Source: a virus
Taxonomy: Duplodnaviria; Heunggongvirae; Uroviricota; Caudoviricetes
Reading direction: 5' to 3' (one strand)
Virus record (IMG/VR): IMGVR_UViG_3300045988_145635
DNA: 64,000 nt
In this document: positions 1 to 64,000 of the stretch, one piece after another
How positions within the stretch are numbered: position 1 is the stretch's first letter
Layout: each line of letters begins with the position of its first letter
Made by a program: the position numbers and the translations under genes
The notes under the pieces: model-generated
Databases searched by the model: none
The model's input: only the letters and a program-made list of their open reading frames with translations
Told to the model about the DNA's origin: nothing

Positions 1-486
1 GGGTGTGTTGAGATTAATGATGAATTAAAAGTTCAACAGTCAAATGATAGCAACACAAATAAAAAAGCGCGTACTGCAAGAGGTCCTCGTTTTGCTCTAA
101 GTGATAAAGATGATGCGTTTTTCAATAAAGCGGGTTTAGAGAAAGATATTTTTTTAGACGCTTACGATAACGCGCCTGTCAAAGCAAAGGATAAGATATT
201 AAACCTTCTTAATTGGTTTAGCGGAGGTCCAGATATTAGTGTTTACACGGTAATTTCCATGAGACACCTTCTCACAGAAAAGAAGGCTACAAGTAATAGT
301 ATTAAGATTGCTTTAATGAGCAATCCAGAAAAACCGTATCCGCTTAACACTGCGTCAACTCAGGCTGGGCAAATGATGGCTGTATTTCCAGCGACAGGAA
401 TTGCCGTTAGAGACGGTGGAAATCTAACATTGAACGAAGAATCACCGATCGTTAAGAAGTTTGTCGCGGAGTACACTATTGGATGA
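1..486 (+). CDS. Hypothetical protein, 3' portion (gene begins upstream of window)
   Basis: Frame 1 is open from nt 1 to the stop at 484-486; no recognisable motif. Confidence 0.35.
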   Translation, partial: GCVEINDELKVQQSNDSNTNKKARTARGPRFALSDKDDAFFNKAGLEKDIFLDAYDNAPVKAKDKILNLLNWFSGGPDISVYTVISMRHLLTEKKATSNSIKIALMSNPEKPYPLNTASTQAGQMMAVFPATGIAVRDGGNLTLNEESPIVKKFVAEYTIG

Positions 487-669
487 CGTTCCCCTACTGA
501 AAATAAAGCCCATAGAGAGCTTTATAGTGCTGGGTAAGCCAATCACATACCCAGCACCACAAAAACGCGCCAGAGAGCTTCTCGTTTGCATTTCTGGCGC
601 GTTTTATTTGATTGCCAGACATAAAATCAAATGCAAAAATAGGTATTTACTTACCTATCGAGAAAGAAG

Positions 670-1263
670 ATGATTGCAGCCGAAAAAATCAAACAGCGAA
701 AGCGCGACAACTCTCTTCGTGACCTCTGGAGAACACCTGACTGGCTGTTTTCTGCCATTCAACGTTATCTTGGAGTGACATTTGATGTTGACGTTGCCTG
801 CAACAAGGACAATGCAAAGCTGCCTAATTTCATAGGCGTTGAGCGTGATGCTTTGAAATCTGAATGGGGACAGCCAGGTACAATTGCCTTCCTCAATCCA
901 CCCTACTCCAAAATCTCCCCCTGGATTGATGCGGCTATACGTGAGCAGGCTCGCGGAGTTACAACAGTGATGCTAATTCCTCAATCCCTAGATACAAAGT
1001 GGTATGAGCGTGCAACAGAGTGTGCGAATGAGACGATTATTCTGTCTGGTGGCCGCGTAGCGTTTGTCGAGCCTGACGTCAATCTGGGTCAGGTAGAAGT
1101 AAACATCAACCCAGGTGGCAGTATGCTCGTTGTTTTTCGAGGATTCTGTCAGGACGCTGGGCACTCTATAAGCAAGATCCCTTTGGACGTCATGAAAAGT
1201 CTGGGAGGGTATGATCCTGCGAATGTGATCAGGAAAAAAAGACCATCAAAGAAGGCTGCTTAG
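670..1263 (+). CDS. Phage-type DNA N6-adenine methyltransferase (Dam-like)
   Basis: 197 aa; motif IV-like FLNPPYS; layout typical of small phage Dam-family methylases. Confidence 0.7.
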   Translation: MIAAEKIKQRKRDNSLRDLWRTPDWLFSAIQRYLGVTFDVDVACNKDNAKLPNFIGVERDALKSEWGQPGTIAFLNPPYSKISPWIDAAIREQARGVTTVMLIPQSLDTKWYERATECANETIILSGGRVAFVEPDVNLGQVEVNINPGGSMLVVFRGFCQDAGHSISKIPLDVMKSLGGYDPANVIRKKRPSKKAA

Positions 1264-1285
1264 TTTGTTCTGGCGTCTGTAATTA

Positions 1286-1342
1286 GCCTGCTTCTGTATA
1301 TATAAATAACTACATATTAATTATTAATATACGGAAGCAGGC
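1286..1342. repeat. Long palindrome, copy A (17-bp arms GCCTGCTTCTGTATATA with AT-rich centre); likely factor-independent terminator
   Basis: Near-perfect inverted repeat gcctgcttctgtatata / tatatacggaagcaggc followed by TGTTTTGT; related copies at 32642-32696 and 63945-64000. Confidence 0.6.
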
Positions 1343-1448
1343 TGTTTTGTATCAGAGACTCCAGACCTGAACATCACTACAGAATCCACTAGAACCCCTT
1401 CCCAGACGCTTTAAAATCGATTTTATGAACCACTTTAAGGAAACCAAC

Positions 1449-1676
1449 ATGTCATACCCGACTAATGTCGTTGCGCTCGTAGAGAGCGATTTTCTGGCCC
1501 AGGCTCGTGAAATGATGAAAGATCGTGAGCAGGCTTTCAACTTGTACGAATGGGCAATTAAGTGCTTGCATCTTGGCGAGCATCGCGAACTTGTTGAACA
1601 GCTTTTAGGTGAGTTGATCAATGAGGTGTTTGCCTTGAATGTTCAACTACATGGTAGAGAAAATAATCAATCATAA
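1449..1676 (+). CDS. Hypothetical small protein
   Basis: ORF with AAGGAAACC spacer before ATG at 1449; no motif recognised. Confidence 0.4.
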   Translation: MSYPTNVVALVESDFLAQAREMMKDREQAFNLYEWAIKCLHLGEHRELVEQLLGELINEVFALNVQLHGRENNQS

Positions 1677-2264
1677 TGATAGATAAGTACAAACTATTCA
1701 TAAAGTGAATTGTAAGTGCTAAGATCTGATAGTTTCCAGTCGTAGACTGGAGACTCGACCTGATGGGTGGGGGTAAGCGTCACTGGCGTCAGGTTTAAAA
1801 AAAGCTCACTACCAGCGTAGAACTGGTGCCGTTTAGGTGTCGGGGAAGGGGGAACCAAAGTGAGCGGAGACAAGGGTCACTTTATGATTGTCGAGTCTGG
1901 GGTGTTTCGAGAGGTTGAATCCAGTACTCCCCTTCATAAAGTGTGGGAAGATCTCGGTTCTGGGGTGCTGTCATCCATAACTTCCCAAGTCTAAGCTGGC
2001 AGTAGACTTAGACCATAACTTTTCAGGTTATGAAACGACCAGGTTGGTGAGGGATTTTTATACTCACCTCCCTGGGAGAGTATTACCTGAAAAGACAACC
2101 TCTCACTTCGTTCGAGGTGAACTTCACTCACTTCGTTCGTTCAGTTCAGGTTTATAAAAACCTGTTCTGGGAAGTAATTTGTTTATTTTAATAATTATTA
2201 ACACGCACGCGTGTGCGCACGCGCGAGGAAAAAAATCGGCGCGGCGCTTGATTCAGGAGTTTAT

Positions 2265-2858
2265 ATGACGACGAAGACACCAGCCCGATCGCAAGAAAAA
2301 ACTCGCAAAAAAGCCAAAAACAAAAATTCTCCCCGCACCAATTCCACAACGCCTGTCGTAGAGTTCAATCCCCAGCTTAAAACCGTGAAAATCTTCAGTG
2401 ATGGCTCTTGCCTTAAAAATCCGGGTGGCCCGGGCGGTTACGGTATAGTTCTCCAGTATCGTGGTGAGGAACGCGAGTTCTCAGATGGTTTTCATAGCAC
2501 CACCAATAACCGCATGGAGATGATGGGGGCACTTATCGGGCTGGAGCGTTTGAAATATCCATGCAACGTTATTTTGCACTCTGATAGCCAGTATCTGAAA
2601 AACGGCATGACACAGTGGATGAAATGGTGGAAACGCAATGGATGGATGACTTCTGACAAAAAACCGGTAAAGAATGTTGATCTGTGGAAGCGTCTGGATG
2701 AGGCCGCAAGTCGACATAATGTTCGCTGGAAGTGGGTTAAAGGTCACGCCGGGCATCGTGAAAATGAAATATGTGATCGACTCGCGAAGATCGCAGCTTT
2801 TTCCGCAGCAGATATGCCTCACAAGAAAGATATTGGTTTTGTTTACAACAAGCAGTAA
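2265..2858 (+). CDS. rnhA: Ribonuclease HI homologue
   Basis: [59 protein letters not shown] match RNase HI active-site regions; AGGAG RBS before ATG 2265. Confidence 0.8.
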
Positions 2859-3003
2859 GTAAGTGTTTACCTATCATTTTAAATCATGTATCTTATCGGC
2901 GTCAGGATGACAATGTGTCGGTAAGACACAGTTCCAGGATGGAACGAGAAAGGCGGCTGGCAATCGCCAGCCGCAACTCTTTCTGACACTGGATGGAGTC
3001 CAC

Positions 3004-3498
3004 ATGGCACGTCAAACCTATTTCACTTCTGCAACTAAACGTCCTCGTTCACTACGTCAAATTTTGGCCGAATTATTTAGCGGTCGTGTTCTGTCACGTC
3101 TTGATGAACTAGAGACTGCCGTTCGGTTGCTGAATGAACGTTTAGATAAGCAAGCGTCAGTTGTTGCGAACGTGGGGGCGATTGTTACCTCTGGTTCTTC
3201 ACGCGAAGCGAAAAGTACACGGCCTTTAGTGAAGGAGAAAAACAACAAGGACAGTTCGAATGGAAAATTTTCAAAGAAAGAGGCTGAAACCAATGGCCTA
3301 CGTTCTCATTATAGTTTCACTGGCGACGGTAGCCGTTCCAGCCGGCCAGAGCCTTTTGATGCCGGGTTCATCCATCACCACACCTCCGTCGACGACAATT
3401 ACCACCACTCCAGTAGAGCGTCCTGTCACTCTGGATGGGATGACGGTGGATGCGATACCTCAAGTTCATCCAGTTACTCAGGATCATGCTGTGACTAA
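3004..3498 (+). CDS. Hypothetical protein (Ser-rich low-complexity C-terminus)
   Basis: ORF with GGATGGAG upstream; an overlapping alternative frame encodes a hydrophobic peptide so the true frame is uncertain. Confidence 0.3.
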   Translation: MARQTYFTSATKRPRSLRQILAELFSGRVLSRLDELETAVRLLNERLDKQASVVANVGAIVTSGSSREAKSTRPLVKEKNNKDSSNGKFSKKEAETNGLRSHYSFTGDGSRSSRPEPFDAGFIHHHTSVDDNYHHSSRASCHSGWDDGGCDTSSSSSYSGSCCD

Positions 3499-3507
3499 GG
3501 CGGTTGT

Positions 3508-3705
3508 ATGAACTGGTTTTCAAATCACTTTGGAAAAACTTGGCTGGCGATTCTGGCTTTCATAGCTCTCATGGCCGCCGGTTGGGTATCGAACATTGTA
3601 AAACTCGTTTGCTCTGGTGATCTCCAGTTTCAGGCTGGTATGACCTTGGCTCGTGTTGTTGGGATTTTTGTTTTTCCAGTCGGTTCGGTACTTGGTTATT
3701 TCTGA
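3508..3705 (+). CDS. Small membrane protein (2 predicted TM segments)
   Basis: 65 aa, hydrophobic stretches LAILAFIALMAAGWV and VVGIFVFPVGSVLGYF. Confidence 0.4.
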   Translation: MNWFSNHFGKTWLAILAFIALMAAGWVSNIVKLVCSGDLQFQAGMTLARVVGIFVFPVGSVLGYF

Positions 3706-3798
3706 CGGTTGTTAGTGCATATGCATTGACCGTCTTTTCGTAAGCAATTCATGTAACTAGAAAACAACTTGTTTTAACAAATAACAAAAGGAAAGCAC

Positions 3799-4224
3799 AT
3801 GTTAGGTTTATTCAAAAAGAAAACTCGTAAAGCTGTTATCGAGGTCAAAAAAATGGAGAACCGAGATGCGGTTGAAGCCACCGTGTGGGGCGCGTACATG
3901 ATCTCCTATGCCGATGGCACATGCGACGCAAAGGAAATTTCCATTCTTGAGAAAACAATTGCAGCTCTGCCTGCGTTTTCTCCGTTTGCTGGTGAGATTG
4001 CCCAAATGAGCGCCAATATCCGTGCTCAATACGAAGCCTCACCGCGCCGCGCTAATGCCCAGGCTTTACGTGAGCTGGCTGATGTGGCCGGGACTAATGA
4101 TGCAGTAGATGTACTGTGTCTGTGCCTTGATATTGCCGACCAAGACGGTATTGGCGAACAAGAAGAGCTGGCCCTGAAAAAGATCGCACAGGCGCTTCAG
4201 TTGTCACTGGATGCTTATCTCTAA
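3799..4224 (+). CDS. TerB-like domain protein
   Basis: Two DG-x-x-D/E-x-x-E-x-x-x-L segments (YADGTCDAKEISILEKTIAAL; DIADQDGIGEQEELALKKIAQAL) as in TerB-family proteins; operator motif A upstream. Confidence 0.55.
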   Translation: MLGLFKKKTRKAVIEVKKMENRDAVEATVWGAYMISYADGTCDAKEISILEKTIAALPAFSPFAGEIAQMSANIRAQYEASPRRANAQALRELADVAGTNDAVDVLCLCLDIADQDGIGEQEELALKKIAQALQLSLDAYL

Positions 4225-4382
4225 TGCTTGAGAGATTCCGGCTTGTGACCGTCATTGCTCTTCTGGTGATGGCGGTGTTGGTGGATTTTACGGGAAAGAT
4301 GATGTCTGTCATTTCTGATGGCGTCCTCATTGGTCTGGCGATCTACTTCGCTTATCCGCTAGTCCGTAAAGCAACGTGTTAA
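4224..4382 (+). CDS. Small hydrophobic protein (52 aa), translationally coupled to TerB-like gene
   Basis: ATG overlaps the TAA of the upstream gene (TAATG); MLERFRLVTVIALLVMAVLV... two hydrophobic segments; below the ORF-track length cutoff. Confidence 0.4.
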   Translation: MLERFRLVTVIALLVMAVLVDFTGKMMSVISDGVLIGLAIYFAYPLVRKATC

Positions 4383-4521
4383 TGACAAGGGCCAAATGGC
4401 CCTTGTGTTTCGTTGACCGAAATAGAGAGTTTGCACCTTTACGTTTAGCTTGCTCCCCTTTTATGCCACATCACAATAAAGCCAATAAGAAAACAACTTG
4501 TTTAAGCATTAGGAAAAACAC

Positions 4522-5091
4522 ATGTGCAAGAAATGCAAAGCGATAGCTGATGAACAAAACGCCTTATTCGAAGAAATGGATGCTAATGAACTGGTCAAAA
4601 TGTTAGCCATTCTTCGAGGAATAGAAGACGTTTCCATATTTGAGAGAGTGGTTACAGCACTTAATTTTGAGTCCACCTTTGAAGAGCCAACTCAGGTTGT
4701 AGCTTTAGCACATCATTTCGGTGTTCATTATCTTGCTGAAAAAGAGCGCGCTGATAAGTTGCAGGCGACTTTGGATATGGTGAGCGAGACTCAACGAACT
4801 GATGACACTAACAAGAGTGAGGCGATTATTGCCAGCAAAGATCGTGAAATTGCTGGGCTTAAATCCTCTCTAACGATGTTGATGTCTGCGTTCAATCTTA
4901 TGTCTTCTCAGGCGGGTTATAAAATGCCATCACTAAACAGCGATGATCCGATGGCCGTTCGTCAGCTTTTGGGAGCAATGGCCGACCAACTCGACGACAC
5001 AAAGAGTCGGCTTGAAGACATGATGCGTGAGTTAAGCCATCGACATAACCTCGCAACACAGCCACACAAAGCCTTTCAAAGCTCTAATTGA
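4522..5091 (+). CDS. Hypothetical protein
   Basis: 189-aa ORF preceded by operator motif A (4488-4504). Confidence 0.5.
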   Translation: MCKKCKAIADEQNALFEEMDANELVKMLAILRGIEDVSIFERVVTALNFESTFEEPTQVVALAHHFGVHYLAEKERADKLQATLDMVSETQRTDDTNKSEAIIASKDREIAGLKSSLTMLMSAFNLMSSQAGYKMPSLNSDDPMAVRQLLGAMADQLDDTKSRLEDMMRELSHRHNLATQPHKAFQSSN

Positions 5092-5146
5092 TCTGATATG
5101 GCCGCATGATCGGCCATATTGTGTTGATAAAAAACAAGGATGAAAA

Positions 5147-5428
5147 ATGGCATACGGTACAGGGATTTACAACAATAAAGGAATTAACGTTACTGGCTTC
5201 CTTACTCCTATTTTTTTTCTTGATCGATTTACTGCGTCATCAGGCTCTAAGACGTACTCCAATCCGCCACCGGGTAAATCGCTACATGCCGTGTGGTCAT
5301 TGATGCCTCTTAACAACGACAACTACATTAATTTACCTGTTCCAACAGTTACTATTAATGGAAATACGGTTAGTTGGTCAAATTTATATACGGGGCTTGG
5401 TTCTTACATATACACATACTGGGGATAA
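5147..5428 (+). CDS. Hypothetical protein (AT-rich gene)
   Basis: ORF with AAGGATG RBS; low GC relative to neighbours. Confidence 0.4.
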   Translation: MAYGTGIYNNKGINVTGFLTPIFFLDRFTASSGSKTYSNPPPGKSLHAVWSLMPLNNDNYINLPVPTVTINGNTVSWSNLYTGLGSYIYTYWG

Positions 5429-5430
5429 TT

Positions 5431-6045
5431 ATGTTCGGGATGTCAATTACTCAATCAGATGGAAGTTTGTGGATGAGTCCAGAATTTACTCCGCAAAATC
5501 TGATTAATAAAGGGACAATGTCTACATCTAAAGGTTCTGTTTTTCAAACATCAATCCCATCAAACAAATCATGCTTTTTCTTCATAAAAAGCAGTAATAA
5601 GGCGAACATGATGTTTATTCATGAGCATAGTAACGGATACAATGCTCTCAGATTGCATCAGGTAAATGGTAGCCCCGGAACAATAACAGTTTATGCTTTT
5701 TCTGATATGGTGTTACCACATTCTGGCTATGGCATTGCCATGTATAACAGCGCAGGCGCAATGGTGTATCACGGTGAGATGATGCCCCTTGATGCGAAAC
5801 TTATCACTATTTCGGACCCTCAATTTACCATAGATGTGGGGTATCCGTGTGCGGTAATGCCTGCTATGGTTGGGGTTTATAACTATAGACGAACCGATTA
5901 CGACAGACCTGTCTATGTAACTATGACCGGTGCAACTGGAAACCAAGTATATAACGGTCAATGGTATTCCGGTAATGTCACATGGGATATTAAGAAGATT
6001 TATACAAACAAAATCCTGGTTATAAATACCTCAAAGTATGATTAG
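5431..6045 (+). CDS. Hypothetical Tyr/Gly/Asn-rich protein
   Basis: ORF immediately after the previous gene; AT-rich; no motif recognised. Confidence 0.45.
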   Translation: MFGMSITQSDGSLWMSPEFTPQNLINKGTMSTSKGSVFQTSIPSNKSCFFFIKSSNKANMMFIHEHSNGYNALRLHQVNGSPGTITVYAFSDMVLPHSGYGIAMYNSAGAMVYHGEMMPLDAKLITISDPQFTIDVGYPCAVMPAMVGVYNYRRTDYDRPVYVTMTGATGNQVYNGQWYSGNVTWDIKKIYTNKILVINTSKYD

Positions 6046-6148
6046 CAAATACCTTTATTTAAAGGATTGCCTGTTAATTTCTATTTAGCACCTTTTCATT
6101 TTTGAAATAATTGCACCATTAAACAAATCTTTTCTTAATGGTGCAATT

Positions 6149-7834
6149 ATGAATACAGCTCTTTCCATCATCGACGATGCCAACTCAAACACTGCTATCG
6201 ATTATCGTCAGGAAATGAACGTCATCCACGAAATTGTGGCCGAGTGCGAGAAGGAGATCGCCTTCATGTATCAGGTTCACGACTTCGTTTATGGAGACGA
6301 ACGCCACAACATGATTAATCGCCTGCTGCAACTGAACCACCGACCAGATGAAGAACGCTCACGTTTGAATCGAGCTTGGCTGGATAAAGTCGATCTGGAA
6401 TGGGTGAAACAGAATATTTGGGCCGAGTACTGGAGGAAGGTCACGGATATGACTAACGTTCTGCTGATCATGCCAGCTTCCCGTCGCGACGAGTGGCGTG
6501 AGCAGTTTATCGAGGGTAAGCAGGAAGTCATCAAAACTGACAGAACCGGCTATCAGATGAAGGTAAAAGAGTTCGTTGGTGTACCGGAGTTCAAAGCAGA
6601 AACGGTCATACCCACGATGCTTAATTTGCTGAATGACAGGCACAAATATCTCTCTGAGCGCGTGTATGGCTTGTTTAAGGCGCTGAGTCCTGCGCACAAG
6701 ACAAATAAGACAAACGGTTTCAGCGAACGTCTGATAATCGCTGACTGCATTTCTGATTTCTGGCGGGACAGCGTTAGTGTGAACTATCGCAAAGAGGACT
6801 ATATCGACGATCTGCGTGTCTTGCTTCATTTCTTCGCGCACAAAGAATTTATTACCATCAACCGCACTGCTGAGGTGCTATCAGCTGCGTATCGGGCAAA
6901 CGACTGCCAGACCGGTGACTGGATGAACGTCGATGGAAATCTGATGCGCGTGAAGATGTTCAAGAACGGCAACGTTCACTTTGAAATACATCCTGACGTG
7001 GCCTGGAAGTTGAATGAGGTGCTGGCTTACAGTATGCCTGCTGCAATCCCCGCGCCATGTCGCACCGCGCCAAAAACACGGGCACCAAAGCAGTTCGGGT
7101 TAATCCAGAAGACGATCTCCGTGCCGGTTCGCACTGCGCTTCGTGACGGGCGATTGAGCAAAGACAAAGGCGTATGGTACTTCTCTGATTCAGCTCTCCA
7201 GAAGTCGCAGGTGGAAGAGCTTGAGCGCACACTGAGCTTCATTGGCGGCGTGCAGGAGAAAAAGCACTGGCAGTTCCCGTATGACATCGTCCATACGCTA
7301 AATACGATTGTGGCTACCGGTTTAATACCGGATACAAAATCACACCAGTTCTACCCTACCCCACGCTTGATTGCTGAGTACGTTGCCAGAGCCACTGAAT
7401 TGAAGCCTGGTGAGAAGCTGCTGGAGCCTCAAGCCGGACGTGGGGATCTTCTGGCCTATATTAACGCCGATCTGGAAGATGTTACCTGCATAGAAATCGC
7501 ACCTCTCTTCGCTGATATCCTGCGTGGAAAAGGGTATACGAACACGATTTGCTGCGACTTCATAAAGTGGTCTGAGGACAACGTAGGTTATCAGTTCGAC
7601 AAAATCGTTATGAACCCGCCGTATTCGCTTGGTCGTCATAGAGAGCACACGCTGGCTGCGCTGGGGCATCTGAAAGTCGGCGGGCGTCTTGTAGCAGTAT
7701 TGCCGGGCACTGCGCCAATACTGGACTGGATGACGATGGATAATTACGTTTATGCCAGAGGGAAGTCGTTTACCAACGAGTTTGAAGACACAGGGATCAC
7801 AGTCAGCGTATACGTTTTCAAACGCGTTAAATGA
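6149..7834 (+). CDS. DNA methyltransferase, gamma-class N6-adenine type, with ~340-aa N-terminal domain of unknown function
   Basis: C-terminal motifs in gamma order: FYPTP (motif X), LEPQAGRGDLL (motif I), IVMNPPYS (motif IV). Confidence 0.7.
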   Translation: MNTALSIIDDANSNTAIDYRQEMNVIHEIVAECEKEIAFMYQVHDFVYGDERHNMINRLLQLNHRPDEERSRLNRAWLDKVDLEWVKQNIWAEYWRKVTDMTNVLLIMPASRRDEWREQFIEGKQEVIKTDRTGYQMKVKEFVGVPEFKAETVIPTMLNLLNDRHKYLSERVYGLFKALSPAHKTNKTNGFSERLIIADCISDFWRDSVSVNYRKEDYIDDLRVLLHFFAHKEFITINRTAEVLSAAYRANDCQTGDWMNVDGNLMRVKMFKNGNVHFEIHPDVAWKLNEVLAYSMPAAIPAPCRTAPKTRAPKQFGLIQKTISVPVRTALRDGRLSKDKGVWYFSDSALQKSQVEELERTLSFIGGVQEKKHWQFPYDIVHTLNTIVATGLIPDTKSHQFYPTPRLIAEYVARATELKPGEKLLEPQAGRGDLLAYINADLEDVTCIEIAPLFADILRGKGYTNTICCDFIKWSEDNVGYQFDKIVMNPPYSLGRHREHTLAALGHLKVGGRLVAVLPGTAPILDWMTMDNYVYARGKSFTNEFEDTGITVSVYVFKRVK

Positions 7835-7895
7835 TAGGTAAATACTTACCTAATTTGTGTAAGAATGTAGTTACTAAACGATAAGAGAAAAACAC

Positions 7896-8600
7896 ATGAA
7901 CAACCTCCAGTTAGAGCATTTTAACGTCACAGGCCATTCTGATTTTCCTTTCAAGTTTACATTGAAAGGTTATGCAGAGGATGCGGTAGGCCAGATCATT
8001 ATTGATAAAGGCATCGTTAAGTTTGAGGGGGATTTTGATGAATCCGCGAAAACATTCATAGACTTCGTTGCCAAACGTTGGAGCGAGCAATGGAAAAACC
8101 TGGAAAAGCGCGCCAATGAGTTTGATCGGTTCATGGATGCAATGGATACAGCAAAAGAGGCTCTTGATGCCGGGACTCCGTTAGATCTGGAGTCACTTTT
8201 CAACGGCGAAGTGGCCTCTGCGATGTTTGCCACCATGTTCGCGGGTGAGTTCGTCCGCAGCGGTGCCAAAAACTACCTTGAGCTGGATTACAACGTCCCT
8301 GCAATTGGCGATTTCGTCGTTACCATCCAACGCAAAGAAGGTAAGACGCCAGGTGAACGCGTCGCAGAGCTTGAGGCCGTTGTGGATCAGCGTAACGGAG
8401 AGTGTGACCGTTTGATCAACGAGCTTCATGCACTTCGGGAAGAAAGAATATGCGCGGGTAGTAATACACGTAATGCAGCGGATATCTACTTCCAGTTAGT
8501 TGAGGAATGCCAGATTCCACCAGGTGGCTCTCTTGTCGATTACGTAAGACATTTAATGGCGGAAGTTAGCTCCAGCCATAAAGATGGTGAGGTGCGCTGA
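7896..8600 (+). CDS. Hypothetical protein
   Basis: 234-aa ORF; motif B site upstream (7833-7854). Confidence 0.5.
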   Translation: MNNLQLEHFNVTGHSDFPFKFTLKGYAEDAVGQIIIDKGIVKFEGDFDESAKTFIDFVAKRWSEQWKNLEKRANEFDRFMDAMDTAKEALDAGTPLDLESLFNGEVASAMFATMFAGEFVRSGAKNYLELDYNVPAIGDFVVTIQRKEGKTPGERVAELEAVVDQRNGECDRLINELHALREERICAGSNTRNAADIYFQLVEECQIPPGGSLVDYVRHLMAEVSSSHKDGEVR

Positions 8601-8980
8601 TGTTTGGCATTGACGCACAGCGTATAGCCGCTTTTGCAAAAAGCCCTCTTGATAATCCCTTGTCTCGTAGTGAGCAAATGGAGCTGGCAAGGCTTTTTCT
8701 TCACATTCAAAAACAGGCAGACATTTTCAATAACATGCCTAATCAACCTATTCTGGATGGTCACATCCAGATGGTCATTAACAGTCATGAGAAAGGCTGG
8801 GCTGCAATCGTCCCCAGCACAATTACATACAAGTTGGCGAAAGAGGTTCAAGAGTTTCGAAAAGCCAGTGTCGAATCTGAGTCTACCAAAGCCGCAATAA
8901 ACACTCTTATTCGCATGGGATTCACATGGAACGGTGGAGCCTACTGGCAAGCACCTCACCCCATTTTATCCGGCAATTAG
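8600..8980 (+). CDS. Hypothetical protein
   Basis: Start overlaps upstream stop (TGATG); 126 aa. Confidence 0.5.
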   Translation: MFGIDAQRIAAFAKSPLDNPLSRSEQMELARLFLHIQKQADIFNNMPNQPILDGHIQMVINSHEKGWAAIVPSTITYKLAKEVQEFRKASVESESTKAAINTLIRMGFTWNGGAYWQAPHPILSGN

Positions 8981-9035
8981 ACGCTACAAATCCTTCTGCG
9001 TGAATAAATAAAGGCCATAAGTTGTGGCCTTAAAT

Positions 9036-9091
9036 AAATTGTTTTCTGCCTTTTCTTATTTGTGAAAATAACCACAACTAGAAAACAACGG
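9036..9091 (+). promoter_or_regulatory. Conserved promoter/operator module (TTGTTTTCTGCC ... GAAAACAA half-sites)
   Basis: ~45-bp module shared with 17143-17210 and 21217-21262, lying directly upstream of a start codon. Confidence 0.5.
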
Positions 9092-9099
9092 AGTTAAGA

Positions 9100-9741
9100 A
9101 TGTCTAGTATTTCCGAAGCACATATGTTCGCCGCTGGCGCTCATGGTGGCGTTGGTCAGAAAAGAAAATATACCGGCGAAAACTACATCAACCACCCGGT
9201 TGCTGTCCGAGAGATTGTTGCATTGCATGACGGAACCGTGGAGATGCAAATCGCGGCGCTTCTGCATGATGTGGTCGAAGACACCCATGTAACCATAGAG
9301 ATGGTTCGTGATCACTTCGGTGAGCGCGTAGCTGAAATGGTTCAGGCTCTGACCAACATTGCAAGGCCAGAAGACGGCAATCGAATACAGCGTTTCATCA
9401 TCAATGTCCGGGAGCTGGAGCAAAATCTCGACATGCAGACGCGCATGATCAAGCTGGCTGACCTGCTCGACAATACCTCTTCTATCGTGAGTCGCGATCC
9501 TGAGTTTTCAGCTATCTACCTTGCAGAGAAAGAGCTGATGCTGGACGTACTTTTTAACGGGAAGGAGATTGGTGCCAACGCTGATGTTGTCGAGTACATG
9601 GAGAGGATAGGTATAGAACACCCGTTGTTATTAAGCGCAAAGGCGAAAGTCACTGAAGGTATTGCGCTTCTGAAACCGGTACACATCAAACGTTATGAAA
9701 AACACAAATCGCTGATCTGGAGCGCGTGGGAGGCTGCATGA
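9100..9741 (+). CDS. HD-domain small alarmone hydrolase-like protein (RelA/SpoT hydrolase fold)
   Basis: HPVAVREIV ... AALLHDVVEDT matches the (p)ppGpp-hydrolase HD signature; 213 aa single-domain size. Confidence 0.65.
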   Translation: MSSISEAHMFAAGAHGGVGQKRKYTGENYINHPVAVREIVALHDGTVEMQIAALLHDVVEDTHVTIEMVRDHFGERVAEMVQALTNIARPEDGNRIQRFIINVRELEQNLDMQTRMIKLADLLDNTSSIVSRDPEFSAIYLAEKELMLDVLFNGKEIGANADVVEYMERIGIEHPLLLSAKAKVTEGIALLKPVHIKRYEKHKSLIWSAWEAA

Positions 9742-10280
9742 AGGTCGAAAAAATAGATGTTCTTTCCTTTGTGCTGACGGATCTGGAACGCCTCGATCCG
9801 GTTCGAGTGATGATTGAAAACTACGAACCTGGTAAGGGAAGAATCACCATCACCTGCTACGGAAAAGCGTGGACTGCGGCTTGGTTTGCTATGGGCGGTG
9901 ATGATGTGCAGACGTTCATTAAGCGAGTTAGCAACGATTATCTAATCGACAATTTCGACCCTCAACTGCTAAGCACGGTCGACGATGACAACGATGCAAA
10001 TCTGCTTTTCGTAAAGTCAGAAATCATAAAGTTACGAAGAGAGAGAGAAATAGACGCCGTACTGGCTCGCGAAATGTGGGACGAGGCGGAAAACGCCGAT
10101 GACGTAAAAGAAAGCTGCTGTTGTTTCGGCGTCGGTAACAAACTGCTGAATCTCTTTGGTGATGATCCGTGGTATGCCGACTGGCCAACGGTACCAAACC
10201 CGAAATACCAGTATCTGGAACGCATTGTGAACGCGGTACGTGAAGGGCTGAAAGAGTTAGATAAGTTAGAGGCATCGTAA
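9738..10280 (+). CDS. Hypothetical protein
   Basis: ATGA overlap with upstream gene, GGAGG RBS. Confidence 0.5.
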   Translation: MKVEKIDVLSFVLTDLERLDPVRVMIENYEPGKGRITITCYGKAWTAAWFAMGGDDVQTFIKRVSNDYLIDNFDPQLLSTVDDDNDANLLFVKSEIIKLRREREIDAVLAREMWDEAENADDVKESCCCFGVGNKLLNLFGDDPWYADWPTVPNPKYQYLERIVNAVREGLKELDKLEAS

Positions 10281-10723
10281 TGAGAGAGAAAATCAAGAAC
10301 CCGGTCGTCGTATTGTATAAACGGGAAACCAGCGATTCTTATGCGGTATCCATCACTGATGGAAGCCAGAACATGCACGATGGTCTGCTAATGGCCTCCG
10401 TATCTCCTGATGATTCTGACTACCCTTTCGCCACTTTCGCTATGGTTGGTTACTACATGGCTGCCGAAATTGAGAAGTTGCGTGTTGAGCTGGAGACCGT
10501 TAAACAGCGGGAAAAGGATCTGTTTATGGAAAATGTTCGACTTAAGTCAGGTATAGCAGGTCTGATACACCTCGGTATTCGATATGCGGATGTCGAAGTC
10601 ATGAAAATAGCTGGAGATGCCCAGCTTTCTACTCCCTGTACTGACAGCATCATAAACAGTATTGCATCAGGCGTTTTCACCAAAGAGGGTCAGCATGATG
10701 AGAACAGTAGAAGTTCGCGCTGA
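10280..10723 (+). CDS. Hypothetical protein
   Basis: TAATG overlap with upstream gene. Confidence 0.5.
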   Translation: MREKIKNPVVVLYKRETSDSYAVSITDGSQNMHDGLLMASVSPDDSDYPFATFAMVGYYMAAEIEKLRVELETVKQREKDLFMENVRLKSGIAGLIHLGIRYADVEVMKIAGDAQLSTPCTDSIINSIASGVFTKEGQHDENSRSSR

Positions 10724-10883
10724 AGATGTAATCCCAGGTGATGTGGTCATAACATCTAAAGGCAAACGATGTGCGGTTAAATCTTTCTGGATGGAAGGTG
10801 ACAAAGTGACTCTGTTCGGTACAGATGGTTCCGAAACGGATTATGACTACGACGAATTGCTTGTTGTTGAGAGAGCTATCTAA
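10695..10883 (+). CDS. Hypothetical small protein
   Basis: AGAGGG RBS before ATGATG; overlaps the end of the upstream gene. Confidence 0.4.
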   Translation: MMRTVEVRAEDVIPGDVVITSKGKRCAVKSFWMEGDKVTLFGTDGSETDYDYDELLVVERAI

Positions 10884-11536
10884 TGACCACCGTTAACAAT
10901 AAGAAATGCTACCCAAGCGAGAAATATCTTAATGAGCTGATCACCAACATTGAGTTTGCTGCAAGGGCACCAGTTGAAGTCGTGAGAGCGATTGCAGCAG
11001 AGCTACAGAAGCACCGTAAGGCCTATGCCAATACAGCAGCAACTAAGGATGGTTGGATAAGCTGTAGTGAGCGAATGCCTGTAATTGGCGAGCTAAATTG
11101 GAGAACTAGTTTTCCTTTACTGGTTACGTGTGAGATCGGCGTTATACCTGCTTATTACGGCTTTGTGAGCGTTAATGGTGATAGGCATTATGGCTTTATG
11201 GAGAGTCTTAAATACGGAGACGATAACGGCAACCATCCTCAAACTAATGAATATGGTCTGATTAGCAATGTCACACACTGGATGCCACTACCAGAACGCC
11301 GCAGGAGTCGAACAGTGAATAAAGCAGAGTTATTTCAGAAAATATCGGCTCTCGCGACTGAATGCCACGCTATAGCATCTGAGCTTGATGTTGGCGATGA
11401 ACGAACCGAGATGTTCGAAATATACAGTGTGCTGCGCAATCTCTGTCGGCGTGGCTACGCCACTCAAGTAGGGCGAATGACTAACCCACTACTCTCATCC
11501 TGTGATGAGGATGACTCGGATGAGGATGACGAATGA
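10883..11536 (+). CDS. DUF551-like phage protein with acidic C-terminal tail
   Basis: WISCSERMP ... THWMPLPE resembles the DUF551 signature as I recall it; TAATG coupling. Confidence 0.45.
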   Translation: MTTVNNKKCYPSEKYLNELITNIEFAARAPVEVVRAIAAELQKHRKAYANTAATKDGWISCSERMPVIGELNWRTSFPLLVTCEIGVIPAYYGFVSVNGDRHYGFMESLKYGDDNGNHPQTNEYGLISNVTHWMPLPERRRSRTVNKAELFQKISALATECHAIASELDVGDERTEMFEIYSVLRNLCRRGYATQVGRMTNPLLSSCDEDDSDEDDE

Positions 11537-11916
11537 TGCATAAATCAGTAGCCGGTGAGTTTCAGAAGGAAGTCGATAATACCACTGATCTATTGGACGA
11601 TATTTTAAGCATTCTCGCGCTGCTTGAGGCTGGCGATTGGTCAGAACATTGCACTAAAACAGAGCTAGGCGGTCGGCTTGAAAGAGAGATTACACGACTG
11701 ATTAGCGATGCCCAAAATGATTTGTCACCTGAGCATCTCCCCTGCGATGTAGTTCTTGTGCCAGGGATGAGGATACACGAAGGCGTCAGAACGAAAACAT
11801 TATTAACCGCATTACAGAGAAGAGCCGAACTAAGCTCGCGGATAAAGTTGATGCCATCCAAAATATTTGATGTCGTCAAATTTATGCCATCGCAACATAC
11901 TGAGAGAGATAAATGA
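11533..11916 (+). CDS. Hypothetical protein
   Basis: ATGA overlap with upstream gene. Confidence 0.5.
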   Translation: MMHKSVAGEFQKEVDNTTDLLDDILSILALLEAGDWSEHCTKTELGGRLEREITRLISDAQNDLSPEHLPCDVVLVPGMRIHEGVRTKTLLTALQRRAELSSRIKLMPSKIFDVVKFMPSQHTERDK

Positions 11917-12539
11917 GCACGGTAGCGAAAGATCTCACAGAAGATATTCTCAATGAAATTATTGCTGGTGCAAATACCTCGCTTGAGCAACTTCTTGCGT
12001 TAGCACTGAGAGCCGAACGTCGAGACAGAAATCGTTTTTATGAGCGATTACCAGGGAAGCGACCAGATAGATCGGATGAAGAAGGTTGCGATATAGACTA
12101 CATGGAGCCTTCAGAGATTTATCAACTTGGTAAAGATGACGGCTGGAACGCTTATCACGATGCTGTGATGAAGTTGGATGAAAAAGTTAAACCTCTTTCT
12201 CGACCGGTAGATCACGGTTTCCGCGATAACTGCGAATGCTCTAGTTGCCAGACCACGGCCCGTATTTGTTCCGAATTGACAGATAAGTCCAGCCTAATCT
12301 ACGAAGTTAATGTAGGCGGTAATACATGGGTCGAATGCACAAGAGCTGCATACGTAAGAGCAAAAGACAAGGGTGAATTAACCAGAGTTGTTACCAATCA
12401 CCCAAATAATGAGCTTAAAGATCACCAGATTCGAGAACTGGTGAACGAGTTGAGAGATATTGCGGTTCAGTACCACGGAACGCAGCAATTGCGGGAGAAG
12501 ATTGCCAGAGCAGTGAACAACTCAGTCCGTAAAAAATAA
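11913..12539 (+). CDS. Hypothetical protein
   Basis: ATGA overlap with upstream gene; followed by a hairpin terminator. Confidence 0.5.
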   Translation: MSTVAKDLTEDILNEIIAGANTSLEQLLALALRAERRDRNRFYERLPGKRPDRSDEEGCDIDYMEPSEIYQLGKDDGWNAYHDAVMKLDEKVKPLSRPVDHGFRDNCECSSCQTTARICSELTDKSSLIYEVNVGGNTWVECTRAAYVRAKDKGELTRVVTNHPNNELKDHQIRELVNELRDIAVQYHGTQQLREKIARAVNNSVRKK

Positions 12540-12556
12540 GCAATAGTACGATAAAG

Positions 12557-12583
12557 AGGCCCCATGCTCTTGATGGGGCCTGT
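12557..12583 (+). terminator. Factor-independent terminator closing the left-arm operon
   Basis: AGGCCCCA-loop-TGGGGCCT stem followed by a T. Confidence 0.5.
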
Positions 12584-13304
12584 AGCAACTAGCGTTATGG
12601 ACGCTGGTTTACGTACTCAATGATCGCTTTGATAATCGCGAACATCGGCGGCACGATTTTGAACAGTAAGTTAACCATAACAGGCCTCACTTAGTTTTAT
12701 CGCGCCTAGCTGCAAATACCTTTGGGCTTGCCTTTGCAGTTGCAATATCTGTAGTCGCCAGATACTTACGGCACGATTTCGAGTTAAGGTAAGGTTTTAG
12801 AGTCACCAAAAACCTGGACTTAAATCTTCTTTGAGAACAACGATGTTTAGTAAATGGTCATTATTACCTGGTATGACCACTCAACGTTTCTTGATGAATC
12901 CAGTACATTCGGTTAATCTTAATTCAGTCGCCAGATACTTATGGCTCAGGAACAGAGCCGCAAACTCTGTTTCCTTTTAAAAAGCCCAGCCTAGTCAACT
13001 GGGCTTTTTAATGTCTATTTTTAACCCAATGAACCTTCAATACCGCAACATCAGTGTCTTGCGAATTAAGATAGTGTGTATAGGTTATGCATGCAAGTGC
13101 ATAACTCTGTGGATAACTCAGGAAGGAAAAAGTAGCTTCCGCGCAATTTAGGCCAGACAAGGCTTTCGCAAAAGTCAACAGAGAGAAAAAATTTGTTAAA
13201 AATAACGTTTGTTGGAATTGTATATATTTATGCCTTTCAATAGTTAGCATCTTATTAACATCTTTTTTAAGAGATAGAGTTCAAAAATATATAGCTTCAA
13301 CATA

Positions 13305-13324
13305 TACTGTATGTGTATACAGTA
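13305..13324 (+). promoter_or_regulatory. LexA (SOS) box
   Basis: TACTGTATGTGTATACAGTA fits CTGT-N8-ACAG; 17 nt upstream of the UmuD-prime-like start. Confidence 0.65.
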
Positions 13325-13340
13325 TTAAGAGGCGAGTATT

Positions 13341-13730
13341 ATGGGCTTCCCTTCTCCTGCGGCGGATTATGCTGAGAGCCGTATTTCTCTTGATCAGCAG
13401 ATAATTAGACATCCTTCAGCGACCTACTTCATGAGGGCAGCTGATAGTCATCATCGTGAGGGAATATTGCAGGGCGCATTGCTGGTGGTCGATTCCTCAC
13501 TTACCCCGGTTGATGGTTCTCTGCTTGTATGCGCTCTGGATGGGGAATATCGCGTAAAAAGATACCGGAAGTATCCACGTCAGCATCTGGAGGATTTAAG
13601 AACTGGTAAGAAGGAAGCATTGCCAAAGGATGACGATGGATGCACGGGCAGCAATGCCGTGTTTGGTGTGATCACTCACATTATCAACGACGCAAGAAGT
13701 GGCGAGTTTGATGATTGTCCTGTGATGTAG
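13341..13730 (+). CDS. UmuD-prime-like S24 peptidase-family protein (HumD-like, pre-truncated UmuD mimic)
   Basis: Begins MGFPSPAADY, i.e. at the position of the UmuD self-cleavage site; conserved Ser (ADS) and Lys (VKRYRK) positions; SOS box upstream. Confidence 0.7.
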   Translation: MGFPSPAADYAESRISLDQQIIRHPSATYFMRAADSHHREGILQGALLVVDSSLTPVDGSLLVCALDGEYRVKRYRKYPRQHLEDLRTGKKEALPKDDDGCTGSNAVFGVITHIINDARSGEFDDCPVM

Positions 13731-13767
13731 GAGAACTGTTTAGGTGGTGCAATGCACCACCTTTTTA

Positions 13768-14868
13768 TCACACTGCGCGGAATGCGATTTCGCCAGGTAT
13801 TACTTCACCTTGCCAATACATTTGGGCAGCAACGCGATCTGCGAGGTCACGATAAATAGCCGTAAATTCGCTATCTGGACGACTAATAACGGTTGGTGTT
13901 CCGTTATCCAGATCTTCACGAAGAGAGATATGAAGTGGCATTTGGCCTAACAACTGCGTGTTGTATTTCTCGGCCAGTTTCTGTGCGCCACCGGTGCCAA
14001 AAATTGGCTCGTGATGACCGCAGTTACTGCAAATATGCACACTCATGTTTTCGACGATACCCAGTACCGGCACTTCGACTTTTTCGAACATCACAATGCC
14101 TTTCTTCGCATCGATCAGCGCGATGTCTTGCGGCGTAGTTACCACAACCGCACCAGTTACAGGAATGTTCTGCGCCAGCGTCAACTGAATATCACCAGTG
14201 CCCGGCGGCATATCGAGAACGAGATAGTCCAGATCAGGCCATAGAGTTTCCTGCAACATCTGCATCAGCGCCTTGCTGGCCATCGGTCCACGCCACACCA
14301 TTGCATTGTCGTCGGTGACCAGATAACCAATAGAGTTGGTTGCCAGGCCATGAGACATGATAGGTGCCATGTGAGTACCGTCCGGTGAGGTTGGACGTTG
14401 GTTTTCCGCGCCCAGCATGGTTGGAATTGATGGACCATAGATATCGGCATCCAAAATACCAACTTTCGCACCTTCAGCAGCCAACGCCAGTGCCAGATTT
14501 ACCGCCGTGGAGGATTTACCTACGCCGCCCTTGCCTGAGCTGACGGCGATAATGTTCTTAACGCCATTAATGCCTGGTTGGTTTTTGACGCGCTTAAGCG
14601 TGGCAATGTTGTACGACAGCTTCCAGTCAATAGCCTTTGCGCCAGTGATACGGAGCAGATCACCACTACATTGCTCTTTCAGGTCTTCAAAAGGCTTATT
14701 CCACACGAAAGGCATGATTAGTTCGACATGCAGTGTGTCATCCATCAACGCAACATGGTGTAACGCTTTAAGCGTAGTCAGGTTGTGTTTCAGGGTTGGG
14801 TGCTGAAAATTAGCCAGCGTACCGGCTACCATTGCTCTCAGGGCATCCGGCGATTTGGACTCGCTCAT
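13768..14868 (-). CDS. apbC: Fe-S cluster carrier ATPase ApbC (Mrp)
   Basis: 366 aa; Walker A SSGKGGVGKSS, CxxC (CSNCGH); near-identical over its length to enterobacterial Mrp as I recall it. Confidence 0.93.
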   Translation of the reverse strand: MSESKSPDALRAMVAGTLANFQHPTLKHNLTTLKALHHVALMDDTLHVELIMPFVWNKPFEDLKEQCSGDLLRITGAKAIDWKLSYNIATLKRVKNQPGINGVKNIIAVSSGKGGVGKSSTAVNLALALAAEGAKVGILDADIYGPSIPTMLGAENQRPTSPDGTHMAPIMSHGLATNSIGYLVTDDNAMVWRGPMASKALMQMLQETLWPDLDYLVLDMPPGTGDIQLTLAQNIPVTGAVVVTTPQDIALIDAKKGIVMFEKVEVPVLGIVENMSVHICSNCGHHEPIFGTGGAQKLAEKYNTQLLGQMPLHISLREDLDNGTPTVISRPDSEFTAIYRDLADRVAAQMYWQGEVIPGEIAFRAV

Positions 14869-15025
14869 CCCGTCTCCTTTATTTTAATTTGCGCAATTGT
14901 CGCCTTGTAGTGTACTCCAGCTACGACATTTAATCATTTATGAGAAATGCTGTTATCACATGGCAGACATAAGGCCATTTTGTTACTATCAAGCCCCTTT
15001 TCACTACAAAGAAGTAATGCCTACT

Positions 15026-17059
15026 ATGACCCAAGTCGCGAAGAAAATTCTGGTGACGTGCGCGCTGCCGTACGCTAACGGCTCAATCCACCTCGGCCAT
15101 ATGCTGGAGCACATCCAGGCTGATGTCTGGGTTCGTTACCAGCGAATGCGCGGCCACGAGGTTAATTTCATCTGTGCCGACGATGCCCACGGTACGCCGA
15201 TCATGCTGAAAGCGCAGCAGCTTGGTATCACACCGGAGCAGATGATTGGCGAAATGAGTCAGGAACACCAGACTGATTTCGCAGGCTTTAACATCAGCTA
15301 TGACAACTATCACTCGACGCACAGCGAAGAGAACCGTCAGTTGTCTGAGCTTATCTATACTCGCCTGAAAGAGAACGGTTTTATTAAAAACCGCACTATC
15401 TCTCAGTTGTACGACCCGGAAAAAGGCATGTTCCTGCCGGATCGTTTTGTAAAAGGCACCTGCCCGAAATGTAAAGCGCCAGATCAATACGGCGATAACT
15501 GTGAAGTCTGCGGCGCAACATATAGCCCGACTGAATTGATCGAGCCGAAATCGGTGGTTTCTGGCGCTACCCCGGTAATGCGTGATTCCGAACACTTCTT
15601 CTTTGATCTGCCTTCTTTCAGCGAAATGTTGCAGGCATGGACCCGCAGCGGCGCGTTGCAGGAGCAGGTGGCGAACAAAATGCAGGAATGGTTTGAATCC
15701 GGCCTGCAACAGTGGGATATCTCCCGCGATGCGCCTTACTTCGGTTTTGAAATTCCGGACGCGCCGGGCAAATATTTCTACGTCTGGCTGGACGCGCCGA
15801 TTGGCTACATGGGTTCCTTCAAGAATCTGTGCGACAAGCGCGGCGATACCACCAGCTTCGATGAATACTGGAAGAAAGACTCCACCGCCGAGCTGTACCA
15901 CTTCATCGGTAAAGATATTGTTTACTTCCACAGCCTGTTCTGGCCTGCCATGCTGGAAGGCAGCAACTTCCGCAAGCCGACCAACCTGTTTGTTCACGGC
16001 TATGTGACAGTGAACGGCGCGAAGATGTCCAAGTCTCGCGGTACCTTTATTAAAGCCAGCACCTGGCTGAATCATTTTGACGCCGACAGCCTGCGTTACT
16101 ACTACACTGCGAAACTCTCTTCGCGCATTGATGATATCGATCTCAACCTGGAGGATTTCGTTCAGCGCGTGAATGCCGATATCGTGAACAAAGTGGTTAA
16201 CCTGGCCTCCCGTAATGCAGGCTTTATCAACAAGCGTTTTGACGGCGTGCTGGCAAGCGAACTGGCTGACCCGCAACTGTACAAAACCTTTACTGATGCC
16301 GCTGAAGTGATTGGCGAAGCATGGGAAAGCCGCGAATTTGGTAAAGCTATCCGTGAAATCATGGCATTGGCTGACCTGGCTAACCGCTATGTCGATGAAC
16401 AGGCTCCGTGGGTGGTGGCGAAGCAGGAAGGGCGCGATGCCGATCTGCAGGCGATTTGCTCTATGGGCATTAACCTGTTCCGCGTGCTGATGACGTACCT
16501 GAAACCGGTACTGCCGAAACTGACTGAACGTGCAGAAGCATTCCTGAATACAGAACTGACCTGGGATGGTATCCAGCAACCGCTGCTGGGCCATAAAGTG
16601 AATCCGTTCAAGGCACTGTATAACCGTATCGATATGAAACAGGTGGAAGCACTGGTGGAAGCATCCAAAGAAGAAGTGAAAGCCACAGCCGCACCGGTAA
16701 CTGGCCCACTGGCTGACGACCCGATTCAGGAAACCATCACCTTTGACGACTTCGCCAAAGTTGACCTGCGTGTGGCGCTGATTGAAAACGCGGAGTTTGT
16801 TGAAGGCTCTGACAAACTGCTGCGTCTGACACTGGATCTCGGTGGGGAAAAGCGTAATGTCTTCTCAGGCATCCGTTCTGCTTATCCCGACCCACAGGCA
16901 TTGATTGGTCGTCACACCATTATGGTGGCTAACCTGGCTCCGCGTAAAATGCGCTTCGGTATCTCCGAAGGCATGGTGATGGCTGCTGGCCCCGGCGGGA
17001 AAGATATCTTCCTGTTAAGCCCGGATGCTGGTGCTAAACCTGGCCACCAGGTTAAGTAA
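15026..17059 (+). CDS. metG: Methionine--tRNA ligase
   Basis: HIGH motif (ANGSIHLGH), KMSKS motif, zinc knuckles CPKC/CEVC, C-terminal tRNA-binding domain; start chosen at [11 protein letters not shown] (the ORF-track start at 14897 is an upstream extension). Confidence 0.96.
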
Positions 17060-17079
17060 TTAAACAACCTCTGTTCGCA

Positions 17080-17106
17080 ATGCCCGGCAACACGCTGGGC
17101 ATTTTC
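17080..17106 (+). terminator. metG terminator
   Basis: ATGCCC-loop-GGGCAT hairpin followed by TTTT. Confidence 0.5.
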
Positions 17107-17142
17107 ATATAGACACAATCCCTTCTGATTTACGCATACCCT

Positions 17143-17210
17143 AAAACAATTTGTTTTCTGCCTTTTGTTAATTGAGATAATAAGCCACATAAGAAAACAA
17201 ATTGTTTCGG
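17143..17210 (+). promoter_or_regulatory. Paired operator motif A sites (AAAACAATTTGTTTT and AAGAAAACAAATTGTTT) flanking a GATAAT -10-like hexamer
   Basis: Two palindromes 48 bp apart immediately upstream of the 17221 start. Confidence 0.55.
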
Positions 17211-17220
17211 AGTGGTTGAA

Positions 17221-17520
17221 ATGTTGAACATTACCCAAGCCTACCAGGTGGCATTGATCAGTTCATCTCATACATCAGAGGAAGATGCTCGTCGATTCAT
17301 GATCGCAAGCAATGAGCTGGATTGGGTTTCGCAAATTGACGGCGGTTGTATTGTCCACGCCGGGTTACAGGATGATGTCTGGAAAGACGACTTGCGTCGA
17401 TATGGTATATCCGAAGGCGCGATTGCTAACATTCAGAAAGTACTTGATGTAGGCTTTGACTCTGTACATTTTGATTGTGGTGCGCCGGTCGTTGAAGGGC
17501 TTGAGTGCTGGAACTGGTAA
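17221..17520 (+). CDS. Hypothetical protein
   Basis: ATG with GGAGTGG spacer; first cassette of right arm. Confidence 0.5.
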   Translation: MLNITQAYQVALISSSHTSEEDARRFMIASNELDWVSQIDGGCIVHAGLQDDVWKDDLRRYGISEGAIANIQKVLDVGFDSVHFDCGAPVVEGLECWNW

Positions 17521-17565
17521 CAGATATTAAAGCATTGGTAGTTTGTTTTTAGGATTATCAAAGAA

Positions 17566-18300
17566 ATGAAAAAGTTGAAAAGTTTAGAAATCCCTGGGAC
17601 TGGTTATAAATTCTTTATGGACAACGCGGAGTGTGCACCTAACGCGTTGGAAAAAATACAAAGTCTTATCAACAGCCTTACTGAAGAAGCGAAAGAACTG
17701 AAGAGCGAGGCGACAAAGGACAATACAGCTAAAATCCAATGCTTAAATCTCGTTTCTTATTGTTTATATCAAGTGTCCAAGACACTGATTAAAGGCAATA
17801 TCTATTACGACGATGAAGACACCTCGACACCTGAAGAAAAAGATAGCGATGAAGAACTCTATGAAGATATCTCTACTAGTGCGGGTCACGCTGCCTTCGA
17901 TGCTATGGGTAAATCGTCAGGCATCAGATCATTTGTTGAACAGAACAATTCGACAATAATGATTGAGTACTGTGAACAAACAAGCTCCAAGGCCATACAT
18001 GTTCTTCACGATGTTGCTGCAGGGGTTCGCTGTGAGGCTGAAGCGGTCAGAAAAGATGTATTTGGTGCAGACAGTAATACCGTGAAAGCGTTCATCAACA
18101 GTGCTCTGCTAAATTCTTACTCAAACCTTATCGTCAATGCGGCACTATGCGCAAATTCTGGTGAAGAACACATTGTCATAACCGAAACCAAATATGAGCA
18201 TCAACAGTCACCAACCATAGAAGAGGTAACTGCATTGGCTATCAAACAGGCGAGTGAAATTAGTGATGAAATTCTCTCTCTGCTAAACAAAACTAAGTAA
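17566..18300 (+). CDS. Hypothetical protein
   Basis: 244-aa ORF; no motif recognised. Confidence 0.5.
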   Translation: MKKLKSLEIPGTGYKFFMDNAECAPNALEKIQSLINSLTEEAKELKSEATKDNTAKIQCLNLVSYCLYQVSKTLIKGNIYYDDEDTSTPEEKDSDEELYEDISTSAGHAAFDAMGKSSGIRSFVEQNNSTIMIEYCEQTSSKAIHVLHDVAAGVRCEAEAVRKDVFGADSNTVKAFINSALLNSYSNLIVNAALCANSGEEHIVITETKYEHQQSPTIEEVTALAIKQASEISDEILSLLNKTK

Positions 18301-18379
18301 AACATTGATAATGGCGGTCACAATTTGATTCTTTTCTATAAGAATCCGTTGATCGCCACTACTCCCCTTCCATGCCTGG

Positions 18380-19200
18380 AATCACATCCTTAAATATCAA
18401 TAGGTTACAGTTGTTTATACCAATAAGAAAACAACTGAATAACAGATCAACGAAACATCAACGCTTTCACCCGATTTGGTCTAAAAAATTGACGTTTTCA
18501 CACATCACTGCTTATACCCGTAATTCTACGCAGCAGACAGCGCCACAGCGTCCAATTTTCACCACAGACGACCCAACACACTACCAACAAAAACACACGC
18601 TCAAAATCGTTCCCGTTGCGTTACATAACCATATAAACAACTTATTTTCAGGAATAACAAAACAACTAAATAACACATATGCCATTCCCAAAACAACCAA
18701 CCTCTTTATGGCAGGCTACCGAAAAGACCCACCTCTTCTTCCCAGGCTACCGGACAACCAACCTAACTTTCACAGGCAATCCGAAAACATTCATACGCGC
18801 GATACCCACGACACGCCATTACCCAAACAACGAAGAAACACCTGAACCACTGAAACCCCAACGAAGCCTGTTACCGCAAGGATTCTCTCAATCCCAAAAG
18901 ACACGAAACATAACAATCACGGGAAACGCCATTACCCAATACACGAATAACTACAAAAGCCCTTCACACACTCCAGACAAACAACTCAAACACAATAACG
19001 AAAGGAATCGCCCACCTGCCATTACTCCATACACGGAGAAGAACAATCACCAAAACGACGAGAACACCCCATAGAAGAACCACCGCAAAACGAACGAAAC
19101 CACATACACCGACAGAGAGAACAACACACCCAATTCACCAACAGAAATAGTCGCCGTATAGAACGTTCTGGAAGGAGTGAGCATTAACGCCTATAGAGAG
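18380..19200 (+). other. ORF-poor, strongly strand-asymmetric A+C-rich tract (G- and T-poor on the plus strand)
   Basis: ~0.8 kb dominated by A and C; contains short repeated CAGGCTACCG-like and CCACCTCTT motifs; six-frame ORFs here translate to low-complexity sequence. Confidence 0.55.
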
Positions 19201-19360
19201 GTTGAAACAGATAAAACACGAAGAAAACACAACATGTATAGCGAAGAAGCCAGGTATGTATAAGTGGGGAGGGAAGGAGGGGTGTCGCCTCCTTTTTCGT
19301 ATTTATTCAACTCCTGATTTTATCCCCCGTAACACCCCTACGGTCAGCCTTCGGTCCATA

Positions 19361-19497
19361 CAGGGAAAAGGTTGCATCCCGCTACAGAAACGGCTGGGTT
19401 GCCTTCGGGGAACGGCTGGGGATTTTCAGGGAAACGGTCGAGTTGCCTGTGTGGATTTCGGGAAAAGGCTCGATGCCGGTTCAGGAACGGTGGCGTA
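19361..19497 (+). repeat. Iteron-like array: six ~22-bp-spaced degenerate repeats (GGGAAA[A/C]GG core)
   Basis: Cores at about 19363, 19386, 19408, 19429, 19460, 19483. Confidence 0.6.
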
Positions 19498-19854
19498 CCG
19501 GTATAGCGTGAGGGAGAGTTGCGGCTGTCCACCTGTAATGTGCGGGAAGAAGAGAGGCGCTCACGTGCAGGCGAACTTACTTACCGTTGGACTCCCTCTG
19601 AATGCCCAGCTACAGCGTAATTGTGCCAGACAGTCAGCGGGTCACAATCGATTTCAGTAGGTTTTCGGGGAGAGGATTATTCTGCCCACCAGCCACCTTC
19701 GGCCACTAAATCAGAATAATGTAAAAAGTGTACTCGGTACTGAACCTGAAAACTCACTGCCAAAACCACATTCACCGGAATAAAATCCTTTTTCGCCTGT
19801 GCGTTATTGCGATAATAACACCAACAAGAAAACATGTTGTTTAAGGATTGCTTT

Positions 19855-20184
19855 ATGTTTGCAAATATCGACATCAACCAAATCAAGAAATTAACTCAAA
19901 AAGAGTTTGATCAGTTTTATGAGTTAGAAGGTTGGTCTTCCACTCTGATCAATTCGCGGTGGGTGCTTGAGCTGATGACTCGTGATGACGCACCTGCTTT
20001 GATGATTTGCGACATGGGTGAAGATGCTGACTTTATGGATATGAGCGAATTTTGTGTGGACACATACAACCGCAGCCAGAAGTACTACTTCACATGCGAT
20101 AGCGAAAATGACGTGATTTCTAAGGTCTATCTTCACCTCGTCCAGCATTGGGACGTTCAGGAGTTTCTTGAAGTATTCGAGTAA
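19855..20184 (+). CDS. Hypothetical protein
   Basis: AAGGA RBS; operator motif A at 19825-19846; own terminator at 20193-20213. Confidence 0.5.
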   Translation: MFANIDINQIKKLTQKEFDQFYELEGWSSTLINSRWVLELMTRDDAPALMICDMGEDADFMDMSEFCVDTYNRSQKYYFTCDSENDVISKVYLHLVQHWDVQEFLEVFE

Positions 20185-20338
20185 CCCCAACCAAAGCCAG
20201 CATTGCTGGCTTAACTTAATCTGTAGCCGCAGGGAAGAACCTGCATATCGCCCATGCACCTGATCAATATGCTTTGTAGCCGTTTTCTTACTGGTATTAT
20301 TTACGCCATTGAGAAAACAAGTTGTTTACGGAGTTGTG

Positions 20339-20650
20339 ATGAAAAAATCATTGGTTCTTGGTCTGGACAAAGACCAGAAGAGAAAAGAGAAGCCTGCGCT
20401 GGTTGCTCAATTAACTTTGCTGGACATCGTTGCCAATGGAACCTCTATTCGTCTGTTCCGTGAAACGGCGGTGTCTTTCGATAAAAACACCTTTACTCGT
20501 TATGTAATGAATGTTCGTCGCCAGCGTGGAAAAGGCTGGGTGGCATTTCAAAGAATGTGGCCGGAACATCAGCTCGAACTGGCTTTGATGGAAGTTAACC
20601 GCGTGGCCCAGCAAGAAATTCAGAGAGCATCAGTGATGGCAATAGCCTGA
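20339..20650 (+). CDS. Hypothetical protein
   Basis: ACGGAG RBS; operator motif A at 20307-20333. Confidence 0.5.
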   Translation: MKKSLVLGLDKDQKRKEKPALVAQLTLLDIVANGTSIRLFRETAVSFDKNTFTRYVMNVRRQRGKGWVAFQRMWPEHQLELALMEVNRVAQQEIQRASVMAIA

Positions 20651-20777
20651 TAATGTGCAAGTGGTAATTAGTCGACAGTACGACAGCCCCGCCATCCTTA
20701 CGGGGCTTTTTTTGTATTGTAAGTACATACTTACGATCATAGAATATAAAAATAACCAAAACACTACGGAGAGTGAA

Positions 20778-21173
20778 ATGACCGTTAAACGCGAAAAACT
20801 GACAGTTGATGTTTACTATGCCTCTGAAACCGCCGAAGGTAAGAATGTGGCAAAAATCACCGTTGTTACGTACAACACCGAAACTGGCGCCGAAGTCCAG
20901 GCCAGTACGATCGTGCGTAAAGGTGATGCCTCCGGCGGCGAGTACGAGACTCAATACCAGTCTATTTTCGATGCAACTGACCCGCTGCTGCTGAAAATCG
21001 AGAACTACTTCCGCCAGGTTGATGAAGAGGTGTTTGAAACCATGATGAATATGGTTAACACCGTATTCGCCTCCAGCCTGAATACCAGCACCACCTGGAT
21101 TGGCCAGTACGGTCTGCGCATTACCTCTGGCATTCCTGCCGACACCTTAATCCCTGAAAGCGTATTCGCTTAA
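20778..21173 (+). CDS. Hypothetical protein
   Basis: ACGGAGAGTG spacer before ATG; terminator hairpin upstream (20683-20712) and downstream. Confidence 0.5.
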   Translation: MTVKREKLTVDVYYASETAEGKNVAKITVVTYNTETGAEVQASTIVRKGDASGGEYETQYQSIFDATDPLLLKIENYFRQVDEEVFETMMNMVNTVFASSLNTSTTWIGQYGLRITSGIPADTLIPESVFA

Positions 21174-21290
21174 TCCTCTTTAAATGGCGCGTAAACCGCG
21201 CCATTTTCTTATACCCGATAACAATTTGTTTTCTGCCTTATCTGATTTGTGAAAATGATTTCACTGAAGCAACTTAATAAGGAAACCATC

Positions 21291-21665
21291 ATGGGACTTG
21301 ATATCTATATCGAGACACAGCCTAAAAACGATCTGAATAACGAGGCATCCAGAAAGCGGGTTGCTTACTTCTGTAAGTTCAATGCGCTCGTTGGGTGGAT
21401 GGAGCGCAACGTAGGTGAAGTCGAAAATTGTGAGCTTTTAGAATTAACGATGAATGACATTTGTCTTCTGAAAGCTCATTTGATGCACATAAACGAAAGT
21501 AATTGCGAAGAGTACTTGCCTACTCGGGAAGGTTTTTTCTTCGGCAGTCAGGAGTACGATGAAGGTTACTGGCATGATGTGGGGGAGTTGAAAGAGCTTG
21601 TGGAAGATCTGATTAAGAACCACGACTTTCACAATAACAGACTGACCTTCTGCGCCTGGTGGTAA
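21291..21665 (+). CDS. Hypothetical protein
   Basis: AAGGAAACC RBS; conserved promoter module upstream (21217-21262). Confidence 0.5.
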   Translation: MGLDIYIETQPKNDLNNEASRKRVAYFCKFNALVGWMERNVGEVENCELLELTMNDICLLKAHLMHINESNCEEYLPTREGFFFGSQEYDEGYWHDVGELKELVEDLIKNHDFHNNRLTFCAWW

Positions 21666-21666
21666 A

Positions 21667-21810
21667 TATGGGCGATTTCAAGAAACGCCTGAAGGAAAGA
21701 GCCGAGATGGTCAGAAAGCAAAACGCCTCTTCTGTCATCAGATACGCAAGGCAGTTTAGTCGCAACAACAAATCAGTTGAGGAAAAGATCCTTAGCGTAA
21801 TCGTGCGATA
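21667..21810 (+). CDS. Hypothetical small basic protein (47 aa)
   Basis: ATG 2 nt after the upstream stop; followed by AAGGCCACC-loop-GGTGGCCTT terminator. Confidence 0.3.
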
Positions 21811-22014
21811 ATTATTAAGGCCACCAGCATTGGTGGCCTTAAATGACCATCCTGTTTCCCGCAGGCTAAAACACCAACCTCTTACCTCCAGGCAACCGAC
21901 AAACCCACCTGTTCCCGTCCGGCTACCGCAACTTTCCACTTTGACGCCTTATTCGTACAACGATAATTAACACCAACAAGAAAACAATTTGTTATTTACG
22001 ATAAGGAATTAATC

Positions 22015-22497
22015 ATGAATTTTATCGCTACTGTAAACGCACCCGCACATGGCAATATCGCTGTAACGTTCTCTGACATTGAAAAACGAGTACTTGGTGC
22101 ATGGCGCGACAATGAGACGGTAGAACTGTCAGCACAAGAAAAATGCATTATTGCACGCGACATCATTGGCAATCGTCGTTACTCGCGGGTATTTGAGAAA
22201 GCGTATGTGGTAAATTCTGGATTCGGAACGTTCGTCTTTCCGGTGCGCTCCGGGCGATTCTGCCAGTCCAAGTTGATTGAGTTCGCTACGCAGATTTCTG
22301 TCTGGATTAAAACTCAATCGTCGTTCAAATTTTCCGACGATGAAGCAGTATCGCAGGGGATGCGGATCGCCAACAATGCAATTAAATGCAAAAACATTAC
22401 GTATACCGCTGGCGTTGATACATGGAAACTGTTTTGCGCTAACTTTATGCTGAATGTATACGCAAGCAACCGCATCCACATCCTTGATGGCGTGTAA
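22015..22497 (+). CDS. Hypothetical protein
   Basis: Operator motif A at 21977-21997; terminator hairpin at 22505-22528. Confidence 0.5.
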   Translation: MNFIATVNAPAHGNIAVTFSDIEKRVLGAWRDNETVELSAQEKCIIARDIIGNRRYSRVFEKAYVVNSGFGTFVFPVRSGRFCQSKLIEFATQISVWIKTQSSFKFSDDEAVSQGMRIANNAIKCKNITYTAGVDTWKLFCANFMLNVYASNRIHILDGV

Positions 22498-22546
22498 CTG
22501 AGAAGAGGGCCAGAAACGGCCCTTTCTCTATAGCCACCAGCTGCCG

Positions 22547-22626
22547 CAGGGAAATTTTCAGAAACGGCAAGGAACGCATTCATGAGCCGACGGGAAACGG
22601 CCAGGATTTTTTCGGGAAACGGCTGC
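22547..22626 (+). repeat. Second iteron-like cluster (GGGAAACGG / CAGAAACGG cores)
   Basis: Three to four repeats of the same core as 19361-19497; palindromes TAATCACATACGTGATTA and TGTGATTATGTGAAAAATCACG follow at 22760-22830. Confidence 0.5.
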
Positions 22627-23114
22627 ATTCGCCTTTGTGTAGAAAAAAACATCGGGAAGCTGGTGGAATCCAACCAGCGGTTGTCGGACAGGTGAGCGGG
22701 GAAAATTATGATGACTTTCGTCGCCTGAGACATCCAGATTTCTTTCGTAGCATAATCACATACGTGATTAAGTGGTGTGATTATGTGAAAAATCACGCGC
22801 ACATAATACGCGAGCGGATACGGAACAAAACAAAATGCCGATCCGCGCCGACAAATAAACGCGGATCATAAAGCAAGACTAAAAGCCAATGATTAACCAT
22901 ACACCATAACGCAATATAACGCGTTTTAAGCGCGTTAATGCGCTAAGTAATGGGTATATACTGGTAAGGATATAAAAGCTCGTCTGTGGCGTTATTTTGG
23001 CGCTTATTTTTATGTTGTTGGAGTGAGTCAAAGACAATAAAAAAAGCGCCATCATTGGCGCGTTATGGTGGAAGTATTGGAAACGAAAAAAGCGCCCATA
23101 GTGGGCGCTCGATT

Positions 23115-23351
23115 TTATTTATGTAAACTGATTTCAAATCCCATTTCTACAAACGCTTTTAACATTAAAAATATATCAGCGTCATTCACGTCTGCTTTTT
23201 TTCGCTCCTGGTCGCTCAATAAGTCAATTTTGCGCGTCGTTTCATCTATAAGCTCGACTGCGCGCCCAGCGTAACCAGCGATCCCAGCGATGCGATTAAC
23301 ATAATATTCGTTATGGACGTTAACGCCAGCGATAAGAACAAACATGATCAA
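23115..23351 (-). CDS. Hypothetical small protein
   Basis: ORF bracketed by GCGCCCATAGTGGGCGC hairpins. Confidence 0.4.
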   Translation of the reverse strand: MIMFVLIAGVNVHNEYYVNRIAGIAGYAGRAVELIDETTRKIDLLSDQERKKADVNDADIFLMLKAFVEMGFEISLHK

Positions 23352-23365
23352 GCTCCTTAAAAAAA

Positions 23366-23569
23366 TTAAATAGAATTTTGAAGTTTTCCGATTAATGCGC
23401 TTAAACGTAAGTATTCACGTTTGCGCTTGCAATCTCGCTTGCTGTTAAGCAAATCAGAAAACGTAAAATTTAATTGGTCGCGTTGCGCGATCAAATCATC
23501 GATTAATTCCAGTTTATAAGCGCGATACTTTGCGCGATATTCCGCGCGGATCTTGTCATAGCTGACCAT
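23366..23569 (-). CDS. Hypothetical small basic protein
   Basis: 67-aa ORF, AT-rich. Confidence 0.4.
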   Translation of the reverse strand: MVSYDKIRAEYRAKYRAYKLELIDDLIAQRDQLNFTFSDLLNSKRDCKRKREYLRLSALIGKLQNSI

Positions 23570-23616
23570 TTTAAAGCTCCTTTAAAGCGCCCATAGTGGG
23601 CGCTTGATTCCATTAA

Positions 23617-24267
23617 TTACGCTTTGAAAGCATCAGCTAGATAATTGTAGAAATCATTCTTGATAAAGCGATATTGCTGCGTACCAGCTTTCGCGCTCCC
23701 AGCTCCTTTGACTTTTTCAACAAGTCCAAGACGTTCGCAAAGATTGATCAACTGGTTGGCTTGAGTATAGCCAGCGTCCAATTTAATCTCGCACGCTTTT
23801 TTCGCTTCATTCATTAAATCGAAAACAGCGCCATTGGTGAACGTGTCGATCTCGTCGTTAATCATATCGATTAAAGCGAATACACGAGATCCTGACATAT
23901 CAGCGACGGAATAAACACATTTACCAGCTTTAATGGATTTAACCAGATAAACCAGTTTTTCCAGTGAATAACTATTAGTCATTGCATCACGGAAAAATAC
24001 TTCTGGCGCTTGTTTACTTGCTTTGATCGCATAGTAGAAAACAGAGCATAATTTTTCGTCTTCTACTGCGTTTACGACGTTGTTGATGAAGTAAGCAAGT
24101 TTAGTGGTAGCAGCTTGCATATTTGCTTTGTCTGCTTTGGTGTGCGTACCATTTTTATAATGTTCATTATATGTTTGAGTTGCCAGATCTGCTTTTTCGC
24201 GCAGCTCGTCGGATACAATGGATGCAGCTTCAATGATGGATTTTTTAGAAATGATAATGTTAGCCAT
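23617..24267 (-). CDS. Hypothetical protein
   Basis: 216-aa ORF with its own upstream AT-rich leader. Confidence 0.5.
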   Translation of the reverse strand: MANIIISKKSIIEAASIVSDELREKADLATQTYNEHYKNGTHTKADKANMQAATTKLAYFINNVVNAVEDEKLCSVFYYAIKASKQAPEVFFRDAMTNSYSLEKLVYLVKSIKAGKCVYSVADMSGSRVFALIDMINDEIDTFTNGAVFDLMNEAKKACEIKLDAGYTQANQLINLCERLGLVEKVKGAGSAKAGTQQYRFIKNDFYNYLADAFKA

Positions 24268-24548
24268 GATTTCAATCCTTAGTATAAAATTTAATTGTCG
24301 TTAGCGATTTCGCTTTCGATGAGTCCAATTATCGATATGAGAAAAAAGATTGCAAGCGTTTTTTAATTTTTTTTTGCAGGGCGAAAGTCCTAGAAATAAA
24401 TACGAGATCGTCGAAGGTGTTCCCTAAATAAATAATCGATTCCGGCTTTAGACCTTATATATTTATACGGGGTAGAATTGAAAGAGTATAAAATGAATGG
24501 CGTGTAAAATAATAACCGGACTTAGCCGGTTATTACCCTTATAGGAAT

Positions 24549-24848
24549 TTACATCTTTTTTGCATAGTTCCTGATTTCTTTTATTATATATTCCTGAAAA
24601 CGCTCCGAGTTTTCGCATTTGTCTTTTGAAGACTCATCAAGTCCCAACTTGCATCCCGCAACGATCAGTCCATCTTGATATGCAGCGCCTAAAGCCATGC
24701 TTAGGTCTAACATGCACAAATCGTAGTCTTCCGCCTTTGAACACAACTCTGTAGAGACACGTTGCACTCGTTCAATGCTATTTTCTTGAGAAAATGCGGA
24801 AGAGCTAAAAATGAAAGTTAAGAATGTGAATGCTGCTACAGTTTTCAT
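24549..24848 (-). CDS. Small secreted Cys-containing protein (signal peptide)
   Basis: MKTVAAFTFLTFIFSSSAFSQE signal-like N-terminus; 4 Cys; terminator hairpin downstream (24505-24528). Confidence 0.5.
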   Translation of the reverse strand: MKTVAAFTFLTFIFSSSAFSQENSIERVQRVSTELCSKAEDYDLCMLDLSMALGAAYQDGLIVAGCKLGLDESSKDKCENSERFQEYIIKEIRNYAKKM

Positions 24849-24864
24849 ATCAATATCCTAAAAC

Positions 24865-24916
24865 GGTAAAATTCGGTCAACCAAATCGAAGAAAACAAGA
24901 ATTTTTCTGCCGTCTT
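24865..24916 (-). repeat. Promoter/leader direct repeat, copy 1 (also carries a remnant 3' gene end)
   Basis: ~52 bp near-identical to 25231-25282. Confidence 0.6.
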
Positions 24917-24923
24917 CATACAT

Positions 24924-25220
24924 TTATCGGACTGACTCTACAGCCTTACGATTGGTGTCAAAAAGCGCATCAACGAACAGCAATGAAGAGTTGTTCAATT
25001 CACATGGTTCATAATTTTCCACCTGTTCACATAGTTGAGCGGTCTTACCTATGTTTATCCCTAGTTTTACTGCTGCTGAAAGTTGAAACATGCAAACTGG
25101 AATATTCTGAGACGTTGAGCATACGTCATGCATCAGCGACTTAATAATTGCAATATCATCCTTTGCATTGGCTGAAATTGAGTAAACTAAAAATAATGAT
25201 GTCAATAGTATCGATTTCAT
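24924..25220 (-). CDS. Small secreted Cys-containing protein (signal peptide), same architecture as 24549-24848
   Basis: MKSILLTSLFLVYSISANA signal-like N-terminus; 4-5 Cys. Confidence 0.5.
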   Translation of the reverse strand: MKSILLTSLFLVYSISANAKDDIAIIKSLMHDVCSTSQNIPVCMFQLSAAVKLGINIGKTAQLCEQVENYEPCELNNSSLLFVDALFDTNRKAVESVR

Positions 25221-25223
25221 AAC

Positions 25224-25748
25224 TCAAAAAGGTAAAATTCGTTCAACCCAATCGAAGAAAACAAGAATTTTTCTGCCGTCTTTCAACTTAAGTGTGACTA
25301 GGCAGGCATCAACGCCATCTGACGTTCCCTCAATTTCGCGGCCGTCTGCCATGTAGACCCTTATAGATTGGCCGTTTTGATAAGCCTTGCGACATATCTT
25401 AAAAAAATCACGACGTGATGGCTGGTTGTCTACATAGTCAGGGTGTATTGTTAGTCTCCCTTTGAAATCGTAATCAATGCCATCAATTACGCCTGATTCA
25501 ATTGTGCTAATGCGCTCAAGTGGGAGCCTTATACGATTTTCTTTGTCAAATGGAGTTGGACAAAGGTCAACTTTGTTACGAGATGACATGAGACCATAAA
25601 CGTACATGCAAAACACTTGGCCGTCTTCGAGAGTGACTCTTACAGGAAATTTAGCCCTCCGCCAGAAGAGCAAGGTGCGTTCAGCATGTTCGTAGTCTCG
25701 CGGCCATACTTCAGCCGGTATGCCGTAGGTGATATCTTTCGTCGTCAT
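25224..25748 (-). CDS. Hypothetical protein
   Basis: Start placed at the internal Met so the gene abuts the upstream lipoprotein gene. Confidence 0.5.
   Translation of the reverse strand: MTTKDITYGIPAEVWPRDYEHAERTLLFWRRAKFPVRVTLEDGQVFCMYVYGLMSSRNKVDLCPTPFDKENRIRLPLERISTIESGVIDGIDYDFKGRLTIHPDYVDNQPSRRDFFKICRKAYQNGQSIRVYMADGREIEGTSDGVDACLVTLKLKDGRKILVFFDWVERILPF
25231..25282 (-). repeat. Promoter/leader direct repeat, copy 2 (overlaps the 3' end of gene 25224-25748)
   Basis: ~52 bp near-identical to 24865-24916. Confidence 0.6.
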
Positions 25749-25752
25749 ATCA

Positions 25753-26172
25753 TTATAAAGTGGTTGGCAATATGTCCATTGTACCATCCCAGGTAGTGAA
25801 AACCCGATATGTTTTCGAATCGCCCTGCTTTAGCTTTATTTCTCGTTCCATCCTGGAGGGGTTAAATGCGCAAAGACCTGAACTTTCAATTGATGTCCCA
25901 ACGATCCACTCTCCTTCGTTAAGGTAGAAAGTTGCTTTTTCACCAGGTTCTAGCTTTGCAGCCGTTTCTCCATTGATGAAAATGGAAGCGTTACATGCAG
26001 AACCAACCAGCCCTTTGTCTCGAACTATTGTTAGACTAGACTCATGTGGTGTTTGATATTTAAATATTCTGCTTTGAGGTGCATCCTTTGCCTTTGAAAT
26101 AGATATAGACGAAGACGAACACCCAATTAGTGACGTGGTTAGCATTAGAATCATTAAGTTTTTTGCTTTCAT
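25753..26172 (-). CDS. Lipoprotein (candidate superinfection-exclusion type)
   Basis: Signal peptide with lipobox LIGC; function inferred only from being a prophage-encoded lipoprotein. Confidence 0.5.
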   Translation of the reverse strand: MKAKNLMILMLTTSLIGCSSSSISISKAKDAPQSRIFKYQTPHESSLTIVRDKGLVGSACNASIFINGETAAKLEPGEKATFYLNEGEWIVGTSIESSGLCAFNPSRMEREIKLKQGDSKTYRVFTTWDGTMDILPTTL

Positions 26173-26199
26173 ATTTGATTGACTATGATTAGTGAGTGG

Positions 26200-26748
26200 C
26201 TACATGCTATTCTGAGTTCTGTTGTAAATATCTTTTAAGAGGTCATCTCTTTTTATGTTTTTACAGACTTTGTCGAAACTTAATTCACCTGATGATATGC
26301 AGTTGTTGTATTTTTCGATAAAATTTTTTAATGCCAGATGATTTTTGAAAAGAAAAGAAAAACCATAGGGTGACGTGCTATCTCTTATCCATTTCCGAGC
26401 ACTGGGATAAGTGTATAAATTTGAATGCAACTCCAATTTTCCAGGGGCCACGCCATCACAGGAGTCCATAATAGCGAACATTTTTGATATATCAAAAGGA
26501 TAAAAGACTACTCCGCAATTTGTCCTGGTGCCTTCAATATCTTTCACGTATATATAGTGTTCATAACGATCTTTACGTGAAGTCTTTAACCTGTATTGTA
26601 TTAGTTTGTGCTCTTCTTTTTGAGAAGAAGTTAGGTGTCTAGGGTTTTCTAAGCAAGATTTCTGTTTATTTTTTTTATGATAAAAATCCACACAGTCCTT
26701 TATTTCCTTTGCACTTAAAAATCTCTTATCAAAAGGTAAGTGACCCAT
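26200..26748 (-). CDS. Hypothetical protein (AT-rich)
   Basis: 182-aa ORF; no motif recognised. Confidence 0.45.
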   Translation of the reverse strand: MGHLPFDKRFLSAKEIKDCVDFYHKKNKQKSCLENPRHLTSSQKEEHKLIQYRLKTSRKDRYEHYIYVKDIEGTRTNCGVVFYPFDISKMFAIMDSCDGVAPGKLELHSNLYTYPSARKWIRDSTSPYGFSFLFKNHLALKNFIEKYNNCISSGELSFDKVCKNIKRDDLLKDIYNRTQNSM

Positions 26749-26888
26749 TCATGCCTCCGGTTCTAAACATAGGTAAGCCTACAAATATCGTTCAGCCAAT
26801 CAAGATCTTTTTTCAGCCGGAGGTATATGTTTCAAAAAACGTGACGAATGTCACATGCAGGTGCTCTCATACACCTGCATGTAGACTA

Positions 26889-27455
26889 TTAATCATTCAA
26901 TAATCTATATTTTCTTTTGATTAAATCTTCACCTTTTTTGGTGAACACAAAACCAAATTGCGATTTTTTGTTCAGCCTAAGGACTCTGTTATCCAACGCA
27001 TCGGTTGATGGAATCAATGTTTGATCATCTATCCAATTTAGTAGCGTAAGAAAGTTCAGCAGCCTCAACGTTGTTGTGCGAAGCTCTTTCGATATATTTT
27101 CAATGCTGGCAATTCGTCTTTCTTTTTTCTCAGGTGGTACAGATAATTGTTCTTGAGGTTTCGTGGATAGATAATCAATTTCGTTTGCAGCATCGAATGA
27201 TATATGTGGCGTAATTTTGCTAAAAAAGCCTTTCGCTGACTCACTTGATAATAAACCAGACCTATTCATATCGTTTGTTATTCTGTACAGGAGTGGACTG
27301 TGTTTCATTTCAGGATAACGTTGATAAAAGTTAAGCAATTCAAAAGCAGCATTAGCGCCAACAAGAAAATCAGAAGGATCGCTGACTTTCCAGAAAGAAT
27401 GATTTTTCTTAGCGCCAGTGGTGTCAACAAATGATAATTCTTTTAACCAACTCAT
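26889..27455 (-). CDS. Hypothetical protein (AT-rich)
   Basis: Start at the Met with AAGGAG RBS. Confidence 0.45.
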   Translation of the reverse strand: MSWLKELSFVDTTGAKKNHSFWKVSDPSDFLVGANAAFELLNFYQRYPEMKHSPLLYRITNDMNRSGLLSSESAKGFFSKITPHISFDAANEIDYLSTKPQEQLSVPPEKKERRIASIENISKELRTTTLRLLNFLTLLNWIDDQTLIPSTDALDNRVLRLNKKSQFGFVFTKKGEDLIKRKYRLLND

Positions 27456-27520
27456 GATGTGCTCCTTTCTAACAAGTGAGCACATCATAGAATTAGTAGA
27501 TAGGGGGTAAATATGAAATG

Positions 27521-27799
27521 TTACGGCAACCTGCTCAGTATTTCCTCTAAATCTTTTTTTGTCATATTGGAGTTTTCATAGATGCGCATGATTTTCTCAC
27601 GCGTCTTAGCGGAAACCCCAACAGCAGATGTGACTTTGTCAAATTCAGCCATAGTCATCGTCTCCAGAATGGCATTGATAACTTCAGCCTTAGACATCTT
27701 AATTTTTTTCTCTTTGAGTTTTATTTGAAATTTTCCAAGTTTTTCATTGGCCTTATCAGACAATGCCACTTGGCAATAAGTTGTTTTTTTTTCGCTCAT
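27521..27799 (-). CDS. Small Lys-rich protein, translationally coupled to the helicase
   Basis: ATG 2 nt after the helicase stop. Confidence 0.45.
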   Translation of the reverse strand: MSEKKTTYCQVALSDKANEKLGKFQIKLKEKKIKMSKAEVINAILETMTMAEFDKVTSAVGVSAKTREKIMRIYENSNMTKKDLEEILSRLP

Positions 27800-27801
27800 A
27801 A

Positions 27802-29361
27802 CTAATCTCGTTTCAGAATTCCAAAATCGAATGCGCCATCAATAGGCAATACACCTTCCGCAAAGCCAGGTGTGGTGTCGATGATGTGTTTTCGCTCATA
27901 AGAGTGAGACAACAGGTATTTGTTGCTAGTGTCAATGAAATCAGTGATAAAACACACGTTTGCCTGATTCTTCTTGGCTCGTAAGCCACGACCGACACGC
28001 TGTCTCATTTCAACTTCTGCTTTCCCACCACCAGCAAGAATGACCGCACCAACGCTTGGCACATCAACACCAACATCCAGAATAGTCGAGCCTATTAAAA
28101 CATCTATTTCACCAGACGCTAAACTGTTCAGCTTTGCTTGCCTTGTCGACTGGTTCGATTCCCCATAAATGAAGTCAACTCTAAGGCCGGACTCTTTCAT
28201 CATTTCCATCAGGATTTGCCCGTGGCGTTTAAGACGAACCAGAGTCATACAATTGAGAGAATGTTGCTTATAGAGCAATGCTTCGCGAACAATGGCCTCA
28301 TTACGTCCCAAATTATACACGATCCCCAACTGATAAGCCTTTTGGTAGGCAGTGCTCATACCTACTCTAAAATTGAGGTGTTTGTTGGCAAGTTCTGCCT
28401 TGATTCTGGCCTCGTCCGGCTTGTAGGCAACTTTATGATAAAGGAAGTATGGTTTTGCCAGAATGCCTCGATCAATCAGGTACTTTTCTGTGACTTTAAT
28501 TTCAATTCGCCCGGCCACAGCCATCAGACGCATGTTGGCTTCTGTAGAATCCTTCATGAACGGCGTGGCCGTAAGCGCCAGACGATAGTCTGCGTTCACA
28601 CATAATCTGGCAATGTCATAGAAATTAGAGCCTGAAGACTCATGCGCTTCTTCCAGAATAAGCAGAGACACACTTGAAAGGAAGCGTTTCACTAGCTCCC
28701 GACGTTTGAGGTGGTAGCTCTTTTTATCTGGTGTTGCATCGCGTGGTGGTTCTTCAAGGAAACTTGCCAGAGTTTGAACTGTAGCGACGTTGATATGTCG
28801 TGATACCTGGAACTCACCCGAGCCAATGACTCCAACCTTTTGGCCCTTTAACCACGGTTCGCCATTTTCGGCGCGGTAGTCGATGGATCTCTGGAAGTTT
28901 TCGGCCATTTGAAACATCAGAACAGAGCGGGTTGTTAAAAATAATGTCATTCGACCGATACGTGCAGCTGCTTTGCAGGCAACATTAGATTTCCCGCCAC
29001 CAGTAGCGATCTGCGCAATCATCATTCCCTCTCGAACCAGTGTTTCCACAGTCTGATCCTGATACGCATAATCAGGATTGTATGGGAATGGGTTAACCGC
29101 CGGATTTGGTTTTCCAAGCGCCGGGGCTTTGTCTTTGCGGATATGAACACATTTGATGCCCGCCTTGTTCAAGTTCGCCGCTACAGGCTTGGCAAAGCCA
29201 GCAGGGAACGAGTTTTTACTCCAGTTGAACATCGTGCTTGTGCCCTTCCAGTCGCCAGTCTCGACTTCGTAGCTCAACATCTGTTGCACCAGTTGCTTTA
29301 CCTTGTCATCTGCGCCAGAAATAAGCGCATTAACTGCGTTAGATACAATCCGAACAGTCAT
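27802..29361 (-). CDS. Superfamily-2 helicase (DEAD/DEAH-box-like)
   Basis: Motif I ATGGGKS, motif II LILEEAH, motif III LTATP, arginine-finger-like QRVGRGLR. Confidence 0.7.
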   Translation of the reverse strand: MTVRIVSNAVNALISGADDKVKQLVQQMLSYEVETGDWKGTSTMFNWSKNSFPAGFAKPVAANLNKAGIKCVHIRKDKAPALGKPNPAVNPFPYNPDYAYQDQTVETLVREGMMIAQIATGGGKSNVACKAAARIGRMTLFLTTRSVLMFQMAENFQRSIDYRAENGEPWLKGQKVGVIGSGEFQVSRHINVATVQTLASFLEEPPRDATPDKKSYHLKRRELVKRFLSSVSLLILEEAHESSGSNFYDIARLCVNADYRLALTATPFMKDSTEANMRLMAVAGRIEIKVTEKYLIDRGILAKPYFLYHKVAYKPDEARIKAELANKHLNFRVGMSTAYQKAYQLGIVYNLGRNEAIVREALLYKQHSLNCMTLVRLKRHGQILMEMMKESGLRVDFIYGESNQSTRQAKLNSLASGEIDVLIGSTILDVGVDVPSVGAVILAGGGKAEVEMRQRVGRGLRAKKNQANVCFITDFIDTSNKYLLSHSYERKHIIDTTPGFAEGVLPIDGAFDFGILKRD

Positions 29362-29443
29362 AAACCTCTTTCCTTAGTGCCTTTTGTATGTTATTTGGCT
29401 ATTATAATAAGTAAGTGATTACTTAGTGGATTGTAGCAATAAA

Positions 29444-30124
29444 ATGGATGTAAAAATCACGATTTTGCAGGTTGATGTTGCCAACCTTCGCCCGAATACC
29501 TGGAACACCAATTCGGTTGGTGCGCAGAATTTTGAAAAACTGAAAGGTTCTATCGAAAAATTGGGCTTTTTTAAGCCAATTTTGGCTCGTGAACTTGAAG
29601 ATGGATTTTTTGAAATCCTCGGCGGCGAACATCGCTGGCGTGCCGCTATTGAGCAAGGAATTTCAACGGTTCCAGTGCTTTCTGTGGGCAAAATTAGCGA
29701 TGTCGTAGCTAAACAGATGTCACTGGTGGACAACGAGCGATACGGTGAAGACGACCAAATCGCATTGCAACGCTTCATTGAAGAAATTCAGTCAGAACTT
29801 GACTATCAACTGTCTGAAATCGCCCCGTATGACGACGAAATCTCGATGGTTTTAGCAAAAGAGGCGGCAATCGACCTTGAAGCACTGGAGGCGTTGTCTC
29901 GTGGTAGTGATGGGCCTGTCGATACCGACAAACGAGAGAAAACCGAACGTGTGGGGGCGGAACATCAGACCATGCGCTTCAAAGTAACTTTCGATGCGTC
30001 AGATCGTGTTGCAGAAACCATAAAAAACATCATCAAAGAGCAGGCTATTAACACCGGTAATGAAATGGAGAACGCTGGTGAGGCTCTGGTGTGGCTGGTC
30101 GACTACTACAAGGAGCGTATGTAA
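29444..30124 (+). CDS. ParB/Srx-fold (ParB-like nuclease domain) protein 1
   Basis: LRPNTWN and ILGGEHRWRAAIEQG match ParB N-domain boxes; motif B site upstream. Confidence 0.6.
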   Translation: MDVKITILQVDVANLRPNTWNTNSVGAQNFEKLKGSIEKLGFFKPILARELEDGFFEILGGEHRWRAAIEQGISTVPVLSVGKISDVVAKQMSLVDNERYGEDDQIALQRFIEEIQSELDYQLSEIAPYDDEISMVLAKEAAIDLEALEALSRGSDGPVDTDKREKTERVGAEHQTMRFKVTFDASDRVAETIKNIIKEQAINTGNEMENAGEALVWLVDYYKERM

Positions 30125-30792
30125 TGACCAAAAAGTTTGAAATCGTATATCGCGACCCGGCAGATCTTATTCCCTATGAGATGAATGCCAAAAAGCATGA
30201 TGAACAGCAGATCCGAGATCTGGCCGCAGCCATTAAAAAGCGCGGATTTGACCAGCCAATTACGGTCGATAAGAACGACGTAATTATTACTGGCCACGGC
30301 CGCCGTGAGGCTGCAATTTTTGCTGGACTTGAGCGCGTGCCGGTTATTGTTCGCGATGATCTGAGTGATGACGAGGTACGTGCAAAGCGCCTTGAAGATA
30401 ACCGACTTGCCAGCATTGATTACGATGCAATTAAGCTACAGAAAGAGCTTGAGTCGCTTGTTCTGGACGATATCGAGGTTTTCGGCTTCGAAGAGCGTGA
30501 GTTGAATGTTCTCGTTGGCAGTATGACAGAAGAAATGGACACCGACTCGCTAGTTATCGATCTTGGCGAAGAAACTAAACGACAGAAGGATGAACACACC
30601 GAGATCAGTCGTGAAGTTGCAGCGGAAGAAGTACGTGTTGTCGACGTATTGGGCTTTAAAACGCTCCCTGCTGGCTCTGCCATTGTTGTTGGTGATTTGC
30701 TTGCCCATATGGAAGAAATGACGGGAGAAAGCGGGGTAGACGCATTTGTGGCATATGCGGAGAAGATCTCTTCCGGGGAGATGGCTGCATGA
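30124..30792 (+). CDS. ParB/Srx-fold protein 2
   Basis: IITGHGRREAAIFAGLERVPVIV; TAATG coupling to the upstream gene. Confidence 0.6.
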   Translation: MTKKFEIVYRDPADLIPYEMNAKKHDEQQIRDLAAAIKKRGFDQPITVDKNDVIITGHGRREAAIFAGLERVPVIVRDDLSDDEVRAKRLEDNRLASIDYDAIKLQKELESLVLDDIEVFGFEERELNVLVGSMTEEMDTDSLVIDLGEETKRQKDEHTEISREVAAEEVRVVDVLGFKTLPAGSAIVVGDLLAHMEEMTGESGVDAFVAYAEKISSGEMAA

Positions 30793-31454
30793 GCAAATAC
30801 ATCATCAACGTATCGTTTCAGACACGCGTAAATAAAACCACGCGCACGTTGGAAATCGCTGAGTCGTTCGGGCTTGGCCTGGACGAAAAAGAGTGGACGC
30901 TTTACGACAATCTGGAGCTGGAAGTGAAGCAGGGCGATGTGGTGTACATCACCGGCCAATCCGGTTCCGGCAAATCCGTTGTGCTGCGCGAGTTGCAACG
31001 ACAGATGAAGGATGAAGGGCTGTCTGTAGCCTCCATCGATGATTTTACCTTCGATAATGAGGTTAACGTCATCGATCAGTTGGGCAAAACGACCAGCGAT
31101 GCGCTTGGGTTGTTATCTATGGCTGGTCTGAACGATGCATATCTGTTTGTTCGCAAGCCTTCTGAAATGTCAGACGGCCAGAAATATCGTCTCAAGATTG
31201 CCAAACTGATTGAGTCAGGCGCTAAAGTGTGGGCTGCTGACGAGTTCGGCGCTGTTCTCGACCGTGTAACCGCTCAGGTTGTGGCGTCTAACCTCCAGCG
31301 TGCCGCTCGAAAGGTTGGTGCGACGGTAATGGTGGCGACGACTCACGAAGACCTGAAGAACGCGCTGCGCCCGGATATGCAGATCACCAAGCACTACAAA
31401 GAACGCGTGAAGGTGGAATATCACAATGGTAGTCATGATGAGGTTCATTTATGA
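30789..31454 (+). CDS. Minimal ABC-type ATPase
   Basis: Walker A GQSGSGKS, signature-like MSDGQKYRLKIAKL, Walker B VWAADEFGAVLD, H-loop-like ATTHE; ATGA coupling. Confidence 0.6.
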   Translation: MSKYIINVSFQTRVNKTTRTLEIAESFGLGLDEKEWTLYDNLELEVKQGDVVYITGQSGSGKSVVLRELQRQMKDEGLSVASIDDFTFDNEVNVIDQLGKTTSDALGLLSMAGLNDAYLFVRKPSEMSDGQKYRLKIAKLIESGAKVWAADEFGAVLDRVTAQVVASNLQRAARKVGATVMVATTHEDLKNALRPDMQITKHYKERVKVEYHNGSHDEVHL

Positions 31455-32341
31455 CGGACATCATCATTAAACGCTACCGCCCTGAAGAGTTTCCGCGTCA
31501 TCTGGATTTTCTGGAGCGAATGACTGTCACAAAGGGAACTGTAGAGGACTGGCACGCTCTTAAGTCGCTTCACTACAAAACAGACGGCAAACCTTTCGCG
31601 CCAACTTACTATCGCTGCGAACTTGATGACCGTCTGGTGGGCGTCGTGGTTATGGCTTACCCGAAACTACTGTTGGCACCTCGCCACCGCATGTTTCCTA
31701 AGTTGAAACCAACCACTAATACCACCGTGGCTAACCAGTACTGGGGTCGGTACGTGAATAACAACTTTGCGGTGATCAGTCGCTCAGTTGTGGATACTCA
31801 GTATCGTGGCGTAGGCGTCTCTTATCGAATGATTAACCTGGTTAGCAGGATGCATGACCGGCCAATCATTGAGATCCAGTCCTCGATGAGCAAATACAAT
31901 CCCTTCGCCATGAAAGCAGGGTTTAAGTTCATCCGCCCTGAGCGACCGAAGAGCTATGAAAGTGCACTGCGTGTATTCCAGCGCCATTTCCGTTCCGACC
32001 CGGGTGATAACGAGGCGATCGTCAAAGAGTTGTTCGCAATGAGCGAGTCTCGTCGTCGCCGTGCACTGCGTGATCTGGTGGCGGACTACCACAAGAACAG
32101 TTCCCTGGCAAAAGCTGGGCGGAATCGTGGCACGACGATTCAGGACATTGCCGACAGTCTGGTGGACGAGGCCAGCATTGTGAAGCTGCTCAAGGACATT
32201 CACAACCTGAGCTTTACGTCTCCGTTGTATGGTGTGTACCGAAACCCTGACTTTGGTCGTCGACTGCCTGACACGCTGCCACTGCTGGCATTCGACAAAC
32301 AACCTTTGGATAAACCGTTAGAAATTGCTTTACCGGCATAA
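31451..32341 (+). CDS. GNAT-fold acetyltransferase-like protein with C-terminal extension
   Basis: VGVVVMAYP ... TQYRGVGVS ... NPFAMKAGFK resembles the GNAT acetyl-CoA-binding core; ATGA coupling. Confidence 0.45.
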   Translation: MTDIIIKRYRPEEFPRHLDFLERMTVTKGTVEDWHALKSLHYKTDGKPFAPTYYRCELDDRLVGVVVMAYPKLLLAPRHRMFPKLKPTTNTTVANQYWGRYVNNNFAVISRSVVDTQYRGVGVSYRMINLVSRMHDRPIIEIQSSMSKYNPFAMKAGFKFIRPERPKSYESALRVFQRHFRSDPGDNEAIVKELFAMSESRRRRALRDLVADYHKNSSLAKAGRNRGTTIQDIADSLVDEASIVKLLKDIHNLSFTSPLYGVYRNPDFGRRLPDTLPLLAFDKQPLDKPLEIALPA

Positions 32342-32350
32342 GGATTTGCC

Positions 32351-32617
32351 ATGACGTTAACCGATAAACAAAAGGACATCATCAAAACGCTCAATCTCGG
32401 TTATGAGCGAGGTCATTTACTTGATCTGGACGAATTGCTTGAAGTTTTGCCGTACAAGACAACCAAGCAAAGTATCCAGTTCTCAATTCGCGCTCTGATA
32501 AAAAAGGGGCTGGTGGAGAAAGGGCATACGCGCCAACGCAGTGACAATCGCTATCACCGCCGGACTCTTGGGTTAACCACTTTAGGTCGAGCCAAAGCGA
32601 AGTTACTGGTGATGTAA
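32351..32617 (+). CDS. Small winged-helix-like DNA-binding protein
   Basis: 88 aa, basic C-terminus; last gene before the large palindrome. Confidence 0.4.
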   Translation: MTLTDKQKDIIKTLNLGYERGHLLDLDELLEVLPYKTTKQSIQFSIRALIKKGLVEKGHTRQRSDNRYHRRTLGLTTLGRAKAKLLVM

Positions 32618-32621
32618 TCGG

Positions 32622-32719
32622 TCTGGGAGCTTATTTAAAGACCTGCTTCTGTATATATAAATAATAAGTAACTTATTAAATATATACGGAAGCAGGCTTA
32701 GTAAGACATGCCCAGACCT
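32622..32719. repeat. Long palindrome, copy B (core 32642-32696) with outer inverted repeat GGTCTGGG / CCCAGACC
   Basis: cctgcttctgtatatataaataataagtaacttattaaatatatacggaagcagg; lies just upstream of the terminase genes. Confidence 0.65.
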
Positions 32720-32813
32720 AATTAAACACCCCAGAAAACAAGTTGGTTAGCATATGCAGTAAACAAGTTGTTTTAGAGCGCATGGACGCGCTCTGTGTGT
32801 TTTAGAGGGATCT

Positions 32814-33446
32814 ATGACGGTCGAAAAAGACGAGGTAAAAACTCGCCTGACACCAGCGGAGTGGGCCGAAGCTGAAGCCAAATGGACGTCAGGCGAATAT
32901 ACACTCTCAAAGCTGGAGGAAGAGTACGGCATTCGTCGTGAAACACTCTCCAGACATTTCAAAAAGCGAGGATTAGAGAAAGGCGCGGACTCTGTTGGGA
33001 AGATGGTTCGTGAGTCTCTTAAATCTGACGCAGAGCTTCGCGCTAAAGCCCGTGCGGAAAAGATAGAAGAACGTCGTACACGTTATGACGGCTGGGCGTA
33101 TGCGTTGGGGCAGATGGTGATGGTCGAAGTCACTACGGCCAAACGTGAGGGTAAGCCTTTAGGGGCGATTGAGGATTCTCTCAAGAGCTTACAGAGAGCC
33201 AGTAATACCCTTGCAAAATGCTTTGAAGTTTCGTCCAAAGCATTGGGCATGGATCATGCGGAAAATGACGAGGAAGAAATTCCGAACCTGGTATTTGGTG
33301 AGCTTACGCCTTCCCAGGTGGCGAAATTACGTCAGGAAGACGACGAGCCTGAAATCATCGATGACGAATTGCTTGAGACGTTGGAAGAAGAAGCTCTAAG
33401 CGAATTTGATGCGACAGATGATGGAAGTGAAGGGGAGGACGAATAA
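32814..33446 (+). CDS. Terminase small subunit (putative)
   Basis: HTH-like N-terminus (LSKLEEEYGIRRETLSRHFKKRG), acidic tail, directly upstream of and TAATG-coupled to the large subunit. Confidence 0.6.
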   Translation: MTVEKDEVKTRLTPAEWAEAEAKWTSGEYTLSKLEEEYGIRRETLSRHFKKRGLEKGADSVGKMVRESLKSDAELRAKARAEKIEERRTRYDGWAYALGQMVMVEVTTAKREGKPLGAIEDSLKSLQRASNTLAKCFEVSSKALGMDHAENDEEEIPNLVFGELTPSQVAKLRQEDDEPEIIDDELLETLEEEALSEFDATDDGSEGEDE

Positions 33447-34702
33447 TGGCAATCCCGTCCTCGCTCAGTCTTGTGCAACTGCATTCTGGACAGATGAAAG
33501 TCTTCCAGTCTCCGCATCGATTTAAAGTTGTTTGTGCTGGTCGACGCTGGGGAAAATCCCGGTTGTCGATCTCCACTATTATTCGTGCGGCGGCAAAGGA
33601 AAAAAAGCAAAGGGTCTGGTATGTCGCTCCTACTTACCAGATGGCTCGTCAGATTTTGTGGGACGATCTACAGGAAGTTCTGCCCCGTAAGTGGGTTAGG
33701 AAAAAGAACGACACCACGATGACAATCGTGTTGAAGAACGGTTCGGAGATCGCCCTCAAAGGTGCTGATAAACCTGACACTCTGCGCGGCGTAGCGTTGC
33801 ATTTTGTAGTGCTTGATGAATTTCAGGATATGAAGGCTGACACCTGGTACAAGGTGTTACGACCTACTCTTTCATCGACACGCGGCGGTGCACTGATCAT
33901 TGGTACGCCAAAAGGCTTCTCGGAATTTCACAAACTGTGGACTATAGGCCAGAACGTAGAGCTGCAAAGAAAGGGACAGTGGAAGAGCTGGCAGTTTGTA
34001 ACTGCTGATTCGCCGTTTGTGCCTACGGCGGAAATTGAAGCTGCTAAGAACGATATGGACCCTAAATCGTTCGCTCAGGAGTACCTGGCCAGCTTTGAAA
34101 ATATGTCCGGGCGCGTTTACTACCCGTTCGATCGAAACGTGCATGTTAAACCGCTTCAGTTCAACCCTCGGTTGCCTATATGGGTAGGACAGGACTTCAA
34201 CATTGACCCGATGTCTTCCGTAATTTTGCAACCTCAGCCAAATGGTGAGCTATGGGCAATTGATGAATTGGTGCTCTTTTCCTCTAACACGGCAGAGGTT
34301 TGTGATGAGCTTGAGAGACGCTTCTGGCGCTGGAAATCACAGATAACGGTATTTCCAGATCCGGCAGGTGCTTATCGCCAACATGCTCGCGGGGAGTCTG
34401 ACGTCGACATATTCAAAGAGAAGGGATTCTTACGTGTCGATTATTCGAAAAAGCACCCGCCAATTGCGGATCGTGTTAATGCTGTTAACCGAATGCTGAT
34501 GACCGCATCTGGAGATATCCGGCTGTATATCGATCCGAAGTGCAAGCATTTGATTGATTCATTGGAAAAAGTCATCTACAAGCCTGGAACACGAGATATG
34601 GATAAGACAGGTGGCATTGAGCATAGTGCAGACGCATTGGGCTATCCAGTACATCGTAGGTATCCAGTCAAAAACCGTGTTATTCTTGGTGGCTCTCGAT
34701 AG
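33446..34702 (+). CDS. Terminase large subunit
   Basis: Walker A VVCAGRRWGKS, Walker B HFVVLDEF, C-terminal nuclease-like region; position before the portal. Confidence 0.75.
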   Translation: MAIPSSLSLVQLHSGQMKVFQSPHRFKVVCAGRRWGKSRLSISTIIRAAAKEKKQRVWYVAPTYQMARQILWDDLQEVLPRKWVRKKNDTTMTIVLKNGSEIALKGADKPDTLRGVALHFVVLDEFQDMKADTWYKVLRPTLSSTRGGALIIGTPKGFSEFHKLWTIGQNVELQRKGQWKSWQFVTADSPFVPTAEIEAAKNDMDPKSFAQEYLASFENMSGRVYYPFDRNVHVKPLQFNPRLPIWVGQDFNIDPMSSVILQPQPNGELWAIDELVLFSSNTAEVCDELERRFWRWKSQITVFPDPAGAYRQHARGESDVDIFKEKGFLRVDYSKKHPPIADRVNAVNRMLMTASGDIRLYIDPKCKHLIDSLEKVIYKPGTRDMDKTGGIEHSADALGYPVHRRYPVKNRVILGGSR

Positions 34703-34728
34703 GTAAGTAATTATCTAAGGTTATTCAA

Positions 34729-36303
34729 ATGGAATTGAACGACAAACAAATTAAGGATCTGGTGGTGCGACGCCACCCGGAATACGAAAAGAAAAAAGAA
34801 CATTGGGACTTCCTCGCCAGCACTTACGCTGGCGGGCGTGGTTGGTTTACAGACAATATCTTTCGTTACTTTAAAGAGGGAGATCAGGAGTTTAAGGAGC
34901 GAGTTGAGCGTGCTTATCGCTTCAACCACACTCGTGAGGTGGTAAACCTCATCAACAAATATCTCTTTAAAGAAGACATTCATAGAAATATCGAAGAGGC
35001 ACCAGAGCAGATCCGCAATTTCTGGAAACGTGCGACTCGCCAGAATGCCTCTATTGACTCATTTATGGCCGCTATTGATTTGCAGTCGTCTATTTACGGT
35101 CGCATATGGGTTGTTGTCGATAGCACGATGAGTGGTGATGTTGAGTCAGTAGCTGACGAGAAAAAGAAAGATGCTCGCGCCTACGCCTACTGGATTTCAC
35201 CTCAGCAAATGCTGGATGTGGCATGGGACGACGACGGGAATATGTTATGGGCGTTAATTGTGGAAGTCGCTCGCGATGACGCAGATCCTTTTACTTCTAC
35301 AGGTCAGGAATACCAACGTTATCGTCTGTGGACACAAAACGAGTGGTATCTGTTCCGTGAGGAAGTGAAGAAGGGGGCTGGTGGAGCAGGTCGTCGTCAG
35401 GCAAAAGTTATTTTAGAGGACAGCGGCGCGCATAATCTCGGCGTAGTTCCTGTGTTTCCTGTTGATTGTATTGGAGAAAGTGAATCACCGTATTTCAGCC
35501 CATCGTTGATCGATGATATCGCTTATCTTGATCGTGCGGTTGCAAACTATCTGTCAAACCTTGATGCCATTATTCAGGATCAGACATTTAGCCAGTTGGC
35601 TATACCGGTACAGTCGCTTTTACCTGGTGATGAAAACCACACTAAAGTGCTTGAAATGGGCACAAAGCGAGTCTTCACCTACGATTCTGAAGGTGGAAAC
35701 CAGCCGTTTTATCTGTCACCAGACCCGAAACAAGCTCAGATGATCATCACTACGATTAAGACGGTGATTAACGAAATCTACCATTCAGTTGGTGTAGCTG
35801 GTGAGCGAACGAAGCAGGACAACGCACAGGGAATCGATAATTCATCTGGTGCCGCAAAAATGTATGACTTCCAGCGTGTAAATAGCTTGCTTGTCACAAA
35901 AGCAGAGCGTCTGGAAAGGGCTGAACGCCAAATCATGCTACTGGTTGCGAAATGGATGGGGGTAGATCTGGACGAAGACCACTCTTTAATTGCGTATCCA
36001 GAAAGTTTCGATATTCGTGGCCTTACTGATGAATTTTCTGTTGCCGAGAAACTGTCATTACTTCAGGCACCGGACTCTGTACGTCGTCACCAGATGGAAA
36101 TGCTTATTGAGAAGATTTTCCCGAACATTACTGAGGCGATGAAAAAGGAATTTGATAAAGATCTCTTGAATTTTCCTCCAAAAAATGATCTAAATACCCT
36201 TGAAAATAAGTCAGTACTTACTTATGATCGTGGTGCAGCCCAAGAAAGCGGGCAAGATCAACCCCGAGGGAATGGGGACTCATCTACTCAAGAGAACGAG
36301 TGA
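34729..36303 (+). CDS. Portal protein
   Basis: 524 aa, position between terminase and scaffold; motif B site upstream. Confidence 0.7.
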   Translation: MELNDKQIKDLVVRRHPEYEKKKEHWDFLASTYAGGRGWFTDNIFRYFKEGDQEFKERVERAYRFNHTREVVNLINKYLFKEDIHRNIEEAPEQIRNFWKRATRQNASIDSFMAAIDLQSSIYGRIWVVVDSTMSGDVESVADEKKKDARAYAYWISPQQMLDVAWDDDGNMLWALIVEVARDDADPFTSTGQEYQRYRLWTQNEWYLFREEVKKGAGGAGRRQAKVILEDSGAHNLGVVPVFPVDCIGESESPYFSPSLIDDIAYLDRAVANYLSNLDAIIQDQTFSQLAIPVQSLLPGDENHTKVLEMGTKRVFTYDSEGGNQPFYLSPDPKQAQMIITTIKTVINEIYHSVGVAGERTKQDNAQGIDNSSGAAKMYDFQRVNSLLVTKAERLERAERQIMLLVAKWMGVDLDEDHSLIAYPESFDIRGLTDEFSVAEKLSLLQAPDSVRRHQMEMLIEKIFPNITEAMKKEFDKDLLNFPPKNDLNTLENKSVLTYDRGAAQESGQDQPRGNGDSSTQENE

Positions 36304-36324
36304 TAAGTAACAAAAGGAATTTTT

Positions 36325-37212
36325 ATGAATCTGTGGCAAATGCTTTTGGCCCGTCGTGGTCTGATGGATGTCGCTGAAGCGCATGAGCGTGGAGGCGCTG
36401 GCGGTGTAGCTGCTGATAATGAGCAGAGTACACAAGATCCTGACAAACAGGGTGAACAAAAAGAGCAGCCGAAGGGCGATGACGAATACGCTGGCATGAC
36501 TCAGGAAGAGTTACTGGCCGAGCTTCGTAAAACCAAGAAAGCTGGTGCTGAACTGCTGAAGGAGAACATGAAGCGCAAAGAGAAAGAGCGCACATTGGCC
36601 GATCAGCTTGCTCAGTACGGTGATATCGATCCGGCTCGTGCTCGCCAGCTTTTAGAAGCTGAACAGGCCGCAGAAAACGCACGTCGTGAGGCGGAGCAAG
36701 CTGAACTGGAGCGTCGTGGTGAGTTCGATGCTGTTAAAAAACAGATGATCGAAGCACACCAGGCAGAGCTAGCACAGCGTGACGAACGTTATGCAGCACT
36801 GGAAAGTGAAAACGCATCACTGAAATCTCAATTAGTCGAGATGACCGTGGGCGCTTCCTTCAGTAACTCTCTCTTCCTACGTGACAAAGTTCTGATGACC
36901 CCGGCAAAAGCCCGCGTGATCTACGGTTCTCATTTTGAAGTGGGTGAAGACGGTAGCGTAGTGGGTTATGACAAACCGGCAGGTCACAAAGAACGAGCTG
37001 TTCTGGTTGACGGTGAAGGTAAGCCGTTGCCGTTTGAATCCGCGATTGAACGCATTGTGCGGGCAGATCCGGAAGCTGACGCATTGATGCGTAGCGAAGC
37101 CAAGCAGGGTGTAGGCTCACATTCCAAATCGACCTACACAATATCCCAACCGAAGAACAAGTCGACTATGGATAAGTTGGCCTCCGGTCTGGGGAAAATT
37201 GGACTTAAGTAA
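36325..37212 (+). CDS. Scaffolding protein (coiled-coil)
   Basis: Ala/Glu/Arg-rich coiled-coil composition; between portal and capsid genes. Confidence 0.55.
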   Translation: MNLWQMLLARRGLMDVAEAHERGGAGGVAADNEQSTQDPDKQGEQKEQPKGDDEYAGMTQEELLAELRKTKKAGAELLKENMKRKEKERTLADQLAQYGDIDPARARQLLEAEQAAENARREAEQAELERRGEFDAVKKQMIEAHQAELAQRDERYAALESENASLKSQLVEMTVGASFSNSLFLRDKVLMTPAKARVIYGSHFEVGEDGSVVGYDKPAGHKERAVLVDGEGKPLPFESAIERIVRADPEADALMRSEAKQGVGSHSKSTYTISQPKNKSTMDKLASGLGKIGLK

Positions 37213-37237
37213 CATCTAAATCAAAGGGAATTGATAG

Positions 37238-38113
37238 ATGCCATTACTGCGTGAAGAAGCTGAAAAGCTGTCTAACAACGAACTTGAACAGGGTGTGATC
37301 GAAACTATCATCGATCGCGATGACCTGTTTGCCATCCTGCCTTTTATGAAAATTAATTCAAAGGCATATCTGTACAACCGTGAAAAAACGCTGAGTGAAG
37401 CTACCTTCATCGACGTTAACGACACCATCCCTGAAGGTGCAGCAACCTTCGAAGAATGCGTTGCGAAACTGCGTATTCTGGCTGGTGACGTAGACGTTGA
37501 TAAATTCCTGGCGACCACTATGGCCGACACCAACAACCAGTTGGCTATTCAGGTTCGTCAGAAAGTTAAAGGTCTGGCTCGTGCGTTCCGTCGCAACCTG
37601 ATTTTGGGTGACTCCAGCTCCAACAACAAGGCGTTTGACGGCATTCCACGCCTGATGCACGCAGATCAGAAGATCGATATCGCCGGTGCATCTATGACTT
37701 TCTCTATGTTCGACGAACTGGTCGATGCGGTGAAAGATCTTGGTGCTGACTGCATCATGATGCGTTCAGAGCACCTGCGTGCTTACCGTGCGCTGCTGCG
37801 TACAGTAAACGTAGGTCCGTCTGAAATCATGATGGAGAACTTCGGTCGTCCGATGCTGTGTCATAACGGCGTTCCGTTCATCATCAACGACTTCATCCCG
37901 ACCGATGCTGGCAAAGCAAGCATCTACTGCCTGCATCTGTCAGAAGAGAACGGCGTTACTGGTCTGTATGGCGGCGATAACGCAGGTATCGTTGTTGAAA
38001 ACATTGGTACTGTACAGAACAAAGACGCAGTACGTACCCGTGTGAAGTGGTACTGCTCTCTGGCGAATAAGCACGATAAGGCTATCGCTGCACTGACCAA
38101 TGTAAAAATTTAA
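37238..38113 (+). CDS. Major capsid protein
   Basis: Position and size (291 aa); followed by a strong terminator. Confidence 0.6.
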   Translation: MPLLREEAEKLSNNELEQGVIETIIDRDDLFAILPFMKINSKAYLYNREKTLSEATFIDVNDTIPEGAATFEECVAKLRILAGDVDVDKFLATTMADTNNQLAIQVRQKVKGLARAFRRNLILGDSSSNNKAFDGIPRLMHADQKIDIAGASMTFSMFDELVDAVKDLGADCIMMRSEHLRAYRALLRTVNVGPSEIMMENFGRPMLCHNGVPFIINDFIPTDAGKASIYCLHLSEENGVTGLYGGDNAGIVVENIGTVQNKDAVRTRVKWYCSLANKHDKAIAALTNVKI

Positions 38114-38147
38114 TCAGTGTGGTAGATAAGCAATTATCTATGTTTAA

Positions 38148-38173
38148 GGGTGGGCTATACGCCCACCCTTTTT
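38148..38173 (+). terminator. Terminator after the capsid gene
   Basis: GGGTGGGC-TATA-GCCCACCC followed by TTTTT. Confidence 0.6.
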
Positions 38174-38186
38174 GTAGGAGCGAGAA

Positions 38187-39107
38187 ATGCCAGAACAAAA
38201 GATGAAGATTACGGAAGAGGCATTTTCGGATTTTACGGGGCATATGTGCCGCGCCGGATTTACCAATTCTATCTCCGATGAACCTTTAACCGAGCGGCAA
38301 CAAAGTCAGCTATCTGCTTGTTTGCAGGCGGTTCCCCTCTCCCAATCCGTAAACATAACCCCGGCTTCACCGTCAGTTTTGGTTGGGAAAACTGTTCAAC
38401 TTAGTGCAGGTATTAGTATGGGTAAGAGTGCCAGTTCATTCACCTGGAAGTCAGCGAATGATCAAATTGCAACCGTTAACGGCACTGGATTAGTAACTGG
38501 TGTAGCACCAGGCAAAGTAAAAATTACTGCAACTGATCAGGAAACCCAGCTTTCCGCTTCAGTGGAAGTCACCGTAAATCCGGTAGCCGTTCAATCCGTA
38601 ACGGTAACGCCAGACTCAACCTCTGTTGAGAAAGGGAAATCAGTCAGTCTGAAAGCGAATGTTCAGCCGTCAAATGCGACGAATAAGGCTGTTACCTGGT
38701 CTTCCAAAAATGAAGATAAGGCAACGGTAGACCAGAGCGGGAACGTTACTGGTGTAGAAGTTGGCACTGCGACGATTGAGATCGTTTCCCAAGATGGCAG
38801 CAAAAAGGCAACTGCAACGGTGGAAGTAACTGCGCCTGTTGTAGCTGTTACCGGCGTCGAAATCGACCCAAATAGCACAACCGTTGAGGCAAACAAAACT
38901 GTTCAGCTGACCGCAAATGTCGAGCCGGCAGGAGCAACAAATAAAACCGTTACTTGGGAATCCAAAAATACCGAGTTTGCAACGGTGGATAGCGAAACCG
39001 GTGTTGTAACTGGCGTTGCGGCTGGTACTGCCACAATCGAGGTTACTACCCAAGATGGTAGCCACAAAGCGACAGCGACCGTAGAAGTCACTGCTGCACA
39101 GGAATAA
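38187..39107 (+). CDS. Ig-like (Big_2) repeat protein, probable capsid decoration protein
   Basis: Three tandem ~85-aa Ig-like repeats (VTVTP/VTGVE ... ATVD ... GTATIE). Confidence 0.6.
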   Translation: MPEQKMKITEEAFSDFTGHMCRAGFTNSISDEPLTERQQSQLSACLQAVPLSQSVNITPASPSVLVGKTVQLSAGISMGKSASSFTWKSANDQIATVNGTGLVTGVAPGKVKITATDQETQLSASVEVTVNPVAVQSVTVTPDSTSVEKGKSVSLKANVQPSNATNKAVTWSSKNEDKATVDQSGNVTGVEVGTATIEIVSQDGSKKATATVEVTAPVVAVTGVEIDPNSTTVEANKTVQLTANVEPAGATNKTVTWESKNTEFATVDSETGVVTGVAAGTATIEVTTQDGSHKATATVEVTAAQE

Positions 39108-39151
39108 TCAATATTGGGCGGCGAAAGCCGCCCAAGTGGAGAGAAAGCGTT

Positions 39152-39586
39152 ATGAAACCAGCAAAAATTGTTTTATTAGAACCGCAATTTTCCGGTTATT
39201 CGGGAATGCTGTGTGGCGTTCAGTTCGAGAACGGGGTGTCCGTAGCGGAGTTGCCTTTTATCGATCAGCAAAGGATTTGTGCCTCAATGCGAGCATCAAC
39301 AGTCGAGGGCAAAAATGTTTCTCCGTCTGCCGCATACAGTGATCGTGGCGAGTTGACCGCAGACCTGATTACCGAGCCAGCAGCACCTGACATTGTGCCA
39401 ATGAAACGTGGGACACCAGATGAACCGGCCAAACAGATCCAAACTTTCACACGAGAAGAGTTGGAGTCAATTGCAGACAATGAAGGCATTGCCGGTCTAC
39501 GTGTGATTGGTAATCAGGTTGGTGTCAAAGCGAAAGGAATTGTCGAGATGATTGAAGGCATCCTGAAAGCACAAGGCGGTGAGTAA
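39152..39586 (+). CDS. Virion morphogenesis protein, function unknown
   Basis: Position in the head-tail joining block. Confidence 0.45.
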   Translation: MKPAKIVLLEPQFSGYSGMLCGVQFENGVSVAELPFIDQQRICASMRASTVEGKNVSPSAAYSDRGELTADLITEPAAPDIVPMKRGTPDEPAKQIQTFTREELESIADNEGIAGLRVIGNQVGVKAKGIVEMIEGILKAQGGE

Positions 39587-40419
39587 TGGCGCAGATCGAC
39601 TCGTATCGTAGCGGTGAAGCTGTTTCCCTTTCATTTGCCTTCAACGTGCTGGATATCGAATCTGCTACCTACACAGTAAAGGACAGCACCGGGGCTATTC
39701 TCGTTGATGGCGAGCCGCTAGAAATTACCAGCGGTCAAATGTCGATTCCGGTTGTCGTGTCGGCTGAATATAACCAGCTCTCTGAGAAAGAACGCGATCT
39801 GCGGTACGTCATTGTGAAGGCTGTTGCATCGGGTCTGACGCATGAAGAGCGGCAAATGTATGTTCTGCTGAATAGTTTTGAACTGTCGATACCAGAACAG
39901 TCGTTTGCAACTGTCGCTGATGCTCAAATGCAGGCGATCGATATGCTGAATGGGGACACTTTGCTGTCGGATGGTGAAGGCTTAATGCGCAAGCGTCTCA
40001 TTGAGGCTACCAGACGAATTAAAACTTTACCGTTCTCAATCCGCAAAATTCTACGTATCGACTTTGACCGATACGATCGCCCTCAAAATATGCTGAATGT
40101 GTATGACATTCCGTGGGGAGCAGATGGAGCGTACCGGCATGATTTAGTCGATTGGGAAAAGATGACGCAGGAGAAGTTTGAAGAGTTCCCTGACTACTTC
40201 AAAGAAGCGTTGATGCTTGCCGTTGTCAACGAAGCGTGTGAGATCGCAAATGGCAATGATGTTGCCGCAGCACGAGAGGATGGCATTTTGTCAGAGTCCA
40301 TCGGTGAAACAACCAACATGTACCGTACCGGTAAAGCCGCAAGCGTGCATGTGGCTCGCAGTACCTGGCGCTTGCTGGTCAGTTACATCAACAACCGTAT
40401 GATTGTTCGCCGTGCGTAA
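39586..40419 (+). CDS. Virion morphogenesis protein (head-tail connector region)
   Basis: Position; start overlaps the upstream stop. Confidence 0.45.
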   Translation: MAQIDSYRSGEAVSLSFAFNVLDIESATYTVKDSTGAILVDGEPLEITSGQMSIPVVVSAEYNQLSEKERDLRYVIVKAVASGLTHEERQMYVLLNSFELSIPEQSFATVADAQMQAIDMLNGDTLLSDGEGLMRKRLIEATRRIKTLPFSIRKILRIDFDRYDRPQNMLNVYDIPWGADGAYRHDLVDWEKMTQEKFEEFPDYFKEALMLAVVNEACEIANGNDVAAAREDGILSESIGETTNMYRTGKAASVHVARSTWRLLVSYINNRMIVRRA

Positions 40420-40498
40420 CGCCAGTCGCATTATTTACTTTTGGTCTAAAGGGTTTTTGGCCAGTAATGAGAGCGACCGACAACAACAGGGAGAGAGC

Positions 40499-40843
40499 AT
40501 GAATATTTCATGGCAAACAGAAATTGCGATCTACCGCTTTGGCGCAAAGAACGTTTACGGTGAGGCGCAATTACAATTCGTCAGGAAGACGAATGTCGGC
40601 GTGGTTAAGTTCGAACAGAGTAATGAGAAATCGTCAGTTCGTGCTGATAGCTCTGGTAGTCGTGGTAAGGCGAGTCTGGAGCTGTTTGATGCTGTGTTAG
40701 TTGTCCCTTTAGAAGCGGCTGTACAACTTGATGATGTACTGATCCTTGAAGGTCAAAAATTAAAGGTGTCCAGTGTTCATCGCCGCTGGGGGCTACGAGG
40801 AAGACCTGGGCATCTTGAAGTAGGGGCGAATATATGGGTCTGA
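40499..40843 (+). CDS. Head-tail joining protein (putative)
   Basis: AGGGAGAGAG RBS; position. Confidence 0.4.
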   Translation: MNISWQTEIAIYRFGAKNVYGEAQLQFVRKTNVGVVKFEQSNEKSSVRADSSGSRGKASLELFDAVLVVPLEAAVQLDDVLILEGQKLKVSSVHRRWGLRGRPGHLEVGANIWV

Positions 40844-41307
40844 AATACGATGCGCATCAGTTCAAACGTGCGGGGAATCGACTCAACAACAGCCAGAAAG
40901 CATTTAAGCGATATCTTATTCGGGACATGGAAAAGCTGGCGCGTTTGGTTGAGCGTCTCAGCCGTGCAATGGCCCCGCTGGAAACCGGATCTCTGGAGAC
41001 AGCCATCTTTGCCAGGGTGATTAAAGAAGGTTATTCAGGGCTGCGTATTGAGCTTTCTGTGTCTGGAGCAAAACCACGTCAGGGGCATCCGGGCGTAGAA
41101 GTCGGTGACTATGCTAAGTACATGGAGCTGGGTAAATACCGACTCGGTTATCTTTCTCGAATGAAGAGCGTGACAAACCCACCAATTGCCGGTGTTAAAC
41201 CTCGTGTTGGGCCACACTTTCTGGAAAGAGCGGTGGAAATTAGCGAGAAGCAGTTCTCAGAAGCGATTCTTGAGGCTGCCAGAAAAGCCGGTTTTACGAG
41301 AGGTTAA
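40834..41307 (+). CDS. Tail completion / head-tail joining protein (putative)
   Basis: Position. Confidence 0.4.
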   Translation: MGLKYDAHQFKRAGNRLNNSQKAFKRYLIRDMEKLARLVERLSRAMAPLETGSLETAIFARVIKEGYSGLRIELSVSGAKPRQGHPGVEVGDYAKYMELGKYRLGYLSRMKSVTNPPIAGVKPRVGPHFLERAVEISEKQFSEAILEAARKAGFTRG

Positions 41308-41308
41308 T

Positions 41309-41692
41309 GTGTTTATTGAAGCGTTTGCAAGTTTGATGCAGAAGGCAAAGATTGGCACGGTCGGGACTGACATTTTCTGTCACTACTTGCCTGCCAATGT
41401 GAAATCTGGCGTCCTGCTTATTAACCCAAATACCGGTATCAGCATCGATCATGAGCTACAGGGCTTTTATCACGAATCATTCACAATCATTGTGCGTGGT
41501 TCGTCAATTACTACGACGGTTGAGAAAGCCAATAAAATCATTGAGATGTTTCCAGTAGAGGAAACGGAATCTGGTGGTGTTTATTTTCGACTGGTACGAC
41601 CGATGGCGATGCCAATCATTTATCCCAAAAATGATGGGGCATTAATAGAAGCAGGCATTCCTGTTGAATTTGCTGGCTATTTATTGAATTAA
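41309..41692 (+). CDS. Tail terminator-like protein (putative, GTG start)
   Basis: GAGAGG RBS then GTG; position immediately before the tube gene. Confidence 0.4.
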   Translation: MFIEAFASLMQKAKIGTVGTDIFCHYLPANVKSGVLLINPNTGISIDHELQGFYHESFTIIVRGSSITTTVEKANKIIEMFPVEETESGGVYFRLVRPMAMPIIYPKNDGALIEAGIPVEFAGYLLN

Positions 41693-41766
41693 GTTAATCG
41701 GTAAGTATATACTTACTATTAGCGCAATGAATGCGTAGAATTAACGGAAAAAGGAGTTTTCCATCA

Positions 41767-42513
41767 ATGTCTAATACCCATGTAAAAAACATCAAACTTG
41801 GTGCCTGTAAGGTGTCGTTTGGTGGTGTGGATTTGGGTTACACCAAAGGTGGTGTTCAGGTTGAAGTAGCCACTGAAACGCTGAAAGTCACCGTCGATCA
41901 GTTGGGGCAGACCGTAATTTCCGAATTAGTTCAGGGGCGCAACATTACCATCACCGCGCCTCTGGCTGAGTCTGTACTCCAAAACATGGTTGACCTGATG
42001 CCTGGTTCTACTCTGAGCGAAGATGACAACTCTGTCACGATCACATCTGCACAGGGCGTTAACCTGATTGATGTGGCGAAGGAGCTGGTTCTGACTCCGC
42101 AGGACACCACCGACTATGTGTTGACCATCCCGAAAGCGGCAACCGCGGGCAACTTCACTATGACCTACCAGTCTGATGATGTTCGTGTGTTCTCTGTTCA
42201 GTTCAGCGCATACCCGGATGATGAAGGCGTTCTGGGCAAAATGAGCGGCCCTAAACCGGTAAAAACTGTGTCGATCTCACCGGAATCTCCAACCGTAAAA
42301 GCTGGAGAAACTGTGCAACTGACAGCCGAAATCACTCCAGCTGATGCCGCAGACAAAACCGGTGTTTGGGAATCCGAAGACCAGGAAAAGGCCACGGTAG
42401 ATCAAACGGGTCTGGTACGTGGTGTGGCGCAGGGTTCTACAAATATTTCCTTCACCAGCAATAGCGGTGGTAAGAAGGCAACTAAGTCAGTAACGATTAA
42501 CCCCGCAGATTAA
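41767..42513 (+). CDS. Major tail tube protein with C-terminal Ig-like (Big_2) domain
   Basis: AAGGAG RBS; C-terminal VSISPESPTVKAGETVQLTAEI ... ATVDQTG Ig-like repeat (lambda gpV-like layout); terminator after. Confidence 0.65.
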   Translation: MSNTHVKNIKLGACKVSFGGVDLGYTKGGVQVEVATETLKVTVDQLGQTVISELVQGRNITITAPLAESVLQNMVDLMPGSTLSEDDNSVTITSAQGVNLIDVAKELVLTPQDTTDYVLTIPKAATAGNFTMTYQSDDVRVFSVQFSAYPDDEGVLGKMSGPKPVKTVSISPESPTVKAGETVQLTAEITPADAADKTGVWESEDQEKATVDQTGLVRGVAQGSTNISFTSNSGGKKATKSVTINPAD

Positions 42514-42568
42514 TCAGTAATTAAGCAGAGGCTCAGGATGGGCCTCTCTTTTAAAAGGATTTTAACCA

Positions 42569-42886
42569 ATGACCAAATTACTCGATCTCGATTCCATTCT
42601 GCCTCCGAAGAAAAGCATCAAATTTGGCGGTCAGGAATATCCCATCGTTGAAATGACGGTAGGTCTGTTCGTTTCCATCAAGCAGATGGAAGGCAAAGAT
42701 CTCATGAACATGTCTCCTGTTGAGCAAGTGACAGCTTATGCAGATCTGGTTCGTAAGGTTATCCCTTCAGTACCTGACGAAGTTCTTGAAAAACTGACTG
42801 TTCCGCAACTCCAGCAGATCTTCACCTTCGCTATGGAAGTGATTGATGAAGAAAACGAAAAAGCGGCTGGCGAAGGGGCAAAGTAA
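42569..42886 (+). CDS. Tail assembly chaperone (gpG-like)
   Basis: Position before the tape measure; a downstream -1 frame stays open to 43236. Confidence 0.6.
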   Translation: MTKLLDLDSILPPKKSIKFGGQEYPIVEMTVGLFVSIKQMEGKDLMNMSPVEQVTAYADLVRKVIPSVPDEVLEKLTVPQLQQIFTFAMEVIDEENEKAAGEGAK

Positions 42887-43236
42887 TTTCCCGCGATGAA
42901 TCCGGGACAAGGACCGTCTCAATAGATCTCGGATTCTATTTCAGTCGTGTAGTTGCTCACTACGCCGTGTCGCCATTAGAGCTACTGAACGTTCCTCTCA
43001 CGATGTTCTGGATGCTCAGTCGCAATATAGACCGTCTGCGTGCGGAAGAGGATGTCCGCAACTTACAAGTCGCTCGTGCGTCCCAGGCGGATGGCGAGGC
43101 TGTGAAGGCGTTCATGGAGGGTTTGCAACTCAGGATTGGAAGACCAGTCGTAACAGATAAAGTCTACGATCCAAGCCAGGATAAGGCAGACCCTGACGCC
43201 AAAGAGCAACTGATGCAAATATTTGGCAGAGGATGA
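42862..43236 (+). CDS. gpT-like extension (putative -1 frameshift product GT)
   Basis: Frame -1 relative to G is open from 42850; A-run GAAAAAG at 42857-42863 is a candidate slip site. Confidence 0.4.
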   Translation, partial: SGWRRGKVISRDESGTRTVSIDLGFYFSRVVAHYAVSPLELLNVPLTMFWMLSRNIDRLRAEEDVRNLQVARASQADGEAVKAFMEGLQLRIGRPVVTDKVYDPSQDKADPDAKEQLMQIFGRG

Positions 43237-43243
43237 CAAGGGA

Positions 43244-46200
43244 ATGTCACAAAACGTAGAGTTTATCCTGTCGCTGGAAGACAAACAGTTTACAGCGTCA
43301 ATCGATCGTGCGGGGAAACTGCTTACTCGATTTGGTGAGCAGGTAACAAAGCCTGCTCAAAAAATCCAAACCTTTGAACGCTCTTTGGGTTCGGTCGCCC
43401 GTATCATTGGCGTTCTGGAAAGCAAGCTCGATTCTACGGCAGATAAACTACAGGATGTAGCTGCCGGTTTTGAGCTTGCTTCAGATGCTACGCGTAAAAT
43501 GCGTGGCAACATCACCAGCCTCAATTCTGGTCTTAAAGCCCTGATTGAGCGCGTCGATACGACAACTTCTTCAGTAGATAAACTCACCGCGTCATTACGT
43601 AAAGTGCAATCAGAGCTAAATGATTTCTCTGATTGGGCGACCTATGCAAGCAAAAGCGCAAGCCGCTTTGGTACGGAGGTCAAAGAAGCCTCTGTGTCCG
43701 TGAGTGGCATGAATACGCGCCTTAATACCACGACGAAGCGACTCAGTAATTGGGGTGTCACAACGAGTCAGGCTGCCGAGGGACTGAAAAAGGTTCGTGA
43801 GCAGATGGACGAAGTTATCGGACGTCAGCAACTGATTAGCAAGCCGGTACGCGTTCGTACATCTGGAAGTGGCGATGGTGGTAGCGGGCGGCGTAGCGGC
43901 GCTTCTGGCCATAGCGGTAAAAGTAACGAAGGAGGTATGTTCTCTGGCCTTCGTGGCAACATTTTCCTGCTTGGCGAGATCGGAGATGCAGCCAGAACGG
44001 TTACTGACATCATGTTTGGGTGGCAGAAGCCTATTGTTGAAGCTGCGGCCGAAATGGAACGTATGCGGGTGATGCTTCGAGGGTTGAATAAGGAGAAGTC
44101 CAACCCGGGCCAGGCTGCCGCTGATGATATGAAGTACATCGTAGACATGGCTCAAAATGCGCCGTTCGCGATGCAGGCGTTAACAGACTCCTTCGTGAAG
44201 TTTCGTTCTGCTGGCTTAGATCCAACCGATGGTTCTCTGAAGGCGCTGGTGGACTCCGTTGCTCGTTTTGGTGGTGATAGTGAGCTGTTGAAACGTGCGG
44301 CTGTGGCCGTTCAGCAGATGTCCGGTAAGGGCGTTGTGTCAATGGAAGAGCTACGTCAGCAATTAGGTGAAGCCGTTCCTAACGCGATGCAGGCAATGGC
44401 AGACGCCGCAGGCATCACTATGGGGGAACTGACTAAAGCCGTTGCCAGCGGTACGGTTGAGGCAAAACAGGCGTTGTCTCTGATGTTTGTTGGTCTGCGT
44501 GCGGAGAATGAGAACGCAGCGAAAGACATGATGCAAACCTACACAGGTGCGCTGGCGCAACTTCAGACGTCATTCACGTTATTTGCTGATCGGGTTGGTC
44601 AGGCCGGATATCTGGATTCTCTATCGAAGGGGATGAAAGAACTGGCTTCAATCATGAATAGCGCCGAAGGGATTTCGTTTGCCAATTCTTTAGGTTCGGG
44701 GTTAACAACGGCAATCGATGGGTTGCGTCAGCTTGCTCAATGGTTAGCAAAGAACCAAGAGCTGGTAATTAATCTCGGTAAGGTCGTGGCCGCGATGGTT
44801 GCGTTCAAACTGATGCGAGCAGGGATCATGGGGGTAGTTGGCGCTGGGAGCCAGATGGTTAGCACCTTTGCCACTATGGCGACCGCCATACAGACTCCAT
44901 TTAACCTCGGCGCTACAGCAGTAACTCGATTCAATCGTGCGGCACGTATGGGGCTGGCTCCGATCCCCTCTCTTATTTTCGCCATCCGTGGGGCGATTAC
45001 GGGGCTTAAAGGCGCTTTTGCTGGCTTGACTGCGTTTATTGCGGCGAATCCGATAGGTTTTGTTTTCACTGCTGCAATGACCGCTGTTGCTGGCTTAATC
45101 ACGTATATGACCATGCTTCGTAGCGAAACTTCAAAGGTCGTTGACGAGATTAGGAAAATACCAGAAGCGATGACGGCGGCCAAACGTGCACAGATGGCGG
45201 AGTATAAAGCGCGTCTCGAGCAACAAATCACGCAAAAGGAACAACAGTTAAAATCTGGCGAAAAGGTGGTTTATGGGCCGGGTATGGCCGGAACCACAGT
45301 AAAGATTGATCAGGATGAACGGAAGCGAATAGAAACTGGGCTAAATGATCTTCGTAAGGAACTCGATAAAACTACTGGGGCTATTGAACGTGGAGACACA
45401 GCTGTTGCAAAACGTCTTGCAAAAGATGCGGCAGAATCACAGATAGAGAAAATACTCGAAGAGAATAAAGACTTTGCGGCAACATTCGTTAAATCTCGTC
45501 AGGAGGCTCTGGAGAAGATTCAGAAAATCAAGGATGACGGTTCACTTTCAGATGACGAAAAGAACAAGCTATTGGCACCGTTACGTGAAACGGTAAACAA
45601 AAGCTATCTGAAACCAGCGCAAGAATTGGTTGATTCACTTTCTTCTCGTAAGAATGCTGTCGAGGGGCAAATAGCCACTCTTAATGATCAGCTTGAAAAA
45701 GCGAAAAAGGAAGGAAACACCGAGCAGATCAAGAAACTGCAAGGCAGTATTCGTGGTTATCAGGAGAATTTGGAAGTCGTCGCTCAGGAACTGACTCAGG
45801 CAGAGTTTAAGAGGGATAACGCGGCCAAAAGTGGTAATGGCTTAATGTCAGTCAATGGAGATGTTCTTGGGTTAGGTACAACTGATAAAGCTGCTCAGAA
45901 GGCGCTGGCGCAATATATGCGAAACCAGATGGATTCTGCGACTTATCAACGTACTTTGCCTGACGGCACTCCGATGATGGACTTCGAAGGTAAGCCGATT
46001 ATTGGGCCTAAACAACTCAAGACGCAGCTTAATTTGCAGAAAGCATCCAGTGCCAGCTCTCTGGAGAAAATGAGCGATGAAGAGCGTGCCGCAGCCATTG
46101 CCGCACTGACTAAAGCTCGTGAACAGGATGCAGCAGCAGCCGAGAAAGCAGCCCAACGATCAGCTAACGCCTCGCAGCGTGCGGCCAAGAAGGAACAGGC

Positions 46201-47821
46201 AGCGCAACAGAAACTGGCAGCCGGATACCAGAAGGCTCTGGACAAAGCCGATCAGCTTATGGGGCAAATGGGTGAAAGCTCTAAGGCTACGGTATCGTTT
46301 GATCAGTCTCTTCGCGATACAACGAAATCGCTGACAGATTTGGCTAATGCGGTTCCTAACGAGTTCATCACTCAAGAGATGATCGACAAGGCGAAAAAAC
46401 GTCTTGAAGACCTCAAAAATGCGACACCTGAATATCGCGAGATGTTTAATCGCCGCAATGTTGAGCAGATGATCTCCACTTGGGCACCGGAGGCGGATTC
46501 CATTATTAGTGCTGGCTATACGCCGTCTCGCGAAGAGAAAGTTGCTGATTTCGAAGACACCTACAACCGCAATCTCAAAGCGTTGATAGAACTTCGTGAT
46601 AAGGCGTCTGATCCTAAAGTCGTGGCGCTTTATACAAAGAAAATCAATCAACTTATTGCTGCTGGCAATACCGCGCTCATTAAAGAGACAGGGACTGCGA
46701 CGCAGAAGTTGGCACTGGAATACGAAAACCTGGCAGAGCAGATCGAAAGCACCTGGACTGATTTGTTTAGTGGCTTAACGGATGTCCTGACTGATTTCGT
46801 TATTAACGGGAAGATGAGCTTCTCCAGCCTGTCTCAGTCCATTTTGAAAGATATCACCAATATGGTCGTGAAGTCGCAGATCACGCTGCCTCTAATGAAC
46901 ATGTTGGGGATGGGAACCACCGCAGCTGGTAGTTCACAGAGTGGTAATTTGCTCACCGGGGTTGCTTCCGCCGTTGCCAATCAAGGGGTACGAATGGGCA
47001 ACACTGTTAACGGCGACAAGTCGGTAGGAGAAGCCACGAAGGAGACGTCCAGTTCGGTAACTGGATTGGGGCAAACGACACAGCAGACCACCAGCGCAAT
47101 TGGCACAGCAACAAATGCGATTGGTAGCTGGGTATCAGGGCTATTTGATAGCACCGAAGCCAAAGATGCTGAGACAAAAGCAGTGAAGGATTCCATCTTC
47201 TCGATGCAGAACCTCAGCTCTGTTACCGGCGCTCTGTCTGCCGCGTTTGCAATGCTTGGAGCTAATGCTTCCGGCTCTGGTAATAAGTGGTTGAATTTCG
47301 GCGCGACAGTTGCATCTGGTTTGGTTTCAGTATGGGCTGGTGGTGGATTCGATGGATTGATGTCCGGTTCTTCTGGCTCAACTTCCGGGTTCAACAATCT
47401 GACCAGTTCTGCTGCCGATGGCACGAATGGTATTCCTGCAATTCCGAAGTTTGCAAATGGTGGCATATTCGGAAAAGACGGCGTGATCCCGCTCCGGGCA
47501 TACCAGAAAGGCGGTATCGCCAACTCACCTCAATTGGCGTTGTTTGGGGAAGGCGATATGAATGAGGCGTATGTTCCATTGCCTGATGGTCGAACAATCC
47601 CTGTAACGCTCAGTACCGATGGTATGAGTGGAGGAGGAAATGTTCTTTCTCCTGTATCAATTGAGATCAACGTCCATAGTGACGGTAGCACAACTGAATC
47701 CGGCGATACAGAAAGCATATGGAACAATGCCGCTCAACGGATGAAAGCAATCGCGCTTGAGACTATCGCTCAAGAGAAACGCCCTGGCGGATCACTCAAC
47801 CCAAACACTCAACGTAACTAA
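43244..47821 (+). CDS. Tail tape measure protein
   Basis: ~1525 aa, coiled-coil-rich, Gly-rich C-terminal region; terminator after. Confidence 0.8.
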   Translation: MSQNVEFILSLEDKQFTASIDRAGKLLTRFGEQVTKPAQKIQTFERSLGSVARIIGVLESKLDSTADKLQDVAAGFELASDATRKMRGNITSLNSGLKALIERVDTTTSSVDKLTASLRKVQSELNDFSDWATYASKSASRFGTEVKEASVSVSGMNTRLNTTTKRLSNWGVTTSQAAEGLKKVREQMDEVIGRQQLISKPVRVRTSGSGDGGSGRRSGASGHSGKSNEGGMFSGLRGNIFLLGEIGDAARTVTDIMFGWQKPIVEAAAEMERMRVMLRGLNKEKSNPGQAAADDMKYIVDMAQNAPFAMQALTDSFVKFRSAGLDPTDGSLKALVDSVARFGGDSELLKRAAVAVQQMSGKGVVSMEELRQQLGEAVPNAMQAMADAAGITMGELTKAVASGTVEAKQALSLMFVGLRAENENAAKDMMQTYTGALAQLQTSFTLFADRVGQAGYLDSLSKGMKELASIMNSAEGISFANSLGSGLTTAIDGLRQLAQWLAKNQELVINLGKVVAAMVAFKLMRAGIMGVVGAGSQMVSTFATMATAIQTPFNLGATAVTRFNRAARMGLAPIPSLIFAIRGAITGLKGAFAGLTAFIAANPIGFVFTAAMTAVAGLITYMTMLRSETSKVVDEIRKIPEAMTAAKRAQMAEYKARLEQQITQKEQQLKSGEKVVYGPGMAGTTVKIDQDERKRIETGLNDLRKELDKTTGAIERGDTAVAKRLAKDAAESQIEKILEENKDFAATFVKSRQEALEKIQKIKDDGSLSDDEKNKLLAPLRETVNKSYLKPAQELVDSLSSRKNAVEGQIATLNDQLEKAKKEGNTEQIKKLQGSIRGYQENLEVVAQELTQAEFKRDNAAKSGNGLMSVNGDVLGLGTTDKAAQKALAQYMRNQMDSATYQRTLPDGTPMMDFEGKPIIGPKQLKTQLNLQKASSASSLEKMSDEERAAAIAALTKAREQDAAAAEKAAQRSANASQRAAKKEQAAQQKLAAGYQKALDKADQLMGQMGESSKATVSFDQSLRDTTKSLTDLANAVPNEFITQEMIDKAKKRLEDLKNATPEYREMFNRRNVEQMISTWAPEADSIISAGYTPSREEKVADFEDTYNRNLKALIELRDKASDPKVVALYTKKINQLIAAGNTALIKETGTATQKLALEYENLAEQIESTWTDLFSGLTDVLTDFVINGKMSFSSLSQSILKDITNMVVKSQITLPLMNMLGMGTTAAGSSQSGNLLTGVASAVANQGVRMGNTVNGDKSVGEATKETSSSVTGLGQTTQQTTSAIGTATNAIGSWVSGLFDSTEAKDAETKAVKDSIFSMQNLSSVTGALSAAFAMLGANASGSGNKWLNFGATVASGLVSVWAGGGFDGLMSGSSGSTSGFNNLTSSAADGTNGIPAIPKFANGGIFGKDGVIPLRAYQKGGIANSPQLALFGEGDMNEAYVPLPDGRTIPVTLSTDGMSGGGNVLSPVSIEINVHSDGSTTESGDTESIWNNAAQRMKAIALETIAQEKRPGGSLNPNTQRN

Positions 47822-47863
47822 CTATCGACTGCCCCCGACGGGGCAGTCTTACAAGGATGTGAG

Positions 47864-48199
47864 ATGGAAAGACAGACGTTTAATTGGTATCCAGATTACG
47901 AATCTGAGAAAAGCGTAAAACCGAATGTAACGGTACTTAATTTTGGTGATGACTACGAGCAACGACAGGCTCAAGGTCTTAATCGTATTAAAGAAGAATG
48001 GTCGCTAACCTTTACCAGACCATACAACGAAATTAATGCAATCGATGACTTCCTGACTGAGCGAGCAGGCGTTGAGTCGTTCTATTGGGTTAATCCAAGA
48101 GGAAAACGGATTGTAGTTGTATGTGACAGTCATACGGTCAAGCGATATCAGGGGTACTGTGTCTTAACTGCTACATTCAGACAAGTATTTGAGGCTTAA
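47864..48199 (+). CDS. Minor tail protein, lambda gpM-like
   Basis: 111 aa; FGDDYEQR and WVNPRG motifs reminiscent of lambda M; position. Confidence 0.65.
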   Translation: MERQTFNWYPDYESEKSVKPNVTVLNFGDDYEQRQAQGLNRIKEEWSLTFTRPYNEINAIDDFLTERAGVESFYWVNPRGKRIVVVCDSHTVKRYQGYCVLTATFRQVFEA

Positions 48200-48281
48200 G
48201 TATCTGGATAAGTAAGTACTAATTTACTATCATTGTGGCGCTGACAGGATGTTAGCGCCTACTTATTTCAAGGATGAAACA

Positions 48282-48980
48282 ATGGGAATTAAAGCTGATA
48301 TTCAGAGCTTATCTCCCTCTGCACTCATTGAGTTGTTCGTACTGGATATGTCGAACACAACTTCAGGGGGGAAGCTATTCTTCCACGCCGGAACAAACGA
48401 ACTGATGCAACCGGTCGTCTGGCAAGGAGTGACATACGAGCCGTGGCCAATCAAAGCATCAGGCTTTGACAAAACTGGCCAGGGAACGTTGCCACGTCCA
48501 AAAATTCAGGTATCGAACTTTGCCGGAACTGTCTCTGCGGAAGTTCAGGCAAACGACGATCTTGTTGGCTGCCGCATTATTCGCAAGATGACACTGGCTC
48601 GCTTCCTCGATGCCGTTAATTTTAAAGACGGCAACCCAACAGCAGATCCAAACCAACATTTCCCGGATGAAATGTGGTTTATCGAACAGAAAACTCTCGA
48701 AACTCATCAGGTTGTCGAGTTTGAATTGTCCAGTGTGTTCGATTTGATGGGGGTGCAACTGCCGTATCGTCAGATCATTAAAAACACCTGCCCGTGGAAA
48801 TACCGAGGGCCAGAATGCGGCTATACCGGTCCATATATCGACAAAAATAACCAGCAGACGTCTATGTCTGGTGCGGATTACTGCACAAAACGTTATGACG
48901 CCTGTAATGCGCGTCGGAATTATTTTGTCGACGGTGTGATCCATTTTGGCGGATTTATTGGAGCTACGCGGTATGGGTAA
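48282..48980 (+). CDS. Minor tail protein, lambda gpL-like
   Basis: ARFLDAVNF and Cys cluster CPWKYRGPECGY ... C..C as in lambda L. Confidence 0.75.
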   Translation: MGIKADIQSLSPSALIELFVLDMSNTTSGGKLFFHAGTNELMQPVVWQGVTYEPWPIKASGFDKTGQGTLPRPKIQVSNFAGTVSAEVQANDDLVGCRIIRKMTLARFLDAVNFKDGNPTADPNQHFPDEMWFIEQKTLETHQVVEFELSSVFDLMGVQLPYRQIIKNTCPWKYRGPECGYTGPYIDKNNQQTSMSGADYCTKRYDACNARRNYFVDGVIHFGGFIGATRYG

Positions 48981-49770
48981 TAAAGCAATCCCTGAGCTTG
49001 GCTCTGACGTTATGCAGCAAATCTATCTCTGCGCCATAAATCGCTACCCTAATGAAGCGTGTGGCTTTCTGGTTAGAACTAATGGCGACAAATATCGCTT
49101 TATGGAAGCGCGGAATGTTTCAGAGAACCCGCAGAACACTTTTGTAATGCACGTTGACGACATTATGGCGGCAGAGGATGCAGGTGACGTAATCGCAATC
49201 TGGCATTCACATACTGATGAATCAGCAGAAGCATCTGATGCCGATCGTGCAGGCTGTGAAGCGACGGAAGTTCCGTGGATGATTCTGGCTATTCGCAAGA
49301 ATGTTGAGGGAGATGCCCCTTTCCATTTTAGCGAGATGAATGTGATCACACCTGATGGTTTCGAAATGCCATACCTGGGCAGACCGTATGTATTTGGCGT
49401 ATTCGATTGCTGGATGTTGTGTCGGGACTATTTGAAGCGTGAGTTTAACGTCGAACTAAACCCGAACGCACACCTGCATATTCCATCGTGGTACACCGGC
49501 GATAACGACATTCTCGACCAGAACTACCGAAACGAAGGATTGGTACGGCTTGCGCCCGGAACAGAACCTCAACGTGGGGACGTCTTCTTTATCCAATACG
49601 GAAAAATGCCTGACCACTGTGCGGTTTATATCGGCGATGGAATGATTCTTCATCACCAGATCGACCGTCTTAGTTGTCGTGCTTATTACGGCGGGATGTA
49701 TCAGAAACATACGACGCATCACTTGCGTCACAGAGACTTGCTCAAGGGAGATGAGACGTGTCTGAGTTAG
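48973..49770 (+). CDS. Tail assembly protein, lambda gpK-like (JAB/MPN + NlpC/P60)
   Basis: JAMM-like HSHTDESAEASDADR; second domain with conserved Cys/His (FDCWMLCRDY ... HCAVYIG). Confidence 0.7.
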   Translation: MGNKAIPELGSDVMQQIYLCAINRYPNEACGFLVRTNGDKYRFMEARNVSENPQNTFVMHVDDIMAAEDAGDVIAIWHSHTDESAEASDADRAGCEATEVPWMILAIRKNVEGDAPFHFSEMNVITPDGFEMPYLGRPYVFGVFDCWMLCRDYLKREFNVELNPNAHLHIPSWYTGDNDILDQNYRNEGLVRLAPGTEPQRGDVFFIQYGKMPDHCAVYIGDGMILHHQIDRLSCRAYYGGMYQKHTTHHLRHRDLLKGDETCLS

Positions 49771-50351
49771 TTCATGTGCAGCTTGGCGGCCCTATGGCCA
49801 AACATTTTGGCCGCCACTGGCATCTAAAGGTGCGCAATACAAAACAGGCTCTGGATTTAATTGAGGCCAACAAGCCTGGGTTTAAAGCATGGATGAAGCG
49901 CAATATCAAAACCTATGACCGTTACCACATCCAGATCACCAATAAACAGGGCCACAAGTGGTCTGTGGACGAGAGTGAATATCAGATGATGGGGCAGTCT
50001 GACAACATTGCAAAAATCCGCATTACCCCTGTTCCGCGAGGGAGCGGCGGATCTGCTTTTGGGTGGTTTCAGACGGTAGTAGGCGCCGCTTTGTTGGTTG
50101 TATCGGCGGTAATGATGCCTGCTTTAGCACCTCTCGGTTTGTCACTGATGATGGGTGGTATATCACAAATCATATCGCCGCAAGCCACTAACGAAAGTGT
50201 GAGGCAAGCGGATAATTCGAACTCATATTATTTCGACGGCCCTCAAAATACAGAAAACCAGGGAAACCCAGTACAACTTATCTACGGCGAGGAAATTCTG
50301 GTTGGCTCACAGGTTGTGAGTTCTTCAATCACGATTGACCAGCTAATGTAA
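49758..50351 (+). CDS. Tail assembly protein, lambda gpI-like
   Basis: Position; hydrophobic C-terminal segment; GTG start overlapping K. Confidence 0.6.
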   Translation: MSELVHVQLGGPMAKHFGRHWHLKVRNTKQALDLIEANKPGFKAWMKRNIKTYDRYHIQITNKQGHKWSVDESEYQMMGQSDNIAKIRITPVPRGSGGSAFGWFQTVVGAALLVVSAVMMPALAPLGLSLMMGGISQIISPQATNESVRQADNSNSYYFDGPQNTENQGNPVQLIYGEEILVGSQVVSSSITIDQLM

Positions 50352-50369
50352 ACAAGGATTTTTTTGAAC

Positions 50370-53300
50370 ATGGAACAGTTCAAGAAGAAAAAGTTACCGC
50401 TGTTTATTGCAGGTGCGGGTGGTAAAAAAAGCAGCAAAAGCTCCAGCCGTACACCGGTTGAAGCCGACGATACCGTAAATTCTCGTGCAATGGCCGCTAT
50501 CCTCGATCTTCTTGGGGAAGGGGTAATTGGCGGCTTAGTAAATGGCGCAAGATCTATTTTTATCGACGATCTGCCGATTGTAAATGAAGACGGTTCCTCC
50601 AACTTCAGCGGAATCACATGGGATTTTCGCGACGGTTCACAAGACCAGACTCCAATGTCTGGCTTTGATTTCGTTGAAACGCCTAAATCCGTCAATATCC
50701 AGTTAAAAAAAACACATTATGTAACGGTTTCAATCGATAACGATGAAGCTGATCGGGTTCGTGTCATCATGAAGTTTCCTTCTTTGCGAAGCATAGATAA
50801 AAAAACTGGTGACACGAACGGTACGACTGTTGAGTACAAGTTCCAGATAGCAAATGGCGACTCAACATTTGTAGATGTGGTCGCTGAAGGTGAAAAAAGC
50901 GTTGGCATTAAGCTAACAGCAAAGAAGACCGGCGTTTATTACCGTAGCTATGAGCTGAAGCTGCCTAAGCCTGGACGAGCATACAAGGTTCGTGTGGTCC
51001 GTATTACCGATGATAACAGTAGCCAGTATCTCTATAACGATACATGGGTGGATTCAATCGGGGAAATTGTCGATACACCGATGAACTATCCAAACTCTGT
51101 TTTGGTTGGATTGAAGGTAAACTCTGAGCAATTCGGCAGCACCATGCCATCTCGCTCTTATCTGGTGCGTGGCCTAAAAATTCGAGTACCTTCAAACTAT
51201 AACGAGTCCAGTAACACTTACGCTGGGGTATGGGATGGCACTTTTAAGCTGTTGTCTTCTTCGAACCCCGCGTGGATTCTCTTTGATTTGCTGACCAATG
51301 CTCGATATGGCCTTGGTCAGTATGTGTCGGAATCTATGATTGACCTTGGCCAGTTGTACCAGATTGGTCGATATTGTGACGAAGAGGTCGATGATGGCTT
51401 TGGTGGCAAAGAGAAACGCTTTGCAATCAATACGCAGATCACCAGTCGACAGGACGCATACCGGCTAATTCAGGATATTGCTGGAGCATTCCGCGGCATG
51501 GTGTTTTGGGCTGGTGGGATGGTTAACATCATGCAGGATAGCCCATCAGATCCGGTAATGATGTTTACCAACTCTAACGTCAAAGATGGATTGTTTACCT
51601 ATAAAGGTTCTGCGCGTAAAGATCGCCCATCCGTTGCGCTCGTAACCTACAACAACAAGGAGGACGGTTATAAGCAAAACATCGAGTACGTCGAAGATCA
51701 GGACGCAATGCGCCGTTATGGTGAGCGTAAAACAGAAGTCGTAGCATTTGGCTGTACAAGCCGAGGGCAGGCTCACCGAGTTGGTTTGTGGCTTTTATAT
51801 ACCGCCAGAATGGAGTCGGATGTAATTACATTTACTGCCGGCTTAGACGCGTCATTTCTGATGCCTGGTGAAACCGTTCTGATTCAGAACAAATATCGCG
51901 CAGGCAAACGTAACTCAGGTCGAATTGTGGCGTTTACCAAAAACAGCGTCACACTCGATGCGCCTGTGTCGTTAGCCAAAGGCGGCTGCTTTATTCGAAT
52001 ACTGAATCAGGAAGGCAAAATCGTTGAACGCGATGTTCTTGAAACTGGCGAAAATATAACAAAAGTTACGTTTTCAAAAGCCCTGTCTTCGGCTGAAACG
52101 CCTGTTTTGAACGGCGTCTGGACTATTACAGAACCAGACCTCGAACCTATGCGCGTTCGCATCGTTAACATCGCGCAGGGGGAAACGCCGGGTAGCTTTG
52201 ACATCACCGCTGTTGAGAACAATCCGTCTAAATATGAGGCAATCGACAATGGTGCAACGCTGATCCCGCAGAATACGACGGTATTGGACCCAACTTACTC
52301 CAAGCCATCTAATCTGCAAATCACTGAAGGGACTTATCTCTCAAGCCCGGGCAACCTGTCAGTAAAACTGACTGCAACATGGGAAGGGAAATCTCCAGAG
52401 TATTGGATCAGTTGGCGACGTTCTGATGAAAACAATGTATCGAACTGGCAATCGGCGCGTGTAACCGAAGAGCAATACGAAATCGTTAATGTCGCGGAGA
52501 ATGGACGCTACGACTTCCAGCTGTATGCGGTTTCATTCAACGGTAAAAAAACAGAGATTATCAGTGCCGTTTATCAGGTGTTGGGCACAATGACACCGCC
52601 GGATTCCCCAACGTCATTAACGGCCGTTGGAGACTATCGTAATGTGATACTGAATTGGGTTAATCCAGATTCGGTAGACCTTGATCACATTAATGTTTAC
52701 GCATCCCAGACCAACAATCTGGATACGGCGAAACTGATCGCAGAGTCTGCAAGCACCACCTTTACACATGCTGGTCTTGGGGATAGCGAAACGTGGTATT
52801 ACTGGGTTCGAGCATCGAACAAGCGAGGTATGTTAAGTCCTCCGAACTCAAACTTGGGTACAGAGGCGACAACTCGCGATGTACTGTCGTTCCTGACTGG
52901 CAAAATTACATCTTCCGAGCTTGGTCAGGCTCTGCTTGAGGACATCAACAGCAAAGCCTCTCAAGAAGCAGTTGACGAGTTAAATGAGCATATCAACCAG
53001 AGCGTCGAATCTTTGGAGGGGGCGGTAAACGACGTTAAGGAAGATATAGCTGAATTAGATAAGCAGTTCAGCGATAACCTCGCGGATTTTGAAATAAAAT
53101 TCAACGAGCGTAGCGATGCTTTGGAGAACGCACAAACCGAGCTTAAAGGTGAGGTTTCGGCAACGATCGACAAGGTCAATGAAGCGTTTGAAAAAATTGA
53201 TGCTACTGATGCTGCAATTGTTGAAATCGAAAACACCGTATCTGAACACGATAAAGCTCTCGCTAATACAGTCGAGGCAATAAAGGCTGCAAGAGATGAA

Positions 53301-55097
53301 GCGGCGGCTCTTATTGCTAAGGAAAGCGAGGCTCGTGTTGAAGGCGATGCTGCAAACGCTAAACAACTGGAAGTGTTGCAGTCAACGGTAGAGGAAAGCT
53401 CCGCTGCCGTTGAAGAAATGAAAAAGACGGTTGCAGAGGTCGATCGTGCCAGTGCAGAACTGACTACGAACATTGAGGCGTTAGCCAAAACAAATATTGA
53501 CCTGGCTCTTCGTCAAGATGAAGACCAGCACAAGCAGATGGTCAATAACGCGAAGATCGCAACAACACAGAAAACCTTTGCTGATGATATGTCTGCAATG
53601 GCCACGAAGGTTGAGGAAATTCGCGTAGAAATTGGCGAAGACATTAAGGCCAGTATTCTGGAAGAGTCCACCGCTCGTGCCGATGGCGATGAAGCGTTGG
53701 CAAAGCGTGTCACTCAGCTGCAATCTAAGTTTGAAGGAGATATCAGCGCGGCGATTAGTACAGAGCAGGAGGCTCGTACATCTGCCGATGAAGCTCTGAC
53801 GACACAGATCACTCAGCTTGAGTCGAAAGTAAGCAACGATATCGTCGCAGCTATTAAGGAAGAGCAAGAAGCCCGAGCAACGGAAGATTCGGCTCTGGCA
53901 AGCCAGATCACCCAACTTCAGGCAAAGGTTGATGATGATATTTCTGCTGCAATACGTAGTGAGCAGGAGGCCCGAGCAAGCGGGGACTCTGCGTTAGCCA
54001 AACAAATAAACCAGCTTCAGTCAAAGGTTGACGGTGATATATCCGCGGCCATCACTCAGGAGCAGGAGGCCAGAGCAAGTGCTGACCAGGCGCTCTCACG
54101 AGAAATTAACAGCCTGCGAGCACAAACCGGAACTGATATTGCCGCAGCGGTTGCTGTAGAGACAAAAGCAAGGACTGATGCCGATAGTGCATTGTCTACC
54201 CAGATTACGTCTCTTACAGCAAAAGCTAATGATCTCGAGGCGTCTCTTGCCAGAGAAACAACGGCTCGTGCAGATGGTGATACCGCTTTAACAAAAGAGG
54301 TTTCAAGTTTAAAAGCACAGACAGCGAAAGATATTAGTGCGGCCGTTGCAGTTGAAACGCAGGCTCGAACTGATGCTGACTCGGCGTTGTCGTCTCAGAT
54401 CACCAAGCTGACCTCTCAATACAAAGAGGATATTAAAGCGGCTGTAGCAACCGAAACGAAAACGCGTACAGAGCAAGATGCTGCATTGGCGACTCAAATC
54501 ACAAACTTAGAGTCTCAAACAGCAGCCAACATTTCTGCGGCGGTCACAACTGAAACGACAGCGAGAACGCAGGCAGATAATGCTCTGAGTGGGCGAATCG
54601 ATACTCTGAAAGCAGAGGTGGATGGAAATACCGCGACAATTCAACAGCAGGCAACAGCTATTGCTGATACCAACAAAAAAGTATCAACCGCGTGGACGTT
54701 GAAAATGGAGACTTCAACGAGCGGAGGGCAGAAGTATGTTGCCGGTATTGCGCTTGGTATTGACACCACTGGGCTATCTCAGTTTTTGGTTCAGGCGGAC
54801 AGGTTTGGTTTGGTCAACTCTGTTAACGGGAAGATCACAACGCCATTTGTTATCGAAAACAGTATCGCCTATATGAATGGAGCGTATATCAAGGATGGCA
54901 CAATCACCAATGCAAAAGTAGGCGATCTGCAATCTACCAATTTTGTTAGCGGTAGATCTGGATGGCGGTTCGGCAAAAATGGAACGCTTGAGATCAACGG
55001 TAATAGCGGCGGCAATGGGAGATTGGTTATAAATGGTCAGCGGATTGACGTTTATGACGATAACAACGTCCTACGAGTAAGAATTGGCCGTCTGTGA
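50370..55097 (+). CDS. Central tail fibre / host specificity protein (lambda gpJ-like) with internal tandem repeats
   Basis: ~1575 aa following M-L-K-I; fibronectin-like middle; ~11 tandem 28-aa repeats. Confidence 0.8.
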   Translation: MEQFKKKKLPLFIAGAGGKKSSKSSSRTPVEADDTVNSRAMAAILDLLGEGVIGGLVNGARSIFIDDLPIVNEDGSSNFSGITWDFRDGSQDQTPMSGFDFVETPKSVNIQLKKTHYVTVSIDNDEADRVRVIMKFPSLRSIDKKTGDTNGTTVEYKFQIANGDSTFVDVVAEGEKSVGIKLTAKKTGVYYRSYELKLPKPGRAYKVRVVRITDDNSSQYLYNDTWVDSIGEIVDTPMNYPNSVLVGLKVNSEQFGSTMPSRSYLVRGLKIRVPSNYNESSNTYAGVWDGTFKLLSSSNPAWILFDLLTNARYGLGQYVSESMIDLGQLYQIGRYCDEEVDDGFGGKEKRFAINTQITSRQDAYRLIQDIAGAFRGMVFWAGGMVNIMQDSPSDPVMMFTNSNVKDGLFTYKGSARKDRPSVALVTYNNKEDGYKQNIEYVEDQDAMRRYGERKTEVVAFGCTSRGQAHRVGLWLLYTARMESDVITFTAGLDASFLMPGETVLIQNKYRAGKRNSGRIVAFTKNSVTLDAPVSLAKGGCFIRILNQEGKIVERDVLETGENITKVTFSKALSSAETPVLNGVWTITEPDLEPMRVRIVNIAQGETPGSFDITAVENNPSKYEAIDNGATLIPQNTTVLDPTYSKPSNLQITEGTYLSSPGNLSVKLTATWEGKSPEYWISWRRSDENNVSNWQSARVTEEQYEIVNVAENGRYDFQLYAVSFNGKKTEIISAVYQVLGTMTPPDSPTSLTAVGDYRNVILNWVNPDSVDLDHINVYASQTNNLDTAKLIAESASTTFTHAGLGDSETWYYWVRASNKRGMLSPPNSNLGTEATTRDVLSFLTGKITSSELGQALLEDINSKASQEAVDELNEHINQSVESLEGAVNDVKEDIAELDKQFSDNLADFEIKFNERSDALENAQTELKGEVSATIDKVNEAFEKIDATDAAIVEIENTVSEHDKALANTVEAIKAARDEAAALIAKESEARVEGDAANAKQLEVLQSTVEESSAAVEEMKKTVAEVDRASAELTTNIEALAKTNIDLALRQDEDQHKQMVNNAKIATTQKTFADDMSAMATKVEEIRVEIGEDIKASILEESTARADGDEALAKRVTQLQSKFEGDISAAISTEQEARTSADEALTTQITQLESKVSNDIVAAIKEEQEARATEDSALASQITQLQAKVDDDISAAIRSEQEARASGDSALAKQINQLQSKVDGDISAAITQEQEARASADQALSREINSLRAQTGTDIAAAVAVETKARTDADSALSTQITSLTAKANDLEASLARETTARADGDTALTKEVSSLKAQTAKDISAAVAVETQARTDADSALSSQITKLTSQYKEDIKAAVATETKTRTEQDAALATQITNLESQTAANISAAVTTETTARTQADNALSGRIDTLKAEVDGNTATIQQQATAIADTNKKVSTAWTLKMETSTSGGQKYVAGIALGIDTTGLSQFLVQADRFGLVNSVNGKITTPFVIENSIAYMNGAYIKDGTITNAKVGDLQSTNFVSGRSGWRFGKNGTLEINGNSGGNGRLVINGQRIDVYDDNNVLRVRIGRL

Positions 55098-55190
55098 TGG
55101 TGGAAAAAAAATTTTATATCGGTAAAAATAGGTAAGTATTTACTTAATGGCGGGCAAGGATAACCCGCCAAATCAAGGAGCATATTCAAC

Positions 55191-58100
55191 ATGTGGTACA
55201 GGGAAGGTACTATCACATTTACACAGGGTAGCAATACTCTGGTTGGGGCAGGGACAGCCTGGAACGTAACAGCTAATGGTGTGTTGCCGGGGATGATCGT
55301 CATTGGCCCCGACAATAAGCTGTATGAGATCAAGCGCGTAATAAGCGATACGAATATTGTTCTCTCAGAACCTTATACCGGCGAAACTCAGTCTGAGGTT
55401 CCGTGCCGAATCATTACGACCTATGAAGGCGACTTAACACAGTTTAGCGCGCGCTTTACAGCACTAATGTCGCGTATGTCGGCTGATTCCAAGTCTATGC
55501 GCAGTTGGTTGACTGCTCTGGATGAGGTGACAATCGAGCGTGAAGACGGTACAGAAGTAACCGTTAAGCCGCTAATGCAGATCGTCAACGAGCACAACGA
55601 AAACGTTGAGTGGTATAAAAATAACACTGACGCGATTGATGCTGCTGGCGACAAAGCTCGTGAGGCAGCGGCCAGTGCTGCCGCAGCAGCAGAAAGCGCC
55701 AATACCGCTGGAGAAAAAGCCTCTCAAGCGTCTCAAAGTGCATCCGCTGCGGCATCCTCACAAAGTGCCGCAAGTGCGAGTGCAACTGCTGCGAAAAAAT
55801 CTGAAACGAATGCCGCAGCGTCACAACAATCAGCAGCCACTTCTGCATCCACCGCGACCACGAAAGCGTCAGAAGCTGCCACCTCAGCCCGGGATGCGGC
55901 GGCCTCAAAAGAGGCAGCGAAATCATCAGAAACGAGCGCAGCCTCGAGCGCCAGTAATGCCGCTTCCTCGGCAACGGCGGCAGGAAATTCCGCGAAGGCG
56001 GCAAAAACGTCCGAGACGAACGCCAGGTCTTCTGAAACGGCAGCGGGACAGAGCGCCTCGGCTGCGGCAGGCTCAAAAACAGCGGCTGCGTCGTCTGCCA
56101 GTGCCGCGTCAACAAGTGCCGGGCAGGCCTCAGCCAGTGCCACCGCCGCCGGAAAATCGGCAGAAAGTGCCGCATCGTCTGCTTCAACAGCCACAACGAA
56201 GGCTGGCGAAGCCACTGAACAGGCCAGCGCAGCAGCGAGGTCTGCTTCCGCAGCGAAGACATCCGAAACGAACGCGAAAGCGTCGGAAACCCGTGCAGAA
56301 TCCTCAAAAACGGCAGCCGCATCGTCCGCCAGTTCGGCAGCGTCATCGGCATCATCTGCGTCTGCTTCAAAAGATGAGGCGACCAGACAGGCGTCAGCAG
56401 CGAAGGGCAGCGCCACGACGGCATACACGAAAGCAACAGAGGCGGCAGGCAGTGCGACGGCAGCATCTCAGAGCAAAACTGCTGCTGAATCCGCTGCGAC
56501 CCGTGCGGAAGCTGCTGCTGATCGTGCTGAAGAGATTGCCGGTGCAGTTGCGATGGAAGACGCAAGCCTTACAACTAAAGGTGTTGTGAAACTTAGCAGT
56601 GCTGTCGACAGCACCAGTGAATCGCTGGCCGCAACGCCAAAAGCAGTTAAAGTAGTCAATGACAATGCGAACAGCAGGGTGCCATCTAACCGAAAAATTA
56701 ACGGGAAAGCACTGACTGCGGATATCACATTAACGCCGAAAGATATTGGTACTTTAAATTCAATAACGATGTCTTTCTCTGGCGGGGCCGGGTGGTTCAA
56801 ACTGGCTACTGTTACAATGCCACAAGCGAGTTCCATCGTTTACATCGCATTGATTGGTGGCGCTGGTTACAACGTCGGCTCCCCACATCAGGCAGGCATT
56901 TCAGAACTGGTTCTACGAGCAGGCAATGGAAACCCCAAAGGGATTACAGGTGCTTTGTGGAAGCGTACAGCTGTCGGATTAACGAATTTCGCCTGGATCA
57001 ACACATCCGGCGATACATATGATATTTACGTTGAGATTGGCAATTATGCGACTCGTGTAAATATCCATTGGGATTGTACTGCAAATGCGACAGTTTCTAT
57101 TTATACATCGCCAACATATTCAGCTAGTAAGCCTTCCAGCGTTACCGATGGTGTTGTTTATACGATGTATAGCACACATCAGAAACCGACGCCGTTAGAT
57201 ATTGGAGCACTGCCAACAACCGGAGGAACAGTTTCAGGTCCGTTGTCTGTTACTGGTGGGATCACCGGAACATTAAATGGTAATGCAAGTACAGCAACGA
57301 AATTGCAGACGGCAAGATCTATCGGTGGAGTTGGTTTCGACGGTTCTGCAAATATCAACCTTCCAGGTGTAAATACTACGGGTAATCAGAACACCACTGG
57401 TAATGCTGCAACTGCTACAAAACTTCAGACGGCAAGAACTATCGGCGGCGTGAGCTTTGATGGTACTGCGAATATTAATTTGCCAGGTGTTAATACGACT
57501 GGTAATCAGAATACAACGGGCAACGCGGCTACTGCTACGAAGTTGCAGACTGCGCGTACTATCAATGGGGTGTCGTTTGACGGCTCGGCAAATATTTCCT
57601 TGTCGCCAACAAATATAGGTTGCCCGGCATCTCCTACTGGTTGGTTAACTACAGGAAGTAATGGCGGAGCAATAACAACAGCACAGTTAGTGACGTTATT
57701 GCAAAATAATGGTGCTTTTAATGCAAAGGCATGGATAGCGCGTTGTGCTTGGGCGTATGCAAATAGTGCATCCATACCAGACAGCGAAACAGGATGCGGC
57801 ATTATTCCACTGGCTGGCGCAGTTATTGAGGTATTTAATAACGGTAGTAGCTCAAACAATTATACGATCCGCATAACAACGGCCACAACGACAAGTGTTT
57901 CCGGTGCTCTCACTAATGCGGAGTTTATCTATGTATTTAACGGGACGAGCTATTCACCAGGATGGCGCAGAGCGTATAACACTAAAAACAAGCCTACTGC
58001 GGCTGATGTCGGAGCTTTACCACTATCTGGAGGAGCGTTAACTGGCGGATTAACGTCTTCTGGTGAGATCGTTTCAAAATATGCAAATGGTTTCCGCATT

Positions 58101-59216
58101 GCTTACGGTAGCTTTGGGTTCTTTATCCGTAATGATGGATCGAACACATATTTCATGCTAACAGCATCAGGAAACACATTAGGTTCATGGAACGGTTTGC
58201 GACCTATTACAATTAATAATACCAGCGGTGCTGTGTCCATTGGTAATGGACTAAATGTTACTGGTGGCGTAAATGGTAGTTTGAACGGTAATGCTTCAAC
58301 AGCTACGAAGTTGCAAACTGCTAGAAAAATAAGCGGCGTGTCTTTTGATGGTTCTGCTGATATAACACTAACAGCTGCAAATGTATCTGCTTTTGCTCGA
58401 CGCGCTACTGGAACTTATGCCGATACTAGTGGTGCGGTCCCGTGGAATGCCGAATCAGGTGCGTATAATGTTACACGCTCCAGGGATTCTTATATCGTTG
58501 CAAATTTTTATATAGGCGTAGGTAGTTGTCGGACTCTCCAAATCCGAGCGCATTATAAAAATGGTGGATTGTATTACCGTTCATCACGTGATGGCTATGG
58601 GTTCGAAGAGGACTGGACTCAGATATATACTAAAAAAGACAGCATCCCAGGTGTGAATGCAGATGGGAACCAGAACACTACTGGTAATGCTGCCACCGCC
58701 ACAAAATTGCAGACAGCAAGGAAAATTGCTGGTGTGGCGTTTGATGGCTCTGCCGATATTACTTTGACTGCGGCTAACCTTAATGCTTATACGAAAACAG
58801 AGGTAACGAATCTTCTAAGTTCCTATGTGAAGAGCAGTGCTCTTCCAAGCATGACTGTGCGAACTTCCTCTATTTCAGGTGGGGATATGGGCATGAGTTT
58901 GTCCACATTCATTAGCCACCTTAAATCAAATGGGGCGTTTAGCAAAAGATATTGGATTGGCTTTGGCGATGCTATGGGATTCAATGCTGGCAGTATCAAC
59001 AATATAACGGGATTTGGTGCTGTAGAATTAGCAGAATCTATAATCGAAGTTTTTAATCTACCTAACGGTGATTATACAATTCGTTTAACAACGTCACATA
59101 AAGCTGATTACGGTGGAGTGACAAACGCAATCCTCGTTTATCACTACCGCAGTAATAGAAGTCCGTCAGGTCAATGGCTGAAATTTGCCGGTACTGTTGG
59201 GGCAACAAGTAACTGA
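55191..59216 (+). CDS. Side tail fibre protein
   Basis: Ala/Ser-rich low-complexity region followed by repeated GNASTATKLQTAR.IGGV.FDGSANI phage-fibre repeats. Confidence 0.75.
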   Translation: MWYREGTITFTQGSNTLVGAGTAWNVTANGVLPGMIVIGPDNKLYEIKRVISDTNIVLSEPYTGETQSEVPCRIITTYEGDLTQFSARFTALMSRMSADSKSMRSWLTALDEVTIEREDGTEVTVKPLMQIVNEHNENVEWYKNNTDAIDAAGDKAREAAASAAAAAESANTAGEKASQASQSASAAASSQSAASASATAAKKSETNAAASQQSAATSASTATTKASEAATSARDAAASKEAAKSSETSAASSASNAASSATAAGNSAKAAKTSETNARSSETAAGQSASAAAGSKTAAASSASAASTSAGQASASATAAGKSAESAASSASTATTKAGEATEQASAAARSASAAKTSETNAKASETRAESSKTAAASSASSAASSASSASASKDEATRQASAAKGSATTAYTKATEAAGSATAASQSKTAAESAATRAEAAADRAEEIAGAVAMEDASLTTKGVVKLSSAVDSTSESLAATPKAVKVVNDNANSRVPSNRKINGKALTADITLTPKDIGTLNSITMSFSGGAGWFKLATVTMPQASSIVYIALIGGAGYNVGSPHQAGISELVLRAGNGNPKGITGALWKRTAVGLTNFAWINTSGDTYDIYVEIGNYATRVNIHWDCTANATVSIYTSPTYSASKPSSVTDGVVYTMYSTHQKPTPLDIGALPTTGGTVSGPLSVTGGITGTLNGNASTATKLQTARSIGGVGFDGSANINLPGVNTTGNQNTTGNAATATKLQTARTIGGVSFDGTANINLPGVNTTGNQNTTGNAATATKLQTARTINGVSFDGSANISLSPTNIGCPASPTGWLTTGSNGGAITTAQLVTLLQNNGAFNAKAWIARCAWAYANSASIPDSETGCGIIPLAGAVIEVFNNGSSSNNYTIRITTATTTSVSGALTNAEFIYVFNGTSYSPGWRRAYNTKNKPTAADVGALPLSGGALTGGLTSSGEIVSKYANGFRIAYGSFGFFIRNDGSNTYFMLTASGNTLGSWNGLRPITINNTSGAVSIGNGLNVTGGVNGSLNGNASTATKLQTARKISGVSFDGSADITLTAANVSAFARRATGTYADTSGAVPWNAESGAYNVTRSRDSYIVANFYIGVGSCRTLQIRAHYKNGGLYYRSSRDGYGFEEDWTQIYTKKDSIPGVNADGNQNTTGNAATATKLQTARKIAGVAFDGSADITLTAANLNAYTKTEVTNLLSSYVKSSALPSMTVRTSSISGGDMGMSLSTFISHLKSNGAFSKRYWIGFGDAMGFNAGSINNITGFGAVELAESIIEVFNLPNGDYTIRLTTSHKADYGGVTNAILVYHYRSNRSPSGQWLKFAGTVGATSN

Positions 59217-59418
59217 TTTAGACATTATTTATATGGCTGTGAGGTTTAAAATGCGATCTCACAGCCGCAATCATAGGGATATATTAGTGAGTTACTAGAT
59301 ACGAATTTGAACAGCCGTTAAACGGTATATACATAGATAGGTAAGTACACACCTACAACAAAAGGGTGAAATGTGATATAAATCCGCCATCCCGATTTGA
59401 CTTTTCATGGAGGAAAAC

Positions 59419-59742
59419 ATGTCGAACGAGATGGCGGGCGTTACAACAGAGCAAGTTGAGCGTATTGCCGCGATCGTTGCTCGGGAGGTTGTTGGTAAAT
59501 TAGGTAAAGAGCTACGTGAAGAAATTGGCCAGGAGGTCAATGATCAGCTGAAAACCTACTTTGGTGATATGACCCCGGCGCAACATAGTATTCAACACTC
59601 CAATCTGGACAAACTCCTTAACCGGTTAGATTCCATCTCCAGTGGGTTCTTTGGCGGCATTGTTTCTAAAATAACGTCGTTCATTATTACTGCACTGCTT
59701 TTGGGGTTAGCCGCGTATGGCGTAAAAAATGGACTGCAATAA
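59419..59742 (+). CDS. Holin-like protein (single C-terminal TM segment)
   Basis: GGAGG RBS; C-terminal ITSFIITALLLGLAAYGV; first gene of the lysis block. Confidence 0.45.
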   Translation: MSNEMAGVTTEQVERIAAIVAREVVGKLGKELREEIGQEVNDQLKTYFGDMTPAQHSIQHSNLDKLLNRLDSISSGFFGGIVSKITSFIITALLLGLAAYGVKNGLQ

Positions 59743-59755
59743 CAGGAGATCAAGG

Positions 59756-60448
59756 ATGAAGACTCCGAGAGGCATTCGTAATAATAACCCCGGTAATCTT
59801 GATAAAGGATCACCGTGGCAAGGTCTGGTTGCGAATCCAGACGAACCGCGCTTTTGCACGTTTAAAGACCCTGTTTGGGGGATTCGTGCGCTGGCGGTGA
59901 CTCTAATTACCTACCACGACAAACGTCGCGCAAAAGACGGCTCAAGTATCGATACCATTCGTGAAGTTATTGAACGCTGGGCACCGCCGAATGAAAATAA
60001 TACTGACGCCTACATTAATGAGGTGTCTAAAGCCGTTGGTGTAACCGCAGACATGATCATCGATCTGCATGATTACGACATCCTTCGACCTTTGGTTGAG
60101 GCAATCATTCGCCACGAGAATGGCCGAGGCCCGCTAAAAACGCTGAACACCTGGTATGCGGCAGAAGTTATTGAGGAAGGTCTGCGTCGAGCTGGCGTTG
60201 TTAAGCCGGTGAAAACCGTGAAGGCTGTTCCTGTAACTAAAGAAACCGCAGGCGCAACTGTTACAGCAGGTATTGGTCTGGCGCAGCTGGCCGATGTTAT
60301 GCCGCAGGTTTCCGCTGCTATGGATAAAGCACAAGGTCATATCTCTAGCGGGGATACAGTACGCATCATCTTCGGCATTGCCACTATTTTTGTGGCCGGA
60401 TTCATTGCCTGGTCGCAGGTAAGAAGACACCAGAAAGGGATGGTCTAA
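59756..60448 (+). CDS. Putative endolysin / cell-wall hydrolase-like protein with C-terminal TM anchor
   Basis: Position between holin-like and spanin genes; AGGAG RBS; catalytic family not recognised (RNNNPGNL motif). Confidence 0.4.
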   Translation: MKTPRGIRNNNPGNLDKGSPWQGLVANPDEPRFCTFKDPVWGIRALAVTLITYHDKRRAKDGSSIDTIREVIERWAPPNENNTDAYINEVSKAVGVTADMIIDLHDYDILRPLVEAIIRHENGRGPLKTLNTWYAAEVIEEGLRRAGVVKPVKTVKAVPVTKETAGATVTAGIGLAQLADVMPQVSAAMDKAQGHISSGDTVRIIFGIATIFVAGFIAWSQVRRHQKGMV

Positions 60449-60449
60449 T

Positions 60450-60701
60450 ATGCTAGGCAGCCTGATGACAAAGCTAAAAGTTGCTTTGATTACGCTGGCT
60501 GCCGTTCTTTTCGTTCTGGTCGGCGCTTACACGATGGGCGGAAATGCGGCGCGACGAGCAATGGAAGAGAAGGCAAAACAGGAAGACAGAAAACGACTTC
60601 AAAACACAGTGAAAGTGGTGAATGAGACGAGCAGTAAAATACGTCAGAAAGATGCTTCTGCCGTTCATCGTGAGTTGTATGATAAGTGGGTGCGTCATTA
60701 A
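60450..60701 (+). CDS. i-spanin (Rz-like)
   Basis: N-terminal TM (VALITLAAVLFVLVGAY) plus charged periplasmic region; typical size. Confidence 0.65.
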   Translation: MLGSLMTKLKVALITLAAVLFVLVGAYTMGGNAARRAMEEKAKQEDRKRLQNTVKVVNETSSKIRQKDASAVHRELYDKWVRH

Positions 60702-60837
60702 ACCACAAACAGCCAGCGTGTTGTTCTGCGATGGGGCTGAGCCTATCTATATCAGCAATAATGATGTAATGACTGAAGAAACCGAACGCCAAATCCTTTT
60801 TCACAATACGATGGGAGAGAGGGTTTGTGGTTGGTGA
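60652..60837 (+). CDS. o-spanin (Rz1-like lipoprotein), overlapping the i-spanin gene in the +1 frame
   Basis: MLLPFIVSCMISGC lipobox; starts inside the Rz-like gene. Confidence 0.55.
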   Translation: MLLPFIVSCMISGCVIKPQTASVLFCDGAEPIYISNNDVMTEETERQILFHNTMGERVCGW

Positions 60838-60869
60838 TGTCGAAGTTCCCCTCAAATGAGGGGAACACA

Positions 60870-61391
60870 TTATTCTTCGAACAATTTTTCGATAGATTTT
60901 GTAGGATAGAACAAAGAACGCTCGTTGTTACCAACCAGCTGGATAAAGCCTAAACTTTTATAAAACGCCTTGGCTTTGTCATTTAACGCCTCAACGAAAA
61001 GTCCATGAATGCCTACAGCAAGAGATGCATTGTACACAACGCGCATTGCATGTGTTACAAGCATTGAGCCAAATCCTTGACCTTGAAGGGACTTGTCCAA
61101 AGCCAGCCTACCCAAAGTAACACTTGGAACATTCCGATAAGGAACCTTCTTTTGTTTGCTTCTTGAAGGTAAGGACTCCTTTTCAAAACAACTACCTGAC
61201 AAAGTGTAATATCCTAACACTTTTGGCCTTTCTTCTTGAGTGCAAAGCACATAAGCACGAAGAATTTTTCCCTCATGCTGCCTTTTTAAGTGGTTGGCTA
61301 AAAAGGCGTTTAGTGACTCTTCGCCGCAATCAAAACCGTTTAGATCATAATCTTTCTCTCCAGAGAAAATCTCTATCGTTGTATTGCTCAC
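60870..61391 (-). CDS. GNAT-family acetyltransferase toxin (TacT/AtaT/ItaT-like)
   Basis: 173 aa; GNAT core (QGQGFGSMLV); paired with an upstream DUF1778-type gene. Confidence 0.7.
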   Translation of the reverse strand: MSNTTIEIFSGEKDYDLNGFDCGEESLNAFLANHLKRQHEGKILRAYVLCTQEERPKVLGYYTLSGSCFEKESLPSRSKQKKVPYRNVPSVTLGRLALDKSLQGQGFGSMLVTHAMRVVYNASLAVGIHGLFVEALNDKAKAFYKSLGFIQLVGNNERSLFYPTKSIEKLFEE

Positions 61392-61398
61392 GAGTAAA

Positions 61399-61668
61399 CT
61401 ACTCCATGCTTTTCAGACGATCAGCAGCTCGTTTCAGCTTGTCGTTCGGTGCCGGAGGATTGCTTATAGCGTCCATAACCAGATTCCAGGACTCTTCACT
61501 CAGAACCAGTCTTCGATGTTGCTCTATAACTTTCACGGCACGTTCAGATGCACTGCTAACCATAAACTGAGTAATGCTCTGGTTAGACATTGCGGCAGCT
61601 TCCTCGATGATGCTTTTATCGTCATCGGTTAATCTCAAATCGATGCGCTGCTTTTTTAGTGCTGACAT
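61399..61668 (-). CDS. DUF1778-type RHH antitoxin (TacA-like)
   Basis: ~89 aa from the AGGAGG-preceded ATG; immediately upstream of the GNAT gene on the same strand. Confidence 0.65.
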   Translation of the reverse strand: MSALKKQRIDLRLTDDDKSIIEEAAAMSNQSITQFMVSSASERAVKVIEQHRRLVLSEESWNLVMDAISNPPAPNDKLKRAADRLKSME

Positions 61669-61934
61669 GTATTCCTCCTGATGGCCGTGATGTAGGAAGG
61701 CCATCAATCTCCTCTGTTCAAACTGAGTTTTCGACTCAAAAATTACTTTAAAAGGCTATAGCCCATTACGTGTGCATTATCAAATTGTGTACGGCATATC
61801 ACCGTACTTGTAATATAGAGGTCATTGTTACTTTTTTCAACAGACAAATACAAGCTATGATTGCCAATTGTTAATCACAACCTACCATTTAACCTTTACA
61901 CCGCAGCCGTAGGCATTTAGGCTATATCACATAT

Positions 61935-61954
61935 AAGAAAACAAGTTGTTTCAG
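61935..61954 (+). promoter_or_regulatory. Operator motif A site upstream of the ParA-like gene
   Basis: AAGAAAACAAGTTGTTTCAG palindrome 33 nt before the start. Confidence 0.5.
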
Positions 61955-61986
61955 ACGATAATTATATACGCAAAGGGAACTCTCCA

Positions 61987-62655
61987 ATGACCAAGATCTT
62001 TGTGGTTGGCGGCACAAAGGGCGGGCCTGGCAAATCCACCGTTGCCCAGCAAATTGCCGTTTGCCTTAAAGTCAAAAAGAAGAAGAAGGTTTATATCACT
62101 GATATAGATATTCAGCGCACGACAACAAGCTGGTGTGAAGACCGTCGACAGAACGAAGACCTTGAGCTGATTCCTTTTGCATACGTTCAGGATGACATCA
62201 TTAAGCACCTAAAATCGCTTCAGGGTAGAGCTGAGTATGTAGTGGTAGATGCTGGTGGCTTTGACTCCGAAATTCAGCGACAAGCGATGCTGATGGCCGA
62301 CGTTATCATTATCCCGCTTCGTCCTAAGCGTCGTGATTTGAAATCTCTGCGTGACATTGATCCTATTATCGACAATGTTCGTAATGTAAACGATAAAGTG
62401 AAGGTCCGCGCGGTCATGAACCAGTGCCCGGCTTTGCCATCACAAGTGTCTCGCATTCTGGCGGCTAAAGAGATTGTTGAGACGTTTGGCATCGAGTCTG
62501 CGCCAGTCAATCTATATAACCGCAACGTCTATGATGATGCGGAAGAGTCTGGTCGTTCTATCTTTGAAATGACCGGTAGCGAGCGCGACAAAAAGGCGGA
62601 AGCCGAGTTTGAAGAATTTGTAGATTATCTGTTGAGTCTGGAGGAAAAAGAATAA
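61987..62655 (+). CDS. ParA/ParF-type partition ATPase
   Basis: Deviant Walker A GGTKGGPGKST; 222 aa. Confidence 0.8.
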   Translation: MTKIFVVGGTKGGPGKSTVAQQIAVCLKVKKKKKVYITDIDIQRTTTSWCEDRRQNEDLELIPFAYVQDDIIKHLKSLQGRAEYVVVDAGGFDSEIQRQAMLMADVIIIPLRPKRRDLKSLRDIDPIIDNVRNVNDKVKVRAVMNQCPALPSQVSRILAAKEIVETFGIESAPVNLYNRNVYDDAEESGRSIFEMTGSERDKKAEAEFEEFVDYLLSLEEKE

Positions 62656-63014
62656 TGTCCATGAAAATGGGTGACCTAGCAAAGCGCAAAGAGCCTGATG
62701 CACCGGCTAAGAACACAACTCCTTTGCGCCAACCAGTCAGACCACAGGGACGCCCGACTCGTGGCAAAGAGAAAATTAAAAGCCGCACAATGTCACTGGA
62801 GGACGAATACTTCGAACTGCTGGAGATGATGAAGTTCATCCCTCGCTTCGAGAAGTTCACTCGTTCTGACGTGATTCGTGCTGCTATTTTCCATCTTGCG
62901 GAGAAGACACCGCAGGAAATCGAGGACATCGTGAAACTTAACGAGGCGATCACCGCTGCCGATGTCACGATGCGTACCGATGAAATCAAACGAGAGTTGA
63001 TGAAGAAAGGTTAA
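62655..63014 (+). CDS. Small RHH-type centromere-binding protein (ParG-like)
   Basis: TAATG-coupled to the ParA-like gene; basic N-terminal tail plus C-terminal beta-alpha-alpha pattern. Confidence 0.55.
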   Translation: MSMKMGDLAKRKEPDAPAKNTTPLRQPVRPQGRPTRGKEKIKSRTMSLEDEYFELLEMMKFIPRFEKFTRSDVIRAAIFHLAEKTPQEIEDIVKLNEAITAADVTMRTDEIKRELMKKG

Positions 63015-63018
63015 AAAT

Positions 63019-63051
63019 CATGCATTGGCGCGTACATTGCGCCAATGCATG
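63019..63051. terminator. Bidirectional hairpin terminator between convergent genes
   Basis: 13-bp perfect stem CATGCATTGGCGC / GCGCCAATGCATG. Confidence 0.55.
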
Positions 63052-63066
63052 AGTACAATGTCAGTT

Positions 63067-63834
63067 TTATGCCGCGCTAACACTATGTTCAGTCCTAACC
63101 ACCCCAACCTTCACAAAAGGGCTACCGTAGCTTGGTGGCTTCTTGATTAATTTGCCTACATACAGTTTTCTAATATGCTCATCGGCTATTCTGCCAACAA
63201 ATTCATAACGTTTTGTGTCGGGGCCAAGAGCTATATCCCTTGTAAAGTACTGCTGAGAACCGGCTTTGACCCAGCATTCAATCTGATAAACTTCCATTAT
63301 CAGCCCACCATATGTAGCGTAGGCATATTTGAGATTCTCGTCTCTTGGAACCTTTGCCCATACGCCACGCGTAGCTTCATATAATGCCAGAGCGGACATT
63401 CCTGACTTGTAGGTGCTGTTTAGCAGGAAGGCAAGACCGGCGTGCTCAGGAGCAATTTCAGTTTCCTCTTGCAGCACTAAGTGATGGTAGGCGTCCAGTG
63501 ATATTCTGCCCATCATGGAACCACTTCCTCGTACCTTATTCGTAAGCTCTCCGACCCCCATAAGGTCGATGCATGTCGCCTCAACAAGTTTGGCTGTGGT
63601 TTCATCCATACCATGACGAAGTATATCTATGCCTAATTTTTTATTAGCCAAAAGTTCTTTGATCCGCATGGATTTGGGAGAGTCATCGGGATACTTGATG
63701 TGATCGAGACAACGAGTCGATTTGCCTTTTCCTATGTAAAACGGTCTTTTCATCTTGTCTTCTGTATCATAGAGACAGTAAACATAGTATTTAGCCTTAT
63801 CCAATGATCTCGCGTATACCGATAAATCGTCCAT
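63067..63834 (-). CDS. GIY-YIG nuclease-domain protein with uncharacterised C-terminal domain
   Basis: N-terminal YYVYCLYD ... PFYIGKGKSTRCLDH fits the GIY / YIG / R / H pattern. Confidence 0.55.
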   Translation of the reverse strand: MDDLSVYARSLDKAKYYVYCLYDTEDKMKRPFYIGKGKSTRCLDHIKYPDDSPKSMRIKELLANKKLGIDILRHGMDETTAKLVEATCIDLMGVGELTNKVRGSGSMMGRISLDAYHHLVLQEETEIAPEHAGLAFLLNSTYKSGMSALALYEATRGVWAKVPRDENLKYAYATYGGLIMEVYQIECWVKAGSQQYFTRDIALGPDTKRYEFVGRIADEHIRKLYVGKLIKKPPSYGSPFVKVGVVRTEHSVSAA

Positions 63835-63944
63835 TATTGCATCTCTTTGCTACTGACTAATGCGTTCTATTTTACACATAAGTTTTTAATCAATTTAACA
63901 GGCTCAAAGTGTAGAGCTTCTGGGCGTCTAAGACGACAAGTTAT

Positions 63945-64000
63945 GCCTGCTTCTGTATATATAAATAATAAGTAACTTATTAAATATATACGGAAGCAGG
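63945..64000. repeat. Long palindrome, copy C (truncated by window end)
   Basis: Identical to copy B over the visible length; left flank TTCTGGGCGTCT resembles copy A flank TTCTGGCGTCT. Confidence 0.6.

Follow-up and report, generated by a model that had tools for sequence, protein, structure and literature searches.

Tail chaperone frameshifts and the G/T locus of the window

The G/GT pair of phage lambda and the conserved G/GT frameshift of the long-tailed phages were reportedly described by Levin in 1993 and by Xu in 2004, 2013 and 2014 (summarised in PMC5009743). Lambda needs the two products in a G:GT ratio of about 30:1 (PMC5009743). Regarding the slip sites, the minimal site for a -1 shift is a Z_ZZN tetramer, and six tetramers are prone to shifting in E. 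coli, with efficiencies of 0.26-5.6% when a strong pseudoknot is present and values close to background when there is no stimulator (PMC4066793). A_AAG is by far the best of them in E. coli, which has only one tRNA-Lys for both Lys codons (PMC4066793, PMC5009743). The two bases 5' of A_AAG also have an effect, which depends on how the tRNA that reads the NNA codon behaves at the wobble position, and the A_AAG-type -1 sites given in the same source include G_CGA_AAG, used in IS1222, and A_CGA_AAG in B. subtilis cdd (PMC5009743, where Licznar 2003 is cited).

We analysed a stretch of 64,000 nucleotides, hereafter the window. Over positions 41700-43400 it shares 99.8% identity with Escherichia phage Cyrano and 86% with Salmonella phage SSU5, and of 5426 complete E. 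coli genomes 232 have plasmids with near-identical DNA and the same G/T module. These identities and the occurrence on plasmids identify the window, by sequence, as an SSU5-like phage-plasmid. Furthermore, 798 PLSDB plasmids encode the T-frame protein, and they come from Klebsiella, Escherichia, Enterobacter, Yersinia and Salmonella. The G/T module is also found on Yersinia pestis plasmids of about 100 kb, as well as on Salmonella, Klebsiella, Enterobacter and Citrobacter plasmids.

Judging by their families and order, the genes around G/T make up a siphovirus tail module of the lambda type, with tail terminator, major tail (Big_2), G, T and tape measure genes followed by gpM-like and gpL-like genes (Table 1). 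The major tail gene is the upstream neighbour expected of a G/GT pair; its start was taken from the Cyrano annotation, a longer ORF beginning at 41731. Two small ORFs lie between this gene and the tape measure gene, which is the G/GT layout.

Table 1. Features of the tail module and of the G/T overlap, in window positions
Feature	Position	Strand	Basis or remark
Tail terminator	41186-41692		Phage_tail_terminator_6
Major tail protein gene, C-terminal Big_2 Ig-like domain	41767..42513	+	Pfam Big_2, E 5.8e-26; PHROG major-tail families
G-like tail assembly chaperone ORF (putative)	42569..42886	+	105 aa, zero frame, ends ...GCA AAG TAA
GAAAAAG, earlier-proposed slip site, probably non-functional	42857..42863	+	In the G/T overlap
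Proposed slip site, hexanucleotide GCA_AAG	42878..42883	+	Core A_AAG 42880-42883; conservation
G stop codon TAA	42884..42886	+	Directly 3' of the slip codon AAG
T extension, -1 frame (predicted)	42883..43236	+	117 aa + stop; translation; phrog_1131 match
Candidate stimulatory hairpin	42892..42948	+	Inner stem 42898-42907/42927-42936, outer stem 42892-97/42943-48
Tape measure protein gene, downstream neighbour	43244..47821	+	Pfam TMP_3, Tape_meas_lam_C; phrog_1292

Two other observations concern the surroundings of the locus. Between the stop of the major tail gene and the start of G there is a stable hairpin (42523-42550, -14.7 kcal/mol, z -2.33) followed by CUUUUAAAA. In sequence it resembles a weak intrinsic terminator or attenuator, which could lower transcription into G, T and the tape measure gene; a scan for consensus terminators did not pick it up. 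Upstream of the head-tail connector genes, positions 38187-39107 encode a protein of 306 aa that the Cyrano and SSU5 records enter as an Ig-like-domain protein. Judged by eye, Ig-like units seem to be repeated in it, and it is probably a head decoration protein.

In the public records that we sampled (Cyrano, SSU5, PGAP RefSeq plasmids and metagenome gene calls) there is no annotation of slippage, and G and T are each entered as a separate 'hypothetical protein' CDS. A literature search for SSU5 in combination with frameshift or tail assembly chaperone returned nothing relevant.

Coding in the -1 frame beyond the G stop

The first-pass annotation put the end of the G-like ORF at 42886 and gave the -1 frame as open over 42850-43236, up to just before the tape measure gene. 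We checked the ORF and its translation and the end of G is correct, and so are the limits of the -1 frame, which has a TGA at 42847-49 and then remains open until the TGA at 43234-36 (128 codons). The T frame thus ends 8 nt before the tape measure ATG (43244), and in the window it overlaps G by 37 nt. Loss of the -1 frame in relatives had been named as one result that would speak against a frameshift; actually, the open frame is kept in every relative examined.

The first ATG, GTG or TTG in the -1 frame of the window is at 42967, which is 81 nt past the G stop. Across 10 lineages the distance from the G stop to the first start codon in this frame ranges between +24 and +129 nt, and in 8 of the 10 this codon lies downstream of the conserved motif IDxGFYFSRV. 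In the start-less stretch between the G stop and the first start codon (42887-42966), the differences among 8 lineages fall 148, 70 and 322 times on codon positions 1, 2 and 3 of the -1 frame. The ratio of synonymous to non-synonymous codon differences is 220:198 in this frame, versus 50:356 and 57:344 when either of the other two is read, and the rest of T has the same substitution pattern. This comparison of lineages shows that the -1 frame of the start-less stretch is evolving as a coding frame. The open -1 frame is more than chance.

We also searched with the translation of the -1 frame from inside the overlap (tblastn), and it matched phages of Pseudomonas (ZY21, phiK7B1, nickie), Rhizobium (RHEph10, V1VFA-S) and Stenotrophomonas at 27-37% identity. 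The best alignments start at query residues 1-2 and several of them cover both annotated small CDSs. Furthermore, the window shares with these distant Pseudomonas, Rhizobium and Stenotrophomonas phages a motif (I/V)D(L/F)xF placed directly past the G stop.

An exhaustive search gave 226 clusters for the T family. The best 150 of these 226 clusters are all short, and in almost all of them the homology reaches residues 1-11 of the called T protein, as expected of ORFs truncated by the gene caller. No natural in-frame fusion of G and T was found among the same best 150 of 226 clusters, therefore the two-frame layout is maintained in them. When the fused GT was used as a protein query only 6 matches were obtained, mostly from error-ridden assemblies.

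These results bear on the explanation that needs no frameshift at all, in which T is a separate small protein made from an internal start, either GTG 42967 or ATG 43003. It agrees with the records cited above, all of which annotate two CDSs. However, the called starts vary from one lineage to another over the range just given, and in the window they have no Shine-Dalgarno sequence that can be recognised by eye. Moreover, the most conserved motif of T is upstream of the called starts and under coding constraint, and the homology that reaches the first residues of the called proteins in the best 150 of 226 clusters follows the truncated-ORF pattern. Distant relatives also carry in-phase canonical heptamers in the overlap, as described below. 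We consider a separately started T unlikely, although it is the best placed of the alternatives to a slip at the end of G.

Regarding the function of the two proteins, sequence methods are silent. Pfam gave no match for the G or T of the window, even at E values up to 10, and the alignment of profiles with lambda G and T (hhalign) gave probabilities of 0.5% and 0.2%. The G and T families of PHROGs are both of unknown function, and the sole Pfam hint is the match of the RHEph10 homolog to Phage_TAC_7, at an E value of 0.032, which does not reach the cut-off. Modest structural matches were found between the model of G and chaperone-named BFVD models, and also with the HK97 chaperone. In its fold, the model of G may resemble a tail assembly chaperone.

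Candidate slip sites in the G/T overlap

From the gene order, the coding constraint and the distant homologs, we regard it as very probable that a G/GT -1 frameshift exists at this locus. Where the slip would take place is a different question, and the overlap of the window alone offers two candidates: there is no canonical in-phase X_XXY_YYZ heptamer in it and its only shift-prone tetramers are A_AAA (42859-62) and A_AAG (42880-83).

The relatives narrow the choice. In 32 of 88 close relatives the overlap has a length of only 13 nt, and the same length was found in 6 of the 10 lineages. In SSU5, for example, a TGA in the -1 frame leaves only AGGGGCAAAGTAA as the G/T overlap, and GCAAAGTA(A/G) is kept by all the close relatives. 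This TGA of the -1 frame, placed 13 nt ahead of the G stop, pins the slip site down: across the aligned sequences, only within the final 13 nt of G can a shift work in every member.

The end of G itself (42878-42886) has the form (GCA/GTA)_AAG_TA(A/G), and this is invariant in 88/88 close relatives and in 10/10 lineages, down to 52% identity in T. The more distant of these lineages were Klebsiella plasmids (72% T identity), a Photorhabdus contig, several metagenome contigs and the Pectobacterium plasmid Drgb1 (52%). None of these loci has GAAAAAG (they have GAA GCC GCG and the like), and in all of them G ends with GCA or GTA, then AAG, then TAA or TAG. Codon usage does not account for this: AAG is the minority Lys codon of the phage (39%), GCA and GTA make up 25-28% of their respective boxes, and A_AAG occurs in phase at only 0.5% of the codons. 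Therefore, the invariance of A_AAG at the end of G is not an effect of composition.

The zero-frame AAG is preceded by an A (GCA AAG, 42878-83), so that the end of G contains an NNA_AAG site. The codon before AAG varies between GCA and GUA and cannot re-pair, which makes this a single-tRNA A_AAG motif and not an X_XXY_YYZ heptamer. We place the tRNAs for GCA and GUA in the 'extended wobble' class, with which shifting at NNA_AAG is favoured.

We propose, with good though not full confidence, that the G and GT chaperones are made by a -1 slip at the last Lys codon, on the A_AAG that adjoins the stop. Most ribosomes would terminate at the TAA at 42884 and release G, with 105 aa. A small fraction would slip back one base at the last sense codon of G, where tRNA-Lys on AAG (42881-83) would re-pair with AAA (42880-82). 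The next codon to be read would then be GUA (42883-85), as Val, using the first two bases of the stop codon, and translation would go on to give GT, with 222 aa. The predicted product is join(42569..42883,42883..43236), with the junction ...AAGEGAK/VISRDESG.... Both the slippage itself and its rate are inferred, on comparative evidence. By analogy with lambda, G may bind the tape measure protein and T may recruit the major tail protein. GT is predicted to be present in a low, fixed proportion to G and to be needed in tail assembly.

The first-pass annotation had placed the slip at the GAAAAAG run, where tRNA-Lys would move from AAA 42860-62 to AAA 42859-61 and give the junction ...EENEK/SGWRRGKVISR. 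The idea has some appeal: T can be reached from the run in the window, where the -1 frame opens at 42850, A_AAA belongs to the six tetramers that are prone to shifting (PMC4066793), and the run is present in 88/88 close relatives. Nevertheless, in the G frame it reads GAA_AAA_GCG, which is out of phase for X_XXY_YYZ and at best leaves an A_AAA tetramer, the weakest of the six in E. coli and far exceeded by A_AAG (PMC4066793). The run is missing from 7 of the 10 lineages, where GAA GCC/GCA or GAA GAA stands instead. Moreover, 32 of 88 close relatives (SSU5 among them) and 6 of the 10 lineages have a TGA in the -1 frame between the run and T, created by a synonymous GGC>GGT change in G. The peptide that the slip would add, SGWRRGK, is not conserved, and the candidate hairpin is too far from the run (about 30 nt). 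GAAAAAG occurs 35 times across the window. We therefore judge a slip at this run improbable, even more so than a separately started T. In general terms the earlier claim of a G-T fusion by -1 frameshift is borne out by the synteny, the start-less coding stretch, the distant conservation and the putative chaperone-like fold of G, but the site it had proposed is not.

In one ENA assembly (P0001), among the matches to the fused GT query, the called G ORF runs ...EENEK/SGWRRGKVISRDESGTRTVSIDL and the frame is broken again soon after. A deletion of 1 nt in the A5 run joins G to the T frame there, which mimics the product of a shift at GAAAAAG. This fusion is most likely a homopolymer sequencing error.

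The use of the A_AAG site by some other route is very improbable: the sequence speaks against transcriptional slippage and +1 shifting, since the longest nearby homopolymers are A5 and G4, too short for slippage of the RNA polymerase, and the +1 frame closes at 42899; termination-reinitiation is conceivable, as the stop adjoins the site, but nothing else specific speaks for it, the T frame has no start codon near the G stop, and A_AAG is a classic -1 motif, which argues against -2 shifting and the other mechanisms alike.

Candidate stimulators and relation to known systems

If the slip takes place on A_AAG at the end of G, it should need help. In E. coli, A_AAG without a stimulator is barely above background (0.147% against a mean of 0.112% for all 16 tetramers; PMC4066793), and 19 other in-phase A_AAG are tolerated in the structural genes of the window (37238-50351). 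Thus, a stimulator is needed at the G site. The adjacent stop codon, a hairpin that begins 8 nt downstream of the slip codon, or both, may stimulate the slip.

The G stop (TAA or TAG) adjoins AAG in 10/10 lineages and it may act as a 'shifty stop'. Among the 12 structural genes of the region 37238-50351, 8 end with a stop codon followed by T (seven TAA-T and one TAG-T). UAA-U is a strong termination context, which argues against a long pause at the stop.

The candidate hairpin has a minimum free energy of -17.9 kcal/mol, with a z of only -0.76. Across the 10 lineages 94% of cells are paired and there are 1-2 compensatory pairs, a result equalled by 21 of 500 shuffles, and both arms encode conserved peptide. 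Synonymous divergence gave no sign of extra constraint in the hairpin region: its 27 codons have 220 codon differences, and the remaining codons of T, about 89, have 794. There is also a Shine-Dalgarno-like GGNGA located 6 nt upstream of the slip site in all lineages. It is confounded, because the same bases encode an invariant Gly followed by Glu or Asp.

If the proposal is true, there would be a natural, conserved -1 frameshift of the 'single-tRNA plus stop codon' kind across the SSU5 supergroup, which takes in the 798 PLSDB plasmids, the plasmids of the 232 E. coli genomes and those of Yersinia pestis and Salmonella. It would provide a system for studying the way in which a low fixed frameshift ratio is set by a stop codon or a weak hairpin. 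It would also mean that in a common family of phage-plasmids these genes should be annotated as tail assembly chaperone G and its slippage product GT, and not as two hypothetical proteins. The most conspicuous A-run of the overlap is probably the wrong site, and it is the -1-frame stop of the relatives that points to the right one. Such a locus would add a conserved natural non-heptamer frameshift, at A_AAG by the stop, to the tail chaperone genes; searches based on heptamers would miss sites of this type.

The locus is like lambda G/GT in several respects. The stretch from the major tail gene to the tape measure gene contains two small ORFs, of which the second is start-less, in the -1 frame and overlapping the first; the proposed slip site is near the G stop, and the model of G may be chaperone-like. 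However, lambda has the in-phase G_GGA_AAG, whereas here the sequence is G_GCA_AAG followed by the stop and the P-site tRNA cannot re-pair. G and T also have no detectable similarity in sequence to lambda gpG and gpT or to the chaperone families of Pfam.

The sites of IS1222 and B. subtilis cdd are closer in this sense, because a single tRNA-Lys moves from AAG to AAA and the 5' codon ends in A without re-pairing. In cdd the event also takes place at the end of the gene. In contrast to both, the 5' codon is here GCA or GUA and not CGA, the setting is a phage tail chaperone and the stimulators are only candidates.

The distant phages ZY21, nickie, RHEph10, V1VFA-S and BUCTxx99 have homologous G and T (25-37% identity) in the same gene order. 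Theirs are canonical in-phase heptamers, namely C_CCA_AAG (ZY21, nickie), G_GGA_AAC (RHEph10, and also a Pararhizobium plasmid), G_GGA_AAG (V1VFA-S) and A_AAA_AAA (BUCTxx99), and unlike in the SSU5 group their G stop comes 1-9 codons further on. These heptamers are located 8-15 codons upstream of the (I/V)D(L/F)xF motif and, in the alignment of G, at about the same columns as the GAK of the SSU5 group. From this alignment, the SSU5 group appears to have kept the A_AAG half of the heptamer, lost the re-pairing in the P site and moved the stop against the site. It is a tentative suggestion that the whole SSU5 supergroup makes GT at a minimal A_AAG fused to the G stop, in place of the heptamer that the distant relatives have kept. 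The mechanism as such is known from the systems above; the SSU5-like locus is a previously unannotated member, with a slip site of a less common class.

Follow-up and report, generated by a model that had tools for sequence, protein, structure and literature searches.

The window (the whole 64,000-nucleotide stretch of viral DNA analysed) carries a long tandem protein repeat in a tail gene, which raises the question of what this repeat is, how it varies, and whether it acts as a passive spacer or as a moving part of the fibre. The gene encodes 1577 aa from the TTG at 50364 (the Cyrano annotation begins at the ATG at 50370, giving 1575 aa), and its product is 99.2% identical to CYRAN_20 of Cyrano; the element is an SSU5-like siphovirus phage-plasmid of E. 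coli related to Cyrano and pLF82. The earlier note had placed the repeat inside a gpJ-like central fibre, and this was borne out by the Pfam domains (FNIII-A_GpJ, E = 1.5e-29; Phage-tail_3, E = 7e-34; Phage_Tail_Tip, E = 1.4e-41), by assignment to PHROG 31 ("central tail fiber J"), by similarity to PDB entries for lambda J, for T1 gp33 and for the fibre of F2 pyocin, and by the M-L-K-I-J order of the tail-tip genes, read from PHROG matches of the upstream ORFs and from the Cyrano annotation. The gene sits 3' of the tape measure gene and of homologues of M, L, K and I, and a side fibre gene comes next; by both domain order and gene position, the product is a lambda gpJ-like central tail fibre. 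Minus-strand ORFs over the array (e.g., 53481–53915) were treated as frame shadows, the J gene being intact and conserved in all close relatives.

Comparison with lambda gpJ (8iyk, 8xcj) located the region that needs explaining. A phmmer search of the PDB aligned query residues 21–863 with residues 3–837 of 8iyk_J, and likewise with 25vf_A (F2 pyocin fibre) and 9l9p_S (T1 gp33); the DUF1983 part matched 8xcj_Z, 8jvm_F and 9wca_J, with query residues 1421–1549 corresponding to lambda residues 839–971. Hub, FN3 and DUF1983 are thus collinear between the two proteins, and the tail-tip gene order is identical, but lambda gpJ is essentially without a helical shaft: its residues 837–839 join parts that are separated here by a helical insert of ~555 aa. 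Lambda gpJ also continues for ~160 residues past its DUF1983 match (residues ~972–1132), and these have no counterpart in the fibre protein. Foldseek against the PDB (library to April 2026) matched the DUF1983 part alone, to lambda gpJ and the SU10 fibre; the F-pyocin entries (25vf) found by sequence search were absent from the Foldseek matches in that library.

Table 1. Features of the central fibre gene and its downstream neighbour, in window coordinates.
Feature	Position	Strand	Basis or remark
Gene for the gpJ-like central tail fibre / tip attachment protein	50364..55097	+	ORF list, translation
Pfam order in the fibre protein: FNIII-A_GpJ aa 104-238, Phage-tail_3 aa 360-523, fn3 aa 647-730, Phage_Tail_Tip (DUF1983) aa 1425-1559			Pfam
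Hub/tail-tip part, aa 1-864	50364..52955	+	Collinear with residues 3-837 of lambda J
Non-tandem helical segment, aa 865-1092	52956..53639	+	Hydrophobic periodicity 3.56
Isolated unit copy, aa 979-1011	53298..53396	+	HMM match
Array of ten tandem units	53640..54626	+	33 aa in nine units, 32 aa in the other
Units 3-5, most alike neighbours	53838..54134	+	Site of recent gain and loss in relatives
Units 6-7, jointly one residue short (65 aa)	54135..54329	+	One shift of the 33-residue register
Degenerate eleventh unit, aa 1422-1454	54627..54725	+	Two predicted beta strands; leads into DUF1983
Phage_Tail_Tip (DUF1983) distal domain	54636..55040	+	Pfam; protein terminates 18 aa further on
Side tail fibre gene, 1341 aa, downstream	55191..59216	+	PHROG tail fibre families; Gp34_trimer domain

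Formal self-comparison confirmed a periodic protein repeat at the place where it had been reported, with the first unit beginning exactly at 53640, but at a different period. Protein autocorrelation over aa 1093–1419 revealed a top lag of 33 (mean BLOSUM62 2.19, 49% identity), followed by 66 and 99, and the best lag over 1000 shuffles never rose above a mean BLOSUM62 of 0.25. The 28-aa (84-bp) period that had been claimed is ruled out, with only 9.7% identity at the 28-aa lag and a DNA self-identity of 53% at lag 99 against 25% at lag 84; the real unit is 33 aa (99 bp). The consensus string accompanying that claim itself counts 31 residues, which makes "28 aa" a miscount, and the proposed number of about eleven becomes ten full units plus a degenerate eleventh. 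The consensus of the array is DIsAAI..EqeARt.AD.AL..QIt.Lq.k.... The isolated copy recognised by the HMM always lies 114 aa N-terminal of unit 1, and the 32-residue spacing at units 6–7 (HMM) is kept in the Cyrano, O104:H4-plasmid and PhiR41_1 alleles. Other lineages contain unit versions of 32, 33, 36 and 39 aa, whose length differences lie at each unit's C-terminal end. That end is a predicted long turn.

Structure prediction and periodicity analysis both point to a helical shaft. Monomer AF2 with a 91-sequence alignment gave a continuous helix over all units (pLDDT ~75), together with strands at aa 1411–1419, 1422–1434 and 1440–1451, and predictions with and without the alignment differed only at aa 1411–1442, beta with it and helical without. 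The helix was interrupted at aa 1299–1305 (units 6–7) in the single-sequence prediction, and further breaks were predicted at aa 1255–1256 and 1352–1356; neither the 91-sequence nor the single-sequence monomer run predicted a beta state of the units. A 3.67-residue harmonic of hydrophobicity was significant over the whole array (p = 0.0015), corresponding to ~nine helical turns per 33-residue unit with core positions 2, 6, 9, 13, 16/17, 20, 24, 27 and 31. A canonical heptad coiled coil was rejected, since power at 3.50 was not above shuffles and the peak lay at 3.65–3.67 (33/9), which is hendecad-like. The relatives agree with this picture: aa 1242–1549 (units 5–10 plus DUF1983) matched residues 882–1193 of the F2 pyocin fibre 25vf_A (phmmer, E = 8.4e-25), the units aligned with the 33-aa repeats of T1 gp33 9l9p_S, and the F2 pyocin shaft has a solved structure, which is a three-stranded coiled coil (PMC13455828; PDB 25vf). 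Relatedness to F pyocins, over the last ~400 residues of the central fibre, was scored against this F2 sequence. A coiled-coil shaft is well supported, and in the SSU5-like element itself it would probably be trimeric, as in F2.

The top harmonic of unit-averaged hydrophobicity was nevertheless 2.06 residues, as in beta alternation (column-permutation p = 0.013). Power at this period over the whole array was not significant, since the one 32-aa unit reverses the phase; the signal there is divided between 2.05 and 2.07. In the F7 pyocin, a 163-aa stretch of the shaft immediately preceding the C-terminal domain converts to a beta-prism (PMC12874032, 2026 preprint). The F7 switch segments carry an SxSxxMxxLxS motif in alternating orientation, with Glu at M accompanied by Arg at i+4; killing is lost when the small "S" positions are changed to Gln, and the prism contains "non-switching seed strands" (PMC12874032). 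The preprint describes no repeat architecture, and its text never uses the word "repeat" (PMC12874032). The S positions numbered in F7 (987, 995, 1010 and 1017) and the M position 1039 would, on our reading, lie on strands ~16 residues apart.

A search with our own regular expression, built from the text of the preprint, revealed one reverse copy of SxSxxMxxLxS at unit position 4 and one forward copy at position 19 in 10/10 units, although ten related units do not amount to ten independent observations. These copies span unit positions 4–14 and 19–29, with turns rich in Asp, Gly and Asn between them. The total of 27 matches compares with 5.8 ± 2.3 in shuffles, and none of 2000 shuffles reached 27; the motif was not enriched in the hub or in DUF1983. 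In the non-tandem helical segment (aa 865–1092), 7 matches were found against 2.7 ± 1.6 in shuffles, with weaker motif pairs spaced 32 aa apart (aa 950, 982 and 1014). Small residues at positions 4, 12, 14, 19, 21 and 29 are invariant in class throughout the ten units, as are E9, R13 and D17, and the Glu9-Arg13-Asp17 ladder, invariant in 10/10 units, fits the Glu at M with Arg at i+4 of the preprint. Judging from its predicted fold, the eleventh unit may supply the non-switching seed strands of a prism. The earlier suggestion of a "coiled-coil or beta-helical spacer" thus stands as to the coiled coil, through the AF2 helix and the homologous F-pyocin coiled coil, and as to beta structure may hold by way of the fold-switch motif. 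Because the units carry the F7 helix-to-beta-prism motif, the two alternatives may both be correct, in different functional states.

From the two oppositely oriented strand motifs per unit and the turns between them, we infer that the shaft is metastable. The best overall explanation, on balance a probable one, is a trimeric helical shaft that refolds on receptor engagement and whose unit number sets reach and stroke. The ten units would make up the distal portion of a long alpha-helical shaft, trimeric and set between DUF1983 and the tail-tip hub with its FN3 domains, with the Glu9-Arg13-Asp17 ladder running through the coiled-coil core. This shaft shares its family with the central-fibre shafts of phage T1 and the F-type pyocins. 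Engagement of a receptor would make it refold, in the way shown for the F7 pyocin, so that each unit becomes one beta-hairpin of a triangular beta-prism, whose seed would be the strands with which DUF1983 begins; the fibre would lose ~4 nm of length per unit and the tail tip would open. Unit number, which ranges from 1 to 11 in the SSU5-like family, would thereby set both fibre reach and stroke length. Unequal crossing-over between the most similar neighbours accounts for the gain and loss of units. A counterpoint to refolding lies in the strand count: the legend of the preprint mentions five or six strands in the switch regions that it aligns (PMC12874032), which sits uneasily with our own estimate of ~ten strands for 163 residues.

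A simpler reading, less probable but a serious possibility, is that the array is a rigid trimeric coiled-coil spacer that keeps the DUF1983 tip, with anything bound to it, at a fixed distance from the tail tip, that the number of units adjusts how far the fibre reaches through O-antigen or capsule, and that no refolding occurs. It accounts for the helix prediction, the 3.67-residue core periodicity, the solved F2 coiled coil and copy-number changes that proceed by whole units and keep the register. The same units-plus-DUF1983 module is also present in T7-type fibres of podoviruses (P0177; the SU10 fibre), whose need for a puncturing stroke is less evident. A rigid spacer, however, leaves without explanation the six invariably small positions per unit, which would face solvent in a coiled coil, the ~2-residue top harmonic of hydrophobicity, and the way in which the alternately oriented motifs match the F7 strand motif exactly.

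It is unlikely that the array serves mainly to bind the N-terminal domains of side fibres, more units allowing more, or differently spaced, side fibres. In F pyocins the side fibres are fixed to the shaft of the central fibre (PMC13455828), and those of F2 and F7 also stabilise it; residues 2–107 of the downstream side fibre weakly resemble residues 3–104 of the F2 side fibre 25ve_A (E = 0.0025), so that by analogy this fibre may dock on the shaft here as well. The register break at units 6–7 and the helix breaks at aa 1255–1256 and 1352–1356 could be docking kinks. Yet the side-fibre similarity is weak and single, one short acidic gap alone binds side fibres in F pyocins rather than each unit, and the ORF of the pSTEC388_1 allele, with one unit, is still intact. 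Far less probable is a constitutive beta-helix or beta-prism in the mature virion, resembling the central straight fibre of lambda. The period-2 alternation, the high content of Ala, Thr, Ser, Ile and Val and the predicted strands of DUF1983 itself would suit such a structure, but both AF2 runs give helix, the homologous segments of F2 and F7 adopt a helical state before ejection, and the i/i+4 ladder of E9-R13-D17 is a helical feature.

Comparison across related elements supported the expectation of the earlier note that the array is a site of repeat-number variation. Full arrays are countable only where the upstream isolated copy is present, and counts were taken from annotated plasmid and phage loci; the homologous proteins, among the matches listed, were all ≤844 aa, and many were labelled partial by their sources. 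Numbers of 1, 5, 6, 9 and 10 units were found across SSU5-like elements, and 9, 10 and 11 among E. coli plasmids at least 96.4% identical, the window itself having 10; plasmids with 9 and 11 units were 96.7–98.5% identical to the window. Copy number differs by whole units only, with constant flanks. The 9- and 11-unit alleles contain hybrid r3/r4, r4/r5 and r5/r4 units, which mark recent unequal crossovers between units 3–5, and PhiR41_1 has a 99-bp indel with 11-nt microhomology at the equivalent unit. Of 59 sampled full-coverage E. coli genome rows, 55 keep the 10-unit length (one with an inserted IS1) and the remaining 4 are 99-bp variants, and in the plasmid collection all of the matches listed keep it, IS insertions aside.

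At the DNA level the units are only 39–66% identical to one another, with 32.5% identity at third codon positions and a longest exact match in common of 12 nt (units 4/5); units 3/4 reach 66% in DNA and 73% in protein. Tandem Repeats Finder at its lowest score threshold reported nothing within 53640–54626. This low identity, the short maximum match and the negative search indicate that the repeat is maintained at the protein level, and the array is not a slippage hot spot. A contingency locus, in which high-frequency slippage of a DNA tandem repeat (VNTR) switches host range, is therefore the most improbable reading of all, even though close relatives do gain and lose units, given the divergence of the units, the result of Tandem Repeats Finder and the 55/59 rows at 10-unit length. 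Unit number would still affect fibre length, on geometric grounds, and may affect host range, as the earlier note proposed. Under the favoured refolding model, one might tentatively regard the unit as a quantal fold-switch module, nine helical turns when loaded and one beta-hairpin when fired, with steps of ~4 nm setting reach and stroke or stored energy. The alleles of 1, 5, 6, 9, 10 and 11 units, and the arrays of up to 18–24 units that occur elsewhere, could then be stroke variants matched to envelope thickness, an extension that is less probable than not but a serious possibility.

Comparison with known systems places the array among recently described fibre shafts. It shares with the F-type pyocin fibre its place in a J-like protein directly before a DUF1983-type C-terminal domain, its predicted alpha-helical nature, the alternating SxSxxMxxLxS motif, Glu/Asp-Arg pairs at i±4 and the side fibre genes downstream. 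The F7 stretch differs in being 163 aa long and irregular, whereas the SSU5-like array comprises 329 aa in ten regular units, in addition to ~228 aa of helix; moreover, the F pyocin is a tailocin, whereas the SSU5-like element is a phage-plasmid, in which PyoF11/F12-like tip proteins were not identified. T1 gp33 (9l9p) is likewise J-like: 33-aa units of the same kind (DDIQASLTDIREVIATETEALSREIDQLKAQIG) precede its DUF1983, and the two proteins end alike at the C-terminus, but T1 gp33 has only ~three such units; its C-terminus (821–1172) was unresolved, and AF3 suggested an alpha/beta fibre of ~37 nm (PMC11945409). Lambda is without a large fold switch, according to the F7 preprint (PMC12874032). 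SSU5_020, pMT1 of Yersinia pestis and pHCM2-type plasmids carry an orthologous J with the same flanks and unit, and their units are positionally orthologous. Among these relatives, the SSU5, Salmonella, Enterobacter, Kluyvera and E. marmotae elements differ in having 5 units, those of Y. pestis and Citrobacter in having 6 and a longer C-terminus, and the Klebsiella relatives in having the whole distal part swapped for >1300 aa of other domains. The array is thus an unusually long, regular new example of this kind of shaft.

The energy source with which non-contractile tails breach the envelope is an open question, and the proposal that a central fibre switching its fold provides it dates only from 2026. 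Should the shaft be a passive spacer and no more, the array is an unremarkable fibre repeat, albeit a well-characterised one. SSU5-like phage-plasmids commonly carry resistance genes in Enterobacteriaceae, and their adsorption determinants are therefore of practical interest. If, by analogy with F7, the shaft does switch its fold, the SSU5-like family would hold a regular, modular version of the device, and its natural alleles, differing by whole units from 1 to 11, would form a ready-made series for linking shaft length with reach, stroke and host range.

Self-comparison of the J protein (the gpJ-like central tail fibre) over 53640–54620 revealed a sharp peak at a lag of 33 residues (mean BLOSUM62 2.19, identity 49%), with echo peaks at lags 66 and 99, whereas the best lag in the shuffled protein (n = 1000) reached at most 0.25. 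Identity at lag 28 was only 9.7%, and identity in DNA was 53% at lag 99 versus 25% at lag 84. The tandem repeat reported here by the earlier note was thus confirmed, as was its location, but its period of 28 aa (84 bp) and its count of eleven were not: the period is 33 aa (99 bp), and ten units are in register, followed by a degenerate eleventh. Nine units have 33 aa, one residue is absent at the unit 6/7 boundary, and a further, isolated copy occurs 114 aa N-terminal to unit 1. The array was undetected by Tandem Repeats Finder at the DNA level. Pairwise DNA identity between units was 39–66%, third codon positions were near random (32.5% identity), and the longest exact match between any two units was 12 bases; the units are old duplications whose likeness has been preserved by selection on the protein.

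Features of the J region (residues of J counted from the TTG at 50364)
Feature	Position	Strand	Remark
J, 1577-aa protein	50364–55097	+	ORF from TTG 50364
FNIII-A_GpJ, Phage-tail_3, fn3	aa 104–730 of J		Pfam
Phage_Tail_Tip (DUF1983)	aa 1425–1559 of J		Pfam
Array of ten in-register units	53640–54626	+	Protein layout
Degenerate eleventh unit	54627–54725	+	Merges into following domain
Side fibre gene, 1341 aa	55191–59216		ORF 3′ of J

By its sequence, the window is an SSU5-like phage-plasmid. J matched CYRAN_20 of Escherichia phage Cyrano (= pLF82) at 99.2% identity; this siphovirus has a flexible, ~259-nm tail (PMC9928086), and its annotation starts J at an ATG (window 50370). J was at least 99% identical in 51 plasmids of E. 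coli and E. albertii (PLSDB), and 78% identical to SSU5 across the first 62% of the gene. The assignment to a gpJ-like central fibre holds, on the Pfam J domains, the tape measure gene followed by M, L, K and I homologues on the 5′ side, and collinearity with lambda J. In a search against solved structures, aa 21–863 and 1421–1549 were collinear with lambda J 3–837 and 839–971, respectively; since these segments abut in lambda J, aa ~865–1420 form an insert of ~555 residues, of which the tandem units are the distal 329. The Pfam search found no domain between aa 730 and 1425. Unlike lambda J, which continues for ~160 residues past the DUF1983 match, window J ends with this domain and lacks a counterpart.

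The AlphaFold2 (AF2) monomer was helical throughout the array. With a 91-sequence alignment, helices covered aa 1061–1254, 1257–1351 and 1357–1409 (pLDDT ~75), with strands from aa 1411 onward; from the single sequence, the helix was broken once, in unit 7, and extended as far as aa 1442. Hydrophobic periodicity was 3.56 in the upstream helical part versus 3.65–3.67 (= 33/9) in the units, which fits nine positions of the core in each unit. Units 5–10 and DUF1983 aligned to the F2 pyocin fibre (25vf_A; E = 8e-25), whose shaft segment has been solved as a three-stranded coiled coil that serves as attachment site for side fibres (PMC13455828). T1 gp33 (9l9p), whose C-terminus was too flexible for resolution (PMC11945409), carries a 33-aa unit of the same type. 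The best-supported reading is a predicted trimeric helical shaft, with homologues in the shafts of F pyocins and T1, and the array is a long, unusually regular member of this known central-fibre shaft class. Of the "coiled-coil or beta-helical" spacer proposed earlier, the helical part is supported by AF2 and by the F2 homologue, and a beta form may also exist in another functional state, given the F7-type strand motif carried by the units.

Immediately ahead of the array and extending into unit 1, a stretch (~53403–53677, aa ~1014–1105, including TNIDLALRQDEDQHKQ...) retained ~80–82% DNA identity in Yersinia pestis, Citrobacter, Enterobacter, Salmonella and Kluyvera plasmids, in which megablast could not align the more diverged J sequence on its flanks; the stretch is a possible conserved interaction site. 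In the side fibre gene, a 120-bp (40-aa) unit, roughly TATKLQTARTIGGVSFDGSANINLPGVNTTGNQNTTGNAA, is repeated in tandem ~2.5 times (57290–57596, 74–75% matches), and a Gp34_trimer domain lies at aa 907–1008. The N-terminal ~107 aa of this fibre (55191–55511) gave weak matches to the F2 pyocin side fibre (25ve_A, N-terminal part, E = 0.0025) and to the distal tail protein gp20 (23gd_B, E = 0.015). Since the side fibres of F pyocins are docked on the shaft of the central fibre, the former match hints at a similar arrangement here.

Among complete E. coli genomes, 167 plasmids carried the array at ≥96.4% identity. The 10-unit length was kept in 55 of 59 sampled full-coverage rows (one with an IS1 insertion), so that a hypervariable locus can be rejected; the other four differed by exactly 99 bp. 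pCUPF07B has 11 units, including an extra r5/r4 hybrid of units 5 and 4, and 9 units were found in pPEC178_2 and 2013C-4991, joined at the r3/r4 boundary, and in AH02, with an r4/r5 hybrid. Unequal crossing-over within units 3–5, the most similar neighbours in the array, has therefore taken place independently at least three times. The repeat-number variation expected by the earlier note is thus borne out, as occasional events; an effect of it on host range is a hypothesis of that note. In several plasmid copies, J was interrupted or truncated by IS1203/IS3, IS1 or IS66 (e.g., NZ_CP053233.1, NZ_CP085184.1, NZ_CP028433.1, NZ_CP020118.1 and NZ_CP124394.1, locus L013), which suggests infectivity decay in some plasmid-resident lineages.

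Across SSU5-like elements, counts changed by whole units only, with constant flanks and positionally orthologous units: one in pSTEC388_1; five in SSU5 and in Salmonella, Enterobacter, Kluyvera and E. marmotae plasmids; six in Y. pestis pMT1-type and Citrobacter plasmids; nine in PhiR41_1; and ten in the window, Cyrano, an O104:H4 plasmid and CMS-2020a. PhiR41_1 and the O104:H4-type allele differed by an exact 99-bp indel at 11-nt microhomology, the surrounding DNA being otherwise identical. The intact pSTEC388_1 allele (E. coli, L015; 1229 aa) has a single unit resembling unit 1 in its N-terminal part and unit 10 at its C-terminal end, and is thus a natural minimal-shaft variant. Klebsiella SSU5-like phages (L005, L006) kept the N-terminal hub, with units and DUF1983 replaced by >1300 aa of other sequence (ORF >2210 aa, a lower bound as it extends past the fetched locus), and the annotated 3662-aa J-like protein of E. 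coli pSCMY1 (L016) is free of units over the final 1771 aa.

In F7 pyocin, binding to the cell turns a 163-residue coiled coil, directly N-terminal to the C-terminal domain, into a triangular beta-prism, which opens the tail tip and frees the tape measure protein; small "S" residues are exposed in the coil and buried at prism corners, and their replacement with Gln abolished killing without affecting assembly (PMC12874032, a 2026 preprint). Each strand follows SxSxxMxxLxS, oriented with the strand, with Glu or Asp at M often paired with Arg at i±4, and for 21 of 24 central fibres of siphophages, AF3 and CF-random predicted this switch as well (PMC12874032). All ten units of the array carry a reverse motif from position 4 (A-x-I/V/L-x-x-E-x-x-A/T-x-A/T) and a forward motif from position 19 (A-x-A/S/T-x-x-I/V-x-x-L-x-S/A). 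The motif total was 27, compared with 5.8 ± 2.3 in composition-matched shuffles (27 reached in 0 of 2000); shuffle tests revealed weak enrichment in the upstream helix and none in the hub or DUF1983 parts of J. E9, R13 and D17 were invariant, and the inter-motif stretches (positions 15–18 and 30–3) were rich in Asp, Gly and Asn. The strongest harmonic of unit mean hydrophobicity was 2.06 residues (column permutation p = 0.013), and the helical 3.67 harmonic was significant across the array (p = 0.0015). The degenerate eleventh unit was modelled by AF2 as two strands, located where the other units have their two motifs. Upstream of the array, both motifs recur at 32-aa spacing (~53211–53435; reverse motifs from aa 950, 982 and 1014); these resemble eroded units, and the repeat-derived region may reach ~140 residues further N-terminal.

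We infer that each unit would form one beta-hairpin after the switch. Units of other lineages have 32, 36 or 39 aa, differing at the C-terminal end, a predicted longer turn. In our reading, not the authors', the preprint's residue numbers (S 987, 995, 1010 and 1017; M 1039 with R1043; exposed controls 998 and 1011) can be placed on strands spaced by ~16 residues, in agreement with one hairpin per unit; its legend gives five or six strands (PMC12874032). By simple geometry, ten units span ~49 nm in helical form, at 0.148 nm per residue, versus ~10 nm as twenty stacked strands, so conversion would shorten the fibre by ~4 nm per unit.

When the 329-aa array was used as query in an exhaustive HMMER search, 1811 clusters (50% identity) matched at E ≤ 1e-3, of which 118 also reached E ≤ 1e-30. 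The best 139 new matches (P0121 onward) had 2–24 units each, most commonly spaced at 32 aa, with a longest tandem run of 18. Units occurred in J-like central fibres and in T7-type fibres, between a Phage_T7_tail N-terminus and DUF1983. Their presence in podovirus fibres argues for a general shaft element, and thus tempers the fold-switch reading. That the array belongs to this newly described class of fold-switching shafts, and has the 33-residue unit as its module, is moderately supported by sequence evidence, and the natural allelic series of unit number is a convenient test system.

Follow-up and report, generated by a model that had tools for sequence, protein, structure and literature searches.

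Endolysins that carry their membrane anchor at the C-terminus were first noted as an architecture in phage Siskin in 2019, and an N-in, loop-out, C-in topology was predicted for the Siskin protein (PMC6498227). For ORF39 of the Hafnia phage Enc34 the catalytic domain was solved (PDB 7Q47; Cernooka et al. 2022, PMC8943055). This domain lyses E. coli, P. aeruginosa and H. alvei cells with a permeabilized outer membrane and the full-length protein is toxic; according to the same paper, the architecture is restricted to Chivirus and its relatives. M4Lys of the Salmonella phage BSPM4 lyses E. coli by itself and azide does not block the lysis (Bai et al. 2020, PMC7143992). Removal of its membrane domain abolished lysis, the membrane domain alone was bacteriostatic, and muropeptide analysis indicated N-acetylglucosaminidase activity. 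Co-expression of the chi-like ORF_37, which is unrelated to the holin candidate described below, made M4Lys-mediated lysis slightly slower rather than faster. The Phobius and Phyre2 predictions reported in that study placed the N-terminal domain of M4Lys in the periplasm (N-out, C-in). In the alignments presented here, the chi-like M4Lys type is represented by lysis protein A of iEPS5, a member of the same phage group.

The window analyzed here is a 64,000-nucleotide stretch of tailed-phage DNA (IMG/VR record IMGVR_UViG_3300045988_145635). A first-pass annotation made from the letters had marked a lysis cassette made up of a holin-like gene, an enzyme candidate, an i-spanin and an o-spanin, and we recovered the four open reading frames in this order and at the coordinates it had given. 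The features of the locus are as follows.

59338..59406, + strand: upstream region, conserved with phage SSU5
59419..59742, + strand: holin candidate, 107 aa, member of phrog_5093
59756..60448, + strand: endolysin of the Enc34/M4Lys type, 230 aa (PDB 7Q47, phrog_873, alignments, hydropathy)
59756-60208, + strand: catalytic domain, residues 1-151 (homology to the Enc34 endolysin domain)
59777-59800, + strand: RNNNPGNL motif (R8 to L15) at the N-terminus of the enzyme
60116-60118, + strand: putative catalytic Glu121, aligned with Enc34 Glu131
between catalytic domain and H1, + strand: lysine-rich linker (endolysin sequence)
60245-60322, + strand: helix H1, weakly hydrophobic, residues 164-189 (19-residue hydropathy 1.11)
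between H1 and TM2, + strand: acidic loop (charge)
60356-60418, + strand: transmembrane helix TM2, residues 201-221 (hydropathy 2.0, 19-residue peak at residues 204-222)
after TM2, + strand: basic tail RRHQKGMV, net charge +3
60450..60701, + strand: i-spanin (Rz-like), 83 aa, phrog_1026 'Rz-like spanin', E 7e-25
60622..60837, + strand: o-spanin (Rz1-like lipoprotein), 71 aa, +1 frame, phrog_1275, E 1.3e-24
60845..60866, no strand assigned: hairpin with a 9-bp GC-rich stem, GTTCCCCTC-AAAT-GAGGGGAAC

The locus is very probably the late lysis cassette of an SSU5-like siphovirus phage-plasmid with an endolysin of the Enc34/M4Lys type. It is 99.4% identical to phage Cyrano over 1,601 nt and 81.6% identical to phage SSU5, and the element is, judged by its sequence, nearly identical to Cyrano/pLF82. 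Cyrano is the phage-plasmid pLF82 of E. coli LF82; its free virions have been quantified, and a siphovirus particle that matches it has been observed (PMC9928086), in a paper that does not discuss the lysis genes. The annotation of Cyrano names these genes holin, endolysin, Rz and Rz1; for SSU5, the RefSeq record labels the counterpart of the 230-aa gene 'endolysin' and the gene upstream of it 'putative holin'. A tail-fibre gene directly precedes the cassette. The matches to PHROG profiles and the mostly synonymous codon changes of the first two genes relative to SSU5, the phage with which the window genes were compared for all codon counts given below, indicate that the open reading frames are not chance, and these two genes are under purifying selection. 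The cassette is thus real but already known: this type of enzyme has been published together with its structure and its unusual C-terminal membrane domain, and so has the spanin pair.

The enzyme had been described in the first-pass annotation as unrecognised, a description that does not hold. Its full-length identity to Enc34 ORF39 and to iEPS5 lysis protein A is 57-58%; the value is 62-64% for the catalytic domain and 45-50% for the linker plus membrane domain. A phmmer search against the PDB retrieved 7Q47_A ('Endolysin') with an E-value of 2.6e-54, enzyme residues 3-151 aligning with chain residues 6-168, and the PHROG family phrog_873 ('endolysin') matched with an E-value of 2.4e-87. Since the catalytic domain is 64% identical to that of Enc34 ORF39, for which the structure is solved, the fold is settled. 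On this homology the domain is an all-helical glycosidase of the provisional family PHA02564, a distant relative of the alpha-lobe of the GH73/GH23 lysozyme fold, and by analogy with Enc34 its groove carries a Glu as general acid and is lined by Trp and Tyr. The corresponding residues W75, Y86 and E121 (Enc34 Trp79, Tyr95 and Glu131; residue numbers in the Enc34 paper are the Met-inclusive numbers minus one) are invariant in nine aligned sequences from Escherichia, Salmonella, Hafnia, Serratia, Erwinia, Providencia, Proteus and Aeromonas phages. Codon changes relative to SSU5 comprise 96 synonymous and 14 non-synonymous ones. The start at 59756 is preceded by AGGAG and agrees with the N-termini of the homologues. 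A longer version starting at ATG 59729 was rejected, as it has no Shine-Dalgarno sequence and overlaps the holin gene, and the homologues begin at the position equivalent to MKTPRG.

The remark that the enzyme does not match the classical lysozyme, amidase and peptidase families was sound, and scans against Pfam and NCBIfam likewise gave no significant match. Because the catalytic domain lacks a model in Pfam and NCBIfam, RefSeq lists the enzyme as 'hypothetical' in about 400 plasmid records and in 250 of the 5,426 complete E. coli genomes; its neighbors are likewise 'hypothetical'. This annotation gap exists in spite of the crystal structure. As a discovery the cassette adds little; in the records of near-identical phages the genes are already correctly named.

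In its layout the window enzyme shares with Enc34 ORF39 the helical catalytic domain, the basic linker, the two-helix membrane domain, the RNNNPGN motif and the groove residues Glu, Trp and Tyr; M4Lys has the same domain layout (57-58% identity measured to chi-like iEPS5). As in Enc34 and Smarc5, the endolysin gene lies between a gene for a small membrane protein and the spanin genes. Unlike Enc34 ORF39, the window enzyme has no KKNGV and SPEDYD insertions and its linker is 5 residues longer; the host element is an SSU5-like phage-plasmid and not a member of the Casjensviridae. The architecture is not confined to chi-like Casjensviridae but is also standard in SSU5-like phage-plasmids, a distribution wider than published, and in the latter it is combined with an unrelated small membrane protein. 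This natural exchange of partners provides a useful comparison for how such endolysins cross the inner membrane.

Both the RNNNPGNL motif and the C-terminal hydrophobic segment pointed out earlier are present in the 230-aa open reading frame, and the suggestion of a membrane-tethered hydrolase is supported by the homology to Enc34/M4Lys and by the predicted C-terminal membrane domain. H1 is rich in Gly, Ala, Ser and Thr (54%), includes Asp, Gln and Pro, and is of marginal hydrophobicity. Among the nine homologues the best 19-residue mean ranges from 1.1 to 1.6 for H1 and from 1.6 to 2.2 for TM2, and the charge is +1 to +3 in the linker, -1 to -3 in the loop and 0 to +3 in the tail. With 32 synonymous and 6 non-synonymous changes relative to SSU5, the membrane domain shows a degree of constraint equal to that of the catalytic domain. 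By the positive-inside rule, the charge pattern suggests an N-in, loop-out, C-in arrangement in which the catalytic domain would start in the cytoplasm. The published M4Lys predictions are contrary to this arrangement, and H1 is only marginally hydrophobic.

The i-spanin has an N-terminal transmembrane helix at about residues 9-29 (19-residue hydropathy 2.38 at residues 11-29), followed by a short, highly charged periplasmic part, and contains no cysteine. It is 75% identical to the SSU5 protein and 26% identical to Enc34 ORF40. The o-spanin carries a basic N-terminal region followed by the lipobox ISGC at residues 21-24 (60682-60693), the signal reading MRRAVKYVRKMLLPFIVSCM-ISGC-V with Val and not Asp at position +2. 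The mature protein has 48 aa with the conserved cysteines Cys36 and Cys69; identity is 72% to the SSU5 protein and 45% to Enc34 ORF41, and C24, C36 and C69 are invariant. Pfam and NCBIfam scans gave sub-threshold noise only for the i-spanin and no significant match for the o-spanin. The first-pass annotation had read the o-spanin as embedded in the Rz-like gene. Its lipobox and its +1 frame were correctly placed, but only the first 80 nt of the gene (60622-60701) lie within the 3' end of the i-spanin gene, and the other 136 nt extend beyond the stop codon of the latter, which makes the pair overlapped rather than embedded. This arrangement, with an N-terminal transmembrane helix in the i-spanin and an o-spanin lipoprotein started in the +1 frame, resembles the P2 LysB/LysC type and Enc34. 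Unlike the P2 LysB/LysC-type overlapped spanins, the window pair is very short (83 aa for the i-spanin and 48 aa for the mature o-spanin) and its i-spanin is free of Cys. An intermolecular disulfide of the Rz-Rz1 type would therefore be impossible, and only bonds within an o-spanin homodimer or intramolecular bonds could form. The SSU5 spanin pair was already included in the 2018 catalogue of Kongari et al. (PMC6139136), where the o-spanin shares the 'Chi' family with those of Enc34 and iEPS5, whereas the i-spanin is listed as a singleton family.

We propose the following course of events. The endolysin would enter the inner membrane as a hairpin whose two ends both remain cytoplasmic, which would keep its catalytic domain on the cytoplasmic surface of this membrane and apart from the wall. 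At the time of lysis a membrane lesion would give the tethered enzyme access to the peptidoglycan; this lesion could come from the upstream single-pass protein, from the holin-like membrane domain of the endolysin itself, or from both. The short i-spanin/o-spanin pair would then disrupt the outer membrane. By analogy with the 57-58% identical homologues, the window enzyme is likely to degrade the wall and to depend on its membrane domain for lysis. The hairpin topology, the source of the lesion and the role of the upstream gene are the parts of this scheme that we infer.

The 107-aa protein encoded upstream is a holin candidate, a name taken over from the annotation of Cyrano and SSU5. Holins usually have a highly charged, hydrophilic C-terminal tail, and the first place in a lysis cassette is the usual holin position. 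The protein is small, has one transmembrane segment and adjoins the endolysin gene; its C-terminal tail, however, is not of the charged type. The single hydrophobic segment lies at the C-terminus (residues 81-99, Kyte-Doolittle 19-residue mean 2.02; transmembrane segment about residues 81-103) and is followed by the 8 residues YGVKNGLQ with one Lys, while the hydrophilic domain sits on the N-terminal side. These N-terminal ~80 residues are hydrophilic and helical and include the invariant motif F48-G49...H56-x3-H60 (FG-x6-H-x3-H). A GGAGG Shine-Dalgarno sequence stands 5 nt before the start at 59419, and the stop codon lies 13 nt before the start of the endolysin gene. An upstream ATG at 59407 was rejected as start, as it has no ribosome-binding site and the GGAGG serves 59419. 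AlphaFold2 modeled the protein as two long helices (pLDDT 84, pTM 0.36), a two-helix model of the kind for which fold searches give meaningless matches.

Scans against Pfam and NCBIfam gave no significant match for the holin candidate and no characterized holin family, its sole family match being phrog_5093 of PHROG ('unknown function'), a family of about 56 clusters at 50% identity. When the window protein and two diverged members were used in tblastn against GenBank phages, only the same 12 SSU5-like records were returned. An alignment-based search for related loci recovered only near-identical SSU5-like contigs, and single diverged phrog_5093 proteins gave no matches in IMG/VR. Distant relatives (25-31% identical) open other lysis cassettes on the metagenomic contigs L085, L087 and L089, where the phrog_5093 gene precedes genes for an endolysin of the Peptidase_M15_3 type and an Rz-like spanin; this recurrence across endolysin types is drawn from a small sample of four loci.

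The candidate resembles the chi-like 'class IV' holin candidate (Siskin, Enc34 ORF38, BSPM4 ORF_37) in its size of about 110 aa, its one transmembrane segment, its hydrophilic helical domain of ~70-80 residues that is probably cytoplasmic, and the position of its gene directly upstream of the same type of endolysin. The transmembrane segment is C-terminal in the window protein versus near the N-terminus in the chi-like holin, and the FG-x6-H-x3-H motif of the former is absent from the chi-like proteins. Remote or permuted homology between the two was rejected at an hhalign probability of 2.8%. Tentatively, phrog_5093 might represent a new lysis-timing class, namely a tail-anchored holin or antiholin with a large cytoplasmic domain that is partnered with a membrane-breaching endolysin hairpin. 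If this is true, the cassette of the SSU5-like elements could answer the question left by the Enc34 and M4Lys papers, namely how an endolysin anchored at its C-terminus gets to the wall. Published lysis or holin tests on SSU5-like phages were not found in our literature search.

Possibly, though we lean against it, the endolysin is instead self-sufficient, its C-terminal hairpin serving as a built-in holin and the phrog_5093 protein acting as an antiholin-like timing regulator or accessory lysis factor. Of the four diverged phrog_5093 cassettes examined, three additionally encode a small protein with two transmembrane segments, possibly the true holin, and phrog_5093 could therefore be an antiholin or regulator. 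The hairpin with its basic tail resembles the layout of class II holins, and the Aeromonas phage BUCT551 has the endolysin and Rz without a gene for a small membrane protein directly upstream. That M4Lys lyses alone, that its membrane domain is bacteriostatic and that co-expression of the upstream gene delays lysis slightly (PMC7143992) points in the same direction, but the lysis without partners was observed solely when M4Lys was strongly over-expressed from a T7 system, and it may be an artefact. The SSU5-like upstream gene, moreover, is under strong purifying selection (39 synonymous versus 4 non-synonymous changes relative to SSU5) and is always first in the cassette, which speaks against a self-sufficient endolysin.

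A less probable arrangement, and in our judgment an unlikely one, is that the catalytic domain is exported first and sits in the periplasm (N-out, C-in) with TM2 as the only anchor, restrained in the manner of SAR endolysins until an upstream pinholin depolarizes the membrane. The Enc34 authors raised this possibility (PMC8943055), and the published predictions for M4Lys as well as its lysis of cells without a co-expressed holin are in line with it (PMC7143992). With its weak hydrophobicity and its 54% of Gly, Ala, Ser and Thr, H1 also looks like a SAR segment that is free to leave the bilayer. The window enzyme shares with the SAR endolysins P1 Lyz and phage 21 R21 the membrane tether, a weakly hydrophobic Gly/Ala-rich helix and possible control by membrane energization. 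Unlike those enzymes, it has its anchor at the C-terminus, no Sec-type signal and a fold unrelated to the T4-lysozyme-like enzymes, and its enzyme domain is probably cytoplasmic before lysis. Export is disfavored by the lack of an N-terminal signal sequence, by the insensitivity of M4Lys lysis to azide, a Sec inhibitor (PMC7143992), and by the charges around H1, where a conserved basic linker on one side and an acidic loop on the other fit a cytoplasmic N-terminal side.

A role of the 230-aa protein in the virion, as a peptidoglycan hydrolase for DNA injection rather than an endolysin, is highly improbable: the catalytic domain does occur within large virion proteins such as T7-like internal virion proteins that carry an endolysin-domain annotation (gene 16, phage K1F), in 'virion protein' annotations, in tape-measure and tail-injection PHROG families and in PDB 9vvp chain L (Gp29, 1,295 aa; we found no literature on 9VVP), and PHROG files phrog_873 under 'head and packaging', but the window protein is small and stand-alone with a membrane hairpin, its gene lies between the holin candidate and the spanins and after the tail-fibre gene, full-length homologues lyse or poison cells from within (PMC8943055, PMC7143992), and no second endolysin candidate was seen in the cassette.

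At the flanks of the cassette, the similarity to SSU5 starts ~80 nt 5' of the start codon of the holin candidate, even though the genes further upstream differ in the alignment. This region (59338..59406) contains a short palindrome, TAGGT..ACCTA, at 59338-59355 and an extended -10-like sequence, TGATATAAA, at 59374-59382; it has no -35 match and the promoter scan made no call there. On these signals it may be the promoter or an operator of the cassette. On the other side, the hairpin at 60845..60866 is the sole terminator-like site in 59000-61100 (shuffles averaged 1.7), a count that is weak on its own, and is likely a terminator; it separates the cassette from a convergent GNAT-toxin gene.

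Four co-oriented, tightly packed ORFs occupy 59419-60837, directly 3' of the tail-fibre gene (55191-59216, 1,341 aa), and constitute the four-gene lysis cassette described in the first-pass annotation, except that its spanin genes are not embedded:

59419-59742, plus strand: holin candidate, 107 aa; GGAGG 5 nt upstream
59756-60448, plus strand: endolysin, 230 aa; AGGAG upstream; N-terminus MKTPRGIRNNNPGNL
60450-60701, plus strand: i-spanin, 83 aa; transmembrane segment at the N-terminus, remainder charged
60622-60837, plus strand, +1 frame: o-spanin, 71 aa; basic N-terminal region, hydrophobic core, lipobox ISGC, Val at +2
60845-60866: GC-rich hairpin, 9 bp, between the cassette and the convergent gene

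An ATG at 59407 was rejected as the start of the holin candidate, as it has no ribosome-binding site. The o-spanin gene shares its first 80 nt with the 3' end of the i-spanin gene, and its other 136 nt lie beyond the i-spanin stop, an architecture of the overlapped class. The earlier interpretation, in which a membrane-tethered hydrolase forms part of a lysis cassette, holds, but the hydrolase, then called unrecognised, belongs to a published and structurally solved endolysin type. It could not be placed at first reading because neither Pfam nor NCBIfam gives a match.

The enzyme matches phrog_873 'endolysin' (E 2.4e-87) and one solved structure, 7Q47 'Endolysin' (E 2.6e-54, enzyme residues 3-151), which is the catalytic domain of ORF39 from Hafnia phage Enc34 (Cernooka et al. 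2022, PMC8943055). The purified Enc34 domain lyses E. coli, P. aeruginosa and H. alvei with permeabilised outer membranes, full-length ORF39 is toxic to cells, and Glu131 was proposed as the catalytic residue, with Trp79 and Tyr95 conserved (PMC8943055). A second homologue, M4Lys of Salmonella phage BSPM4, lyses E. coli unaided; this lysis is not blocked by azide and is lost when the membrane domain is truncated, and M4Lys releases GlcNAc from muropeptides (Bai et al. 2020, PMC7143992). The architecture was first noted in phage Siskin in 2019. Alignments gave 57-58% identity between the enzyme and both Enc34 ORF39 and lysis protein A of the chi-like phage iEPS5 (62-64% in the catalytic domain, 45-50% in the linker and membrane domain). 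Residues W75, Y86 and E121 align with Enc34 Trp79, Tyr95 and Glu131 and are identical in all nine sequences compared, which come from phages with hosts in eight genera. As judged from these alignments, the enzyme is a full-length member of the Enc34/M4Lys endolysin type.

Towards its C-terminus, the enzyme has a helix H1 that is rich in Gly/Ala/Thr and weakly hydrophobic (residues 164-189, 19-residue Kyte-Doolittle mean 1.11). An acidic loop connects it to TM2, a clear transmembrane helix (residues 201-221, mean 2.0), after which the protein ends in the basic tail RRHQKGMV. Charge and hydropathy were compared across nine homologues:

Linker before H1: net charge +1 to +3
H1: marginally hydrophobic, 1.1-1.6
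Loop between the helices: net charge -1 to -3
TM2: clearly hydrophobic, 1.6-2.2
Tail: net charge 0 to +3

Because of the positive-inside rule, this charge pattern favours a hairpin with the N- and C-terminus both in the cytoplasm, in agreement with the prediction for Siskin but not with that for M4Lys (N-out). Before any breach of the membrane, the catalytic domain would be held on its cytoplasmic side. Codon changes relative to Salmonella phage SSU5 (32 synonymous and 6 non-synonymous in the membrane domain, 64 and 8 in the catalytic domain) indicate that the membrane domain is as constrained as the catalytic domain and is not a passive anchor. The upstream protein may cause the breach, or the hairpin may do so as a built-in holin, or both may act.

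The upstream 'holin' is the sole part of the cassette without a prior explanation. About 80 hydrophilic residues are followed by one strongly hydrophobic segment (residues 81-99, 19-residue Kyte-Doolittle mean 2.02) and just 8 further residues. In forced alignment, the protein is 17-22% identical to the chi-like holin of Enc34, iEPS5 and Siskin, but the two are unrelated (hhalign probability 2.8%) and their layouts are reversed, the chi-like holin having its transmembrane segment near the N-terminus. The only match was phrog_5093, 'unknown function'. When 1.84 billion representatives were searched exhaustively with HMMER, 56 clusters (50% identity) of this family were recovered, full-length members being nearly all 94-150 aa long. 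The 27 full-length members that were aligned all have this layout and the motif FGDMTPxQHxIQHxR (FG-x6-H-x3-H), in which G49, H56 and H60 are invariant and F48 nearly so. AlphaFold2, run with this alignment, predicted two long helices (residues 10-48 and 53-105, pLDDT 84), the second continuous from the His motif into the membrane segment. The gene differs from that of SSU5 by 39 synonymous and 4 non-synonymous codon changes, and among cultured-phage records it occurs in SSU5-like elements only. Four distant members, located on contigs from metagenomes or draft genomes, all lie directly after tail genes:

L085, 4001-4348: heads a lysis cassette; Peptidase_M15_3 endolysin (marginal match, E 2e-4, with HxxxxxxD...H signature), then Rz-like spanins
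L087, 4001-4393: heads a lysis cassette; Peptidase_M15_3 endolysin (E 9e-21), then Rz-like spanins
L089, 4001-4321: as L085, with the same marginal E-value and signature
L090, 4001-4333: followed by a small two-transmembrane protein, then the contig end

Since its members head cassettes with differing endolysins, phrog_5093 is, on gene order, a lysis-cassette family that pairs with varied endolysins in the manner of holins. The protein could still be an antiholin or regulator, because a further small two-transmembrane protein is present in three of the four distant cassettes and because in Aeromonas phage BUCT551 (L095, 1-1900) an Enc34-type endolysin gene precedes an Rz-like gene but is itself directly preceded, across a 53-nt gap, by a long ORF instead of a gene for a small membrane protein. 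The latter layout hints that an endolysin of this type might work without an adjacent holin. The SSU5-like cassette could help to explain both the exit of this endolysin type from the cell and the function of the phrog_5093 protein.

The catalytic domain was found by tblastn in 793 phage records, in 182 of which at least 80% of the protein was covered; the matches listed at this coverage are SSU5-like elements, Casjensviridae and a few unclassified records. In the remainder only the domain is present, as part of large virion proteins; among these are PDB 9vvp Gp29, proteins labelled 'virion protein' and internal virion proteins of the T7-like type for which an endolysin domain is annotated (gene 16, phage K1F). 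These records lend slight plausibility to an injection-stage enzyme, but this reading was rejected on the enzyme's size, its membrane hairpin, its place in the lysis cassette and what its homologues do.

Both spanins are unusually short (i-spanin 83 aa; o-spanin 48 aa when mature). The i-spanin is 26% identical to its Enc34 homologue and 75% to that of SSU5, the o-spanin 45% and 72%, respectively. The SSU5 o-spanin was placed in the 'Chi' family with those of Enc34 and iEPS5, and the SSU5 i-spanin is a singleton (Kongari et al. 2018, PMC6139136). Cysteine is absent from the i-spanin, as from Enc34 Rz, while the o-spanin has a conserved pair in its periplasmic part, Cys36 and Cys69, so that the disulfide between i-spanin and o-spanin known from lambda Rz-Rz1 cannot form in this pair.

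Over the 1.6 kb of the cassette region, identity is 99.4% to Escherichia phage Cyrano (OV696614) and 81.6% to SSU5. Cyrano is pLF82, a phage-plasmid carried by the adherent-invasive E. coli strain LF82; free Cyrano virions were quantified, and a siphovirus particle seen by electron microscopy was attributed to Cyrano (PMC9928086). Its record names the four genes Holin, Endolysin, Rz spanin and Rz1 spanin, and the SSU5 RefSeq record lists a putative holin, an endolysin and Rz-like spanins; with the enzyme type published as well, the cassette is already known. The Cyrano (L001) Rz1 CDS (7419-7538, window 60718-60837) encodes 39 aa and starts downstream of the lipobox, the usual start-site annotation error for o-spanins (Kongari et al. 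2018); the full o-spanin with signal peptide starts at 60622. The cassette is present in 408 PLSDB plasmid records and in 250 of 5,426 complete E. coli genomes, plasmid-borne in every case, where the enzyme and the adjacent gene products go under the RefSeq names 'hypothetical protein' or 'membrane protein'. This annotation gap remains because Pfam and NCBIfam have no model for the catalytic domain, despite the crystal structure 7Q47.

Similarity to SSU5 begins about 80 nt upstream of the cassette, though the upstream genes differ. The common stretch (59338-59406) contains a palindrome (TAGGT..ACCTA in the window, perfect TAGGTAAG/CTTACCTA in SSU5) and an extended -10-like TGATATAAA, and may be a late promoter or operator. 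The tail-fibre protein, which the Cyrano annotation relates by homology to the S tail-fibre protein of phage P1, has a low-complexity Ala/Ser/Thr-rich stretch of about 320 residues and several motif copies resembling NQNTTGNAATATKLQTAR-I-GV-FDG-A-I-L. The genes beyond the cassette are:

60870-61391, minus strand: GNAT acetyltransferase toxin
61399-61707, minus strand: TacA-type antitoxin (PF08681, E 4.8e-26)
61987-62655: ParA-type partition ATPase
62655-63014: 119-aa ORF, no Pfam match
63067-63834, minus strand: 255-aa ORF with an N-terminal GIY-YIG nuclease-like domain (PF22945 LEM-3_GIY-YIG, E 5.5e-7)

The first two form a TacT/TacA-like (KacT-like) pair (60870-61707) that is convergent with the lysis cassette and shares the hairpin at 60845-60866 with it. 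The 119-aa ORF is called 'RelE/ParE putative toxin' in the Cyrano record; judged by its position after the ParA-type ATPase, it could instead be a ParB-like partner.

Follow-up and report, generated by a model that had tools for sequence, protein, structure and literature searches.

A GNAT/DUF1778 toxin-antitoxin gene pair of the AtaRT/KacAT type in an exchangeable cassette of an SSU5-like phage-plasmid

Introduction

What does a pair of small genes, resembling an acetyltransferase toxin and its antitoxin, do for the phage-plasmid that carries it beside a partition gene? The DNA analyzed here, a single stretch of 64,000 nucleotides that we refer to as the window, is an SSU5-like Escherichia coli phage-plasmid with 99.4% identity to pLF82 (phage Cyrano). 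The original prediction placed a GNAT/DUF1778 toxin-antitoxin (TA) pair with a 7-nt gap on its minus strand at 60870–61668, and both open reading frames were found there. The pair is intact and of the ordinary AtaRT/KacAT type, and it is already known, annotated and published for the phage-plasmid Cyrano (pLF82). We propose that it probably forms a functional type II TA operon of the AtaRT/KacAT subgroup (clade A), contained in a 1-kb cassette of its own and stabilizing the SSU5-like phage-plasmid.

Results

The features of the locus are collected in Table 1. The antitoxin gene is read from an ATG at 61668 to a TAG stop at 61399–61401 and the toxin gene from a GTG at 61391 to a stop at 60870–60872, and both are annotated as intact in all of the records listed. 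The toxin GTG, which is preceded by GGAG 10 nt upstream, is also the start in the diverged phage-plasmid alleles L004 and L006. A longer antitoxin beginning at TTG 61707 or at ATG 61704, the latter being the start used for Cyrano, is ruled out by the AGGAGG located 5 nt before ATG 61668 and also by AtaR and KacA, both of which begin at the equivalent methionine, MSA/MPA-(V/L)KKQRIDL. The operon is bicistronic, with the antitoxin first, both genes on the same strand and a single promoter-like site upstream, and it is this gene order, together with the 7-nt gap and the Pfam and PDB homology, that bears out the predicted TacAT/AtaRT-type layout. A 126-aa open reading frame on the minus strand (60490–60870), the ATG of which overlaps the toxin stop (TAATG), was dropped as a third gene because it lies antisense to the conserved Rz/Rz1 genes, passes through the hairpin and spans the cassette junction, and because its Cys/His/Pro/Ser-rich sequence is not protein-like. 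Plus-strand frames of 148 and 82 aa within the TA genes were taken as antisense shadows.

Table 1. Coordinates of the TA cassette, its elements and the neighboring genes in the window.
Feature	Position	Strand	Basis
Whole cassette, 1,045 bp (hairpin, toxin, antitoxin, leader, operator, promoter)	60835–61879	.	blastn junctions
Perfect 9-bp GC-rich hairpin GTTCCCCTCAAATGAGGGGAAC	60845–60866	.	32-bp gap between the convergent Rz1 and toxin genes
Toxin gene, GNAT, AtaT/KacT-like aminoacyl-tRNA N-acetyltransferase, 173 aa	60870–61391	-	Pfam and PDB matches
Intercistronic spacer TTTACTC, 7 nt, antitoxin TAG to toxin GTG	61392–61398	-	direct reading
Antitoxin gene, DUF1778/TacA-family RHH, AtaR/KacA-like, 89 aa	61399–61668	-	Pfam and PDB matches
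Antitoxin ribosome-binding site AGGAGG (Shine-Dalgarno)	61674–61679	-	5 nt upstream of ATG 61668
Long 5' leader, operator to ribosome-binding site, 109 nt	61680–61788	-	ViennaRNA fold
Palindromic operator GTACGG-TGATATG-CCGTAC (predicted)	61789–61807	.	half-sites and 7-nt spacer as in homologues
Sigma-70-like promoter (predicted): -35 TTGAAA 61835–61840, 17-nt spacer, -10 TATATT 61812–61817	61812–61840	-	promoter scan
ParA-type ATPase gene	61987–62655	+	Pfam AAA_31, MipZ, CbiA
ParA partner gene, 119 aa	62655–63014	+	phrog_5111 match (function unassigned in phrog)
PD-T4-3 defence gene	63067–63834		PADLOC, E 1.3e-23

The toxin scores above the cut-offs of four GNAT families in Pfam (Acetyltransf_7, Acetyltransf_1, Acetyltransf_10 and FR47). 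Its full-length matches in the PDB are AtaT (6gts, E 1.4e-79) and KacT (5zgn, E 3.9e-75), whereas the other solved GNAT toxins, those outside the AtaT/KacT group, are matched only at E 1e-11 to 1e-22, and by these E values the protein appears to group with clade A (AtaT, KacT, AcaT) and not with TacT, ItaT or AtaT2. It aligns with AtaT without indels, 120 of the 172 positions being identical (~70%). The catalytic tyrosine, the absence of which would by the original prediction have told against the assignment, is found at Y144 in the motif AFYKSLGF (AtaT Y144, KacT Y145). The acetyl-CoA loop QGQGFG occupies residues 103–108 and ends in the same G108 as in AtaT, where mutation of Y144 (e.g., Y144F) or of G108 abolishes toxicity (PMC7595197). 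Residues Y85, R95, F30, L27, H34 and R37 and the 76–82 Ser/Lys cluster are kept as well (cf. PMC7595197), and in all 16 of the 21 functional or tRNA-contact residues of AtaT are identical. The five remaining contact or pocket positions have changed (A26S, R40E, N41G, R71K, K77R), and therefore the tRNA targets may differ from those of AtaT. AtaT and KacT, both of clade A, acetylate Gly- and hydrophobic amino acid-tRNAs in vivo, and clade A is thus broad in its targets whereas the TacT-type toxins of clade D are specific for Gly-tRNA (PMC9177977). From the ~70% identity to AtaT and the match to KacT (E 4e-75), we infer that this toxin would acetylate aminoacyl-tRNA and arrest growth, and, at the level of sequence, Tyr144, Gly108 and the acetyl-CoA loop uphold the predicted aminoacyl-tRNA-acetylating kind of enzyme. 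Purifying selection on the gene is strong (dN/dS 0.063 against allele L004).

The antitoxin is under still lower dN/dS (0.019), again indicating strong purifying selection. It matches Pfam TacA1 (PF08681; E 3.2e-26) over residues 8–86 and, over its full length, KacA (E 3.6e-41) and AtaR (E 7.2e-40) in the PDB, with identities of 79% and 75%, respectively. The DNA-contact residues of KacA, R8, D10 and R12 (PMC6698736), are all retained. We assign it to the DUF1778/TacA family, with a predicted N-terminal RHH domain followed by a C-terminal toxin-binding region.

The predicted operator is the sole match in the 64-kb window when up to one mismatch is allowed, with 0.05 matches expected by chance. 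Exactly one copy is present in each TA-bearing locus and none in the TA-less loci of SSU5 (L002) and PhiR41_1 (L003). Its half-sites, which are unvarying in an alignment of four alleles, and its 7-nt spacer agree with those of the crystallized KacAT operator, GTACGGTTATTAACCGTAC (PMC6698736), and of the chromosomal ataRT promoter, GTACGGTGACATACCGTAC. The element that we regard as the likely operator is present, unique and placed as it is in the homologues. The promoter in Table 1 is the top promoter-like site of the scan, with 10 of 12 matches, and 4 nt separate its -10 box from the operator downstream in each of the four aligned alleles. The KacAT palindrome spans the transcription start site (PMC6698736), and the spacing seen here fits that arrangement, the start site in the window being a predicted one.

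Two hairpins are predicted in the leader by ViennaRNA, one at 61724–61738 and a second, GAUGGCC...GGCCAUC, that abuts the ribosome-binding site. The leader is kept in allele L004, is different in L006 and is absent from chromosomal ataRT. An Rfam scan of 60400–62100 at E up to 1 gave only sub-threshold chance matches (a group II intron fragment, a miRNA and a snoRNA), with no known RNA element in the leader. At the other end of the operon, the hairpin at 60845–60866, which lies inside cassette-specific DNA, is terminator-like on the plus strand, and the minus-strand 3' end folds with -17.3 kcal/mol. Its role as a terminator of the TA transcript is uncertain, as the TA side lacks a U-tract.

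The same allele was found in 152 of 5,426 complete E. coli genomes (~3%), as a single copy each time and on a plasmid in every case. In lysogens of Cyrano, which is present at ~5.5 copies per cell, the toxin and antitoxin genes of a near-identical pair are transcribed 35-fold and 60-fold, respectively, above the local background, and the pair has been published as a lysogeny-expressed moron (PMC9928086). One could accordingly ask whether the pair serves the host, with stochastic or stress-triggered toxin activity giving non-growing persisters that tolerate antibiotics or macrophages and the phage-plasmid gaining through host survival. LF82, the strain in which the Cyrano morons are expressed, is a macrophage-adapted AIEC strain (PMC9928086), KacAT has been discussed in connection with drug tolerance (PMC6698736), and GNAT toxins are cited for Salmonella persisters in macrophages (Rycroft 2018, as cited in PMC12409363). 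Confinement of the allele to plasmids (152/152), however, is a better fit to selfish maintenance than to host adaptation, and the carrier strains come from sources as varied as pig, poultry, soil and human. We consider such a host-benefit role improbable.

The position of the pair beside a ParA gene, also predicted, was confirmed by Pfam: the ParA-type ATPase gene is divergent and 318 bp away, and its protein matches the NCBIfam model ParA_partition at E 2.3e-33, below the cut-off of that model. The 119-aa ParA partner, which the original prediction took for an RHH protein, gave no Pfam match and nothing meaningful in a phmmer search of the PDB, and a single-sequence AlphaFold2 model, a weak one (pLDDT 64, pTM 0.26), has a disordered N-terminus and three helices. 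A tRNA scan of the window found none, and there is thus no phage tRNA to link to a tRNA-targeting toxin.

Across parAB, 1.4 kb from the TA pair, lies the PD-T4-3 defence gene, and it raises the alternative of an abortive-infection or anti-phage module, or of a competitor of other mobile elements, in which shut-off of host transcription by an infecting phage would lead to decay of the antitoxin and the freed toxin would stop translation, protecting lysogens and phage-plasmid. The pair occupies a variable accessory slot, the cargo of which in relatives includes a HEPN-domain gene; assorted defence systems, PD-T4-3 among them, are reported on SSU5-group phage-plasmids (preprint 10.1101/2025.09.12.675607); toxins that target tRNA are widely used in defence (PMC12409363); and expression in lysogeny, as in Cyrano (PMC9928086), would suit this role. 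Against it, no match to either protein was found among the 5,027 PADLOC models at E up to 0.01, PMC12409363 only lists TacT among tRNA-modifying toxins, and our literature search turned up no case of phage protection by a GNAT/DUF1778 pair and nothing specific on GNAT/DUF1778 pairs of phage-plasmids. The use in phage defence that the original prediction had raised is thus without support from either the PADLOC models or the literature search, and we regard a defence function as unlikely. It would be compatible with a role in addiction.

The borders of the cassette are sharp. Homology by blastn to SSU5 and to PhiR41_1 ends at 60829/60834 and restarts at exactly 61880 in both, and the right junction is also where L006, a third type of cassette, diverges. 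The variable slot so defined lies between Rz1 and parA and contains unrelated genes in SSU5, in PhiR41_1 and in ~40% of the E. coli relatives; the cargo of SSU5 and PhiR41_1 (phrog_2594 and phrog_3307) was without matches in Pfam, NCBIfam and PADLOC. Also found in this slot is a second GNAT/DUF1778 allele, a diverged one with a toxin 62% and an antitoxin 89% identical to those of the window. The pair is dispensable, since SSU5, PhiR41_1 and ~40% of the E. coli relatives persist without it. The plasmid-like maintenance module that had been predicted therefore stands as regards its plasmid context, all 152 occurrences being on plasmids; the TA pair, however, is not permanently tied to the partition genes but is a swappable cassette.

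Such a cassette might simply be a selfish hitch-hiker that brings the phage-plasmid no net gain, its loss being lethal and its spread occurring by recombination into the slot. Alternatively, it might chiefly counter addiction, or take part in cross-regulation, as a partner of chromosomal ataRT. The discrete junctions common to three cassette types in one slot and the diverged allele in that slot would be expected of the former. Chromosomal ataRT, with the very same operator half-sites, occurs on ~1,626 chromosomes among the 5,426 genomes, and at most 71 genomes have two matching records against ~90 expected were the two independent. This depletion, however, is weak and confounded by phylogeny, and the count includes unrelated plasmid alleles; the C-terminal, toxin-binding half of the antitoxin is unlike that of AtaR, and cross-neutralization is therefore unproven; and the purifying selection on both genes fits any functional role. 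We are very doubtful of either form of this explanation.

Discussion

Based on these data we put forward a hypothetical mechanism in which the pair would stabilize the plasmid prophage by post-segregational killing, the role that we consider most likely. From the solved homologues, which are 70–79% identical, it would be a toxin dimer that uses acetyl-CoA to acetylate the α-amino group of charged tRNAs. As in clade A generally, the targets would be Gly-tRNA and several hydrophobic amino acid-tRNAs, including that of Met, such that translation would be blocked. We propose that the antitoxin neutralizes the toxin in a toxin-antitoxin2-antitoxin2-toxin hexamer, in which both the binding of acetyl-CoA and the dimerization of the toxin would be prevented, and that the RHH domains of this hexamer bind GTACGG-N7-CCGTAC at the transcription start, so that the operon would repress itself; an excess of toxin lifts repression in KacAT (conditional cooperativity). 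The operon would be expressed in lysogeny, and upon loss of the plasmid prophage the protease-labile antitoxin would disappear, leaving residual toxin to arrest the cell. Post-segregational killing of this kind would complement the adjoining ParA partition system.

An addiction module is expected on a low-copy extrachromosomal replicon, and that is the setting found here, with plasmids only among the 152 occurrences and ~5.5 copies per cell of Cyrano. Lability of the antitoxin and a reduction in plasmid loss would be expected from a sole precedent, GmvAT with Lon. The killing of plasmid-free cells may nevertheless matter little, since at ~5.5 copies and with active partition the loss of the element is perhaps too rare, and chromosomal ataRT, which has the same half-sites and is found in ~30% of E. 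coli genomes, could cross-neutralize the toxin and blunt addiction.

A wider proposal, for which our confidence is low, is that the Rz1–parA gap of SSU5-like phage-plasmids is a hotspot of cassette exchange in which GNAT/RHH TA alleles have been caught at least twice, with cross-repression and possibly cross-neutralization between phage-plasmid and chromosome. If this is true, addictiveness would hinge on the ataRT status of the host, an interplay so far undescribed for phage-plasmids, and, if the shared operator causes cross-talk, the stability of persistence would vary among E. coli lineages. In both operator half-sites and DNA-contact residues the captured alleles match chromosomal ataRT exactly. 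Elements related to this phage-plasmid can carry resistance genes. In the cassette picture, two variable slots, one with the TA pair and the other with PD-T4-3, flank parAB and assort independently, and the cassette swaps are a small example of how a conserved phage core is combined with varied plasmid-type cargo in phage-plasmids.

The direct value of the locus is limited: the pair exists, is intact and had been classified correctly, and new biology is not needed to account for it. What is gained is that, for a module on ~3% of complete E. coli genomes, the start codons, the operator, the promoter and the limits of the cassette are placed precisely. Two points of public annotation are also corrected: the Cyrano antitoxin is over-long, and the ParA partner is labeled "RelE/ParE toxin", a name that no protein family supports.

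Comparison with known systems

The pair of Cyrano (CYRAN_26/CYRAN_27 on pLF82; OV696614/NC_011917) is effectively the same locus, in the same Rz1-to-parA setting. The DNA of its toxin gene, CYRAN_26, annotated as "KacT Acetyltransferase-type toxin", is identical, while its antitoxin differs by one residue (S57N) and is annotated as a longer protein of 101 aa from the upstream ATG. The ParA partner is labeled "RelE/ParE putative toxin" in Cyrano, and downstream of parAB Cyrano has a different gene where the window has PD-T4-3.

The chromosomal AtaR-AtaT system of E. coli O157:H7 (PDB 6gts, 6ajm, 6gto and 7chd) has the same gene order, with a gap of 6 nt compared to 7 nt here, and its operator has the same GTACGG/CCGTAC half-sites and 7-nt spacer just past the -10 box. 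The window pair is nevertheless an allele distinct from ataRT, as the two share only ~66% nucleotide identity. The chromosomal locus is flanked by panM and livJ whereas the window pair is borne only by plasmids. In ataRT the operator is ~26 nt from the ATG, in contrast to the 109-nt leader that separates operator and ribosome-binding site in the window, and the toxin starts with ATG rather than GTG.

With KacA-KacT of Klebsiella pneumoniae (PDB 5xun and 5zgn) the window antitoxin shares M65 and I68 in addition to R8, D10 and R12. At positions 70 and 77 it has N and K, as does AtaR, where KacA has Q and R, and the central spacer of the KacAT operator also differs from that of the window pair. 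Conditional cooperativity has been demonstrated solely for KacAT. TacAT of Salmonella and GmvAT of the Shigella flexneri plasmid pINV belong, like the window pair, to the GNAT/DUF1778 family. Both pINV and a test vector are stabilized by GmvAT, and this stabilization depends on Lon (PMC6519299). It is this system, likened to the window pair by family membership, that shows by experiment how a low-copy plasmid can be stabilized by a family member that it carries.

Identity of the gene pair

Direct reading of the ORFs confirms the adjacent arrangement put forward in the original prediction, with the antitoxin gene preceding the toxin gene on the minus strand across a 7-nt gap, and Pfam, structure matches and gene order bear out its assignment as a GNAT/DUF1778 pair of the TacAT/AtaRT layout. 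We prefer the antitoxin start listed in the table to the one in the annotation of phage Cyrano (phage-plasmid pLF82), where the protein is extended to 101 aa from an in-frame upstream TTG/ATG (61707/61704) within the leader, because AGGAGG is located 5 nt 5' of our ATG and the start Met is equivalent to those of AtaR and KacA. The GTG start of the toxin is common to two diverged phage-plasmid alleles, in which the N-terminal 'TIE(I/M)F' is kept.

Coordinates of the toxin-antitoxin (TA) cassette, its neighbors and a chromosomal counterpart
Feature	Position	Strand	Details
Tail-fiber gene	55191-59216	plus	1,341 aa
GC-rich hairpin	60845-60866		perfect, 9 bp; fills gap between convergent Rz1 and toxin genes
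Toxin ORF	GTG start 61391, stop 60870-60872	minus	173 aa
Intergenic spacer	61392-61398	minus	TTTACTC, 7 nt
Antitoxin ORF	ATG 61668, stop TAG 61399-61401	minus	89 aa
Antitoxin leader	61680-61788	minus	109 nt, operator to RBS
Putative operator	61789-61807		perfect palindrome GTACGG-TGATATG-CCGTAC, 4 nt downstream of -10
Sigma-70-like site	-35 61835-61840; -10 61812-61817	minus	TTGAAA, 17-nt spacer, TATATT; best in region
Imperfect palindrome	61858-61877		TGATTGCCAATTGTTAATCA; just within right cassette junction (61880)
119-aa gene	62655-63014	plus	overlaps parA stop
GIY-YIG gene	63067-63834	minus	255 aa; directly after parAB
Chromosomal ataRT	L007 577-1422		E. coli O157:H7, between panM and livJ

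The antitoxin matches the Pfam family TacA1/DUF1778 (PF08681, E 3.2e-26) and the toxin matches four Pfam GNAT families, each above its curated cut-off. Compared with solved structures, the toxin gives a full-length, indel-free alignment to E. coli AtaT (6gts, E 1.4e-79) and one over residues 4-172 to K. pneumoniae KacT (5zgn, E 3.9e-75), the remaining solved GNAT toxins giving E values of 1e-22 or weaker, while the antitoxin matches KacA (E 3.6e-41) and AtaR (7.2e-40). Global identity is 70% between the toxin and AtaT, and 75% and 79% between the antitoxin and AtaR and KacA, respectively. These matches and identities place the pair in the AtaRT/KacAT subgroup (‘clade A’ in the scheme of Bikmetov et al.), tested members of which acetylate Gly-tRNA and several hydrophobic-amino-acid tRNAs in vivo (PMC9177977). 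All of the defining features of a GNAT/DUF1778 pair that are open to sequence testing are found, and the pair falls within the AtaT/KacT subgroup.

The catalytic tyrosine, whose absence had been named as grounds for rejecting the prediction, is present (Y144), as is the acetyl-CoA loop QGQGFG (103-108) including G108; AtaT is commonly detoxified by the substitutions G108D and Y144F (PMC7595197). Identity extends to 16 of the 21 AtaT positions for which a catalytic, pocket or tRNA-contact role is reported, among them Y85, R95, F30, L27, H34, R37 and the greater part of the Ser/Lys cluster at 76-82. The other five are changed (A26S, R40E, N41G, R71K and K77R), and hence target preference could differ in detail from that of AtaT. 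The antitoxin keeps the DNA-reading residues of KacA (R8, D10 and R12) and the toxin-interface residues M65 and I68, and is AtaR-like at positions 70/77 (N/K). Relative to the 91.5% identical allele at L004, another TA-bearing phage-plasmid locus, the dN/dS ratios of toxin and antitoxin are 0.063 and 0.019, respectively, and both genes are annotated as intact in all records listed; the toxin is not decaying.

Operator, promoter and leader

The half-sites and 7-nt spacing of the putative operator are identical to those of the DNA in the KacA4KacT2 crystal, AAATGTACGGTTATTAACCGTACATGA (PMC6698736), and of the chromosomal ataRT promoter, which contains GTACGGTGACATACCGTAC, as shown by comparing the three. 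With up to one mismatch permitted, a search of the 64-kb window finds the pattern a single time (chance expectation, 0.05). It is present once per locus in all five TA-bearing loci fetched, and in neither of the two TA-less loci searched. In a four-allele alignment the -10 box and operator half-sites form conserved islands in otherwise unalignable leaders, in agreement with the KacAT palindrome, which is published as spanning the transcription start site (PMC6698736).

The leader is unusually long compared with the ~26 nt between operator and ATG in chromosomal ataRT. It is kept in the L004 allele, and two hairpins are predicted within it: TGAGTCGAAAACTCA at 61724-61738 and a second, GAUGGCC...GGCCAUC, that abuts AGGAGG; an Rfam scan of the leader gave zero family matches. 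The imperfect palindrome near the right junction could be a recombination site, a regulatory site or a chance occurrence.

The slot between Rz1 and parA

The window is an SSU5-like E. coli phage-plasmid. Over the 2.9 kb around the pair, identity is 99.4% to plasmid pLF82 (NC_011917) and 99% both to Cyrano, its re-annotated form, and to many 105-120 kb plasmids predicted to be non-mobilizable. Genes for tail fiber, holin, endolysin, Rz and Rz1 lie upstream of the TA pair, and parA, the 119-aa partner, helicase and primase lie downstream. The tail-fiber protein, annotated in Cyrano as homologous to the P1 S tail fiber, contains an extended low-complexity segment rich in Ala/Ser and several copies of a ‘GNQNTTGNAATATKLQTAR(T/K)I’ motif, and the C-terminal parts vary among relatives. 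The lysis-parA backbone occurs in 255 of 5,426 complete E. coli genomes, plasmid-located without exception, and 143 of the 255 show the full arrangement with this cassette. The cassette allele (≥90% nucleotide identity) is present in single copy in 152 of the 5,426 genomes, in none of these on the chromosome.

Homology to SSU5 and PhiR41_1 ends at the Rz1 stop codon (60829/60834) and restarts in both at exactly 61880, 107 bp 5' of the parA ATG, and the 1,045-bp stretch between the junctions comprises the hairpin, both genes, leader, operator and promoter. In SSU5 (L002 3797-4953) and PhiR41_1 (L003 3628-4803) the slot instead holds two plus-strand genes, phrog_2594 (~135 aa) and phrog_3307 (~235-258 aa), which have zero matches in Pfam, NCBIfam and PADLOC, and this unit replaces the TA pair in ~40% of E. 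coli relatives. A third cassette type, in pYUYZPE244-1 (NZ_CP139126.1; L006 3658-4700) and with an identical right junction, is a diverged GNAT/DUF1778 pair (toxin 62% and antitoxin 89% identical to ours) with its own terminator and an operator, GTACGG-AAAGACG-CCGTAC, ~210 nt 5' of the ATG. The RefSeq start of its toxin appears to be an internal ATG, since an in-frame GTG 3 nt past the antitoxin stop yields the conserved N-terminus. Klebsiella relatives carry other cargo in the slot, including helix-hairpin-helix and HEPN-domain genes. These swaps, together with the partial presence among backbone carriers, show that the TA pair is accessory cargo, carried as an exchangeable cassette, instead of a fixed component of the partition module. 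Hence, the proposed plasmid-like maintenance module holds insofar as the pair is plasmid-only and adjoins parA, but not as a fixed unit.

The position of the 119-aa gene suggests that it encodes the centromere-binding partner of ParA. Cyrano labels it ‘RelE/ParE putative toxin’, which has zero support in Pfam, PADLOC and PDB; the protein matches phrog_5111, and its AlphaFold2 single-sequence model (pLDDT 64) is too weak to show an RHH fold. The GIY-YIG protein matches Pfam LEM-3_GIY-YIG (E 5.5e-7) and the PADLOC model for PD-T4-3, a single-gene anti-phage system (E 1.3e-23). The gene is also in PhiR41_1 and L004-L006, while Cyrano and SSU5 have other genes at that place, which makes this a further variable slot, assorting independently of the TA one. 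That a PD-T4-3 gene lies 1.4 kb from a TA pair in a variable slot would suit an abortive infection or phage defense module, the latter being a use of such toxins also named in the original prediction. However, neither TA protein matches any PADLOC model and a literature search yielded no supporting report, and a defense role is unsupported.

Proposed mechanism and role

Based on homologues with crystal structures and biochemistry, we are highly confident that the pair has the molecular identity and mechanism of an AtaRT/KacAT-type TA system. Specifically, the toxin dimer would use acetyl-CoA to acetylate the alpha-amine of charged tRNAs, halting translation, while a toxin-antitoxin2-antitoxin2-toxin hexamer would block both acetyl-CoA binding and toxin dimerization. 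Bound to the palindrome, the hexamer would repress the operon, and surplus toxin would cause derepression, as demonstrated for KacAT.

In lysogens of Cyrano, present at ~5.5 copies per cell, the toxin and antitoxin of a near-identical pair are transcribed 35-fold and 60-fold over local background, respectively (PMC9928086), and GmvAT, a GNAT TA pair of Shigella, gives Lon-dependent stabilization of pINV and of a test replicon (PMC6519299). Given this expression and precedent, the restriction to plasmids and the proximity to parA, we infer that post-segregational killing of cured cells is the best-supported role, and we lean modestly toward addiction as the main one. A rival proposal is that the pair is a persistence ‘moron’ of benefit to the host.

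Relationship to known systems

The pair could also be a purely selfish cassette or engage in anti-addiction interplay with chromosomal ataRT, which is found on ~1,626 chromosomes among the 5,426 genomes, is ~66% identical to the window pair at the nucleotide level, shares its operator half-sites, and has a 6-nt gap where the window pair has 7 nt. Some strains apparently hold both, such as AMSCJX04 (chromosome NZ_CP058308 and plasmid NZ_CP058309), judged by consecutive accessions and shared host source. At most 71 genomes have two matching records versus ~90 expected under independence, but the shortfall is weak and phylogeny is not corrected for, and we do not lean on it. Cross-talk between chromosome and plasmid through the operator they have in common, at a hotspot of cassette exchange, seems unlikely to us and, if true, would be of modest interest.

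The interpretation as a TacAT/AtaRT-type TA pair is supported, with the defense use excepted, the RHH nature of the ParA partner putative and the cassette swappable. The finding itself is already known, as the Cyrano pair was mentioned among lysogeny-expressed morons in a 2023 paper (PMC9928086) and RefSeq labels in >100 plasmids read ‘GNAT family N-acetyltransferase’ and ‘type II toxin-antitoxin system TacA family antitoxin’. The present work adds detail, namely the correct start codons, the operator with its promoter, the limits of the cassette, the finding that one slot has captured GNAT/RHH alleles repeatedly, and the operator held in common with chromosomal ataRT.
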